This document shows, in pieces, positions 1 to 64,000 of a stretch of 64,000 nucleotides of DNA; the stretch's first letter is position 1, and each line of letters begins with the position of its first letter. Origin of the DNA: Octopus vulgaris (lineage: Eukaryota); the NCBI GenBank assembly GCA_951406725.2, contig OX597820.1, forward strand, positions 94,798,001 to 94,862,000, read 5' to 3'. The notes below the pieces were generated by a model. The model had not been told where the DNA came from. It was given only the letters and a program-made list of their open reading frames with translations, and ran no database searches. The translations under genes and the position numbers were made by a program.

Positions 1-526
1 TTGAATTGAAGAAGATTGGTCTAATTACTTTGCAAGTAGTTAGCCACATGTCCTTACATTCTGAGTTCAAACCCTACAGAAGTGGATTCAGTTATAGCCC
101 AGTGTTGATCAAATAAGTACCAGTAATAGTACTGGATTCAACTCAGCTGAATATATCTCTCCTACAAATGGTGTGACTTTGTCCAAATGTAAGAAATTAT
201 TGTTGCTGTTCAACCCCAAGTTTCTAATTTGTTAAAGGAAACTTGTGTGAAAGCCCATTGGAGGGATGGTTTCTATTTCTGAGTGGTAGACTTAACCTGT
301 AACCAGCTTTAATATGGATATTTGGTCCTTAAGTGTAAACATTTGGGCAAGTTTCTGATCTGAAAATAATTTTATGTTTTCTTCTCTTCCTCCCAATTTT
401 TTTGGAGCCTTTAAGTGGGTATCATAACCTCTGCCTTTCTTCCTCTGATTAAGTCAAAAAAAATTTTTTGGAACAATAGGCAGAAAATTATCTCAGAGAG
501 CATGATATTGCTGATGAACACACTAA

Positions 527-748
527 CCCTTTTGTTACCAAATTCCTTTTGAAATGTGCTACTTTTGTTTTAATTAATTTTGGAAATAATTAAGATTTTA
601 GTAAAACAACTTTGTCATTATGAATCTGGCTTTTAGAACATAAATTAACATGAAAGTTTGATGAAAGGTTTTAATTTTGATCACTTTCAAACAGGAAGTT
701 TATATTGTAGGACCAAGGCCAGTTTCGGGCAGGTTGGTACCAAAAGGG
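527..748. mobile_element. Short MITE-like element with CCCTTTTG.TACC terminal inverted repeats (piggyBac-like ends)
   Basis: ccctttttgttacc-type start at 527 and ggtaccaaaaggg ending at 748. Flanks ctaa/ccaa resemble degenerate TTAA. Confidence 0.45.
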
Positions 749-854
749 CCAAAAAATTTTCTGAGTCTAGAGACCTTATCTATAAAATCTTCATCATGGG
801 AATCTTTCCAGTAAGGAACAGTATTATGCCTCTCAATTTCCTTTATCTTTGCAG

Positions 855-1011
855 ACTTCTGGAGCTGATTGAGAACTTTCGTGTGAGTTGGAAACGAAGA
901 TATATTGCAAAATTAGGTTTACTGGAAGCCACAAATTGCTTACAGAATGTGCTGACGCAATTAGTACCAAATGAAGATGCAGAGAAATTTTCTTCTTCTA
1001 TTATAGGGTAA
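855..1011 (+). CDS. Probable terminal coding exon of an upstream gene; peptide resembles the C-terminal helices of GH20/hexosaminidase-like proteins
   Basis: Strong acceptor ctttatctttgcag|A at 854/855. Non-repetitive frame LLELIENFRVSWKRRYIAKLGLLEATNCLQNVLTQLVPNEDAEKFSSSIIG*. AATAAA at 1451. Family assignment rests on recalled similarity only. Confidence 0.55.
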
Positions 1012-1839
1012 AGGATTGATTGAGAAGACTCTAAATTATTGCTGGGACCAATACTTTATATTTTTGTCTTTGTATCTCTTTCCTTATTTCTATCATCCTA
1101 CACTTATAGCTAGGGACTTTTGGATCTATAAATCTCACATTTTTGTGTTTCTATCTAAACTATATTTCTATCACAACTGTCACTAAAATATATAGGCTAG
1201 TGACAGACTGGCTACATTGGTATAAAGTGGATCAGAAATGCCTGTGTTGACGTGTTGAGAGATAAAGTAATGATCAACACTTCTCTGTTAAGCCTCACCA
1301 TCATTAATCTCTTATATTTATATTTCCAAAAACATTTTGATCAGTCTCTCTATTGAATGAGCTGATAGTAATGTGATATGAAATGTAGCACAGATTAAAA
1401 GAATGTGAGAAAAAAAAAAAGCTTCATACAACTTTTAATTCATCTCAAAAAATAAATTTTAGTTTTTGAATATCATTTATTAATGGGGGTTTCATATGGG
1501 ACAATTGTTATTTGCAGAGATTCGTTCTTATTTATTATTTTCATTTTGGGAAATATCTTAAGATTATTTTGTTATAATTTTCAGATTGTTTTTCTTTTAA
1601 AGTTTATTTATTTTTCTGTGATGCATTCTTGTAATTATACGTCCATGACCACAAGCTTTATATTTTTATTTTTGCTCACATATATATTTCTGTGATCTGC
1701 TGTTTTATTTGGTTGGTTAAATACAAAGGTTTATTTTTAAATTATTTATTCATTTTCATTTTTATCATTTGGATGCTGCTACTTTTTTTTTTGTTTTTTG
1801 TTTTAGAGGTGCTACAATATTTGTAGAGATTGGTGACAT

Positions 1840-2075
1840 AATGTGTATACTCTCTCTGGGTATTGCTATAATATATATATAGTCACTACTGCAGTATATG
1901 TAATCACTAATGACTTAGTGTATAGACTCTATTACTACTGTAATATATTTAGGTACTGGTGACATCTGGTGAACAGTGGGAATATCTAATGGATAACTGC
2001 TACAACACCTATATGATGACACTGACATCTAGTGGACATTTCTACAACAGTAATATATGTAGACACTGGTGGCAT
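1840..2075. repeat. Degenerate ~45-50 bp tandem repeat
   Basis: Recurring actactg/ctacaa...tatat...cactggtgacatctagtg motifs. Confidence 0.4.
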
Positions 2076-2559
2076 CTAATGGGCATTGTTAAAGCAAGAA
2101 TAACACATATAGTTAATTAGTTTAGGTATGTTCATATGCCAGTGATAGAAGAGCAGTCTTATATTTCTAGACTGGCTCTCTGTCTGAGAGGTGTTGAAAA
2201 ATCTCATTCCTCTCAGGTGAAGAATAAATCCTGAAATACTATCTTTCTCTTCTGCTCTGATAGACAAACTTGTCAAAATTCATCAACTTCACTGTATGAT
2301 ATTTACTAACATAGACCACCACCAATACTAGTTTCCTCAGATTCTGTTTTTAATGTAACTACTGGTAACAAGTAGTGATGTGACACTTGACTTGCTTTCT
2401 ATGGAGACTGTTACGGCTAGGATATATGATTGTTACTACAGCAATTCCTGTGATATGATGGTGTGTAAGCAGGGCTATTACTTAATGTCGATCGTTGTAC
2501 TTGCAATACACTGGTGATATACTTTCTGCAAGCAGATACATTATGATAGAGGCAATGCC

Positions 2560-2975
2560 ATGTAGAGATCTCTACATCTGTAATACAGGCAATGCTTTGT
2601 TGTATGTAGTGTAACGATCTCTACATTTGTAATACAGACAATGTTGTTCTGTATGCAGTATAGAGATCTCTACATTTATAATACAAGTAATATGATGTAA
2701 TATACAATGTAGAGATCTCATCATTTGTAATACAGGTTATTTTATGTAATATACAGTGAAGAAATGTCTGCATTTGTAATACAGGCAGCACTCTAACATT
2801 TGTTATACAGATCTTTACACTTGTAAAAAACAAATGCAGTACTATGTGATATACAATGTAGGTTATCTCTTCATTTGTAATATAGGTCATATTCTGTACA
2901 CTATACAAATTTCTACACTTGTTAAAAAAGGCAGTACTATGTGATATACAACACAGGGATCTCTACATTTGTGAT
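2560..2975. repeat. Degenerate minisatellite (~50 bp unit)
   Basis: About 8 recurrences of gatctctacatttgtaatacagg and variants. Confidence 0.7.
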
Positions 2976-3896
2976 AAGAAATATTACTGGGTTGTTGTCG
3001 TCACAAAAGATTGATGCAGTTATAGTATAACTAACATTGTGTAACGGTGGTGGCTGGTCACTTTATGAAGGTCATTAGGTTTGGTTTGTAAGTCACGCAA
3101 TGTAAGATAACATTCTTTGTTGAGGTCATCTGTGATTCGAGCAACATCGGAGAACTTAGTTTCAAGAAAGATTGCTAGGATTTGTGATAAATGCAAAGAA
3201 TCAAGGTTGCTTTGTAGAAAGATCACAGAAATGGATAAACACTGCCAGAATTGAGACAACATTGTGGGTACATCATGCTTTTTATTTTCTTTCTTATAAA
3301 ATTTTAAAAGGAAAAAAAAAAAGAAAAAGAAATTGGAGAAAATAAATTAAATAACAAAAAATAAAGGAATCATAATTCCAGGTAAAATATGTTTGTTAAT
3401 ATAATTTGCAATTCTTTTTTCCAAACAATCATAAATAACTAAGATGTTGGATGAATGTTTGAAAGGAGAGAGAAATATTTATTTTTAGGTGTGTTAAATG
3501 GTGTTTTTGAGGGATTCTTTTTATTCAGTCTGTGAATATTTTTTGTCTAGATAGGGAAGGGAGACATTTTTTTTTCTTTAATCATTTTACTACCTTCTGG
3601 CTGCTATATGAAAGTGTGAAACACATAGATGGTGGCTGTACTTCATGACTAGTCAAAGAATTTCCACTTGATGGTGGATACCTGTTTTTAATGTGGAATG
3701 AGATGCTGAACTGAGTAAACTGGGATTTGAACTTTGGTTCAAATCCAATGGCAACATTTGTCACAGAGACAAAACTATTGGAGTAGTAGTGGTTTTCTCC
3801 AAAGCCACAAGAAGAGTTGAACTTAACACTGCTTGTGTGCTTATTTCCTTGATTCCACCTCTTCCCCCTTTTCTTCTTTTTTTTTTGCTGCTGCTG

Positions 3897-4110
3897 TTGT
3901 TGTTGTTATTAAGCAACAAGACAGGTAAGGGTGATTAGGTGATGGTCTAGGGTTTAGGGGCGGGAGACCCCAGACCTTGAAAAAAAAAAACTTTGGCATC
4001 TTGTTGTAGTCAACGGTTCTTCACTGACACCCGACACCATTGGGAAGTGGCCCTCGAAGTCGCTGGAAATGGAGATCTCCAGGTCCAAATTCTTGGATGG
4101 CTGCTGCTGC
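3897..4110. repeat. Unclassified ~215-bp interspersed repeat, copy 1
   Basis: Reverse complement of 12115-12330 (aagggtgattaggtgatggtctagggtttaggggcgggagaccccagaccttg...ggagatctccaggtccaaattcttg). Confidence 0.85.
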
Positions 4111-4809
4111 TAAATTTTGTTCAGTCCAATCTAGATGCATTTCTCTCTATCTTCATTATATATAGCTGGAGTCAGCAGAAGTGCTTAGTTCTTACATTAA
4201 TGGTCGTCTCATTCTAAGGGTTTTTTTTAGATTATGACTCTATGCCACACTGATACATGTATCCCAATTTATTGGGTGTAATTTAGGCTCCACCAACACT
4301 GGTTCTCAGTTAAGACATTTCAACTTTAATCTACTTACATCTACCCCTGATGGTAACAGTTTACTTTTGTTGTGGATGATTAATTTTACAGTGCTCCTAT
4401 TACCTCTTCTGGGCTAGATGAGCTAAAGTACGTGAGAGTTGATTATCTAAGCCAGGGACTTTACCCAGTGCTAGCAATATGACATGGACTACTAACCTTC
4501 CGCCTGGTTGTTTGTTACTCTGTCTATATTTCCATTCACACTCTCACATATACATGCATACTTATATTGTAATAGTTTGTTTTTGGTCTGGACTTCCTTC
4601 TGTTTGTACAATGAATAGAAGTATAACTCAGATTCCAAACCAGCCTACATAATTCATCTAGCAGACCGTGATTTGCTAGGAGCCTATCACTATGAGTCTA
4701 CTTCTGAACTAATTGCTGTACATAGAAAAATATTCTGTATGTGTGAGAGAGAGAGAGACACACAGAGGGAAGCATTCATCATGTACGTGTTTGAATTACC
4801 ACACTAAAC

Positions 4810-5015
4810 TGGCAGAATTGTTAGAGCATTGAAAGAATGCTTTGTGGCACTTGTTTTGGTTCTTTACAGTCTGAATTCAAATCTTACTGGTGTCAGCTTT
4901 GCCTTTTATGCTTTCGGGGTTGAGAAAATGAAGTACCAGTAAAATATTAGAGGTGATGATTCCAACTGATCGCTTTGTCTCAGAATTGCTGGCCTTGTGC
5001 CTAAACCAGAAACAA
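4810..5015 (+). mobile_element. Old, diverged copy of SINE family A
   Basis: tggcagaattgttagagca...ttcaaat...tttgccttttatgctttcggggttga...aagtaccag. Confidence 0.65.
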
Positions 5016-5619
5016 AACAATTCCTTATGCTGATGACCATATGGATGAACAATATACAATGTGTACTATGCAGGGTATCAAATTCCATCCACTGTAGTAT
5101 AAAAATCAGTATTGACTACCACTCTAGATACACCACTAGAAGATTACCTGAACTGGACACTGAATTAAAGATTGAAAATGTAGTCATCAATGTAACACCC
5201 AAATCATAAATAGTCCACTTGCATTATAGAAAACCCATACTGAACCCATTAATCAGAGAAGACTGAATTGGAAACTAAAAACTGGACTTACTAAAAGCAG
5301 AACTCTTAAGAGTAATTAATATGACAATAACACTTTTAAAACTGGTTGCAAAATATGTGCTACATACCTATATATTTATTGTAAAGTTAAAAATATTGTA
5401 TACTGTATAAAGTGTCAAGAAGTTCAGTGAGCATTGGAACAGCAATACTGAAAAATAACCCTCAGGATTAAAATGGCATAGTTTTTCTATATATATTACA
5501 GTTATGTTGAAACAGGTGATACAGGGAAAGTGCAGCATTGATGGCAAAACATTTGTGGAGTAAATAATGGGCTAATTCGACTAAGCAACTTTTCATTCAT
5601 CCATTTGGAGTATTCCAGG

Positions 5620-6500
5620 CCCTAACGAGTCATGGAAACTTGGAGGTATGTGATTTTTGAACACACCGAAAAGCTGTCAGTGGATATCCTCTCTTTTGTG
5701 GCAGTCGGCGCTGCATCTAACATGACCCATTGTCTGATGTTTTGACACCTCATTCGGGTTTGTCGTCCTACATCTCTCATAAAGTAAATTTGAAAGAACT
5801 GTGGTTGTTCATTTGTGAGTAACAAGGAACCTATGAGGTGATAGACTTGCCCTTAAACTTTGAACATTGGCATAAATCCAAGTTCAACTTTCTCCTTAGA
5901 TGCACCAAACAATGTCATTTGAAATGCAGAGTTGTCTGATATTGTTCAGAAAATCCTTTGACTGGATGGAAGTGCCTTCCAGATCTATAAGAGGTTGAGG
6001 AGGAGCTAGTAATGCTGGCAATGTTACCTTACTGCTTGAGCAGTGCATTCCATTAGTTTCATCTGGAAATTTTAAAGCTTTGCAGAAATTACAATTTGAG
6101 TTTAACACACCAATTTGGACAAGAATGGGATGGATATATCTGAAAGGAGCTCCAGGATTTGTGAAGAACGAATTTGTATGTAGTCTGTTTCTGAGACCTC
6201 TATCTAATCATGAAAACATTGTTTTAATAATTCGGCATTGAGTTCTGCAGCATGCATGCATTTGCTGATCTTGGGAAAGTCTCATCTCCCTTCTATATTC
6301 ATAATCCATCTAATGTGCTGCAGCATGCCTTTGCTGATCTTGAGAAAGTCTCATCTCGCTTCTGTCTTGAGACTCCATTTGATGTACTGCAGCATGCGTT
6401 TGATGATCTTAAGAAAGTCTCATCTCACTTCTCATGTGCTGCAGTATGCATTTGCTGATCTTGGGCAAGTCTCATCTCCTTTATCTCTTGAGACTCTCAC
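5620..6500 (-). mobile_element. Helitron Rep/helicase 5' relic with STPR-like 23-aa repeats
   Basis: Minus frames give CNFCKALKFPDETNGMHCSSSKVTLPALLAPPQPL...SKDFLNNIR, then FMPMFKV*GQVYHLIGSLL...PQFFQIYF, typical of the Helitron N-terminal region. The ~69-bp repeats at 6240-6500 encode ESQEIKEMRLAQDQQMHTAAH-like units. Frameshifted. Confidence 0.85.
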
Positions 6501-6924
6501 CTTTGGTCTTCTACAATCCTCCTTTCTTTATACTTGCTTCTAGAGAGATTACATCTTTTCTTTGGTGGTGTATTATTGTTAACCAAAAAATTATATACAT
6601 AGAAGAAATTATACAGTAATCTCTGTTATTGTAAGCAGTTGTAAGTATATAGTGTGTCTTTATTTTTTTGTATGCAGAATAAATTAATTTTTTGTATGCA
6701 ATATAAATTAACCAAATAGCAGCACATGTATGAACTACTAATTTAACGGTAAATGTACTTTATGTACCTTGGACCTGCTACCATCCGTTCTGTCGGTCAA
6801 CGCACATACACTGACACACCATTTTTGCTGTTTTGGCCATAAAGATGGAAAGTTGCCAATGTGTAATGTTGTTCACATTAGGATGTAATTAGAATTAAAA
6901 GTGAGACAATATTATAAGTCAACA

Positions 6925-7130
6925 AGCTGGCAGAAATGTTAGCATGCCGGGCAAAATGCTTAGCAATATTTCGTCTGTCTTAACATTCTGAGTTCAAATT
7001 CCGCTGAGGTCAACTTTGTTTTTCATCCTTTCAGAGTTGATAAACTAAGCACCAGTTGCATATTGGGGTCGATCTAATTGATTGGACCCCTCCCCCAAAA
7101 TTTCGGGCCTTGTGCCTGGAGTAGAAAAGA
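6925..7130 (+). mobile_element. tRNA-derived SINE family A
   Basis: agctggcagaaatgttagcatgccgggc...gagttcaaattccgc...tttcatcctttc; box A/B-like head. Confidence 0.85.
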
Positions 7131-7439
7131 ATATTATAGTCTTATGACATTAGAATTAAAAGTCAATCTTATATCACACTACAATATAGATGTTCTTCTT
7201 TTACTTTTGACATGTAATGCCGAACCAGTTCCAATGTTGTATTGTTTTAACCCAAATGAAAAAAGAATTACATGTTGACATTCACGGGGTCTGATACTAT
7301 ACCAAGTAAAATTTGATATGATTTGGTTGAGCCATTAGAGAATGCATTGGGAACAGAGAGACAAAGAATTTTATATATATAGATATATATAGTATATGTA
7401 TGTGCACTTATATATATATATCCAACTGCAGTTGTGATC

Positions 7440-7752
7440 CCTGTGCCGGTGGCATGTAAAAAGCACCATCCGAACGTGGCCGATGTCAGCGCCGCCTAGA
7501 CTGGCTTCCGTGCTGGTGGCATGAAAAAAGCACCAATCCGATCGTGGCCGTTGCCAGCCTCGCTGCCGGTGGCATGTAAAAAGCACCCACTACATTCTCG
7601 GAGTGGTTGGCGTTAGGAAGGGCATCCAGCTGTAGAAACACTGCCAGATCAGACTGGAGGCTGGTGCAGCCTTCTGGCTTCCCAGATCCCCGGTCAAACC
7701 GTCCAACCCATGCTAGCATGGAGAACGGACGTTAAATGATGATGATGATGAC
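7440..7752 (+). mobile_element. 5'-truncated SINE (family D, Meta-domain-like core) with (GAT)n tail
   Basis: Three internal gccggtggcatgtaaaa(a)gcacc repeats, core ggttggcgttaggaagggcatccagctgtagaaa, tail ggacgttaaatgatgatgatg. Confidence 0.75.
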
Positions 7753-8324
7753 AAACACACATATATAAGATTTAGTGACATTATTTTTTGATTAATTTAT
7801 GTCCCACCATTTTTAACATGTCTGAAATATAATTCAATCTACATAACATTTTTATAGACTTTTACCACGAGTACATGCGTACTAAAATATGTACTGTTTG
7901 TACATAGCGGACAGATATGCATACATTCCATGGTGTGGTATGGGGTCGTGCAGATTCCTCAGAGCAGCCACTTTTATGTATGTGCATTTCCTGTAATAGA
8001 TATGTTAAAATTAAAGAAGAGGGATGACCAATTAAGTATCTGCACAGAACAGCTAAAACCTGTTCTACTCATAAATTCAAAACTAACTTTGGAAAAAAGC
8101 TCCTGTCCACTTCTAGACACTCTGTTAGTCAGTATTCACAGGAGTACTGAGTATAAAGCTTGGATTTATAAAAGAGGATGTTTCTCAATATATATATGTG
8201 TGTGTGTGTGCATGTTTGTATGTATGAAAGTATGTAGTGTGCGGTGTCTTTATGCTCGGAATACATACACATACAGACAGGCACATACATCAAAATATAC
8301 AGTATTTTGATGCTCATTTCAGTT

Positions 8325-9110
8325 GAGCTTACCAATTGATTTCGCCCTGGGTATCAGATAACCGGATATTAGATAATGGCGTATCTGACTGACACCACGT
8401 GCTCTGCAGAGATGGTAGATATGGAAAATGTATGGCGATTGCTCTCTTTTAATGAAAGTTAAAAATTCCACACCCGATCTGTGCGTGCTGTGGGAAAAAA
8501 AAAAACGAAAGGAAATCGTAGGAGGTAAATCAGCAAGGGGGTTTATCAAAAGTTATATCCCATGGATCTAAGATGTTTGAAATGACTGCAAAGTAACAGG
8601 AGTCTGGTGGATGAAAATACATGCAGGAGGTTAAGGGTTTGGTACATAGGAAGAGATATGAGGGATTAGGTAAGTGCCCGAACCTTTAAGTTCATGTTTG
8701 GGTGTATATGCATGTGTTCATTTGAGTTTTGGCTAAAGTTTTTGCTGGGTTGTCAGGATATGACGGTGGAAAGACTGAAGCTTGCAAAACCTTGTGATTG
8801 TAGGCAAGGGCTGAAAGTTTCGTACCCGCAGTTTACGTTGTTGTCTGGGTGTTAAAATTTTTTTAATAAGATTTTTCTTCTGAGATAAGCATAATCTGCA
8901 TTTTCTGCTGCTATTAAAATAAGCCTTACACTTCTCTAAGATTTTCTACTTGTTGTACTCCGTAGCGTTTTCCTTTAACAACCATACATGACTAGCCAGG
9001 GTTGTGACATTGCAGTCTCTTCTGGATATTGAATGAGGACTTATGGTTGTTGAACCTAGTACTGAAAGGACCTTCTGACGTGCTATTAATAATAATGACT
9101 TTTGTTTTAA
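8325..9110 (-). mobile_element. Penelope-like element 3' relic (GIY-YIG endonuclease and decayed hammerhead-like motif)
   Basis: Minus frames STSEGPFSTRFNNHKSSFNIQKR and LEKCKAYFNSSRKCRLCLSQKK. Decayed motif ctgata-ccc-a-ggg-c-gaaa-tcaattg-gta at ~8330-8357. Confidence 0.7.
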
Positions 9111-9129
9111 CCTCTAAGAATCTGCGCAA

Positions 9130-10690
9130 TGGGCACTGCGGGACGATACAATATAATACGATGTAAGGGTTACATGAAGGCGTGTAATGAGTAAAGCAAC
9201 AAAAACAAAAGACAAATTTCTCCAATAGGGGAGACTTTCAAGGGCTGCTCGTAGGCATCCCACAAAATTACGGCCACCCTGACCACTAGGGCAAATGTCC
9301 TCCTCATTCTCTTCTCTCAATCTATTGGTGCATATTTAGAGTAAGCCCGTTCACTCGGACCCTGTTTGCCATATTGACCCATTTTCAACAAATTTGCAAG
9401 AAGACAGCACTTCCTTCTTCACCCTCAGTTTCCTTTTTCAAATCGAACTTGAAAAAGTTGATGAAGGCTTGGTCGAAGAGGCAGGTGTCTGTCTTCAGCC
9501 CTTTCAATCTGGTCCATCACACGATCTCTTTCGCTAAAGCGTTTAGCAGTTATGAGCCTAAAATTATCCATTTAGTCCCCTTTGTTCGGATCATTTCGTT
9601 GTAGTGCTACCGCTCCTCGAATTCTGATCTGCTAAGAGGCCTCCAAACGGGTCTGACATATAAAGTAAAGCTCTAGGGCAGATCATCCAAAGCAGACAAT
9701 TTCACTCCTACTGGGCCTCGTACTTGTTGCCACGTTTCGCTTCCTCTAACTTAACTCTGACATTGCAGCCTTTGCGCTTGAAGAATTAATTGCGATACCT
9801 TTCTTGGGTGTCTCTTTGAAGTTTCAATTTTTCTTTCATTCTATTTCTTTCTATCGCTAAGGCCTTACTAAACCTAATTGATTCTACTTTAATCGCCTTT
9901 TTCAGGGAAACCACAATTAGTTAACCACCGCTTAACTAATTCGCTAATCAAGTTTCTGAAAGTTTCCTGTAACTGAGTTCCTGCCTACGAAGCTTATCTA
10001 GGTCGACTGTACAGATCACAAATATGAAGTCTGTGTAGCCGAGGATTTTAAAAAGGACAACCTATGCTATCCTTATCTACAGGCCTACAAAATACTATAT
10101 CTAGATATGACAGAGATGACCTGTGTGGTTTGCCCTTATTCACATTGGCACATTCGGGAAATCCTGTTGGTACATGTCAGACAATTTGAAACGTCTAAGC
10201 GGGTTTGTACCTACCTCTCCCATCAGCTAGTCACACGCAATCCAAACATGGATCCAAGATGGCCCACTAGCACTAAAGAGTGCGAGGTTCCCAGGCAAGC
10301 CTTCAGATGCCTAAAGAAATCCGGCTGTTCCACGCTTGTAGGAACATAAGCATCTTCTAGCTGAAAAACACCACTTTCGCTACAGTTCAAATCCAGAGTC
10401 ATTAACTTACCTTCTGTGCCCAAGATGATCTATATCGTGAGACCCAGACCTTTCCAAAACAATACAGTAGCTCCACCTCTCATTCCCGGTCGACATGGAG
10501 AAAGTAAATCTCGCAACCATCGAAAATGGGTATGAGAGATTGTAGATCGGAAACCTTGATCTCTGTGATGGCCACCACAACTATATCTAGTGACATAAGG
10601 TTATTGAGCAGGTGACCTTGTTTCCAACATGACAACAGGCCATAGGCATTCACACATTCTAAGTATGGTTATGTTTGGCAAGAGAAGAAT
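9130..10690 (-). mobile_element. L1/Tx1-type LINE relic, internally deleted (APE endonuclease and 3' end)
   Basis: CVNAYGLLSCWKQGHLLNNLMSLDIVVVAITEIK and GKLMTLDLNCSESGVFQLEDAYVPT...DFFRHLKACLGTSHSLVLVG. The 3' end (9140-9500) is homologous to 28020-28430. Confidence 0.75.
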
Positions 10691-11359
10691 GAAAGTAATC
10701 ACCCAATTTCGTCGGCGGGGCAAGTGTTTCCACGAAAACTTCATTCTCTTCGCATATTTTGTTTGCAGTTTGTAGTAAATTTGTTATATTGATTTTATAA
10801 TTTCTATGTGAATAGAAGTGTTATGTATTCAGTTAGATCAATGTTTTGTATTGTAGAATATGTTTTTAAGTCCTTGTGTAGTTGATGATGCTTTGGGAGT
10901 GTTGTTGCTGGTCTGGATTGGTATGCATTTTTGTTTGTTGTAATGTTGGCGGTATTTATAGTAAAAGCGGTGAGCTGGCAGAAACATTAGCACGCCGAGC
11001 GAAATGCGTAACCGTATTTCGTCTGCCGTTGCGTTCTGAGTTCAAATTCCGCCAAGCTCGTGAATTATTGTTGAATTGTATTATTTTAATAATGTTACTT
11101 GAACTTTTGTTGTGCCATCTTGTTTACAAGCCAACTAGCATTTTCTGAACCTAGTTGGCTTTTTGAATTATTCGTTCCGTCGGGTGGGGGAGGTAACTTT
11201 GAATTTTTCAATCGAAAAATTACATATAAAAAATATGGTTTCCAAAATCGAGGCCAATATAAAAATAGTTTCCCACCACTACTTGCTACAATTAACAGAA
11301 AATATATATATAACAACAGCAACGACAACAACAAAGAAAAAACATAAATGAAAATATTC

Positions 11360-11864
11360 ATTAGCAATAGAGGCAATATTAATACCGGGAGGTAATATTT
11401 ATCCCTACTTAAACGTGGATGTTCCGTTAGAACAACTATACTGCGGTAGATACCACGAGAGAAACTCTCATGTTGGTTTTTGGTGTAAAAATGAACTTTT
11501 GTCTAAATCGCTAGCAGGGAGATAAATCCTTGTCACTTCCGATGCCGAGAGCACCAAATCACATGATTTCGACCTTCCTTGGTCTTGTCAATGATGGACA
11601 CTCGATTACTAGATATAGCTCATCTTTCTGCCAGCCATATATAGAAAAACAGTGCCAGAACAGGTGCTGGTGTCGCGATTAGCCAGTGAACTTGTTAAAA
11701 AATATATATTAGCGACAGAGGCAGTATTAAAACCAAGAGGTAATATTTATCTCGACTTAAACGTGGATGTTCTGTAAGAACAAGCTATACTGCGGTAGAT
11801 ACTATGAGAGAAACTCTCATATTGACTTTTGGTACAAAAATGGACTTTTGTTTATATCACTAGC
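11360..11864. repeat. Two diverged ~155-bp direct repeats (11360-11515 and 11708-11864)
   Basis: Shared gaggtaatatttatc..acttaaacgtggatgttc...ctatactgcggtagatac...gagagaaactctcat. Confidence 0.8.
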
Positions 11865-12114
11865 GAGGAAAGGAAAAAGAAAGTGAAAGCAACAACACCG
11901 CTACACCTCACACCATGACAAAACCCAACAAGAACAGCAGCAGCAATAGTAGTAACAATAGCAGCTGTAGTAGCAAGCAAGGTAAAAAGAACAATGAAAC
12001 AATGACGACCTTCACCACTGTCCTCACTGCAAAAAATAGAAGACCACCGCCACTTCTACTGTCTTCATCGCCACAACAGCAATATCAGTATCATTACGTC
12101 ACGTCACCAAGAAC

Positions 12115-12330
12115 AACAGCAGCAGCCGTTCAAGAATTTGGACCTGGAGATCTCTATTTCCAGCGACTTCGAGGGCCACCTCCCAGTGGTGTCGGGCGTC
12201 AATGAAGAGCCCTCGACTACAACAAGACGACCAAAGTTTTTTTTTCCAAGGTCTGGGGTCTCCCGCCCCTAAACCCTAGACCATCACCTAATCACCCTTA
12301 CCCGCCTTGTTGCTTAACAACAACAACAAC
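12115..12330. repeat. Unclassified ~215-bp interspersed repeat, copy 2 (inverted relative to 3897-4110)
   Basis: Direct reverse-complement comparison. Confidence 0.85.
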
Positions 12331-12419
12331 CAATGGCAGCAGTGCCAAGAATAGAAGCATCACAAGCAACAGTACCAACACCAGGAGAGATCCACTCAAC
12401 AACAATAATAATAATAACA

Positions 12420-13045
12420 ATAGGATAGTATGTACACTGGAAAATATGTAAAGAATACAAAATCAGCGCTCCTGCTTTCTGGTATGAACATCATCCTGAG
12501 CTAGTCGTTGAAGGTAAAAATGTCACTATCCTCTGAGATTTTCCAGTCAACACTGACAGAAAAACCCAGGTTAATCGATCAGACATAATTATTAAAGACA
12601 GGGAATAAAATACTTGTAGACTAATAGATGTAAGTGTTCCCACTGGTAAAAATATATCTGTCAATGAATTTGACAAGCTAAGTAAATATAAGGACCTGGA
12701 AATTGAAATACAAAAGATGCGGCATTTTAAAACGAGAAACGTTCCTGTTATTGTAGATACCCTACGTATGATAAAAAAAAAAGTGGGGATGTCAGAAATA
12801 TCTGGATAAGATCCCAGGAGAACCATGTCTCACAGAAATCCAAAAGATTGTAATGATAAGTACTGCCAACATCCTTAGAAAAACCCTATCCATTTAAATG
12901 TCTGTATTGTATTACATGAAGCTATTTCGCTACTTCCCCTCCTCAAGCTTTCAGTCATACTGTAACATCTCTTGTCCTTCACTCACCCCAGGACACTGGG
13001 TATGTCTTAGCAAGTGACTGTAACAAACATGCAGATTAAAAGTAA
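12420..13045 (+). mobile_element. R4/Dong-type non-LTR retrotransposon 3' fragment (restriction-like endonuclease)
   Basis: WYEHHPELVVEGKNVTIL*DFPVNTDRKTQVNRSDIIIKDRE*NTCRLIDVSVPTGKNISVNEFDKLSKYKDLEIEIQKM. Bounded by (AAT)n on both sides. Confidence 0.8.
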
Positions 13046-13190
13046 ATAATAATAATAATAATAATCCTTTCTACTAAAGACACAAGGCCTGAAATTTTGT
13101 GGGAGGGGACTAATTGATTACATCGACCCCAGTGTTTTACTGGTGCTTAATTTATCGACCCCGAAAGGATGAAAGGCAAAGTCGACCCGG

Positions 13191-13229
<39 letters not shown>

Positions 13230-13233
<4 letters not shown>

Positions 13234-13671
13234 AACTGAGCAAATATAAAGATCTTGAAACAAAAACTGAGCAAATATAACGATCTTGAAATAGAAATGA
13301 GCAAAATGTGGAACCTGAAGACTAAAACAATACCCATTGTCATAGGTGCCCTGGGAATGATAGCTAAAGGGGCTAATTGCTACCTAGCTCAGATACCAGG
13401 AAACCCCCAAAATGGCAGAAATTCAAAAGATAGTGCGCATGGGAACTGCTCAAATCCTACGCAAAATACTTTCTATGTAATCTCAAGTTTTAAAACAAAC
13501 ATAATTTTCTTATGCTTTCTTAAACATTCTCTAGAACAACACTATGTACAAAACCAAATATATGGCACCCTAGGCATAACACCAACATGAACTTCCAACT
13601 TGTTGTCTCTTGAGGTCTCTGGGTGAGACTTGGAGCCAACTTGTATAATGTAAAGCAAAAGTCAAACATAA
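13230..13671 (+). mobile_element. Second R4/Dong-type 3' fragment
   Basis: KLSKYNDLEIEMSKMWNLKTKTIPIVIGALGMIAKG. Flanked by (AAT)n. 31-bp tandem duplication at its 5' junction (13230-13260 / 13261-13291). Confidence 0.8.
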
Positions 13672-14144
13672 AATAATAATAATAATGATGATGATGATGA
13701 TGATGATGGCCCTGGCAACAGTAACACAGCAGCAGTTGCAGCAATGGTAGTAACAACAGCAATAATAACGATAGTAATTTTTTTTATTTGCCACAGGGGT
13801 GAAAGATGAGGTGGGGGAGAACATTACAAGGACGAACTGCCAAAGAAAAGAAAAAAGGGTGATGGTTTAGATAGAGTCAAGTATGAGAACGACTATAACA
13901 AAAAATGAAGAAATGAAGCATCCCAGTAAAAGGATATCCACCTGGTATCAAACAGGAAGCCCACGGATCACAGATATTTTATAATGATGAAGCAAGTGCC
14001 CTCTCCCAGATATATTCTCACAATAAAAATATTTATTAGTTGTAATGTTGTCTTCTTCAGAAAAAGAACAAGAGTCAATTCTCATATTCCCTATAATACT
14101 TGAACTTTGTGTTGATTTATGAAAGCAATAATGTATAAATATAT

Positions 14145-14374
14145 ATTTCTTTACTACCCACAAGGGGCTAAACATAGAGGGGACAAACAAGGACAGACAA
14201 AGGGATTAAGTCGATTATATCGACCCTAGTGTGTAACTGGTACTTAATTTATCGACCCCGAAAGGATGAAAGGCAAAGTCGACCTCGGCGGAATTTGAAC
14301 TCAGAACGTAACGACAGACGAAATACCGCTAAGCATTTCGCCCGGCGCGCTAACGTTTCAGCCAGCTCGCCGCC
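14145..14374 (-). mobile_element. tRNA-derived SINE family A, full length
   Basis: Reverse complement of ggcggcgagctgg...gttcaaattccgccgaggtcgactttgcctttcatcctttcggggtcgataaattaagtaccag...gtaaagaaata. Confidence 0.9.
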
Positions 14375-14525
14375 TATAATGTATAAATATAGTGTGATAA
14401 TACTGAAAGCCTAAAAGCATGTTTTTCTTGTTTTCGATGTTTATTTTCTCTCTTTATCGGTTCATAATAGCTGCTGTATTGTTGCCTCCCTTCTAACAAT
14501 ACGCCACATTTACGAATAAACTATG

Positions 14526-14531
14526 TTTATT
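14526..14531 (-). promoter_or_regulatory. Candidate polyadenylation signal of the HHIP-like gene
   Basis: tttatt on plus (AATAAA on minus), ~50 nt past the stop at 14580. Confidence 0.45.
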
Positions 14532-14579
14532 AAATTCAAGATGTTTATCTGTATACAAAATTTAACCGATATACCATGT

Positions 14580-14673
14580 TTATCCAAATACCAAGTGTTC
14601 TTTGACAACCAAGATAATAAGCAACATGAATGTTGTAAAAACGGTACTAGTTCGTTGGTGTGAACTTCCATCT
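14580..14673 (-). CDS. HHIPL: HHIP-like protein, coding exon 8 (terminal; hydrophobic tail)
   Basis: Strong acceptor ttttctttctttggcag|A. Phase 2 completes AG+A. Reads DGSSHQRTSTVFTTFMLLIILVVKEHLVFG-TAA. Confidence 0.7.
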
Positions 14674-14861
14674 CTGCCAAAGAAAGAAAATATTTTTATT
14701 AAAATAAACTATAGCATAGAGGGGCGTCAATTAAATAAATACCAGTGATATACTAGGGTTTAATAACGATAGTAATACAAGTAACTTACTGAGGTCAAAT
14801 TTAGTGATATTACTTGATATACTAAAGTAAAATATAGTAATCATAATACTTGTAATATATT

Positions 14862-15060
14862 GGTTTCAAGTTTTGGCACAAGGCCAGCAATTTTTGGGCA
14901 GGGGTTAGTCAATTACATCGACCCCAGTGCTCAACTGGTACTTCTTTTATCGACCCCGAAAAGAGGAAAAGCAAAGTCGGCCTCGGAGGAATGTGAATGC
15001 AGGACGCAAAGATGAACGAAATGCCACCAAGCCTGTTTCCCGGCGTGCTAACGATTCTAC
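14862..15060 (-). mobile_element. SINE family A (older tail variant)
   Basis: tttcaagttttggcacaaggccagcaa...atcgaccccgaaaagaggaaaagcaaagtcg...cccggcgtgctaacgattct. Confidence 0.8.
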
Positions 15061-15423
15061 ATGTTTGCTGCTTTATAACACTTACAGTATAATGGAATAA
15101 AATCTACCAATTTGCATTGGTAGTAGGGAGGTAGTGATTCAGGAGGAGATTTGGGCACCTGGGTCCTCTTTCCAGCCTTACAAAGTGGGATAGTTGGTGG
15201 CAGTAGCTGAAAGCAGGGATTGACGATATCGACTAACACTCTCCCCGCAAAATTATCGAGCTTTTACCTAAATTAGAAAGTATGATGAGTAATTTTATAA
15301 GGCAATGAGCTGGCAGAATTGTTAGAGCGTCGGGAAAATGTCTTGCGATATTTCTTCCGGTTATTTACGTTCTGAGTTCAAAACCCATCAAGATCAAGTT
15401 TGCCTTTCATCCCTCCGAGGCCG

Positions 15424-15472
<49 letters not shown>

Positions 15473-16321
15473 CCTTTCTACTATAGAAGGCCTGAAATTT
15501 TGTGGGTGGGGGAGCTCTGTCGATTATATCAGTCCCAGCGTCCGACTGGTGCCTACTTCATCGACCCCGAAAAGATGAAAGACAAATTACAGGTCGGTAA
15601 TATTGACTAACCCCTTTAGCTAGTGGCCTTGTGTCTCAGGAATTATTATTTGTAATTACATAGCCAACTTTATCTTATATTTCAAAAAGTAATTAGAACT
15701 AAAACTAAATCTTAATTAAAATCGATATTTTGAACATTTATCCATTAAATTTTCGCAATCAGCGAGTGATCTATTATATTTACTAATTGCAGGATGCGTG
15801 AGAATGAGAGTGTTGGCGTTTATGGCTTTCCCAACAATTGAAGTTCGGTTGAAAACTCGATTTGCTGGGTGTTAACAACCAACTATACTTTATTACTTGC
15901 AAGGTCTCACAGTATCTCTTTCGACTCTCTTGCTCAAATCCCGCCGAGGTCAGCTTCGCCTTCCATCCTTTCAGAATCGATAAAAACTAATCCAAGCCGG
16001 TGGATTGGCAGAACTGTAACAACCAGGACAGGATGCTATGCAATATTTGTCATAGTACTTTGAGTTCTGAGTTCAATTCAAGCTATGGTCTGCTTGGTAG
16101 TAGACTTAATCCATCACTCATTTTAACACCACTACCTCGTACCCTGGGTGTCTTTATCAGAGTTTGTTCGTTGCAAGCACTCTGGTCAAGTCTCCTGTTT
16201 AAGGATGCATTCTTCAAATCCACCAGTTTTGGTGGCCCAATAAAGCATCAAGGACAATACCTTTCCTCCTATCGAAAAGATAAAAACAAAATGGGAAAAC
16301 AGAAACCAACAAATGTCATAC

Positions 16322-16403
16322 CTGCTCTTGCTTCGAATACTGTAGACGTGTCCGGAACTTTGATAGCCAAATAGATCAGAAGTAGTCAACATATACAGCT
16401 CCC
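16322..16403 (-). CDS. HHIPL: HHIP-like protein, coding exon 7
   Basis: ctctttcctag|GG GAG CTG ... AGC AG|gtatga. Reads GELYMLTTSDLFGYQSSGHVYSIRSKS, matching HHIPL GELY...G.VYKI. Confidence 0.92.
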
Positions 16404-17279
16404 CTAGGAAAGAGAGAGAGGGGAAATAATAGTAACAAGTTATTGTTTTTGTTGTTGTGTGGCTAACTTTTGCCCTACTTGAGGAGACTTATTATCAAAA
16501 TATTTCTAGGCATGACAACCCCGTTTAGTGTTCAGGAATAGAGTGTCAGAAATGACACCAGTACGAAGTGAACTTTTTAGCTATACAGCCATACCTGCAC
16601 CCATTTAATATGGCGTTTAGTGGGGTTAGCAGTAAAGGTGAAGCAAAGAGGAAAAGCAGGGAACAAATGGAGCAGATGCCTTAATACAAGGAAGAAGGGG
16701 AGCATATCTGATATTTTTTCATGCCTCCGAGACTAATGAAAAAAAATGGAGGACATTATCATTAGACCGAAGACCTGGACACTGCTAACATTTCCTATGG
16801 GTCACATGACGATGTTAAACTAGGAGATAGATTAAGTCTATTCCTCAAGAAGAGGAACGGCATCCCCGAGGCACTTCTACAAATCTCCCAGTTGCCAAAT
16901 CTCAATGAAATGGCATTAGAAGATCCAAAGCTATGGTTGATTCACAATTTCACGATGCCGCGCAGCTGAATAGAACCCGAAACCATATAGTAATGAAGCG
17001 AACTTCTTAACCTCATGACCATGCCTGTGCCTATGAAAGAATGCTTACCATTAAGTCTAGTACTCTTTTAGCGGATGCTGTCTGTAATATTTGAGTATTG
17101 CTGCTTCGTTGTCCATAATACGTGGGCAGTGCTTCTGTCCACAATCAACTTCGGAAGTCAGCCTGAAAGTATTACTCTTCGTTTACACCCAATAATATGT
17201 TTGACAACGAAGAATATCGTTGAGAAAATTCGTTTCTATATAGGATATCAAAAGGAAAAAATTATCTATGATGTATTAC

Positions 17280-17422
17280 CTTCAATGTCCTCTCCAAACG
17301 ACAATATGTACTGATTTTTCTGTGCTTCACTGTTGTTAGATTCGCATTTGATGCTTTCACAATAGGTAAGTTTGCTTTCTGACCAGTGGCCTGTGGGCAT
17401 TTCATTCAAGAGGAACAGATCT
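17280..17422 (-). CDS. HHIPL: HHIP-like protein, coding exon 6
   Basis: ttttacag|A GAT ... GAA G|gtaata. Reads DLFLLNEMPTGHWSESKLTYCESIKCESNNSEAQKNQYILSFGEDIE (SFGED motif). Confidence 0.93.
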
Positions 17423-18214
17423 CTGTAAAATCAAAACAATTATACACATATATACCCATTTTCTGAACTTCTCCCACCATCAACACTACCTAGACTACTT
17501 CCCTTGCTGCATAGAGGTCGTCTATATTGCTTCATTAATTCTTGAAGTAATCATCCTAGGTGATTTCACTGCTCACAAACTCCCATAGACTCTCACACGC
17601 ATTCCATATTAATGCAGTCAGTGGAGAAACCGAATATTTCTCAATTCTCAACCACCTACATCATCCTTAACACCCATCACTGCCGAGACATAGGATACTC
17701 CAAACACTACCGATATCTTTCTCACGGATGTTTTTCGATCCAACCTCTACCAGAATAAAACCGTCTTTACAGCTATCGCACCGTCCGACTACAGCCGTTT
17801 CGCAATTACTCCAAAGTCCTGGATCAAGTACGGATTATTATTGTTCTCTAACCCCAGAAACTTATCGGAGTTGATTAAGACCACGCAGTACTAACATGGA
17901 TGTCCATGAATATTTTTACTCAAGTTTGCTTGCAACAAGGTATTTGTTGCACAACCTCTTATGCTGGAAGATTTCAACAGTCACCCTTAAAAGGTCTGAG
18001 TAAAGACTGGCTTGCTAAACGAAAAACGAACATTGCTGATCATTGCACTCAACACTTTCCTAACTTCAAAACATCATGTTCATATTTCATTGCTAAGTTA
18101 CTCTAAATTTCAATCTGATAGTTGACAAATTTGTATTTGAATAATTACGAGACTTACTTAACCAGTGAAAAGGATATTCTGAATTTTTTAAAACTTTTTA
18201 CTGGTAAAAACTGA

Positions 18215-19245
18215 AGGGATTTAACGTATTATAAAGGGATTTAAGGTATTACATATAATTTAATTTGAAAATTAATTTTGTTAGACTATACATTATTTAA
18301 TAATTAGGTGGTATTTTTATCACGTAGTATTACATTTAAGTAATTTATTTTGGTCAACTATATTATTGAGTGAAATATTAAATCTATAGATACTACATAT
18401 ATATTAATAATATAGTTAGTTTATATAATGTGTTTGTGTATATTTGAACCATTTCCTATTTTTGATTCCAGTATCTATGACTTGTACTAGCATTGTGTAT
18501 ATTAATTAAGACGCTAAGACCTATTTTTATACATTTAAATCCAATTATATTAATTTAATCGATAAGCTTAGTAACGTTGTTTGTTTATCAATATTATTTG
18601 GATTTTGTATTATATTTAGTTTGATTGTTGTTATTATTATTATTGTTATTGACTGGATTTGTAGTGGAATGTCGGTTGTAGTTGAATGTCTTCATAGTGT
18701 AATGTTCATTTGTTCTACTTTTTTTCGTACGTTTCTTTAATTCATGGGGCTTAGATATTTGTCGTATTTTTTATTAGTAAATAGTTTTCGCCATTTTCAT
18801 AGATAACTTATTCTATTTGTATACACTAAGTCTTCACGCGTTTAATTTTTATAAACACTAAGACCTATATATTTTTCACGTTTAAAATTCAGATATATTA
18901 TTTTCATCAACAAGCTAAGTAACGCTTTTTGCTTATAAATATTATTTGGCTTTTGAATTATATTGGGTTTGATTATTATTGTTATTATTATTGTTGTTTG
19001 AATATTATTATTTTTATATATATTGATTGTTATAAGTTATGATAGTTATTAATTATGATATCTATTTATTTAGAATGCTTTATTATTATTTTTATAAAGG
19101 GATTTAACGTATTACATATAATTTAATTTGAGAATTAATTTTGTTAGACAATACAGTATTTAATAATTAGGTGGTATATTGATCAAGTAGTATTACATTT
19201 AAGTAAATTAGTTTTTATATTAATTGATATTTTGGTCAACTATAT
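18215..19245. repeat. Very AT-rich intronic block with two internal duplications
   Basis: ~18230-18365 recurs at ~19093-19245, and ~18513-18650 recurs at ~18857-18995. Confidence 0.7.
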
Positions 19246-19436
19246 TGAGTCTACCAAATTCACTCACAAGGTTCGGGGCTATAGTAAAAGACACTTGCCC
19301 AAAGGTGTTACGCAGTGAAGTTAAACCCAAGGCCATGTGGTTGGGAAGCAAACATCTTACTACACAGCTATGCCTTCTTATTGAAGTAAAAACATTTTAA
19401 AATTCATAAAAACAAAAAAAAGGAAAAAATACCTAC

Positions 19437-19569
19437 ATATTGAGAAAGTCGCCAAAAATATATTTTCCATTTAAGTGCGGTATTTTGCGCCCTCTGTATA
19501 CATAGCCGCCAATAATAACTTTACGATTATAACTATGTTTGTAGGTAGCTATCGGGAAGATTTCATTTC
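19437..19569 (-). CDS. HHIPL: HHIP-like protein, coding exon 5
   Basis: ccattccacag|GA AAT ... AAT AT|gtaggt. Reads NEIFPIATYKHSYNRKVIIGGYVYRGRKIPHLNGKYIFGDFLN (GGYVYRG...YIFGDF). Confidence 0.95.
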
Positions 19570-19818
19570 CTGTGGAATGGAAGAAGGGAAAGAAAGAAAC
19601 CAGAATTTAGTACAGTATTATCCATACAATTTCAAAGCAAGGTGATTAAATTATACTAATGTGTCCATCTGTTCTAATTTAATTAAATTCTATGTCTTTG
19701 TGCGGCCGAAGATTGCTCTGCATTTTAAATTGATGTAATGATTGCATTGTTCAGTTAAATGGAGTTGCATGAAACGATCGTACTGGATTACCACTGAATA
19801 TCCTTGGTGCTTATTTTG

Positions 19819-19851
<33 letters not shown>

Positions 19852-20095
19852 TGTATGTATGTATGTATGTATGTATGTATGTATAATTACGGTGACTAAC
19901 AGCAGTTTAAAAACAACAAGGAAATAATACTCACTCCACCTAGCATACTAATCTAATGCATCTCGCTAACGGGGGAGAGGGTTTTCTCCCCTGTCAATAC
20001 AAAGAGACCCTGTGCTTTTTTGTGGCTGAGTCGTAGACTACTATTTCTAGCAATGCTGGTGCTTACTGCACCCTTCTCACTCTTAGTGATAGTGA

Positions 20096-20143
<48 letters not shown>

Positions 20144-20329
20144 CACGAATGGGCTCTCAATTATAGACTAGAACAAAGATTGCTAGAATTTCTTTCAACA
20201 ACATTTTTAAGGCAATTCAAAACACTCGCAGCTGAAGTTTAGGCTTAAGGCACTGAACAGCCAAACATCCTTCAGAACATAACCTAATTTAATATTTCTG
20301 TAAGATAAGATGCCAATGATAGAACTTCG

Positions 20330-21600
20330 TTGTCAGCGACTCGGTTCCTCGCTATATCTCGAATGACACAAATGGAAACATGTAATGTACCAAAAAATTA
20401 CGGTATTTCCATATTTTGTTCTTCTATTCAGCTACGAACACAGTGAACCCTGCTCCTAGCTGTATGGCTGCATATAGAATATGTAATGCAGCGAGAAAAA
20501 AAATCGCTAACAATGGCGTTTCATGTGAAAACTCCGTTTTAAAGGCGAATAGTGAATCTATCGGACTTCTTCCTGTTGTCTCCGAACGATCCGACTAATT
20601 CTAGTATTAAAGAGATATTTTCTCTGGTTAGGGCTCATTTTATGAGCCCTAACCAGAGATCTACATTCAGTCGACATGGCAATCTATGAACACCCTATCC
20701 TCGTTACTAAGTGCCTTACCGTATCGACTCCTCATTCGCCCACGTACATCATCTTTGACTCTGAGAGCAGTGGCGATGTGAAGTTTATTCGGCTTAAGTA
20801 GATCGTTCGTGTTCGCCACAAGCGCATCAAACCAATCCCCAGAAAATTTATCACTCGCAAAAAGTGACACTTTAAATATTGATCAGATTCATCAAAAAGA
20901 TAATCAAAAGTATGTTGCGACTATTGTTGATTTGCCCATCACCGGAACAAACATTCCAAGTCACCTCAACAGTTGTAGTAAAGCTTTACATTGATCAACC
21001 TTTCGAGTTTCTTCTAAATTAAGTTGTCAAAAAGCGGTAGGAACTCTGAGAATCTGAACGAGGGCTTAAGTCTAATAATTACACCAATTTAAGGATCGAC
21101 AAATAATCGTTAATAATAATAATAATATATCTCGATTAGGATTAATCGTATCGATATTTTTAAGTAATTGTTTCTAGGTCAAGTTTGAGGATTACAATGG
21201 TGACTTCAGAATATCCACATGTTGTGACGACTGCGTCACGCGCTGTTTAGTACCAAGCTAAGCTGGACGGGCGCAAATTTCGAATAGAGTTGACAGGAGA
21301 GCGATGACAAGTACACTTTCGAGTGGAATCCACTCTGTTGCAGATCAGTGCTTTGAGGATAGCTTTCTCCTACCAAGCAATACGCATGACCGTATAAAGG
21401 ACCATATAAAGGGAATCGTCTTCCCTTCTGACTAAAAGATAAAAAAGCAGACAACCAGACAAGGAGATACCTTCTTTAAAATGTTGTGTGCGAAGCCAAA
21501 CGATTGCAAGATCAGACGTCACAGGAAAGGATATCATCGCTTAATTTGGGGGTAAAAATAGGTCTTAAAAAAGCCAGTTGTTCAGACAATTCTAAACAGT
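20330..21600 (-). mobile_element. Decayed CRE-type non-LTR retrotransposon in an intron
   Basis: Minus-frame remnants FAPVQL, IVILKLDL, FSGDWFDALV...LHIATALRV and DNRKKSDRFT resemble the CRE RT, SGxWLxALP and RPDG endonuclease motifs. Confidence 0.6.
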
Positions 21601-21708
21601 CATCCGAAAGGTCTTGCAAACGTTTGCTTTGTAAGTATGTATTTTCTCTTCTGTTCTTAATTATTTGAAATCTTCATCTAAGGAAGGAGCTGGTTTCTAA
21701 CAAAGATA

Positions 21709-22274
21709 TGTAACGAAATGTAAATATCTTCTCTGCACTGTTTGGGTGCAAGAAGCAATCACTTTCCGTTGCTTTTTAATAATCCAGATTCTACCAGTCA
21801 AAGAAACACAAAACGCAGACGTAAAAAATAGATATACTTTATTGTCTTATACCGGTGAGAAATAAGTGGTATATCTGATATCCTTGGTTCTGGGCGCGCA
21901 AGGCTGAAAGTTAATCGCTTGTAAGATTTTACAATGTTCAGCCGCTAAAAACAAAACGGGTTAAAGATGGCCGCGGAAAAATGAAGACGATGTTGTCTGC
22001 AACAATTTGGTTAAAGTCTTCAGCCGACTGCTATCAAATACGGACAGAGAGAAAATATACGTCTGCTTGTATCAAAGGCCTTCTGCTGTCTATCCTGTCT
22101 CTGCTGGACGCTAATAGTCAAGGTTTTTGCGTTCCCTTGCCTCTTTTCTAAGGGTCGCTTTTCCTAGCCAATCAGCTAATTCCACGATAGCAATATTCCC
22201 TCTTCTGGTGATGAAAACACGCGCGAATCAGAAAAGGGCGTTGTGCGCGCGCGCTGTTGTATAGCGTCACTACA
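21709..22274. mobile_element. Solo LTR (566 bp) with 4-bp target-site duplication
   Basis: Begins TGTAAC, ends ACTACA. Flanked by GATA (21705-21708) and GATA (22275-22278). More GC-rich than its flanks. Confidence 0.75.
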
Positions 22275-22794
22275 GATACAAAGCTCATCTTTGGAACGTA
22301 TGTAACAAAAGCTTATTTACATTTTGAACTTTAGATAAGTCTTGCATATTTTTACTGTTCTGTTTACAGATTGTATTTGTAACGTGCGAGTTGGCTGGTT
22401 GATTTCTTTTATAAAAAAAAACCATAGCATTTCCACATTGTCCCGTAGGGTCAAGGGTGAGATGTCCGAGAAGGTGCTATATATACACGTGACTAGATAG
22501 GCAGGTAAAACTAATTATAAAAGCATGGTACATGTTTCCAACCCATACTTGCTCAAGAGTAACGGCTGACTGTACTGTATAGTACTTTACGTTTAGTACA
22601 AAAAATAATAAAACAAACGAAATCTATATGAATAGGTAACACCACAATGTAATCTATAAACTTTCAGTTTATCGAATGCGAGTCACGGTTTCGATTCCTT
22701 GCTGAAATCTTTGCGAATGGGCAGCAGAGTCTCAGGCATTCCCTTTATGTATTTCAAACTCCAAAACCAAGTAAGAATGTATTAATATACTCAC

Positions 22795-22944
22795 TAATTG
22801 TTTCTGAGTTACAGACACGATTTCGTCGACACCGATGTCCCTCTCGTAAATTCCATCCATAATTTCCTTCTTTATATATAATGTTGATTTCTTCAAACAT
22901 TTGATCACCGACATCTCCACAAAAGATACGACCACGGCCAGTTC
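22795..22944 (-). CDS. HHIPL: HHIP-like protein, coding exon 4
   Basis: tgtttcag|GA ACT ... ATT A|gtgagt. Reads [49 protein letters not shown] (GRGRxFCGDVG, GNYGW). Confidence 0.96.
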
Positions 22945-23194
22945 CTGAAACAGTAGTAATTAATGCTTTTAATATTGCATAAAAAATTAAAAAAATAAAA
23001 AATCCCCGCTTGTAATTTTTCTCCAACCATACTATTGACATTTCACAACGACACCCCGTCTACATTTTAGCACCACCAGACCATTGTCCTTATTATTTTA
23101 CTAATGAACATCATCTATATTTTGCTGTCCACTATAATCACTGACACTACTCAACACTTCTTTTCTATTGCCCTCAATTCACTATGCCATTAAC

Positions 23195-23400
23195 AATGGT
23201 TTCAAATTTTGACACAAGTTCAGCAATTTCGTGGGTAGGGATAAGTCAGTTACACTAACCCCAGTACTCAACTGGTACTTATTTTATCGACTCCGAAAGG
23301 ATAAAAGGCAAAGTTGACTCCGGTGGAATTCGAACTCAGAACGCAAAGGTGGACGAAATGCCGCTAAGCATTTCGCCTGGCGTGCTACGGATTCTACCAG
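23195..23400 (-). mobile_element. SINE family A (older tail variant), followed by a CORE-type SINE fragment at ~23455-23630 (+)
   Basis: ccccagtactcaactggtactt...gaaaggataaaaggcaaagttgac...gcgtgctacggattct; then gtgaccttgagcaaaacacttcatttcacg. Confidence 0.75.
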
Positions 23401-23984
23401 CCTGGTTGTTGACAGATTTTGCTAATCTATACGCTGTTCTATCTGGATTGGGCGGGCGTTGTGACCTTGAGCAAAACACTTCATTTCACGTTACTCCAAT
23501 CCACTCAGCTGGCAAAAATGAGTAATCGTGCAACGGGCCGGCGTCCCGTCCACGGGTTAAATATATATACACACAACGGAAACCAGGAAACCGGTCCTTA
23601 TGAGTCCATAGGGCTCGCAATGGATGCCTTACTATAAATATGACCATGAGAAGATTTGAGTCCTAAAAGCAATGATTAGGTTTAATTTTACGAGGTTACT
23701 TGACAGAGGGACCTTCTGTAAAAAAGCGTAGGGTGTGTCAAATCGATTATCTGTTAGAGCATTATATTTGGTATGTCTCAGTAATTGATATAATCTGTGA
23801 GAGCGTTATATTTAATTTGTCAGTAATTTATAAAAAAAAACGGTAAAAATTCAATTCAGCGTGATTTCAACTCGGAATTATCAGTCAAGAGTATTTAACA
23901 TACAGCTTCATTTACTGTTTATATATAATTTTTAGTTTTCAATTTACCAAAGCTTCTTATCACCAACAAATAGTCAATGCTTAC

Positions 23985-24163
23985 CGGTCAGTGGATCACC
24001 TTGGTCGACGCTACACCTCCAAGAATTTTTAATGCCCAAAGCATAAATCTCTGGTGTGGCATCACTTGTGTTGATGAAAGGGTTATCTGTGGGTATGCTG
24101 TATAACCGATCAGCTGATGGGACGTCCACATTTATTCGAAGTATTTTCCCAACAAATGTGCTC
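23985..24163 (-). CDS. HHIPL: HHIP-like protein, coding exon 3
   Basis: ctctttttgtaag|G AGC ... ACC G|gtaagc. Reads STFVGKILRINVDVPSADRLYSIPTDNPFINTSDATPEIYALGIKNSWRCSVDQGDPLT (GKILRI, YxIPxDNPF, PEIYAxG, WRCSVD). Confidence 0.97.
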
Positions 24164-24719
24164 CTTACAAAAAGAGAAACAAAAAGGGAAAAGAAAGAAA
24201 AATCACTTTATTGTTGTTGCATAGTAAATTGTTGTACTACGCTGTTTCGCTCCCCACCCCTGCTAGTTATGTTAGATACCTTAGTCACTAGAGGAAGGAC
24301 TGCGCCAATGACCTTTTAAGGAGTTCTAAGATTAGTGGAAGAAAGGGAAGAAATTAACTTCAGACTCGACACGTGTCTCGAATTCTTGGAACAGAATGAA
24401 CTCTGTTAAAAGTAAGCAATACCCAATGCCACTGATTACGTTTACCATCCAAGAAGAGAAACAGCCGTTTCAACGACTTTCTTTATAGCTTCTGCAACTA
24501 AATGTCACTCACATGGCTTTGATCGATTCGAAGCTAAGATAGAAGACGCTTTCCCAAGGTGCTGCAAAATGGGAGCGAACCCCAAATCACGTATTTTCAA
24601 AGTGAACTTGCAAACACAGCCATGCCTACTCCCATGTTATCGTTGAATCTGTGTTCGTATTATTTATAACTCTTAAAGAGAAGAAAATGAAAACTGATTG
24701 CTGTAGACACAAGACTTAC

Positions 24720-24799
24720 ATGTTTTGAGCTAAATGTGTCCAATGACCAAATCCTGATCCTACAGATACATAAAGTAGACCATCTGTACCGAATAAAAT
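24720..24799 (-). CDS. HHIPL: HHIP-like protein, coding exon 2
   Basis: ttctattccag|ATT ... AAC AT|gtaagt. Reads ILFGTDGLLYVSVGSGFGHWTHLAQN (LFGxDGxLY...AQN). Confidence 0.95.
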
Positions 24800-25264
24800 C
24801 TGGAATAGAAACAATAAACAGCTTAGAAATTTAACATGTTTATAGGCATTATGTAGAATAAATGTATAGATTATGCAGTGATCAAGTATTGGAAATTTAG
24901 TTTATACATTAAATCTGAATAATGGCGGGCATATAAAGTTTGAAAATTACTTCACAAATTAATGTTGCTACGTATTAAGATTACAGTAATGTAAGTTAGT
25001 GCTGAAAGATTTGAAGTTCCGAATGGGGGAGGAAGGTGCGAGTGAATTAGAATAAAATGGTTTTATATTGCATTAAAGAGCAGGCACATGCAACTAATAC
25101 CTTCCTTTGGAAAAGAATCAAAATAAATATAACTCTCGTATCCCTGTACAGCAAGCTAAATTCAATGAATGTTTTCAAGATATCAGTTTCTGCATCAAAT
25201 AGCTAGCTAATAGGACCGTATGGCGAACAATCTTCAGTTTCCGCATCTGCCTTACGTGACAATA

Positions 25265-25650
25265 GTGGAGTCGCAATGGCCCAGTGGTTAGGGCAGCGGA
25301 CTCGCGGTCATAGGATCGCGGTTTCGATTCCCATACCGGGCGTTGTGAGTGTTTATTGAGCGAAAACACCTAAAAGCTCCACGAGGCTCCGGCAGGGGAT
25401 GGTGGTGATCTCTGCTGTACTCTTTCACCACAACTTTCTCTCACTCTTACTTCCTGTTTCTCTTGTACCTGTATTTCAAAGGGCCGGCCTTGTCACTCTC
25501 TGTGTCACGCTGAATATCCCCGAGAACTACGTTAAGGGTACACGTGTCTGTGGAGTGCTCAGCCACTTACACGTTAATTTCACGAGCAGGCTGTTCCATT
25601 GATTCGGATCAACCGGAACCCTCGTCGTCGTAACCGACGGAGTGCTTCCA
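25265..25650 (+). mobile_element. tRNA-derived SINE family C, full length with 13-bp TSD
   Basis: Head tggcccagtggttagggcagcggactcgcgg...ggtttcgattccc. TSD ttacgtgacaata at 25252-25264 and 25651-25663. Near-identical to 44911-45295. Confidence 0.92.
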
Positions 25651-27059
25651 TTACGTGACAATACAACAATCGACGAACAAAATGCAAACACTTTCACAAA
25701 CTTCAAGAGACAAAATTAAGTTTCGCCGAATTCAGCATCACCATAATCATCCACCCGAGATACAGTAGTACTGCTAGTAAAATAATCGTTGACTTCTCTA
25801 AAAGAAAACGTATCTCACAAGGCAAAATTTTAAAAAAAGATTAAGTTTCACAAAGACATCTGAAGAAACCACTCTGATAAACACAAGAAGCAATTAATTA
25901 CAGGGATCTTTTACAACTAGTAGTAACTCTTAGTATCACAAGACTACACAAAGAAATGAAAACGAAAAGCACCACCCCCATAAAAATGCAGTAAAATGCG
26001 ATATAAAGTAGTTGACAGAATGAACAATTCTAACAACAGTAACACCCCACTACAAATTTACAATAGTATCTTCAAATAACATCCTCACGAAAGTTATTTG
26101 AAGATGTTATCTAACAAGTATATTTCCAAATCATCTAGAATTTGAAATTTTCTACATGAAATGCCACAAGCATCCACCCTTTCACCTGCTCTTTTTGATT
26201 TATACCTGCACGACCTTTCGCTAAAATTCGCTCGTTGACGAACCAGGACAGACATGTATTACTCGATCCCCATCAGATGTGTGCGGTTTTCCATCTGTAT
26301 TTTGCTCAGCTGTTCGGGCAAAGTTTGTCGATTCCAGATATGACTCCACATAAAGTGCTTACAGCTAGGCTTGCCAAAATTACGCTGTCGTCCAGGTCTA
26401 GTGTTGAATTGCGGGGATTTTGTTGAGCAGTTGTTGTGCATAGGATAGATTCAGTTATCTCCAGTGTCCCTCGTGAGATTTGCCTCATCTTTGACAGGGA
26501 AAAGTAGGCAGCTTTCCTTCATCCTGCAAGTGTGTATCGGTCATTACTAAAAAGACTGAAGTTAGACACCGGCATCGGTCAAGTTCTCAACTACTTCAAG
26601 TTTCAATTAGCAAGGAAGGTGAGAGGGAAGGGCGAGGCTGCTCTCTAATTTGGTGAAAGGTGATTGAGAGTGGCAAACATGACCGGAGTGAATACGTCTA
26701 CCTTCAGTATGCGCCCGTTGGCCGGAGAAGACAGTTGGGTGCGGACTGTTACCTTTCGTAGTCAAGATAATCCTGGATGTTTGAGTATTCTTTAATTGGC
26801 TTCAGACAGTAGTGTCCCAACCCATAGAGAACATTTCTTTGTTGAATTATATTGTTAGCTAGTGTTACTTTCGTACTCGTTGCTTAATCTAGGTTGTTTT
26901 GTATCTCATCTTTGTTTTGTTCCTAACATTTTGGGACCTTTTACTCATCCCTTAGAGCATTGGTCAAATTGTCTTGGGGTGTTTGTTTTGGCTCTTTATG
27001 TTCCGAGTTCAATTTTGGCGGGGAGGTGACAGGATAAAAAAAAGTTTCAACCAAGAAAA

Positions 27060-28432
27060 ATCAGTGGGCCTGCAACTCGGCTCAGGCAGAGGTAGGTCAA
27101 TACTATCCCACAGTGTCGTGGGGCGCTGAACGGACAGACGGACCAGTTAAATTGGTCGGAGTCTGATTTGGTTTTGCTCTCCAAACTGCGAACTGAGACG
27201 AGATGACAAGCAAGGTGGCTAATTTCTTCCAGAAATGGTCCGAAAGAAAGCTATCCCTGAAAGGTCAAGCAGAGGTGGTCAATTTTTACATTGACCCCAT
27301 CTTTTCTCCATCTGACTGTTGATCCTGACCCTAATTGACGTCTAACTGACTGAAGCGCCTGTCTTTCGCTTTCTGTGGAAGGGATGCGTTACTCTAGCCA
27401 GGCGCCCCATTTTTTTGTTTGTTTGTTTTGTTAACACCCGCTGAAGGGAGGACTTGGCAAACCGTGGCTAATTATGCGCAGATATGCACTAAGGCTGCAA
27501 TACCTTCAATAATTCCTTGACGGCGAAATGGGTTTTGCTACGATATAGCTACAACCCTAAGTAAAGCAAATACTAGATCAGGGCGCTTGACATCTGGGAT
27601 GTTAAGCGCTCACAGCCCTCTGCTAGTTGGACAATGCGGTCGGTGGAAGTTCCACCTTAGCGATCTATAATGGCAGATAGTAAGCGACGGTTTTATTGGG
27701 GAAGCGCTGGGCATCTACGAAAATCAAATGGCTGGACTGTTCAGGAGGACTTTCAAGCTTGCACCCATGGGTAATTTCTAGAAATCTCTGGTCTAGCAGT
27801 ACTACTGAGGAGTATTGGTGGAAGTGTTGTTAGTCGAGTTTATCCGAGATGAGCCCAGGGTGACGAAATTGTTCTGCGCGCACTCGTCCAGTGCCCGAGT
27901 TATGTCAAACACCTGTTTCCACATGTAGAACGAATCTAGTTAATCAGCCGAGTCAGTAATGGAGATCGTTCCGCTACTTTCTTTTGGCCAGAAGATACAG
28001 GCACAGGTTGTGCAGTAGACCAGACTGAAAAGGTTGAAGACAGACACCTTCCTCTTTGGCCAAGCCCCCTTCAACTATTTCAAGTTTCACTCGAAAAGGT
28101 AAGTGATAAATTAGAGGGAAGTGCTGCCTTTCAGACAGACAGATGACAGGGCGAGCAGGGTCCAAGTGGACGAGCCCACTCGGAGCATGCACCTGTAGAT
28201 TAAAGGAAGATAAGACAAAAGGCACTTATCTTTGTAGCCAGGGTGACCGTGGATTTGTGGAGTGTCCACGAATAGTGCTCGGACGTCTCCTTCTTTTGGA
28301 GAATTACTCATTCTTTGCAATTTATTATTTCTTTCTTACAGCTCTTTTACATGCTTTTTTATGTCATCCAACATTGTATTGTCCAGTATTGTTCTTAAAT
28401 GTTTGTGAACCATAGGTAGTTAATAAAGAAAA
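27060..28432 (+). mobile_element. L1/Tx1-type LINE 3' fragment, decayed
   Basis: WSERKLSLKGQAEVVNFYI resembles the WxxRxLSLxGR motif. The 3' end with aataaa is homologous to 9140-9500 (minus). Confidence 0.75.
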
Positions 28433-28527
<95 letters not shown>

Positions 28528-28528
<1 letters not shown>

Positions 28529-28925
28529 GGCGGCGAGCTGGCAGAATCGTTAGCACGCCGGGCGAAATGCTTAGCGGTATTTCGTCTGCCATTACGTTGT
28601 CAGTTCAAATTCCGCCGAGGTCGACTTTGCTTTTCATCCTTTCGGGGTCGATTAAATAAGTACCAGTTACGCACTGGGGTCGATGTAATCGACTTAATCC
28701 GTCTGTCTGTCCTTCTTTGTCTCCTCTGTGTTTAGCCCCTTGTGGATAGTAAAGAAATAGGTATTTCGCCCGTCGCTATGTTCTGAGTTCAAATTCCACC
28801 GAGGTCGACTTTCCTTTTCATCCTTTCGGGTTCGATAAATTAAGTACCAGTCGAACATTGGGGGTCGATGTAATCTTACCATCCCCTCCCTCAAAATGGC
28901 TGCCCTTGTGGCAAAATTTGAAACA
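28528..28925 (+). mobile_element. SINE family A, composite form (full unit plus headless second unit) inserted in (ATT)n
   Basis: Full unit to aaagaaatag (28760), then gtatttcg...gttcaaattccaccgaggtcgac...aaatttgaaac. Confidence 0.88.
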
Positions 28926-29236
28926 ATTATTATTATTATCATCATCATCATCATCATTATTATTACTACTAACCCTATCGCCCTACCGATGACTTAGTCA
29001 TTGGCTCAACTGTAACTTAAACTTGATACCATCAGCGTATATTAATCCCCTGTTTAACATCATTAAAAAAAACTCTACTAAAAATATATATATATTTCTT
29101 GTTTTGTTTTTTGTTTTCTGATTTTTTTTTTTTTTTCTCTCGTAACAATACTCGAGTGAGAGGTTTAAACTATCTGAAGCAATCACTAAAGGAATAAAAT
29201 ATGAAATAAAGAAAGGTTTTCTTTTATATTTCTTAC

Positions 29237-29878
29237 CTGTCCACCGTTTTCCTGGCTTCGTCTCTGACGTGGAATCATTACAATTATCTCTTCAGAAGTC
29301 ACATTTTCCAGTTGGTTGTCTAAGAAACGGAACTGACTAATTACAGCTGATTCATGTCCTGCGGCTATGTAATAAACGTAAAGTTTTTTATTACTTTTAA
29401 ACTGCGGGTGGGTTGTCACGGACATCAAACCACGCTCGTCAACCGGTCGCTCTTTATTGTAAGCGACTCTATTAGACAAATCCAAAATTTTCTTCTTCCT
29501 TGGTAACTGACGCTGTAATTCTTCGGATTGATTGGCTGCGCCTGTATTTCCGTATATGTAGTGGTAGATCCGTCCATCCTGCTCTGCTACTAGGAACGAT
29601 TCTCTATCGATTGAAACAAATGCTATAGGTTTCCTTAGTTCACCTGCGTGGATTTCCTTTAAGCAGAGGCACCGATCGTGCTGTAGTTCTTTTAATGAAA
29701 CACCACATACCGCGATCGATTTAGCGAACAAGCTGCTGGATATAATTGTAATAGCAGTGTTAATAATGTTAATAATTGCAACAATAGCAGAAGAGGTAGT
29801 AGTAGCAGCAGCAGTAGTAGTAATAGTAGTAGTAGTGGTAATAGTTGGACTAAAACCACTGACCGATTCAGAAAGCAT
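29237..29878 (-). CDS. HHIPL: HHIP-like protein (Hedgehog-interacting-protein-like, GSDH beta-propeller), coding exon 1
   Basis: ATG at 29878 with an in-frame TAG at 29918-29920 upstream. Thr/Ala-rich then hydrophobic leader. Motifs LCLKEIHAGELRKP, FLVAEQDGRI, DERGLMSVTTHPQFKSNKKLYVYY, ENGGQ. Donor CAG|gtaaga at 29237/29236. Confidence 0.93.
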
Positions 29879-30874
29879 GGTATTTGTTGATGGAATTACA
29901 CAAAATGAGTCAATTTGCTATCTGTGAGATTTGGGGGTAGAGGAAACTTGAAACATACCCTAAATGTGAACCCCTATGATGATAAGCGATCAATATGTCA
30001 ATTATTGATGTGTGTTCTGTGTTCAATAAAATAGCGCTGAACGGCTTTCTATATTTACTCCGTTACCATGACAACAGAATTAGAAGGAATGGTTTGGGGG
30101 GAGGGGCATGGCTGGATGAACAGCACTGGATGGACTCAGTTGAAAAAGGAAAAGATGATAGTTTCAAGCAGACAGTTACTGATGATGTTGGCAAGCCTGT
30201 AACCAGTCCTTAGGCAAACAGATGCTGTTGTTGTTGTCGTCGTCGTCATCGTCATTGTTGTTACTGATTCGCCTTTGGCAAGGTCTTGGTAATTCAGACG
30301 TTGTTGTTTAACCCCTGGTCAACCGCAGTTCAAACAGACACGCTATTTAGCAGAATTTCGATTAAAGAAGTTCCAGCCTTGACCATCACAACTTTTAATC
30401 ACATGTAGTATATCGAGAATAACATTATCCTGCATTTCCTTCCTTCTTTCCTTTTCTTTTTAAAAAACAGCCAAGGTAGTTTGAAACAGATTTGGCTGCT
30501 ATTTCTAACAGCCTGAGACTACCACGCAGAAATACACCTGTTATGTAGCAATTCGTGCGTCATATGCAACGGGAGGTTTCCTCAGATCGTGACCGGCATA
30601 ACATCATATGGAAAACTTGCAACTTTGTTTACAGAAATTGTAAACATAAATAAGCCGTCTTTCTGCATAGGCACACAGGCCAGTTGCCCGGATGCCTCAC
30701 GAATCTAGGGGCCCAATTCTAATTTACGTAAGCTAACTTGTGGCTAATATAAAAAAAAAAACTATAGGGCCCAGTACATTGTATTGCCCACGGGTCTATA
30801 ATGCTATAAAGACACCCGTACGTATACCCATGCATGCATACATACATACATACATACACACACACATATATGTA

Positions 30875-30905
<31 letters not shown>

Positions 30906-31124
30906 CCTTAAATCCTTAAAAATGTTTTAGCCCGAAGGCCGCGGCCATGCTGGGGCACCACCGATATATATATATATAGAAGAAATCGGGATGATAAAGG
31001 AATAAACAGTTACGTCATGAACTCCATTAGCTTACAGATGTTTCTGCTATAGGGCGCAATGCGCTCATATTTGAGTACTTGAGTATATGTGTATGTGAGT
31101 GTATGTATGTGTATATATCTATAC

Positions 31125-31221
31125 CAATATTATATTATATTATATTATATTATATTATATTATACTACATATATATATTATATTATAGACAGACAGGTAG
31201 GTAGGTAGGTAGGTAGGTAGG

Positions 31222-31300
<79 letters not shown>

Positions 31301-31637
31301 GTTATATTATATTATATATATTGTGTGTGTATGTAGTAAAGCTCATATGTCGTCTTTTGTTATGTTCTCCATGGGCCATATGTTTGGTTGAAGCTATCAA
31401 TCAACGAAGTCGATTGAATTCAACGTATACGAAATGCCAACAGACCGGTAATTCGGTAAATCACCAGCTTCCCACTGTGAATGTTTTCTTCACTTGGACA
31501 CAGAACGCAGCCGGTGAAGTAATGTAGATGATGACTGATGAAATGTAGAAATAAATGAAGAAATGAATATACGTCAGGTGAGAAATGGAGAGATACGGAG
31601 ATACAGAGATACATAGCGAGAGAGATAGAGTGGAAAT

Positions 31638-31735
<98 letters not shown>

Positions 31736-31756
31736 GAGAAGTGAACAGATTTACAA

Positions 31757-31821
<65 letters not shown>

Positions 31822-31858
31822 AGGAAGGAAGGAAAGAAGGGTGAGAGAGAAAGTGAGA

Positions 31859-31897
<39 letters not shown>

Positions 31898-31959
31898 GGA
31901 AGCAGAAAGGAATTAAATGCAGGTGGGCGTTTGAATGTTATTATTAAAGTTGATCATTA

Positions 31960-32001
<42 letters not shown>

Positions 32002-32330
32002 CAGAGTTTGTAGTTGTGTTAGTAGTGGTAGAGTTTGTAGTGGTGTTAGTAGTGGTAGTATGGTTTGTGATAATGCTGGTAATGTTGTGGTAAGCGATGC
32101 TTTGGCGCCTGTGTGGTATGGTGGTGCTGATTAGAATGATTATGGTAGTGGTGGTGGTGGTGGTTGTGGTGATGATGGTACTAACGCTGGTTCTTATTAG
32201 TTGTTGTTGTTGTTGTTGTTATTGTGTGAGGGTGGTAGTAGTAGTAGTAGTAGTAGTAATAGTAGTGGTAGTAGTAGTAGTAGTAGTAGGAGTAGTAGGA
32301 GTAGTAGTAGTAGTAGTAGTAGTGGTAGTG

Positions 32331-32377
<47 letters not shown>

Positions 32378-32636
32378 GGTGGTGTCGATGATACTGATGC
32401 TGATTGTTAAAGTTGTTGTTGTTGTTGTTGTGGTGGTGGTGGTGGTGGTGGTGGAGCGGCGGCAGTGATGGTGGTGGTCGTGGTGTATTAAACTATTAGT
32501 AGTGCTTCTTGTAGTTCAGACGATGGATGGAGACGTTGAGGAAGCGAAGTGTCAGAAAAATAATGTCAGTTATCCATCATTATACAAGAGGAATATTGTT
32601 GTTCATTTCACGTGGTATAATTGGAACATCACTTTA

Positions 32637-32672
<36 letters not shown>

Positions 32673-32918
32673 TTGTGTTGTTGTTGTTGTTGTTGTTGTT
32701 GTGGAGGAGGAGGAGGAGGAGGAGGACGGCAACGACGAAGATGATGATGTCGACGACGACAATGATGATGATGATGATGATGATGTCTATGACGATAATG
32801 ATGGTGATGATGATGATAATGATGATGATAATGATGATAATGATGATGATGATGATGATGGTGACGACGACGACGAAGATGGCGACGGCAACGACAACAT
32901 GGTAATGATGATGATAAC

Positions 32919-32975
<57 letters not shown>

Positions 32976-33035
32976 GGTGGTGGTGGTGATGATGATGATA
33001 CAAACTAGGTCGCTGGTTGTTGTTAATGTTGTTTT
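31125..33035. repeat. Compound microsatellite field: (ATATT)n, (AGGT)n, (AGAT)n, (AG)n, (AGT)n, (GGT)n, (GTT)n, (GCT)n, (GGA)n, (GAT)n
   Basis: Directly visible. Produces the poly-amino-acid ORFs in the track. Confidence 0.95.
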
Positions 33036-33081
33036 GTAGAGAAAGGAAGTACTGGCTGTTATTATAATAGAGCCATAACTA

Positions 33082-33295
33082 AGGCGGCGGGTTGGCAGAA
33101 TCGTTAGCACGCTGGACAAAATGCTTGGCGGTATTTCACCCGTCGCTACGTTCTGAGTTCAAATTCCTTCGAGGTCGACTTTGCCTTTCATCCTTTCGGA
33201 GTCGCTAAATTAAGTACTAGTGAAACACCAGGGTCGATGTAATCGACTAGTGCCCTCCCTCAAAATTTCAGGCCTTGTGTTTTTGTTAGAAAATA
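33082..33295 (+). mobile_element. SINE family A (older tail variant)
   Basis: aggcggcgggttggcagaatcgttagcacg...gttcaaattcc...tttgcctttcatcctttcgg. Confidence 0.85.
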
Positions 33296-33350
33296 TTATT
33301 ATAGAATAATGATAAATTTCAGAGCGAGTTATATACAGTAGCAGCAACAC

Positions 33351-33735
33351 ATCGTGACGTATATTTGCCATTTGAATATGGCTAACCCCTAAGGGTGGAT
33401 GCTACTGTAGTTTGTAGCCCCAGGAGGACACCTCCTCCAGCTGGCTATAGACACACTTTCTGTGCCTTATCAGTATTTGTGAAGGGAAGCCGGAACCGAC
33501 TTCTCATCAACAACTATGATTGTCACACGCCGATGACGGGTCAATACCCTGAAACTCGAGTCCGTGTGTATCATAAGTTGAAGACGGGAAGGATGGCTTC
33601 CCTTCGCAAATACTGATAGGGCACAGAAAGTGTGTCTATAGCCAGCTGGAGGAGGTGTCCTCCTGGGGCTACAAACTACAGTAGCATCCACCGTTAGGGG
33701 TTAGCCATATTCAAATGGCAAATATACGTCACGAT
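33351..33735. repeat. 385-bp foldback element: 141-bp inverted arms (3 mismatches) around a 103-bp structured spacer
   Basis: 33351-33491 is the reverse complement of 33595-33735. Confidence 0.95.
33524..33568 (+). ncRNA. Type-I hammerhead-ribozyme-like motif (core variant CCGAUGA)
   Basis: Stem I cacacg/cgtgtg; CCGATGA; stem II gggt-caat-accc; GAAA; palindromic stem III actcgagt; GUC triplet. Confidence 0.65.
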
Positions 33736-33814
33736 ATTATTATAGAGTCATATTTCTCGGGATTTTCTGTCTGTCCGAGTCTCACTCCGATTTTTAAAAG
33801 GTGAAAAAGGTGTA

Positions 33815-33973
33815 CAAGCAAGGTTGTGAACTTAAGAAGCTCGATTTGGAACCACGTGGTTTTGAGTTCAGTCTCAGTGTGCGGCACTATGGGCAACCGT
33901 TTTCTATTATTGCTTCGAGTCACCGATACTTTGTGAGGGAAATTGTTAGACGGAAACTTTATGGTAGCCTGTA

Positions 33974-34026
<53 letters not shown>

Positions 34027-34383
34027 GTGTCTGTGTCAGTTCCCCCTCCTCTTGACAACTGTTATTGGTTTGCTTACATCCCTGTAATTTAGCGGTTCGA
34101 CAAAGGAGACCAATAGAATAAGAACAAGGCTTAAAAAAGACAATAAATGCTAAGGTCAATTCGTTTGATTAAAACTCTTCAAGACCGTGCCCCGACATGG
34201 CCGCAGTCCAGTGACTGAAACAAGCAAAGGACAAAAGAAGTGGCTGTGTGGTAAGAAGCTTGCTTCCCAGCCACGTGGTACCGCGTTCAGTCCCACTGCG
34301 TGGCACCTTGGGCAAGTGTCTTCTACTGTAGCCCCGGGCCTTGTGAGTGGATTTGATAGACGGAAACCGAAAGAAGCCTGTCG

Positions 34384-34416
<33 letters not shown>

Positions 34417-34645
34417 ATGTATATATTTGTATGTATGTATGTATGTATGTATGTATGTATGTATGTATGTATGTATGTCTTTGTGTCTGTAGTATGATGG
34501 TGTGTTTACGTCCGTGTAACCTAGCGGCTCGGCAGAAGAGACCAATAGAATAAGTACCAGGCTTATCAGGGATCGATTTCTTCGACTAAAAGGCTGTGCT
34601 TCAGCATGGCCCCAGCCAAATGACTGAAACAAATAAAAGAATAAA
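33815..34645 (+). mobile_element. Two tandem copies of SINE family B (CORE-like, internal microsatellite)
   Basis: gtggctgtgtggtaag...gttcagtcccactgcgtggcaccttgggcaagtgtc...gacggaaac(c/t)gaaagaagcc-(TA/TG)n-...tgactgaaacaa. Confidence 0.85.
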
Positions 34646-34661
34646 ATAATATATATATATA

Positions 34662-35209
34662 CAGGGTGGGGCAGAGAGAACGAACGTTTTTGAAATGGCT
34701 ATTATTTAGCCCCATGGATAGGGACACATGTCCGACAGGTACCATTCGGTCCGTGGTGTCTTCGCATTTTTGTTTTTCTTTTCAGGTGAACCCATGGCGC
34801 TGTGGACGACAGAGCATTATGTGTTTGACTACGACAGTTACGTGAAGAATAATGAGACTGCCACAGCAGTTCAGCGTGAGTTTCGGCGCCACTTCAACAT
34901 TCACCAAAATCAGGCTGTTCTCACCCATAACACAATCTTACGTTGGGTGCATGCACCTCGTACACGAGGTATGCTTATGAATAGGAGACCAGTGGGGGCA
35001 CCACGAAAGGTACGGACACCGGAAAATGTGAAACGCGTCAGACAAGCTTTCAGAAATGCATCAATGAAAACGGACACCACATGATGGATGTTGATTTTGA
35101 CAAATGCTAATTCAATACATACACATTGATGTCAATAAAATATGTTTGTAGCTAAAATTAATGATTTTGTTAAGTTTTCAAACACGTCCGTTCTCTCTGC
35201 CCCACCCTA
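34662..35209 (+). mobile_element. Tc1/mariner-superfamily deletion derivative with HTH (DUF4817-like) remnant
   Basis: TIRs cagggtggggcagagagaacg / cgttctctctgccccaccct, TA flanks. Peptide YVKNNETATAVQREFRRHFNI...TILRWV...GAPRKVRTPENVKRVRQ. Confidence 0.88.
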
Positions 35210-35213
35210 TATA

Positions 35214-36638
35214 CGAGGGACGTTCAATAAGTAATGCCTCTGACCCACTTGCAGTTGTTTGATCTAGCTGAAATTTTGCATGTGCAATTATTTACATCTC
35301 TATAGATTAAGTGGCAAATTACAGCTCTGAACTAAGTGTGGTTTCTGATTTACAGGTGTTTGAACTGAGTCAAGTGTGAAATGGAGCCTGTTGAGTGTCG
35401 AGCAGTAATCCGGTTTTTGTATTTGAAAGGACACACACCATGGGAGACTTTTGATGAAATGAAAGTAACTTATGGTGATGATGCCCCATCATATGACCTT
35501 GTAAAACGCTGGCATCGTGAATTCAAACATGGTCAAAACTCTGTGGAAACAGCTCCCAGATCTGGTCGCCCCACTTCTGCCATTGATGAGGCATCTTTCC
35601 GTCAAGTTGAGGCTGCCATTTTGGAAGATCGACGCATAACTATTCGCCAAATAGCCCATGAGGTCAAGATTAGTACCGGGTCTATGGAAACTATCATTCA
35701 TGACCATTTGCATATGTAAAAGGTGTCTGCCAGATGGATTCCCAGGTTGCTCACACCTTTCCAGAAGCAAGAACGCGCGACGCATAACTATTCGCCAAAT
35801 AGCCCATGAGGTCAAGATTAGTACCGGGTCTATGGAAACTATCGTTCATGACCATTTGCATATGCAAAAGGTGTCTGCCAGATGGATTCCCAGGTTGCTC
35901 ACACCTTTCCAGAAGCAAGAACACGTTGAGTGCTCGAGGATGAATTTGGAGATGTGCCAAGAAGATGAGTCAAAAGTTTTCAAAAAACTGATTACCCAGG
36001 ATGAAATCTGGCTCCATCACGATGATCCACAGACTAAAGCCCAGTCAATGCAGTGGAAGCACCATGACTCACCTCCTCCAAAGAAGGCAAGGGTGCAGCC
36101 CTCCGCTGGCAAGTCTTCTGGGACCAGGACGGAGTAGTGATGACAGATTTCCTGGAAAAGGGTACCACAATTACAGGAACCTGTTATGCTTCACTTTTGA
36201 GGAAATTAAGAGAAGCTATCAAAATCAAGAGGCGGGGCAAGATCAGCAAAAGCATCCTCCTCCTGCAGGACAACGCTCTGGTCCACAACTTGCGTGTCGC
36301 CAGATCAGAAGTACAGGCGTGCGGCTCTGAACTCTCCCCCTTCCCCCTACTCTCCTGACCTTGCACCCTCTGGTTTTCACCTCTTCCCAGCCATGAAGTT
36401 GTTTTTGAAAGGAAAACGTTTCCCAGATGATGCAGCCTTGATTTCTGAAGTCACGTCGTGGTTGGAGGACCAAGCTGGGGTCTTCTACAAAAACGGTCTC
36501 CAGAGCTGCATCAAACGATGGAAGAAATGCGTAACTCTGGGTGGTTTCTATGTAGAAAAATACTAATAACTGTGCCAAGTTTCGTTGCTCTACTGCTATG
36601 GGAAGTGGGTCAAGGGCATTACTTATTGAACGCCCCTC

Positions 36639-36639
<1 letters not shown>
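35214..36639 (+). mobile_element. Near-full-length mariner element with pseudogenised transposase
   Basis: TIRs cgagggacgttcaataagtaatgcc / ggcattacttattgaacgcccctcg. Motifs WIPRLLT, ITQDEIW, LQDNA, YSPDLAPSGF (third Asp changed to Gly). Stop codon, frameshifts and a 148-bp internal tandem duplication (35630-35777 / 35778-35925). Confidence 0.95.
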
Positions 36640-36689
<50 letters not shown>

Positions 36690-36691
36690 CA

Positions 36692-37727
36692 CAGGGTGGA
36701 GAAGCAAAATTTACAATGAACGTTAAGTTATTTTTTCTCAGCAGACACTAAGTCAATTGTTTTGAAACGTAGCATATATTGATGTCCTAATCATACCTAA
36801 CACTATTATCCTTACCTTTTCAGAAACTTTTGCCCATATGAGTAATCAGGAAATCAAACATCAAAGAATGTGTGATTTGCTGAATGCACTCATCACACCA
36901 AAGGAAATTTCAAGAATAGTTGGAATGTCCATAAAGATTGTTTATAATGTAAAGTATAGAATGACTATGAGCAAAACTATTATGAGGAAGTCTGGAAGTG
37001 GAGGAATCAACAAAAAACGTACCAAAGCTTTTATCAAAGCTCTCAAATCCCAAATCCTAAAGGATTCACCCAAATCCATGAGAAAAATGGCAATTGAACT
37101 TGAGGTAGACAACAAGACCATTAGAAATGCAGTAAAATATTATTAGAGGTTAAAATCTTACACAAGAAAACCAAAACACTTGTTGACAATAGCTATGAAG
37201 GAAAAGAGATTGGAAAGGTGCAAGAAAATTATTACATGGTTCAAGAAAAAGTCCTCCATTGTAACGATCTTTTCAGATGAAAAGATCTTCAATGTCGATG
37301 CTGTTCTGAACTGCAGAAATGACAAATTTATCGCAAAATCGACAGCTGAGGTTAAGGAGACATTCAAAATAAAACATCCTGCTCAAGTTATGGCTTTTGG
37401 TGCTGTGGCTTCTGATGGAAAGAAAATGCCTATAAAATTCTACAAAGCTGATGAAAAGATCAATGTTAACACTTACTACAAGACTCTGAGATACCAGGTA
37501 TTGCCATGGCTTAAAGCAAACTACCCAGATGGTAATTATGTACGGACACAGGATGGTGCTCCAGCCCACACAACTAGAAAAATACAAGATTTCTGCAAAT
37601 CCAACTTTAGCAATTTTTTGGAATCATGTTTATGGCTGCCTTCTAGCCCAGATCTAAACACTCTGGATTCTGCCATTTGGGGCAGAACATCACACAGCAA
37701 TGTCTACTCTCTTAAAGATACTATATA
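36692..37727 (+). mobile_element. maT-type (DD37D) Tc1/mariner element, 3'-truncated, transposase interrupted by a stop
   Basis: Left end cagggtggagaagcaaaa. IFSDEKIF, QDGAPAH, SPDLNTLD, with 37 residues between the second and third Asp. TAG at 37144-37146. Confidence 0.9.
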
Positions 37728-38110
37728 TAGGCACAAGCGCGGCTGTGTGGTAAGAAGTTTGCATCACAAGCACATGGTTCCGAGTTCAGTCCCACTGCGT
37801 TGCACTTTGTGTAAGTGTCTTCTACTGTAGCCTCAAGCCGACTAAAGCCTTGTGAAGGTATTTGGTGGACGGAAACTGAAAGAAGCCTGTCGTATTTATC
37901 TATGTGTGTGTGTCCTTGTTTGTCCCACCACCACCGCTAGACAACCGGTGTTGGTGTGCTTACGTCCCCGTAACCAGCGGTTCAGTAAAAGAGATCGATA
38001 GAATAAGTACTAGGCTTTAAAAATAAGTCCCGTTGTCGATTTGACTAAAACCCTTGAAGGCGGTCCTCCAACATGGCTGCAATCAAATGACTGAAACAAG
38101 TAAAAGAATA
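37728..38110 (+). mobile_element. SINE family B
   Basis: ggcacaagcgcggctgtgtggtaag...tgactgaaacaagtaaaaga. Confidence 0.85.
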
Positions 38111-38411
38111 TATGGGAGGAGGGCAATTATGTGTGCGTGTGTGTGTGTATGTATATGCTTATGCGTGTGTATTCATAGAGTTAGTCTTTCTATGATTAAC
38201 TCATCGTTTCCCCTAAGATGAGAATCCTGTAAAAAAGTGAAGATTCCACGTATCCGTAGGCTCCTAACTTCTTTTGCAAAATTCAACAGTGACCTCTACC
38301 AAAAATAACCATTTGTACAAAGATGATATGTAAATCCTAAGAATACACACTACGAATAAATTATGGAACTCTACTTATTTTCTTTATTTTTCTACTTGGT
38401 ATACTAATATA

Positions 38412-38642
38412 TATTTCTTTACTACCCACAAGGGGCTAAACACAGAGGGGACAAACAAGGACAGACAAAGAGATTAAGTCGATTACATCGACCCAGTGCG
38501 TAACTGGTACTTAATTTATCGACCCCGAAAGGATGAAAGGCAAAGTCGACCTCGACGGAATTTGAACTCAGAACGTAACGTCAGACAAAATACGGCTACG
38601 CATTTCGCCCGGCGTGCTAACGTTTCTGCTAGCTCGCCGCCT
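38412..38642 (-). mobile_element. SINE family A, full length
   Basis: Matches 14145-14374. Flanked by tatactaatata repeats. Confidence 0.9.
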
Positions 38643-38949
38643 ATATACTAATATAATTTATATACTAATATAATTTATATATGCACGTCGGCGGTGTTAT
38701 TAATTTCAGCCATGATAGTGTTAGCGAAATTCCACAAGGTATAAGATATATTTTTAAAAATCTGGTCTGAATAATGCTACGTTGCTAAGTAAAAGGTATT
38801 TTCCTTACTTATAATGGGAGAAATAGACCAATCACTGAATTTAGGCTGAAGGAATCGGCATAAAAGTGGATGAAATTGTTCAAAAAGGAATATTAGCCAG
38901 CACGTCTGATGTTGACGGCATCATCTTGCATACACATTTGTATGTATGT

Positions 38950-39092
38950 ATGGATGGATGGATGGATGGATGGATGGATGGATGGATGGATGGATGGATG
39001 GATGAATGGATGGATGTATGTATGGATGGATGGATGGATGGATGGATGGATGGATGGATGGATGGATGGATGGATGGATGGATGGATGGATG
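38950..39092. repeat. (GGAT)n microsatellite
   Basis: Direct. Confidence 0.95.
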
Positions 39093-39231
39093 TTCTCAAT
39101 GGGAACATAAAATGAAGATGTGAAACGTGTGGCCGTGTACTCCTTTCTAAAACTGCGTATGTCGATCATCTGCAACGTCCTTCATCTTAGACCGGGTGAT
39201 CCTACGTGTGTAGTGAGTGAAAACCCCTCTG

Positions 39232-39345
39232 ATGGTCGCACCTTGTCGTGGTGGAGGAGCTTACGTGGACCAAAGACTCTGAGAGTGATATCATCGGGAG
39301 TTCTAGACTCTGTGTAGGGCCAGGACATATAGCAAGAAAGGAAGA
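39232..39345 (+). mobile_element. Isolated 5' end of an RTE-clade (Rex3/Expander-like) LINE
   Basis: caccttgtcgtggtggaggagcttacgtg resembles the conserved RTE 5'-terminal motif (recalled similarity). Confidence 0.5.
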
Positions 39346-39955
39346 GTCAAGCTAAATTCTCGGATACGGGATAAAGCTGCCGGCGACGACGACGACGAGT
39401 GTGTGAAAGAGCTTGCAAGTCGATTTCGGATCTGAAGAGATATGTAGTGATATATAGCGCGTGTGTGTGTGTATGTGTGTTTGTGTGTGTATGTATGTGT
39501 GTCTGTGTGTGTATGTGTTGTATGTGTGTACAAGCGACTTCGAAGTTTTCTTTATACACTCAATAAATTCATCCATAAAATTGATGTTTATATGTCGCGA
39601 AAATACACTCTTGAACCATACCTACCAAAAAAATCACTACGACCTACTCAAACGACGAACTAAAACCTTATAAATACAAATGCCTGAAAGCCGAAAAAAG
39701 AAAATACTTTATTGCCTGACGAACCCAAGAGGCGGCAAAACTTTGTATCAATCTTTCCTTGTAAAAATTAATTTGACACTCTTCATCAGGGACGATGAAG
39801 CAGACTGCGTGAGATATGACTCATCACCATGCAAATCACACGGCTAAAAACATTTAAAGAAATTCTTCATCGGGCATGCTATTCAGAAAATATCGCGGGC
39901 CGCAGTTTGCCCGTGACAGCTCTACAAAAATATATTGAGGACTCCGTTAATTTAT

Positions 39956-40186
39956 TGTTTCTTTACCGCTAACAAGGGACTATATACAGAGGGAACAAAG
40001 AAGGACAGACAAACGGATTAAGTCGATTATATCGACCCAGTGCGTAACTGGTACTTGTTTAATCGACCCCGAAAGGATGAAAGGCAAAGTCGACCTCGGC
40101 GGAATTTGAACTCAGAACATAGCGGCAGACGAAATACCTCTAAGCATTTCGCCCGGCGTGCTAACGTTTCTGCCAGCTCGCCGCCT
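39956..40186 (-). mobile_element. SINE family A, full length with 15-bp TSD
   Basis: TSD actccgttaatttat at 39941-39955 and 40192-40206. Confidence 0.92.
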
Positions 40187-40224
40187 TTTTAACTCCGTTA
40201 ATTTATGTTTCTTTCGTTTCTTTT

Positions 40225-40421
40225 ATTTTTCTTTCTTTTACTTGTTTCAGTCATTTGACTGCGGCCATGCTGGAGCACCGCCTTTAATCGAGCAACTCGA
40301 TCCCGGGACTTATTCTTTGTAAGCCCAGTACTTATTCTATCGGTCTCTTTTTGCCGAACCGCTAAGTGACGGGGACATAAACACACCAGCATCGGGGACA
40401 AACACAGGCACACAAACACAG

Positions 40422-40464
<43 letters not shown>

Positions 40465-40630
40465 TACGACGGGCTTCTTTCAGTTTCCGTCTATCAAATC
40501 CACTTACAAGGCTTTGGTCGACCCGGGGCTATAGTAGAAGACATTTGCCCAAGGTGCCACGCAGTGGGACTGAACCTGGAACCATGTGGTTGGGAAGCAA
40601 GCTACTTACCATACAGCCACTCCTGCGCCT
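40225..40630 (-). mobile_element. SINE family B
   Basis: Reverse complement of the family B consensus with internal (TA)n. Confidence 0.9.
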
Positions 40631-41784
40631 GTTAGATTATTTTTATCCACAACTACCCATAAAATACACATACATACAAACACACGTGTGTGTAGGTGTG
40701 TGGGGTTATTTCCCTTTTTGGATTCCTGCCTCATTCTCAATACCCTTATTCTTAATAACAATAACGCTGTTAGTCAGCCATAATTTACTGTCTCAACAGA
40801 TTCTGAAATCTTACTGTTTGCCATGCCTTTTACTCAGCAAATATCCCACCAGTTAAAAATTACTGCGGATTTATACAATTAGTGAACGACATTGATATCT
40901 ATTCAGGAAAATAACAAGAAAATAATAAATTGGCAAGTCAAAGAACATCGTTTTCTGTAGTCAGAACACATTAAATCGGATTTGTTCTAATGCCAATTAT
41001 GTCAGTGTGTGTGTGTGTGTGTGTGTGTTGTTGTTGTTGTTGTTGCTGCTGCTGCAGTTTCTGTTGTTGTTTGTTCCTGTTTATTCTTAGGTCAATCCTA
41101 ATCCAGTAGCCCTATGAGCAAATGAGTTCAAGCTGTGACCATTCCGCCTCCTTCCTTCAAATATTTTTTCATATGGTTCTACATTAATCAATGTATTTGT
41201 GTCGATCCATTTTAAAGACAACAAAACATGATTTGTGCGAGATTTGACTAATATTTCTAGCATGTTGACTACATAGACTCCCATTCGTTAGTTCTTATTG
41301 ATTGTTATTAATCTCTCTGCACAGAAGCACCTCTCTATAGTGCTTGCACGCTGTCAGACAGTTTATAATATATATATGTGTGTACTGGGACATGTATGTT
41401 TTTACGAACTTCACAGGCAATAAATAAGTAGTTGATGATTTAAATTCAGTGTTCGTTCGAAGAGATCGATGGAAATATTGAGTTTAAACATGAACTCGCT
41501 ATTGTTTATTATTTTGTCAAGTGAAGATTTATAAGCACTTCATAATGTAACAGCTGCCACTTTTCTCACCCACAACAAAGAAATAAAGAAATTAGTATGA
41601 AATAAGTAACAACTTGTATGCCGTCGTTTAAATAAGGTGGTATTGTATCGAACGCTGTGAACTGTTACGTTAGTGTAAAAACTGTAATTATTCTAATTAA
41701 CTATGGATGCATAAGTACACCAATTTATGCAGTATATCATGATGGAGAGGCACAATGTTTGCATAACAAAACAATAGCTAAGGA

Positions 41785-42168
41785 AGTGTGGTAAGTAGCT
41801 TGCTAACTAACCACATGGTTCCGGGTTCAGTCCCACTGCGTGGCATCTTGGGCAAATGTCTTCTGCTATAGCCCCGGGCCGACCAATGCCTTGTGAGTGG
41901 ATTTGGTAGACGGAAACTGAAAGAAGCCTGTCGTATATATGTATATATATGTTCGTGTGTCTGTGTTTGTCCCCGCCAACATTGCTTGACAACCGATGCT
42001 GGTGTGTTTACGTCCCCGTCACTTAGCGGTTCGGCAAAAGAGACCGATAGAATAAGTACTGGGCTTACAAAGAATAAGTCCCGGGGTCGAATTGCTCGAC
42101 TAAAGGCGGTGCTCCAGCATGGCCGCAGTCAAATGACTGAAACAAGTAAAAGAGTAAAAGAGTAAAGA
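41785..42168 (+). mobile_element. SINE family B
   Basis: gtgtggtaagtagcttgcta...aaatgactgaaacaagtaaaagagtaaaagag. Confidence 0.9.
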
Positions 42169-42844
42169 GTATATTTGATACGGGGCTAAACGAAAAATAA
42201 ATTAATTTATTAAAATTACCATTGTGACGAAGCGATAAAAAGATCGTCAGGAAAAACGATGACAACTTTCAAAATTTCAATTGGTTAAAATTAGAATTAC
42301 CTATGACAAACGTTTAATCCGATCTTAAGCATGTACAGTGGCAATTCCGGGAATGTTTCGTGGAATTAATAAAGAACTTGAACCTCTGATATATGAAGTT
42401 TGCTATGTGCCGGATGATTTCCATTGTACTTTATTCCAGTTACTAAGTATCGTCTTGTCGTATTGTCTAGTCATAGGGTGTTATATCATCTACATCTCAA
42501 CTTACGGATATTTTCATTAGGTTCTGCTAGAGTCACCAATCCTAGCATACTATGAAGAGTTTGGTTTCGCCTCCTACAATACCGACACGGCCAAAATACA
42601 GTGTGCAAATATCTTAGAATGATCACAGATAGAATGCTTTTGATCGCAGGTCTGCTCAAACAGGGCTGACCTGAGGTTGATCTACTGCAACAGCAGTTCT
42701 TGTGGGCTCCCATTCAAACTGTTTTATTGGTGAATGAGCACTGAACTACTGACTTAATCTCATTTAGATAGTTGTGTACTGACTCAAACTGTTTCAACAA
42801 ATATTTTTCTTGATATATAAATTGAAAATAAACTAAATTTCGCC

Positions 42845-43520
42845 GAACTTCTGCAGTTTGCTCACGAACATCAATATCACTAACATATCAATTACAGCAA
42901 ACATGATCGCCTGCGGTCTTCTCACTAATATAAATTATAATAGTGATTGATCTTCGGCAATTTGTTCACTAATATCAGTTATACCAGTTGTTGATCATTT
43001 GCAGTCTGCCTACTAATATCAGTTGCAACCGCTATTGAACTTCTGAAGTTCGCTCACTATTATCAGTCACACCAGCAGTTAATCTTATGTAATCTTATGT
43101 TCACTAATACTAGATACAACAGAAATTGATCTTCTCTAGTCTACTTACTAATATCAATTGCAAAAGGGGTCGATCCTCTCCTGCAATTTGCTTACTAATA
43201 TAATTTACAACAGAGGTTGATTTTCTGAAGTCTGCTCACTAATCATGATTGATTTTCTTCTACAGCTTGCTCACTAATATCAGTTACCCCAACGGTTGAT
43301 CTTCTCTAACCTGCTCAGTAATATCAGCAACACCAGAGGTTGATCTCCCACACTCCGCTCACCAATATCATTTACAACAGAAGTTGATCTTCTGCAACCT
43401 ATTCACTAATATTTATTACAATAGAAGTTGATCTTCTCCGGCAATCTATTTATTAATATCAGTTACAACAGAGATTGATCATCTGCAGTTTTCTCTCTTT
43501 AGTATCAGTTACACCAGGAG
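42845..43520. repeat. Degenerate minisatellite, ~40-42 bp unit, ~16 copies
   Basis: Consensus-like ttgatcttctgcagtctgctcactaatatcagttacaacagagg recurs throughout. Confidence 0.85.
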
Positions 43521-44305
43521 CTGAAAATAATTGAGAATTTTAAAAAGTTCGTCAAAACATAATCCATACAAAATGCCTCACCGTACCATAATTAATACAT
43601 CTTTTATTAGTAGCAAAAGAGAGGGAAGGAAGAATGATGAGATTATAGGGTCGATACCTTGTGGATTTTAATTAAATCTCTTTACGTTCTGGGCTAGCTT
43701 GAGGTCTGCTTTGTCACTTATCATTTTGGGGTTGATAAAATAAAGCACTGATCAAATACTGGCATCAAAATAATTGACTCTGTCCCATCTCATGTACCTA
43801 AGCCAGAAATCCTTACCACTTTGAATGAGACTGAATGAGAAAAGAGGACATAGTCGGTAGATCAGCCCACAAAATGCTTCGTGGTAATTACATCTCTAGG
43901 TTCTGAATTCAAAACTTCCTGCAACTTACTATGATCTCTTCGGAGTTAATAAAATAAAGCATCAGTCAGAAAGTGGTGTACATTTAATCTAAGTTTCTCC
44001 TTTTTAAGATTTGTGACTTTGAGCCTCTTTTATAAATCGCTACTTGACAATTTCCATTATATTTTGAGTTCAGATCCCGCGGTGGTAGAATTTTATTCTT
44101 CCAGGATTGATAAAAATTAAGTACATATCCAAAACCGTATGAGACATTATAGCCGTGATACAACAGACTAGCATATAACACGCTTACAAGAGTTGCTTCA
44201 AACCTCCCGACCTTTTGTAGAAAATATTGCGACAATTCTCATTGATAATTACTTTTAAAGTGGTAATAAACGCAATTATCACCTCTTGCTTTTAAATTGG
44301 TAATG

Positions 44306-44598
44306 GGAAGCACTCCGTCGGTTACTACGATGAGGGTTCCGGTTGATCCGAATCAACCGTGAAATTAACGTGTAAGTTACAGACACGTGTACCCTTAACG
44401 TAGTTCTCGGGGATATTCAGCGTGACACAGAGAGTGACAAGGCCGGCCCTTTGTACAACAGAGACAGGAAGTAAGAGTGAGAGAAAGCCTCGTGGAGCTT
44501 TAGGTGTTTTCGCTCAATAAACACTCACAACGCCCGGTATGGGAATCGAAACCGCGATCCTATGACCGCTGCCCTAACCACTGGGCCATTGTGCCTAC
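44306..44598 (-). mobile_element. SINE family C copy with five internal deletions
   Basis: Aligns to the reverse complement of 44911-45295 but is ~90 bp shorter. Confidence 0.9.
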
Positions 44599-44910
44599 AT
44601 GTAATTAAAACCTCTTACTTGATAAATATATTTTATGATACTAAATGAGTGTAAGTTCCTCAGTACAATTATGCAATACCTATTAAAATATAAATTATGT
44701 TTTAATGGAAAACTCACACAGTGAAATATAATTGTAGGCTATAATGTCGTTAACGGATAGAAGAAATTGCAAGTATTTTATCAGTACCGCACCTAAATAT
44801 TAGCACTGCACCCTTCTAAGCATATATGTAGTTTTGTATGTGGGAGTGTGTGCGCATGTGTGTGTATATATGTAACAGTGCGTATGTGGATACATAAGTA
44901 TATATGTATT

Positions 44911-45295
44911 GTGGAGGCGCAATGGCCCAGTGGTTAGGGCAGCGGACTCGCGGTCATAGGATCGCGGTTTCGATTCCCAGACCGGGCGTTGTGAGTGTTT
45001 TATTGAGCGAAAACACCTAAAGCTCCACGAGGCTCCGGCAGGGATGGTGGTGATCCCTGCTGTACTCTTTCACCACAACTTTCTTTCACTTTTACTTCCT
45101 GTTTATGTTGTACCTGTATTTCAAAGGGCCGGCCTTGTCACTCTCTGTGTCACGCTGAATATCCCCGAGAACTACGTTAAGGGTACACGTGTCTGTGGAG
45201 TGCTCAGCTACTTACACGTTAATTTCACGAGCAGGTTGTTCCGTTGATCGGATCAACCGGAACCCTCGTCGTCGTAACCGACGGAGTGCTTCCAT
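44911..45295 (+). mobile_element. SINE family C, full length
   Basis: gtggaggcgcaatggcccagtggttagggcagcgg...gtaaccgacggagtgcttcca. Confidence 0.92.
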
Positions 45296-45304
45296 TCCAT
45301 ATAC

Positions 45305-45348
<44 letters not shown>

Positions 45349-46095
45349 AGATACATACATATACATGCATATGTATATAGGACACATAAACTCATCTATA
45401 TATACATAAGCATATATAAGGGTGTGTCAATTTTAATGACTTACTAAAAATCTAATTTATTAGTGGAGTTATTGTGCCTTTTTACACCCAGAGATATATA
45501 AACCAAAATGGGTTAAAATAACTCTAACCTACATCAATTTTATCCTAAATTTTCAATATGGTGTTGTTTTCGAACAGTAACTGAAAATTTACATTAAAAA
45601 CTGATTAGACTCAAAATATCGCTCTTATATTATCTTTTAATTGGTTAACTGAACCTTATATTATCTTTTAATTGATTAAACGAATTGGTTAGATGAATTT
45701 TTACTCTTTTCAGATATTTACAAGATGTCAACGCTGAAGACTAGAGGCCAGATATCATCCCACTTGAGCCTGTTAATTGGCACAGGAAAAGCGCTTCCTT
45801 TTTCCGAGTTTTCAACAATGAGAGACATTTTAAGACTTGGGTTACTACCTCGGGAGCAAAATTCCAAGAGCAGAAGGAACTATACAGAATGAACTATATG
45901 CGAATGAACGATGCAGGAACTTATGGATATTGGTATTTTGATGTGTGCAGGGTGTGAAGGGATACACTTTAAAGTGTAAAAGGATGTATGTATGTATGTA
46001 TGTATATAGATGTGTGTGTGTGTGTATAAATATATATATATATAAGACCAAAAGGGTACGGGCGTCGCTATATATATATATATATATATATATAT

Positions 46096-46490
46096 GTTTC
46101 TTTATTGCCCATAAGGGGCTAAACACAGAGGGACAAACAAGGACAGACAAACGGATCAAGTCGATTACATCGACCCCAGTGCGTAACTGGTACTTAATTT
46201 ATCGACCCCGAAAGGATGAAAGGCAAAGTCGACCTCGGCGGAATTTGAACTCAGAACATAACGGTAGACGAAATACGGCTACGCATTTCGCCCGGCGTGC
46301 TAACGTTTCTGCCAGCTCGCCGCCTATATATACTCTTTACTCTTTTACTCTTTTACTTGTTTCAGTCATTTGACTGCGGCCATGCTGGAGCACCGCCTTT
46401 AATCGAGCTACTCGACCCCGGGACTTATTCTTTGTAAACCCAGTACTTATTCTATCGGTCTCTTATGCCGAACCGCTAAGTAACGGTTAT
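46096..46490 (-). mobile_element. SINE family A (46096-46325) abutting the 3' part of a family B SINE (46335-46490)
   Basis: Matches other copies in the window. Confidence 0.88.
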
Positions 46491-46496
46491 ATATGT

Positions 46497-46926
46497 AAAA
46501 AAAAATACAAACTGGGACAAGAACGCAAAACATTTAGTAGACGATACAAGAAACACGGACGGGACATTCGAAGCCTTCGATCTTCAGTCAAGAACCGGAT
46601 CATCCTCGCAATTTCGGCTGAAATTATTATCATTATTATTATCATTATTGTTTTTCGTATTTTCGTATTTTCGTATTCTTATTCGTGTAACATCGTCCGT
46701 TTTTCCGTCCTTGTTTTGTATACATTCGAGGCTTTCTTCCAAGGAATCTAATGCGCTTGGCTTAGATTTTCCTTTGGGGCTGGCCAGATCGGAGCAATCT
46801 CAAGATTAATCAGCCGAAATTGGGAGGATGATTCGGTTCTTGACTGAAGATCGAAAGCTTCGAATGTCCCGTCCGTGTTTCTTGTATCGTCTTCTAAATG
46901 TTTTGCGTTCTTGTCCCAGTTTGTAT

Positions 46927-46932
<6 letters not shown>
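46497..46932. mobile_element. Inverted-repeat element (~123-bp arms), probably a non-autonomous PLE with inverted pseudo-LTR
   Basis: 46497-46621 is the reverse complement of 46810-46932. Related sequence at ~62700-62815 (minus). PLE identity is inferred. Confidence 0.6.
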
Positions 46933-47005
<73 letters not shown>

Positions 47006-47012
47006 TATTTAT

Positions 47013-47083
<71 letters not shown>

Positions 47084-47400
47084 TGTGTGTTTGTGTGTGT
47101 TGCTAGGGCTAGTTGGCATAAAACTGGCGAAGCTTCCTCTAGCCAGCTGACTTGAAACAACCACAAGGCGAACTGACAAAGAAGTTATTCAAAGTCCAAC
47201 TGAAGAACAGCTTCTTCAAGGCGAGAAACAGTGAAGAGTGGAAGGTACTACTACTTACAATCTGCTTTGAATCTCACTATTGGAGAGGGGGTTGAAGATG
47301 CGGAAAAGAATCAACTCAGCTTTACCAAGAGACGCGATAAAAGAAGCATACACACTGATTAATACCAAAACTTGCCCCACCATCCGCTCAATCAAAATTA

Positions 47401-47967
47401 TTGGGTTGTCCGGAAAGTTCGTGCCGATTTATAGTAGCTTACCTTTCGACTTATTTTAGAACATGGTTGAGTCCATAAAATAGGTTTTGACTACACCTCC
47501 ATTTAGAGCACAGTTTAAGCTATCTTTTCATGGAAGAAGGTTTATGCTCCTATAACCTGTGTTAATTCTGTAACCCTTTAAAATGGAAGATAAGAAAGTT
47601 CATTTTCGGTACTTGATGCTTTGGGAACCAGACAAAAATTGCTGCAGCTCAGCTGTGATGTGTCACCCCACCCTCCATATTCACCAGATATTACTCCTTC
47701 GGATTTCCACTTATTTGAGGTCTCTGCAGAATAGTCTTAATGGTAAAAATTTCAATTCCTTAGATGCCGTAAAAAGATATCTTGATGAATTCTTTGCCAT
47801 AAAACCATTTTAATTCTGGGAAGCGGGTATTTTCGAGTTAAAGGAAAGATGGAGACGCATTGTGCAACAAAATGGTTCATATTTGGTTGATTAAAAATGT
47901 AATGGCAAGTATTTATTGACCCTTTCCTTTCCTTTAAAAATCAGCACGAACTTTCCGGACAACCCAA
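47401..47967 (+). mobile_element. Mariner internal-deletion derivative (567 bp)
   Basis: TA-ttgggttgtccggaaagttcgtgc ... gcacgaactttccggacaacccaa-TA. Remnants MEDKKVHFRYLML, PYSPDITPSDFHL and RSLQNSLNGKNF. Confidence 0.92.
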
Positions 47968-48233
47968 TAATTTGTCCGTCAGCGTGAACGAAGCTGTATA
48001 TGAAAAGTTGGAATATATTTTCGTGAAAAGATCCACAAATCTAGAAAAATGGTAAACATCAAATTCGTATGCATGCGTATGCGTGCGTATTTGTGCGAAT
48101 GAAATCGCTGTAAAATTCTAACATTAGAGAGCATGCGTCGAAGGAATTAAATTCATTTTAAATAGACCAAAAGCATTCCACTACGCTTATTCGGTGGATA
48201 ATCTGTCCTACCTTGCAGCCGGATGCAATTGTA

Positions 48234-48459
48234 TTGGGCTGTCCGGAAAGTTCGTGCTGATTTTATAGTAGCTTGCCTTTCGACTTACCCTCCCGGGCAC
48301 CTCAATTCTGAGAAGAAGGTATTTTCGAGTTAAAGGAAAGATGGAGACGTATCGTGCAACAAAATGGTTCATATTTGGTTGATTAAATATGTAATGGCAA
48401 GTATTTATTGACCTTTTTCTTTCCTTTAAAAATCAGCACAAACTTTCCGGACAACCCAA
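48234..48459 (+). mobile_element. Shorter MITE (226 bp) of the same mariner family
   Basis: Same TIRs and TA flanks. Shares the 3' ~140 bp with 47401-47967. Confidence 0.9.
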
Positions 48460-48639
48460 TACATGCACACACGCACTCACATAAACATACGCGTGCACAC
48501 CCGCACATCCAGCAACAATGCATACAAGCGTAGAGAAAAAGAAAGACATGAAGTAGAGTTTATAGGGGAGCAGGAGATAGGAAAGAAGAGACAGTAAGAT
48601 AAAATTCAATGTCCTGCGATAGGCTGATAATGGTAAGCA

Positions 48640-50110
48640 CCTCAAAGGGTTGTGGCGGTATGTCCAGTGCCGGACTAAAAATTTCTGTTCGTGCAAGCAG
48701 GGGCTGAAAACTTTTGACTTAGCCTAAAAGCTAAGTCAAATCCCGGTCGAGAGGAGTTTTATTATTTCCTACATGGCATAAAAGGAGGTGAGCTGGCAGA
48801 ATCGTTAGCACGCCGGGGAAAATGCTTAGCAGTATTTCGTCTGCCGTTACGTTGTGAGTTCAAATTCCGCCGAGGTCGACTTTGCCTTTCATTCTTTCGG
48901 GGTCGATAAATTAAGTACCAGTTACGCACTGGGGTCGATGTAATCGACTTAATACCTATGTCTGTCCATGTTTGTCTCCTCTATGTTTAGCCCCTTGTGG
49001 GTAATAAAGAAATAGGTATTTCGTCCGTCTTTAAATACTGAGGTGGACTTTACTTTGCCTTTCATCCTTTCGGGGTCAATAAAATGAATACCAGTAATCG
49101 ACTTACTCCCTCCCCTGAAATTTCAGGCCGTGTGCCTGTAATAGAAATGGTTATTTACTACGCGGCAGAAAACCAACGTCTGCTAATATTCACGTATGGC
49201 TTGCATTTTTCGGAAAATTTCCATCTGATATTGTATGTTGTGCATTTCACTTTCACTCATTTTACGTAGCTTGCGAGTTTTGTATTATTTCGCCTCCTGA
49301 TGTTTCTGAAGGGAAAGTTGTTCTATAATTTATTTCTTAAAAAGGCCCACTTTCAAACTGCCGTAGCGTTTCAGGTTGGTATTATGGTTAGCTTCTGTGG
49401 TTTTGATTTCTGCTTCATATATAACTTCAGTGATGCCGGACCGATTCAGCGTGCAAGTCGCAATTCTCCTGCATGAACAGACAGTCTCATTGGGTGTGAA
49501 TATTTCACGAAGTATGAGTTGTTTCATATTAAGAGTGCAGCTAATCGTAGTCTTAACTGTTTGTTTTTGTTTTTTGGTTTGTTTTTTTCCAAACAGTTCT
49601 GGGTTTCTGAGAGTAGGCGGGAATTAGCTATCTATTAATCCGAGAAAAGTTTTCTCTATACCTTATCTAACATTGAGCTAAATGGAGTGCAAAACTAATA
49701 ATATTTCTACTCTTTTTCTCTTAGTGGGGACCGAGCTGAGATTGTAGGTTATTTTTTTTTCTTTGAACCTGCTTCTCACAAGAGTGTGGTTATTAGTAAG
49801 GTGTTGCCTTGTCAAATATTTCTTTATTAGATGAAATCCAGGTTAAAACCCTGCTCATATAATGTTCTTAAACGCCAGATGGGATAGCACAACCCTATAT
49901 TAATGTAGTTGAGCTCCTCGTTGGGGTTTCTAAGAAATTTACACGAATATTTACCAAAATCAAACATGGCATTCGAAATTTAGCTATTGTAAGATAGTGT
50001 TTAAAGGTGAAAGATTGAAATATCAGTCCAACGAGCGCTCATTTGTGTATTTGGATCAGCCAACGCATTGTCTGTGTACAAACCTAAGTGGAAGAGAAAC
50101 TTCTTTTAAT
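48640..50110 (-). mobile_element. Decayed Penelope-like element (RT C-terminal part and GIY-YIG), interrupted by a SINE A at 48783-49150
   Basis: Minus remnants GLYTDNAL, RNPNEELNYIN, CSCRRIATCTLNRSGITEVIYEAEIKT, RNNTKLASYV...YNIRWKFSEKCKPYVNISRR and FSPCLHEQKFLV. Confidence 0.75.
48783..49150 (+). mobile_element. SINE family A, composite form
   Basis: Full unit, then the junction aaagaaatag|gtatttcg, identical to that at 28760. Confidence 0.88.
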
Positions 50111-50144
50111 ACGTCTAATATAAATAATTCAAAGCGAATATATA

Positions 50145-50560
50145 TAGGAGTGGCTGTGTGGTAAGTAGCTTGCTTACCAACCACATGGTTCCGGGTTCAG
50201 TCCCACTGCGTGGCACCTTGGGCAAGTGTCTTCTACTATAGCCTCGGGCCGACCAAAGCTTTATGAGTGGATTTGGTAGACGGAAACTGAAAGAAGCCCG
50301 TCGTATATATGTATATATATTTATGTGTGTGTGTGTGTGTTTGTGTGTCTGTGTTTGTCCCACTAGCATCGCTTGATAACCGATGCTGGTGTGTTAAAGT
50401 CCCCGTAACTTAGCGGTTCGGCAAAAAAGAGACCGATAAAATAAGTACTGGGCTTACAAAGAATAAGTCCCGGGGTCGATTTGATCGACTAAAGGCGGTG
50501 CTCCAGCATGGCCACAGTCACATGACTGAAACAAGTAAAAGAGTAAAAGAGTAAAAGAGC
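50145..50560 (+). mobile_element. SINE family B
   Basis: aggagtggctgtgtggtaag...tgactgaaacaagtaaaagagtaaaagag. Confidence 0.9.
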
Positions 50561-52044
50561 ATATATTTGCCCAGTGAAACGAAGCTATGTTCCTCATATA
50601 CAAGGAACAACCCGAGTCCGATTTCTTTTTAACCTGTTGTGATTTTAGTTTTGATCACGTGATTTTGATTGTCTCGATTGCTGTTATATGCCTGCAGTGC
50701 GACTGCGCGGAGTTCTGTTCTGTTTGCGACATGTTCAGCGTTGATTTTAGTTAGTCGAGAATGTCGCAACTCGCTGCATAAAAATGTTATTGCGTTGAAG
50801 TTTAGTTTTGCTTACAATTTAGCAATCTTTGTTTGTATTGTATATTGCTGTATTTTTAGTCGATTAAAACCTTTTAAACTTTGATATTCAAGTTTGGGAT
50901 TATAACATAACCCAAGCTGACTCTTGCCAAACAGCAGCGTCTAGCTAACATGGAATATCACGTCTAAGTCACTGTTGCTTGTAGTATTGTATAATTTAGC
51001 AAATTCCAGGATTCTGATGAGCAACTCCTTAGATATTAGCGTGTAAAATCCACGTTATCCAGTTAGGCAAGTCTTACGCTGTTTTAATTTCTCACACACT
51101 TGAAATAAGAGACACACGGATGTTATTCAACCTGACGATAATCAGTGGCACATCTAATTAATAAGACTGTAGACCAATCTCACAATCAACCAGTTTATAT
51201 ACCTAGAATCAGTGCGTAAATCAGCATTATTTTTATGATCTTAAAGCTTGAAAATGGAATTTTGCTTAGGGAAAGCTTTTATCCTATTGCACATGGCTTC
51301 TCATGTTAAGCCTGGGTGGTTATCATATAATTTAGATGAAGCTGTTAAGAAGAAGAGTGGAGAACACACAGTGTCTGTGTGTATATCTATGTATATATAT
51401 ATATCCGTGTGTACAAATAACATGTATATATGCATGTGCATATACGGATATACATCTACTATATATATATGTATATATGCATGTGCATATACGGATATAC
51501 ATCTACTACATATATTTGTATATATATGCATGTGCATATACGGATATACATCTACTACATATATATGTGTGTGTGTGTGTGTACATCTATATATACATGT
51601 ATACGTGAGTGTACATACATACATGCATGCATACATACATACATACATACATACATACATACATACATACATACATACATACATACATACATACATACAT
51701 ACACACGGTACAATTCAGATTGCAAGGCATCAGAGTGACATATACGAATTTTCGTTTCAAGATGTCTATCCCTTTATGCCGCTTGTTTCTACGTCATGTT
51801 TATCGTTGTCGTTTTGTTTGCACTAGAGTTTAAGGACTTGAAGCATGTGTGAGCTGTCTTCGTAGCGATGTGATGTATTAGTATGTTCTCATTGACATGT
51901 TTTTCAATCTTCGAATCTAATTGAAACATTTTTTGTTAAATGTGTTTAAGAACTTTGCCTGTAATTGTTCATGTACGCGAGTACTAGTTTATTTTTGCAG
52001 CGTACATAAATACATAAATGTATGTATGTATGTCTATTCATTTA

Positions 52045-52442
52045 TTCTTTTTCCTGTTCCAGTCATTTGACTGCGGGCATTCAGGAAAAGCACCTTTAGT
52101 CCAACAAATCGCCCCCAGGACTTATTCGTAAGCCTAGTACTTATTCTATCGGCCTTTTTTCCCGAACGCTAAGTTACGGGGACGTAAGCACACCGACATC
52201 GGTTGTCAAGCAAAGGTGGGGAGAGGACAAATACAGGCACACACAAAAATATGTACGTATATAATATATATACTCACACACAATAGGCTTCTTTCAGTTT
52301 CCGTCTACCAAATCTATTCACAAGGCGTTGGTCGGCCCGAGGCTATAGAAGAAGATACTTGCCCAAGATGCCACGCAGTTGGGCTGAACCCAGAACTATG
52401 TGGTTAGGAAGCAAGTTTCTTACCACACAGCACTTCTGCGCC

Positions 52443-52445
<3 letters not shown>
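52045..52445 (-). mobile_element. SINE family B (older)
   Basis: Reverse complement of family B. Confidence 0.82.
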
Positions 52446-52534
<89 letters not shown>

Positions 52535-52554
52535 GGTATGTATGTATATATATA

Positions 52555-53322
52555 TCTATATATATAAACCTGAGAATGTCTGTCTGTCTGTGTGAATCCC
52601 TAAAACGTGAAAACTACACAACCAATTTCATTCAAATTTTACACATGCCTTACTTAGGGTCCAGGGAGTGTCATGGGCAAAAAAAGTTTTAACTTTTTGC
52701 CTAGCGCGAGCCCACAGCAATATCATATCTTCTCCACTATTTCAGTATTACATATTAAAAGTGAAACAAAAACATCTCTCTATTGTAATGTCAGATACTT
52801 TCACTTTAATACTGAAACTATAAAAGTCAAACTATTATATAAGAGGGATGAACCATTAACAGTGGACACCCATTCGTCTTTTGGTTTCCTGTAGCTTTGC
52901 TCTCTTTTACAAACCCAGTGAACATATATTTCCTATTTCAAAGAAATTCAAACAATAGATATAAGACCCAAGTAAAAAAGATTCTCAACAATTCAACTTC
53001 TATGGTTGACATTAAGATGCCCACCCCCAACAGGGGCCTTAACTCTCACATTTTAGAGGTCTATGACCTTCATTTTTCAGGCGCAATATCCTTTTAACAG
53101 GTTCAATGAGACTGGAATTTTGGAATATGCGCATAAAAATCAGTAGTATGGGATATATGTGGCACGATTACAATTTGGGGGGGGTGTAAAGAGGCAAATA
53201 ACCCTCACCTGCAATTTTGATGAAATTCGAAACAGATATTCCAGTTCATTAGAGAAAATATAACAGAAAAGTCTAATTCTCCAATTGTATGTAACACGGG
53301 CAACGCCGGGTATCTCTGCTAT
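52555..53322 (+). mobile_element. Non-autonomous Helitron-like element
   Basis: 5' a|TCtatatatataaa...gtctgtctgtctg. 3' GC-rich subterminal hairpin cgggcaacgccggg, then ctgCTAT|t (CTAG-like end). Confidence 0.65.
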
Positions 53323-53330
53323 TATATATA

Positions 53331-53676
53331 TAAAGGGTAAAAACCCCCTTCGGTCAGGCACTGACCATGGGTTTGCACCTAGAGAGATACCCTCTGAGGC
53401 ACAAGTCTGGGCAAGGTTGTTTTATGGAAGACCAGCAGTCGCCCATGCATACCGGCCTCCCCTCTCCACGTCACCGATGTTGTCCAAGGGAAAGGCAAGG
53501 GCCGATACAGCTTGGCACCTGTGACGTCGCAACTCATTTCTACGGCTGAGTGAACTGGAGCAACGTGAAATAAAGTGCCTTGCTCAAGAACACAATACGC
53601 AGCCCCGTCCGGGATTCGAGCTCACAACCTCACGATCGTAAGCTCGACGCTCTAACCACTGAGCCATGCGCCTTCA
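53331..53676 (-). mobile_element. tRNA-derived CORE-type SINE (family E)
   Basis: Minus head gaaggcgcatggctcagtggttagagcg...gagctcgaatcccgg, then gtgttcttgagcaaggcactttatttcacgttgctccagttcactcagc. Confidence 0.85.
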
Positions 53677-53683
53677 TATATAT

Positions 53684-53727
53684 ATAAACTTATTGGGAAA
53701 TGGATGCGTGGCGTTCAATCATATAAT

Positions 53728-53782
<55 letters not shown>

Positions 53783-53815
53783 TATATATATATGTATGCA
53801 TATATACATTATATG

Positions 53816-53872
<57 letters not shown>

Positions 53873-53915
53873 CTATATGATTGAACGCCACGCATCTGTT
53901 TCCAAGTAAGTTTAT
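53684..53915. repeat. Palindromic element: ~45-bp inverted arms around a (TA)n core
   Basis: aaacttattgggaaatggatgcgtggcgttcaatcata / tatgattgaacgccacgcatctgtttccaagtaagttt. Confidence 0.85.
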
Positions 53916-54700
53916 CTTATTAATTTTGATGCCACTTTTGGAATCCGGCCTGGAAGTCGTTTTCAGTAAGTGAGTCGACGTCTTTCTGCGTATTCGTTCT
54001 GGATCTCGACAACGATACTAAAGCTGCATTTTCATCTCGGGGAAGAAATGGAAATCTGCAAGTATTAAATCTAAAGAATAGAGCGGGTGCAGAAGCGATG
54101 TCATGTTGTTTTTGGCGAGAGAAGCACGGGTGAGGAGAGCTCGGTGAATAATCCAATTCTTCGAGATCTACAGATCCGGTTGCTTTCACCGAATGTCCTC
54201 CCTCAAACACTTCAAAATACCGTAGTAGAACTCCAGATTGACGTTCTGGCCCGGGTGGGGGGGGGGGCGAATTCTCAATGCACAATACATTTCCAGGGAT
54301 GAAGCTCGTGGCAGTACTTCCAGATCGCCAAACGTCTTCCAAGGAAGCTCTTCCGCATTTGAAGCGCCCGTGCCAATTGAAACATTGCGTACGACCCATT
54401 ATTTCGTCACTGTAAGCTTGCCGAAGCATATTCAATGTCTCTGTAGCAGATTTCCCAAGTTTAACGACAAATTTTTACCTTGGCTCTTTGTTCCTGACCA
54501 TGACAAACTCGCAAACTACAGCATACACGCGATCACAAGAACACAAATTTTACAACTTGCGAAGTAAACACGGCAATGTCCGTCCACTCGGCACACTGCT
54601 TTTTGGAGTTCACTGCTAGTTCTCACTGCGTATGCAACCGTGTACTACTATCTGTTGGCGCGCTACAGAACTAGCCTGGGAACGTTTTGATACAACCCCG
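53916..54700 (-). mobile_element. Mariner deletion derivative, 3' TIR missing
   Basis: End TA-cggggttgtatcaaaacgttccc. MLRQAYSDEIMGRTQCFNWHGRFKCGRASLED. A frameshifted YSLDLIPADFHFFPEMK remnant. Confidence 0.85.
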
Positions 54701-55508
54701 TACAGATAATTCATTTATTTTTCACTATTTGTATAATGTTATACGTTCTTATTTGTATGTCATATTCTGTGTTATTACTATATTTTTGTTCGTGTCTGCA
54801 CATATAAAAACGTCTTTGTATATATGCTTCGACGTCTATGTATACTTGTAAATGATTATACTATTTCCATGCATTAGTGTATATTTCTTCGTATTTATTT
54901 GAATGGCTTATGTATTCTTGTGTAAATATAGTCTGTTAATGTGTCACTGTGATTATTTAGATGTATATTTATATATATTTATATGTATACTTGTGTTGCT
55001 AGCTAACGGTTGCTAAACACGTTCTCATTGAAGAGGGGGGGGGTCATTCTAACTTTCTTATCAATACTATATATAATAAAATAAAATACAGAAGAGAATA
55101 AACTTGAAATACGTGTTTAATCAGGGATTTATTTACTCTCTGTTTGGGATATCATTAAGATTCATCGTCGGGTACTTATTAGGTTATTAAAGAACCTAAT
55201 AAGTACTCTATCTCTATTGCTAATTATACGCAAATATATGCACAAAGAAAATGAAAATGGAAATTTGCTTATTCTATCGGGATTTCAAATCCTATTGATA
55301 TATCATAAAGAGCTTTTAGTAAATACTTACGATATGAGGGCATGAAGAGATTTATCCTGTTTCTGTATTTATAGTTTTACTGTGATGTTTCAAGTTCAAT
55401 AACTTCTCCACGATGCCAAGGTTATAGACAGCCTTTGATCGCTTACAACTTGGTGCTTTATCTAACAGGTGACAGTTAATAGCATGTATGTTTAACAATG
55501 GCACATAC

Positions 55509-55582
<74 letters not shown>

Positions 55583-55689
55583 TATGTATGTATGTATTTA
55601 TGTATGCATGCATGCATGTAATGTATGTATGTATGTATATATTGTCAGTAGTCCACATTTGAAAAAGAAGCATTTCGGCCATTTAAGTT

Positions 55690-55935
55690 GACGAGTCGCC
55701 TAGGTGAAAAGCCAATGCTCACTCTGTGAACGGCCATAATCAAAACATGAACAAGCAAGAAAAAGCAACAACGCGAGGACGTGGAATAAGCACAGTGTTG
55801 TTGGACGCTCAGGAAAGAAAAGAAAAGAAAGAGGATTTCATGTTTCGAGCGGAGCTCTTCGTCAGAAATATAGAAAAAGTCCAAAGAAGGGAAGACGGAG
55901 AAAGAAAATCGCCAATGATACACACGCGGTCACAT
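55690..55935 (-). mobile_element. Short PLE pseudo-LTR-like repeat containing a hammerhead-like core
   Basis: Minus attt-CTGACGA-a-gagc-tcc-gctc-GAAAC-atg-aaat at ~55835-55869. Homologous to 62460-62630 (+). Confidence 0.65.
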
Positions 55936-56086
55936 ATTGAAATGAACGGAAGGGAATGGGAGAAGAAAAAGTTATTTCAAGGACAGGAGAGTGCAAGAGA
56001 AGAAAACAGCAAAGAAGGGATTGAAGATGTTGGAGGAAGGAGTGGAGGTCAGGCTTGGTGAGAGGGTGTGAATGTCGGTCTAGGTG

Positions 56087-56126
<40 letters not shown>

Positions 56127-56453
56127 CAAAATTGGACAAAAATTGACAAAGACAGATGAAGGAACAACAAACAAGGTATATTAGTTTGACGCTCGGAGAA
56201 AATGAATATCTTCGACGTTCCGAGCATACGCTCTTCTACAGAAAGGACTGAGATCAAAACAGATGGACAGAGGGAGAAAATGAAGAGAAAAAAGGTATTG
56301 TTGTAAATATATATATGTATGTAAGTACACACACAGGCACACATACACACACTCACACACGTCTATATATATGTATGTAAGTACACACACAGGCACACAT
56401 ACACACACTCACACACGTCTATATATATGTGTATGTATATATATATATTGTGC

Positions 56454-56531
56454 GCGGCTGAAGAAGGCCATAGACACACATTATGCATTGTTATAAATCC
56501 GTCTAATAAAGGCCCGAAACATATGTACCGC
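56454..56531 (+). ncRNA. Type-I hammerhead ribozyme motif with canonical core and long stem II
   Basis: Stem I gcgg/ccgc; CTGAAGA; stem II ggcc/ggcc extended by tagac/gtcta; GAAA; palindromic stem III acatatgt; GUA triplet. Confidence 0.75.
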
Positions 56532-57754
56532 CGAATCCTTGGCATCATGTTTTTATTTTGATTAATATATATATATATATATATGCTAATTCTCTTTGAA
56601 ATATTCTAAAAGTATAGTTTTGTTGATGAAACTGGCTCTTAAAAAGGTTTGCAGTCATGCCTATGTAATTAATATTGTTTCGTAGCAACTGCATATACGA
56701 ATGATTTCCAACTGTTTCACTACTGAGCACACATTTTCAGAGTGAAATCTGCATTTATATATGCTAATCGAGTTTCAGAGATTTAGATTCTTCATTGTTG
56801 TTTTGTTATTCAAGGATGGTGATACATATACGTAAATATATATGTTTTCTTGTTGTATGTGTGTGTGCATGCGAGTGTGCCGGTGCGTTTACTTTTATGT
56901 CAAGTTATATAATAAAAGAATTTCCCATTAAACTGTAGGATTACGACCCAATACTTTTTAGTTGAGTACATATATACTTCTTGTTGACAAACAACAGCAG
57001 TAATTGTATTCACCTCAATAGACGTCATTAATTGGTTGAAATTGCCGAAACACGAGAGATTTAACAACAAATAGCTTACAAACTACAGAATTTTCTCAAG
57101 AATGCCAAGAGAAAAAAAAAATGTTTTGTGTGACACATTCTACCAGTATACGAAGTTTAAAAGTGTTTAGTTACAAAAAATTATTTTTTAAATCTGCCGG
57201 TTAAAGTGAAAAGATCCGCTGTTTCTGGGATATTAGGGATATCCCTTCACCAGAGACGATGTGAGATGGTTAAATAGAGGGAAATATTAGAGTTCAATAT
57301 AAGGAGTTATTTTGGAAAAAGAAGTAAATAAGGAGCATTGAGGGAAATAGGAAAATGAATGTAGAAACAAAAATAAAAATATACAAAGATGTTATAGTTG
57401 CAGTTCCATTATCCAAGGAAAGTGGTGTGTAAAAGTGGTAGAAATGCTTCTTGTCTGTGGTATGTAAATTCCAATAGGAGTTCATATTTTGTCATCACAA
57501 ATGGAAAGTGTGGAGACGTAGATTCCATGTGCAGTTCATTCAAAGGGGTCTTGTGATGTGAATGAAAATTTCAGAACGTAGTGGTTGTATTCAGTGGATA
57601 GAGATGGGAGAAGAGATGTGCATGTTAAAATGAAGAGAGAAGTCAAAGGAAAAGGTAAGAAAAGAAGGAAAGAAAGAGGAAGAGAAAATGAAAACAAAGA
57701 GAGAAAATGAAAAAAGAGTAGGTGCAAAAAATGTGAAAAAAGTGGAAAAATGCT

Positions 57755-58140
57755 AGGCGCAGGAGTGGCTGTGTGGTAAGTAGCTTGCTAACCAGCCACA
57801 TGGTTCTGGGTTCAGTCCCACTGCGTGGCGTCTTGAGCAAGTGTCTTCTACTATAGCCCCGGGCCTGAGTGGATTTGGTAGACGGAAACTGAAAGAATAT
57901 ATATATGTATGTGTATGTATATGATTGTGTGTCTGTGTTTGTCCCTCTAGCATTGCTTGACAACTGATGCTGGTGTGTTTACGTCCCCGTCACTTAGCGG
58001 TTCGGCAAAAGAGACCGATAGAATAAGTACTGGGCTTACAAAGAATAAGTCCCGGGATCGATTTGCTCGACTAAAGGCGGTGCTCCAGCATGGCCGCAGT
58101 CAAATGACTGAAACAAGTAAAAGAGTAAAAGAGTAAAGAG
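57755..58140 (+). mobile_element. SINE family B
   Basis: aggcgcaggagtggctgtgtggtaag...agtaaaagagtaaagag. Confidence 0.9.
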
Positions 58141-58427
58141 TTGGTGGTCAAGATATTATGAGGGAGATGGCAGAGGAGTAGTGGAGGGGTAGGAACACAT
58201 ATGAATGTAAGTAATGAATATGTGTGAGTTGTGTGAGGTGGGGTGCTATGTTAGACTGGACTGGCACTAAGGGATGGTCACAGAAAAAAGTATAGGAGGG
58301 GGTTTCTAAAGTGAGTAGTAAACCACAAGACGGAAATGAAGAATACCAAGAATAGTCAAGTTTCTATAAATAGACTTATGTGTTTATTCTACTGACTAAT
58401 GTGATAGTGTGGGTGGCGGAATCAAAG

Positions 58428-58490
<63 letters not shown>

Positions 58491-58828
58491 AGTATATATC
58501 GATATACGCACGCGCGTACACATGTATATATATATATATGTGTGCATGCATTATTATAAAGGCCTGCGTGCTTGTGTGTTTAAACCCGTACGCATGCATG
58601 CATATATATTTACAATTACGCGTATATATATACACACACACATATATATATATATACACACATACACATATATATATATATATATATATGCACGCACTCG
58701 CATACCCATAAATACATACATGCATATACTCATACACGTGAGCACATATACACGCATACATGCACACATACACACACATTCACGCCCCCCATAGACACAC
58801 ACATACACGCCCCCCACAGACACACACA

Positions 58829-58885
<57 letters not shown>

Positions 58886-59158
58886 ACATATACATATGAA
58901 CATACATCCGCATACGTACGCATATGCATGTCTATATATATATATAGTATTAAACAATTAAAATAAGATTGGAGAGTTAAAAAAATTAATGGAAAGTCAA
59001 ATAGAGTTATTGGCGATTGCCTAAATGGTGTCCGGGATATTACATTCGTTCTCCTATTTCCCTCTATACTTCTTGTTTGCTTCCACTTCTAAAATAACTC
59101 TTTATATTGAACTCTGTTTAATCATTTCACATTTTCCTCTGTCTAACCATCTCACATC

Positions 59159-59206
59159 GTCTCTGATGAAGGGTTATCCCTAATATCCCAGAAACAGCTG
59201 TAAGAT
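59159..59206 (+). ncRNA. Minimal type-I hammerhead ribozyme motif (PLE-type)
   Basis: gtct-CTGATGA-a-gggttat-cccta-atatccc-a-GAAAC-agct-GTA-agat; palindromic stem III acagctgt. Confidence 0.72.
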
Positions 59207-59419
59207 TAACTTTCTCTTTATAAATGTCCTGAAAATTCCATGCACATTTGGCTTTGTTGTCTCATTTTATTTAACATATACATGCGCATATAAAACCCGC
59301 ATTAGACTCCTCGCCCGTATCATTATCGAACCGAGAGTTCAACTACGGTCCTTCAATAGCACTTACAATAGCACTTACCTGCCACCTTGGGTCTTCTGGA
59401 TACCAACACCTCTCATATA

Positions 59420-59632
59420 ACGTTAGCACGCCGGGCGAAATGCTTAGCAGTATTTCGTCTGTCGCTACGTTCTGAGTTCAAATTCCGCCGAGGTCGACTT
59501 TGCCTTTCATCCTTTCGGGGTCGATAAACAAAGTACCAGTTACGCACTGGGGTCGACGTAATCGACTTAATCCCTTTGTCTGTCCTTGTTTGTCCCCTCT
59601 GTGTTTAGCCCTTTGTGGGCAATAAAGAAATA
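59420..59632 (+). mobile_element. SINE family A (slightly 5'-truncated)
   Basis: acgttagcacgccgggcgaaatgc...aataaagaaata. Confidence 0.9.
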
Positions 59633-59671
59633 TATATATACTTTTATGAAAGTTGCAAAATTATCAAACAA

Positions 59672-59711
59672 TCTGTTACTCAGAGTTTCACTTTCCCGTT
59701 CGTCGGGCAGA
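59672..59711 (-). ncRNA. Hammerhead-like motif (core variant CCGACGA)
   Basis: Minus tctg-c-CCGACGA-ac-gggaaa-gt-GAAAC-tctga-GTA-a-caga. Confidence 0.5.
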
Positions 59712-60102
59712 TGTGATGAAAACTAAATCTAAATTGTGATGGCACATGTAATCTAGTGTGGTGTAGTTCAAATACATGAGTAAGCATTTAAAATTTGATT
59801 GGGTGGTTGATCTTCAAAACATAGCTGTATAAAATTCATTACCAGTTAGGAGTTTGAGAGTGGGGGAAAATACCAGTAAGGTGTATATAGATATGAATAT
59901 TATGAGATCGAAAAAAAACTTGCTTAGACCGTGAGAAAAAATCCAGAAAATGATTAATTAATTGATAATAATTCTTTCTATCTTGAAGTGGGATCGCGAG
60001 ATGGGTGTATAAAAAAAAAGGGTAAAAAATATACATAGATAAAAACATACTGACGTATGTAATTACATACATACGCGCAATTATGGCGCAATATCTACAT
60101 AC

Positions 60103-60135
<33 letters not shown>

Positions 60136-61182
60136 TGTATGTATGTATGTATGTATGTATGTATGTATGTATGTAGTAAGTCATTATTCAGTTTATATGT
60201 ATGTACCTAGGTATGTATGTACGTACGTAGGTATGTATGTACGTACGTATGTATGTACGTAAAATATATATATGTTATTATATATACTCTGTATATAAAT
60301 CCTTTAATTTTGTTTTGCAAGAATTTTAATGTGACATCATTGTTAAAAGCAATATTTTTACTTCGCAAGGGTTATTTCTGCCAGAAAACACACGCGCTTG
60401 TTATGGTTTACTTGAGTGTCATTGTAAAACTAATGAATTTATGAATAAATTTATTGACTAGTTTATCACATGGTTTTCAATGATTTCAAGGGTTTTCAAA
60501 TTTTCGATTGATTTTCATTCCTTCTACTTGTATTTATGTGTATGTGTTGCAGTGTTATTGTTTTGTTCTTTATTGCATCGGCTTGTATTTTGGTATATAT
60601 TTATTTGGTCAATTCTGTTGTTATTTTAACAGAAAAATGGCTGTGTGTTTGTGTAAGTTTTTCATGTGTATGCATGTGGTTTGAATGTAAGTCACCTTGT
60701 AGACTGAACGTGTTTGTATATGTGTATAGAAGTGATTTTAGTCCCTTTAATTTTATTTTATTCTCTTTCTTGCATTATTGTCGTAATTGTGATGTGAGGT
60801 AGCTGTGGGGTTGTTGCTACTCCATTCACAATACTTTGATGAGAATTTGTATTGACTAAGAATTTGTTTCCAGTATGTATACCGCTTCTGTAACCTGTTG
60901 TAGTGTGGGATATTTTGGATGCACATCAATCACAACGGACAGAATGAAAAGAAAACAATAACAAGGGAACACAGACATTAACAAGGTGTTTAGTCTGACG
61001 GGTCACAGGGGAATGATAAAAAAAGTCAACACTAACTCATCAGTAATTACTTAATTGTTTACTTGTATAGTTAACAGTAAACCTAGAGTAAATAACAACT
61101 AGTACGTGTTTTTATTGGAACAGTGACCTCTTAAGCACAACAAATATATAAAATGTGTACGCAAATATGCGTGCATAAATGT

Positions 61183-61223
<41 letters not shown>

Positions 61224-61404
61224 TGTACGTATGTATGTATGTTCTTATTTATGTATTATATGTCTTAGGTATAATTTATGCGCTTACACAAATGCCTATC
61301 TACATGCCCTCATACATATACACATGTGCATGTGTGAATTTGCATACATATACATACACACACACACACACATATATATATATTCATATATATATATATA
61401 TATG

Positions 61405-61523
<119 letters not shown>

Positions 61524-61878
61524 AGGACTTCTTAGACACATAGAAACGAAGACAGAAATACAACCACACACACAAACACGCACACACACATAACACAATT
61601 ACACAAGTACGTAGGCAAACGTGTGTGATTGTGTGTATATTTAGCGGTATATTGTAATTCCGCGTAATCTTACCTTTCACTCCTTTCCCAAATGCATTAT
61701 TAGTCAGACATTATATACGACCATCTAGAAATAGAACAAAGAATTCAAGTCTTGACCAAGCTAGTTTAACACGCTACTTTTTATTCTTCACTCTTTTCTT
61801 TTTCACCCTTCCATTAGAGTTTTATTTTCACAACGCAATACATTGTTTCACAGATAAACGAGCACTTGTCTGCGATAT

Positions 61879-61919
<41 letters not shown>

Positions 61920-62061
61920 CGCATACACAAACAGACACACACACACACTTATGTATGTATACATGAATATGCATGTATACACACACTCACACATATATAT
62001 ATATATGTTTATATATACTTACAAATATACACATGTGCATACACACACACGCACACACTCA

Positions 62062-62130
<69 letters not shown>

Positions 62131-62206
62131 AAATATATATAGCAATTACATAGATGTGTACATAGCTATATACGTATATGTGTATATGTATATACATATA
62201 TATATA

Positions 62207-62247
<41 letters not shown>

Positions 62248-62499
62248 CAAACATATAAGAGATGGCCATAATAGGACATCTGACTCACTAGAAAGAGCAG
62301 TTAAACTCCAAACCACTAATAGTTGTAATTCTGAAATGGAAAGAGAATGTTTGAATGTATATTACATAGTCTATTAACTATTTTATCTCTATCACTAGAC
62401 CGCTGGTAGCGGAGAATTTTTCTAGAACTTTTTTTTGTTACCCTAAAATTTATTAATATATATAGGGTCTTCCCTTCTCTGGATCTTTCCTTCTCCTAT

Positions 62500-62534
62500 G
62501 TTTCCGACGAAGAGCTCCGCTCGAAACGTTAAAC
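62500..62534 (+). ncRNA. Minimal hammerhead-like motif (core variant CCGACGA) within a PLE-type repeat (62460-62630)
   Basis: gttt-CCGACGA-a-gagc-tcc-gctc-GAAAC-GTT-aaac; stem III is only the acgt palindrome. Confidence 0.6.
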
Positions 62535-62623
62535 CCTCCTTCTTTCCTGAGCGTCCAATAATACTATATTTGTTCCACGTCCTCGCGTTGTTGTGTTTTT
62601 CTTCTGCTTTCTTGTTTGGATTA

Positions 62624-62662
<39 letters not shown>

Positions 62663-62814
62663 AACCTTTACATAAATAAATAACGTGAAATACACGAAGG
62701 GACGAACATAAAAGACAAACGGGTCATTCAAAGCCTTCGTTCTTCAGTCAGAAACCGATTCCTCATCGCAGATTTCGGCTGTTTAATTCTGAGATCCGCT
62801 CTGAATCGGCCAGC

Positions 62815-62912
<98 letters not shown>

Positions 62913-63458
62913 TCCATAGAGAGAGGGGAGGGGAAGGAAAGATAGTAGCAGGGATATATATACTTTCATATATAGCTAGAAAGATAGATGTGTGTATATG
63001 TGTGTGTGCGTGTGCGTGTGCGTGTGGTGTGTCTGTGTGTGCCTGTGTGTGTGTCTGTGTTTGTATGTGTGTATGTGTAAACACATACATATACATGAAT
63101 ATTCATGTGCACGTTTTCATGCCTCTGTGTTTATATGCGTAAAAATAATGTGCGTGTCTATATGCATGTATGTACATATATACACATTTTTATATTATAA
63201 TAGCCGGATAGCAAATATATTCAAAGATATGCAAATGCATACATTCACTTTCAATTCTAATGTATATGCTAACTCATATATACACTCATACATACATACA
63301 TACAAAAATACCCTGTTGGTGATGTTGAAATTCCAATGATGGAGCCTTGAATCTAGGTTAGAAACCGGTTCTTTCTCTATTGGCAAAAAATCTTGAAATA
63401 AACAGAATAATGACATACACACGTACATACACAGACATATATACACACGCACACAAAC

Positions 63459-63498
<40 letters not shown>

Positions 63499-64000
63499 GT
63501 GTATACATATGTATATATGTATATATATACGTATGTATTTAGATATATAAATGCATATTTATACATACATATGCATACACACACGCACACATACACACAC
63601 ACACACACACATTATATATTTATATCTATTGTCCCAAAAATGTGTGTGCACATTTTGAATGATTATAAAGTTAGTGTTTATTAAAATGGATTTCACTTGC
63701 AAAACAGGTGTTTTTTTTATAAACACCTGTTTTCAAACTGATAGCTGCTCTGACCCAGGCACTGCTTGTTGCGCAACACAATGAAATAGCAACCATTAAG
63801 AAACATTTTTTTCGGCTATTGTGCATATTCTCATTCAATGGTTACTCTCAGTGATTTATCGTCTGTCACCAGTTTTGTATTGTTAACCTCATCTTTAAAG
63901 TATCCACTACCTCCAAAGAAAGCTTAGTGGTGTGAGGTTTGGTGAATGCGGAGGGTATTTTAATGAAACTCTCCATCCGATCCACCCGTTTGACATAAAC

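What the first reader, a model, noticed from the sequence alone, without database searches (positions are those of the whole stretch)
33351..33735. 385-nt foldback whose apex is a hammerhead-ribozyme-like domain
Seen: 141-bp arms are reverse complements with 3 mismatches, two of which would be G-U pairs in plus-strand RNA. The 103-nt spacer keeps pairing (ccg.ctt/aag.cgg, caac/gttg, tatgat/atcata, cacacg/cgtgtg) and closes on CCGAUGA - gggu caau accc - GAAA - ACUCGAGU - C. There is no coding capacity and no clear TSD. Known: minimal type-I hammerheads with palindromic stem III occur in Penelope pseudo-LTRs and retrozymes. There, as I recall them, the ribozyme lies inside the repeated unit rather than singly in the loop of an inverted repeat. 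Inference: a non-autonomous mobile RNA folding as one long rod capped by a ribozyme. It could self-process, yield siRNA or be an ADAR substrate. It lies ~3.5 kb upstream of the HHIPL start codon.
Basis: partly seen in the sequence, partly recalled or inferred. Interest (0 to 1): 0.75.

Follow-up and report, generated by a model that had tools for sequence, protein, structure and literature searches.

The report
Folded-back copy of a ribozyme retroelement
This hairpin is one of hundreds of copies of a 352-letter, protein-free repeat that carries a hammerhead (predicted self-cutting RNA) motif; the mirror shape differs from copy to copy and likely arises when a Penelope-type jumping-gene enzyme copies the RNA twice, once from each DNA strand, so the hairpin itself is likely a by-product while the family's ends give a testable clue to how such elements insert.

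Summary
The arms and the hammerhead motif are real, but the 385-nt rod is not the element. It is one insertion (33306-33735) of a 352-nt retrozyme family: 647 exact core-pattern matches genome-wide, plus a tandem array. Here a 5'-truncated direct piece (33492-33735) is joined to an inverted piece (33308-33491). Other copies fold back at scattered points, but their ends follow a rule: 30 of 31 copies with two recognised ends carry the tail on exactly one side. This is the published Penelope-like (PLE) signature, and it fits two cDNAs primed from opposite strands of one tandem or circular RNA (inferred). Stems covary between subfamilies. The motif is predicted to be blocked as a monomer and active as a dimer; cleavage and expression are untested. 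No autonomous partner was found. Tx1-type LINEs insert just upstream of this hammerhead. The scan had noted both the LINE targeting and the two-strand model on other DNA. Verdict: a new member of a known kind, with a useful mechanistic signature.

The parts
33293..33305 (.). Left target-site duplication (13 bp), in the AT-rich 3' tail of the adjacent SINE
   Evidence: Identical to 33734-33746; 12-13 bp duplications also at three other non-microsatellite sites (L038, L059, L072)
33306..33307 (.). Two extra bases between the duplication and the tail
   Evidence: Sequence
33308..33350 (-). Inverted 'tail' (monomer positions 1-43): stretch between the two inferred reverse-transcription start sites, present on this end only
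   Evidence: 95% match to monomer 1-41; alignment to 43 read; end rule
33351..33491 (-).
   Evidence: 98% match
33473..33497 (.). Inversion junction; it falls in the monomer's own stem (97-112 pairs with 215-230), 19-nt overlap of the two matches
   Evidence: bridged by public-run contigs
33492..33735 (+).
33504..33526 (+). Site used by Tx1-type LINEs in sister copies (duplications at monomer 121-140 and about 128-143); empty in this copy
33524..33568 (+). Type I hammerhead motif: C4 core variant, mismatch at the base of stem II, 2-bp stem III with palindromic loop; predicted cut after 33562
   Evidence: pattern counts
33704..33719 (+). Small hairpin 16 nt before the tail-less end; a near-identical hairpin lies at the matching place in two other retrozyme families (candidate RT recognition element, inferred)
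33734..33746 (.). Right target-site duplication (first 2 bases shared with the element end)
33080..33300 (+). Dispersed repeat (SINE by recalled resemblance) whose tail received the insertion; its own possible duplication is 33067-33077 / 33742-33752 (10 of 11)
   Evidence: Repeat family D13/D14; sequence

Best explanation
The hairpin is one insertion of a 352-nt, protein-free, hammerhead-bearing repeat (a non-LTR retrozyme), and its mirror shape is likely a by-product of integration by the enzyme of a Penelope-like element. SHOWN: the monomer, partial tandems and an array; variable 5' truncation; two fixed 3' ends 43-46 nt apart; the tail on exactly one end of two-ended copies; AT-rich targets; 12-13 bp duplications. 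INFERRED: tandem copies are transcribed, the hammerheads cut as dimers and give monomer or circular RNA. A PLE RT/GIY-YIG protein, acting in trans, nicks both target strands 12-13 bp apart and primes two minus-sense cDNAs on a tandem or circular template, one at position 352 and one at position 43/46. Both stop early and are joined end to end. Here the cDNAs ran 352 to 109 and 43 to 1 to 352 to 212 and met in the RNA's own stem, which by chance leaves one hammerhead at the apex. This single truncated copy is probably inert: one ribozyme, predicted to be self-blocked, antisense to the nearest gene.
For: Family: 1,674 and 1,582 first-look candidates, 40 scored each (not copy numbers). Core patterns: 369 (C4) + 278 (U4) matches, reversed controls 0. 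Array of 8 full and 1 partial 352-nt units. Architecture in 74 non-redundant loci: 30 tail/no-tail, 1 no-tail/no-tail, 0 tail/tail, 9 inverted with one end elsewhere, 33 simple truncated copies (21 no tail, 12 tail), 1 other. Free choice at each end would give 30 or more of 31 with chance at most 1.5e-8 (my arithmetic, p=0.5). A young autonomous Neptune-like PLE in the same genome (775-aa RT + GIY-YIG) has two ends 46 nt apart, a C4 hammerhead, (AT)n targets and the same rule in 2 of 2 inverted copies examined. Published PLE signature: inverted 5'-truncated copy, tail at one end (Craig 2021). Both strands are cut and extended, two internal RT starts bound the tail, and a dimer is predicted (Frangieh 2024). 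Structure: 94.9% of cells paired in 40 copies, a G-C to A-U change in stem II in 14 rows, core positions other than 4 kept in 38-40 of 40. Dimer minimum-energy fold is the double hammerhead, -31.5 versus 2 x -13.1 kcal/mol.
Against: No autonomous PLE sharing DNA sequence with the monomer was found among the Neptune-like and Hydra-like loci fetched, so the partner is unnamed. Cleavage, transcription and circles are untested; in a similar study only 1 of 9 retrozyme dimers cleaved in vitro. U4C lowers activity in vitro. Core conservation is partly built in: many loci were retrieved by core-containing queries, and the family is young (89% mean identity). Pairs with two-sided changes are few (6; 32 of 500 shuffles reach this). 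Loci are best hits, not a random sample, and end classes were assigned automatically; two of the 30 (L002, L088) have only a 29-31 nt inverted tail fragment. Frangieh saw no difference in start site between strands in vitro, which fits only if either strand may take either site. Most junctions show little overlap (8 of 30 have 4 nt or more).
Confidence: 0.85

Rival explanations
1. One reading: a fixed 385-nt rod RNA capped by one ribozyme is itself the mobile or functional unit.
For: Very stable predicted fold; the junction exists in public data; the junction sits neatly in the natural stem.
Against: No other locus among 74 has this layout; sizes 321-968 nt and junctions are scattered, only 2 of 30 near this stem. 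The left end is 43 nt longer than the right.
Confidence: 0.03
2. The copies are merely truncated ends (pLTRs) of a long autonomous PLE that I did not retrieve, moved in cis.
For: Most PLE copies are such truncated ends; the searches score only the best candidates.
Against: The end of the monomer runs straight into its own start in many copies and in a 9-unit array; no shared non-monomer flank in loci L001-L060 apart from same-place duplicates and one pair sharing a downstream repeat.
Confidence: 0.05
3. A satellite-like unit spread by retroposition, with the inversions added later at DNA level (replication template switch or repair).
For: The genome is rich in microsatellites at these sites; junctions are often untidy (11 of 30 with gaps or filler).
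Against: The inverted piece carries a tail that the direct piece lacks, so it cannot be a copy of it; one duplication brackets both pieces.
Confidence: 0.03
4. Mobilised by an L1/Tx1 or other LINE with twin priming rather than by a PLE.
For: Tx1-type LINEs are physically associated with the family; L1 twin priming gives inversions with duplications (recalled).
Against: No poly(A) end; two fixed start sites rather than random internal priming; (AT)n targets match the PLE and not the Tx1 elements, which insert into the retrozyme itself.
Confidence: 0.03
5. A MITE (DNA transposon) with long terminal inverted repeats.
For: Looks like one at this locus alone.
Against: Polarised 5' truncation, tandem units, unequal ends, 33 of 74 loci with no inverted piece.
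Confidence: 0.01

Closest known systems
Metazoan non-LTR retrozymes (Cervera and de la Pena 2020, PMC7229834; mussel 350-390 bp, axolotl 330/350 bp; Li et al. 2026, bioRxiv 10.64898/2026.07.22.740005)
   Same: About 350-nt non-coding unit, type I hammerhead in each unit, tandem and solo copies, self-paired predicted circle (-117.2 kcal/mol, z -6.0). A 2-bp stem III and a mismatch at the base of stem II recall axolotl HHR_Amex2.
   Different: C4 core in 369 of 647 matches. The parts of those papers I read do not describe inverted insertions, tails or duplications for retrozymes, and no pLTR homologue was found here. Expression and cleavage are not shown for this family.
Endonuclease-bearing Penelope-like elements (Craig et al. 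2021, PMC8557442; Frangieh et al. 2024, PMC11167929; Cervera and de la Pena 2014, PMC4209133)
   Same: 5' truncation, partial tandems, inverted 5' copy, tail at one end, AT-rich targets, hammerhead upstream of the two ends.
   Different: No ORF. Tail of 43-46 nt rather than 30-40. The hammerhead keeps a canonical 6-bp stem I and 4-bp stem II, unlike the minimal PLE motifs.
Target-specific Tx1-clade LINEs (Tx1L, Keno, Kibi, Koshi, Tx1-Mar; Kojima 2015, PMC4494074) - for the side finding
   Same: CCHC ORF1, endonuclease-RT ORF2, tandem insertions, 16-20 bp duplications, another mobile element as target.
   Different: Targets here lie just 5' of hammerheads in three retrozyme families; no such target appears in the passages read or in the search listings. 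Clade placement rests on resemblance, not on a tree with reference Tx1 proteins.

Membership tests
Non-LTR retrozyme | Short (170-400 nt) non-coding repeat unit in tandem and dispersed copies | tested here: met
   352-nt unit, dimers and a 9-unit array
Non-LTR retrozyme | Type I hammerhead in each unit with conserved core and covarying stems | tested here: met
   position 4 is C or U; retrieval bias noted
Non-LTR retrozyme | Self-cleavage of the RNA | not testable with these tools
   Only folding predictions: monomer blocked, dimer in the active fold
Non-LTR retrozyme | Expressed as linear and circular monomer RNA | tested here: inconclusive
   No holder on record as RNA; only contigs of guessed-RNA runs
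PLE-mobilised element | 5' truncation, partial tandems and an inverted 5' copy | tested here: met
PLE-mobilised element | [quoted passage not shown] | tested here: met
   30 of 31 copies with two recognised ends
PLE-mobilised element | AT-rich or (TA)n target | tested here: met
   Flanks
PLE-mobilised element | Sequence shared with the pLTR of an autonomous partner | tested here: inconclusive
   None in loci L091-L126 and L193-L230; only part of the genome's PLE families was sampled
Autonomous PLE | RT plus GIY-YIG ORF | tested here: not met
   No ORF in the unit
MITE / foldback DNA transposon | Fixed terminal inverted repeats in all copies | tested here: not met
   Unequal ends, variable or absent inverted piece
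Plant-type LTR retrozyme | Type III hammerhead in LTRs, 4-bp duplication | tested here: not met
   Type I motif, 12-13 bp duplication (definition)

The most novel reading that the evidence does not exclude
PLE integration works by an RT dimer that primes both target strands on one tandem or circular RNA, one subunit at each of two start sites. A protein-free retrozyme with no sequence likeness to any PLE found is a full substrate, recognised through a small shared hairpin. The same retrozymes host a lineage of Tx1 LINEs that land just 5' of the hammerhead, leave it intact and could borrow its transcription and self-cleavage: a three-layer parasite system.
Probability: 0.4. Interest if true: 0.7.

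Novelty: new member of a known kind. Interest (0 to 1): 0.42.

Why it matters
Which enzyme moves animal retrozymes, and how PLEs make their tandem-plus-inverted insertions, are open questions in the papers read. This family shows the complete PLE signature on a protein-free RNA, with a near-strict rule (tail on exactly one end) and 12-13 bp duplications. That turns the two-strand priming idea into a countable, bench-testable prediction. The hairpin at this locus probably matters little by itself. The Tx1 LINEs that target the flank of the hammerhead are a target class I did not find in print, though the scan had noted them before.

Tried and rejected
Rfam scan of 30000-38000: no hammerhead family at E<=1, only microsatellite-driven hits. 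Sequence look-up and near-place look-up in earlier findings: nothing. Search for an autonomous partner: two Neptune-like PLEs next to family copies (L073, L017) and a Hydra-like remnant next to L063 share no sequence with the monomer and look like chance neighbours; one weak 50-nt 76% match in L200 was not pursued. The idea of a SINE-retrozyme chimera (L070, L081, L087) was dropped: the shared upstream DNA is the 3' end of a Tx1-type LINE. The idea that junctions generally form in the natural stem was rejected (2 of 30). The idea that C4 rather than U4 blocks the monomer fold was rejected: both give -13.1 kcal/mol. A tree of 12 ORF2 proteins did not put hammerhead-targeting LINEs in one exclusive clade: the one in this family groups with four that have other targets (midpoint root). 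Expression: no RNA holder listed; contigs of guessed-RNA runs cover the monomer but cannot show strand, ends or circles. No empty allele was seen in four runs, which proves nothing. PMC10886601 (passages) was irrelevant; PMC13282606 (passages) has no mention of hammerhead, retrozyme or ribozyme in its main text.

Full report
Observation. The two 141-nt arms are reverse complements with three mismatches, and the spacer holds every part of a type I hammerhead at the stated places. The fold is far beyond chance (z -33.9). The junction is real: a 66-nt contig without differences bridges it in one public run, and a 62-nt contig covers it in another, with 30 letters on the short side. The first run may be the assembly's own sample. 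Rfam has no matching model. The genome is 2.8 Gb and rich in microsatellites; I call it octopus-like by inference, no tool names it.

The unit is a 352-nt monomer. Searching the own genome with spacer and arm gave 1,674 and 1,582 first-look candidates, of which 40 each were scored. In the 60 loci fetched, the spacer is followed by the right arm and preceded by a different 108-nt stretch, which itself follows the arm in tandem copies. Exact core patterns match 369 times with C4 and 278 times with U4, reversed controls 0; a few of these belong to other families. One locus holds 8 full units and 1 partial unit in a row. The window copy is a direct piece (monomer 109-352) joined to an inverted piece (43 to 1, then 352 to 212). 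A 13-bp duplication brackets the whole (33293-33305, 33734-33746), inside the AT-rich tail of a neighbouring repeat.

Architecture across copies. Of 90 loci I dropped 14 same-place duplicates and 2 of other families, leaving 74. Copies end either at position 352 or 43-46 nt further on (the tail). Thirty are foldbacks with the tail on exactly one side, one has none on either side, none has two. Nine are inverted with one end elsewhere, 33 are simple 5'-truncated copies (12 with tail), one is unclassified. The 30 foldbacks span 321-968 nt and carry 0-3 hammerhead cores; most sit in (AT)n or (ATT)n, and four unambiguous non-microsatellite sites show 12-13 bp duplications. Their inner junctions are scattered: 8 of 30 overlap by 4 nt or more, 11 by 0-3, 11 have gaps, and only 2 fall near the stem used here. 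So the tidy rod with one apical ribozyme is one outcome among many. These loci are best hits, biased to young and intact copies.

The ribozyme. In 40 aligned copies the core positions other than position 4 are kept in 38-40 rows; position 4 is C in 25 and U in 15; the base of stem II is usually a mismatch. The rod plus hammerhead structure is paired in 94.9% of cells against 38-50% when slid; one stem II pair changes G-C to A-U in 14 rows, but two-sided pairs are only 6 (32 of 500 shuffles as high). Alone, the motif is predicted to misfold (-13.1 versus -7.5 kcal/mol, stem III probability about 0). Two motifs fold by themselves into the double hammerhead (-31.5), as proposed for such motifs (PMC4209133, parts 1-2 of 4 read). 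U4C lowers activity in vitro but was tolerated in a viroid (PMC3088659, passages). A young autonomous PLE here also has C4. Cleavage is untested; only 1 of 9 frog retrozyme dimers cleaved in vitro (bioRxiv 10.64898/2026.07.22.740005, parts 1-3 of 5 read).

Mechanism. Craig et al. (passages) describe PLE insertions as 5'-truncated partial tandems with an inverted 5' copy and a tail at one end. Frangieh et al. (main text read) show that a PLE protein cuts and extends both strands of AT-rich DNA and starts at two internal RNA sites that bound the tail, and they predict a dimer. I infer that each nicked strand primes its own minus-sense cDNA, one at each start site, on a template in which position 352 runs into position 1 (tandem or circle), and that the two truncated cDNAs are then joined. 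This explains the one-tail rule, the single duplication around both pieces, and why the inverted piece holds sequence the direct piece lacks. A 4,271-bp Neptune-like PLE (775-aa RT + GIY-YIG frame, many near-identical copies; clade named from recalled motifs) has ends 46 nt apart and follows the rule in 2 of 2 inverted copies examined. It shares no sequence with the monomer, nor do the other PLE loci sampled, so the partner is not identified.

This locus. The neighbouring GSDH-domain gene is on the minus strand, so its transcript would carry the antisense of the ribozyme. Its first visible exon is preceded by acceptor-like AG sites, so the Met may not be the true start (inference). I have no evidence that the locus is transcribed, diced or edited. 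It lacks monomer 44-108 and has one ribozyme; I judge it probably inert.

Side finding: LINEs that target the hammerhead flank. Three sister copies began at monomer position about 130 behind the same foreign sequence. A junction pattern found 18 such loci with variable A-rich ends. Three loci show the matching 5' junction at position 143, two of them with both ends and a duplication of about 16 bp. Of 15 LINE 3' ends chosen without regard to target, 7 run into this retrozyme (2 of them recognised by eye), 2 into a target remnant plus another LINE, and 6 elsewhere. Of 16 long-ORF relatives fetched, 1 intact element (1,146-aa ORF2) sits in this family with a 20-bp duplication, 8 sit just upstream of a U3-A8 hammerhead in a separate 362-nt retrozyme family (17-bp duplication where resolved), 2 in a third family, and 5 in other targets. 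Tx1 elements are known to target transposons, snRNA genes and microsatellites (PMC4494074, passages). I saw no retrozyme target in the search listings. After these tests I found that the scan had already reported this targeting in the same genome, and the two-strand model in other genomes; those notes are not independent support.

Comparison and verdict. It works like, and meets the testable criteria of, a metazoan non-LTR retrozyme (PMC7229834, passages and sections 14 and 17 read) moved by a PLE. It fails the tests for a MITE, an autonomous PLE and a plant LTR retrozyme. I found no octopus retrozyme in the listings or in the main text of an octopus repeat paper; supplements were not read. 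New member of a known kind. The foldback is ordinary for PLE-type insertions; the strict end rule and the LINE targeting are what a specialist could use. Interest 0.42.

Noticed in passing
L189:1236-6900 as oriented (G000:C11:53233200-53241700); also L146, L148, L131-L148: Tx1-type LINEs insert at one place in the 5' arm of this retrozyme's hammerhead rod, with 16-20 bp duplications that leave the ribozyme intact downstream; 7 of 15 unselected 3' ends run into the family.
   Followed up: yes
L177-L183, L191, L227: A second, 362-nt retrozyme family with a U3-A8 core pair, the same tail-on-one-end layout (L227) and its own young Tx1 family (1,140-aa ORF2, 17-bp duplication) just upstream of the hammerhead.
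   Followed up: partly
L184, L185: A third, distant relative (68-77% alike) with a U3 core, also targeted by a Tx1 family.
   Followed up: partly
L123-L126 (e.g. G000:C3:5853500-5863400): Very young autonomous Neptune-like PLE, 4,271-bp unit, 775-aa frame, copies over 99.6% identical, C4 hammerhead with palindromic stem III, 46-nt tail.
   Followed up: partly
window 33704-33719; L182, L184: A small hairpin lies just before the tail-less end in three retrozyme families, with a compensatory change in an older subfamily; candidate RT-binding element.
   Followed up: partly
L164:2400-5550 (G000:C2:14086399-14089549): Tandem array of 8 full and 1 partial monomers, a possible source locus for transcripts.
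   Followed up: partly
L128:189-8109 as oriented: A foldback retrozyme with LINE 3' ends in both halves and several nested LINE pieces between; either two targeted insertions or a LINE carried as cargo.
   Followed up: no
window 33265-33295 and L149-L163: The 3' end of the common SINE-like repeat resembles the 3' end of the Tx1-type LINE, hinting at a partner relation.
   Followed up: no
window 29189-29923 (minus strand): The GSDH-domain exon is preceded by acceptor-like AG sites; the Met taken as the HHIPL start may not be the first codon.
   Followed up: partly
window 35369-36566 and 36766-37830: Two broken Tc1/mariner-type transposase remnants between the finding and position 38000.
   Followed up: no
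L074, L075, L091, L092, L106, L112, L122, L203: Further unrelated hammerhead-like motifs in the fetched loci; the genome holds many such families.
   Followed up: no
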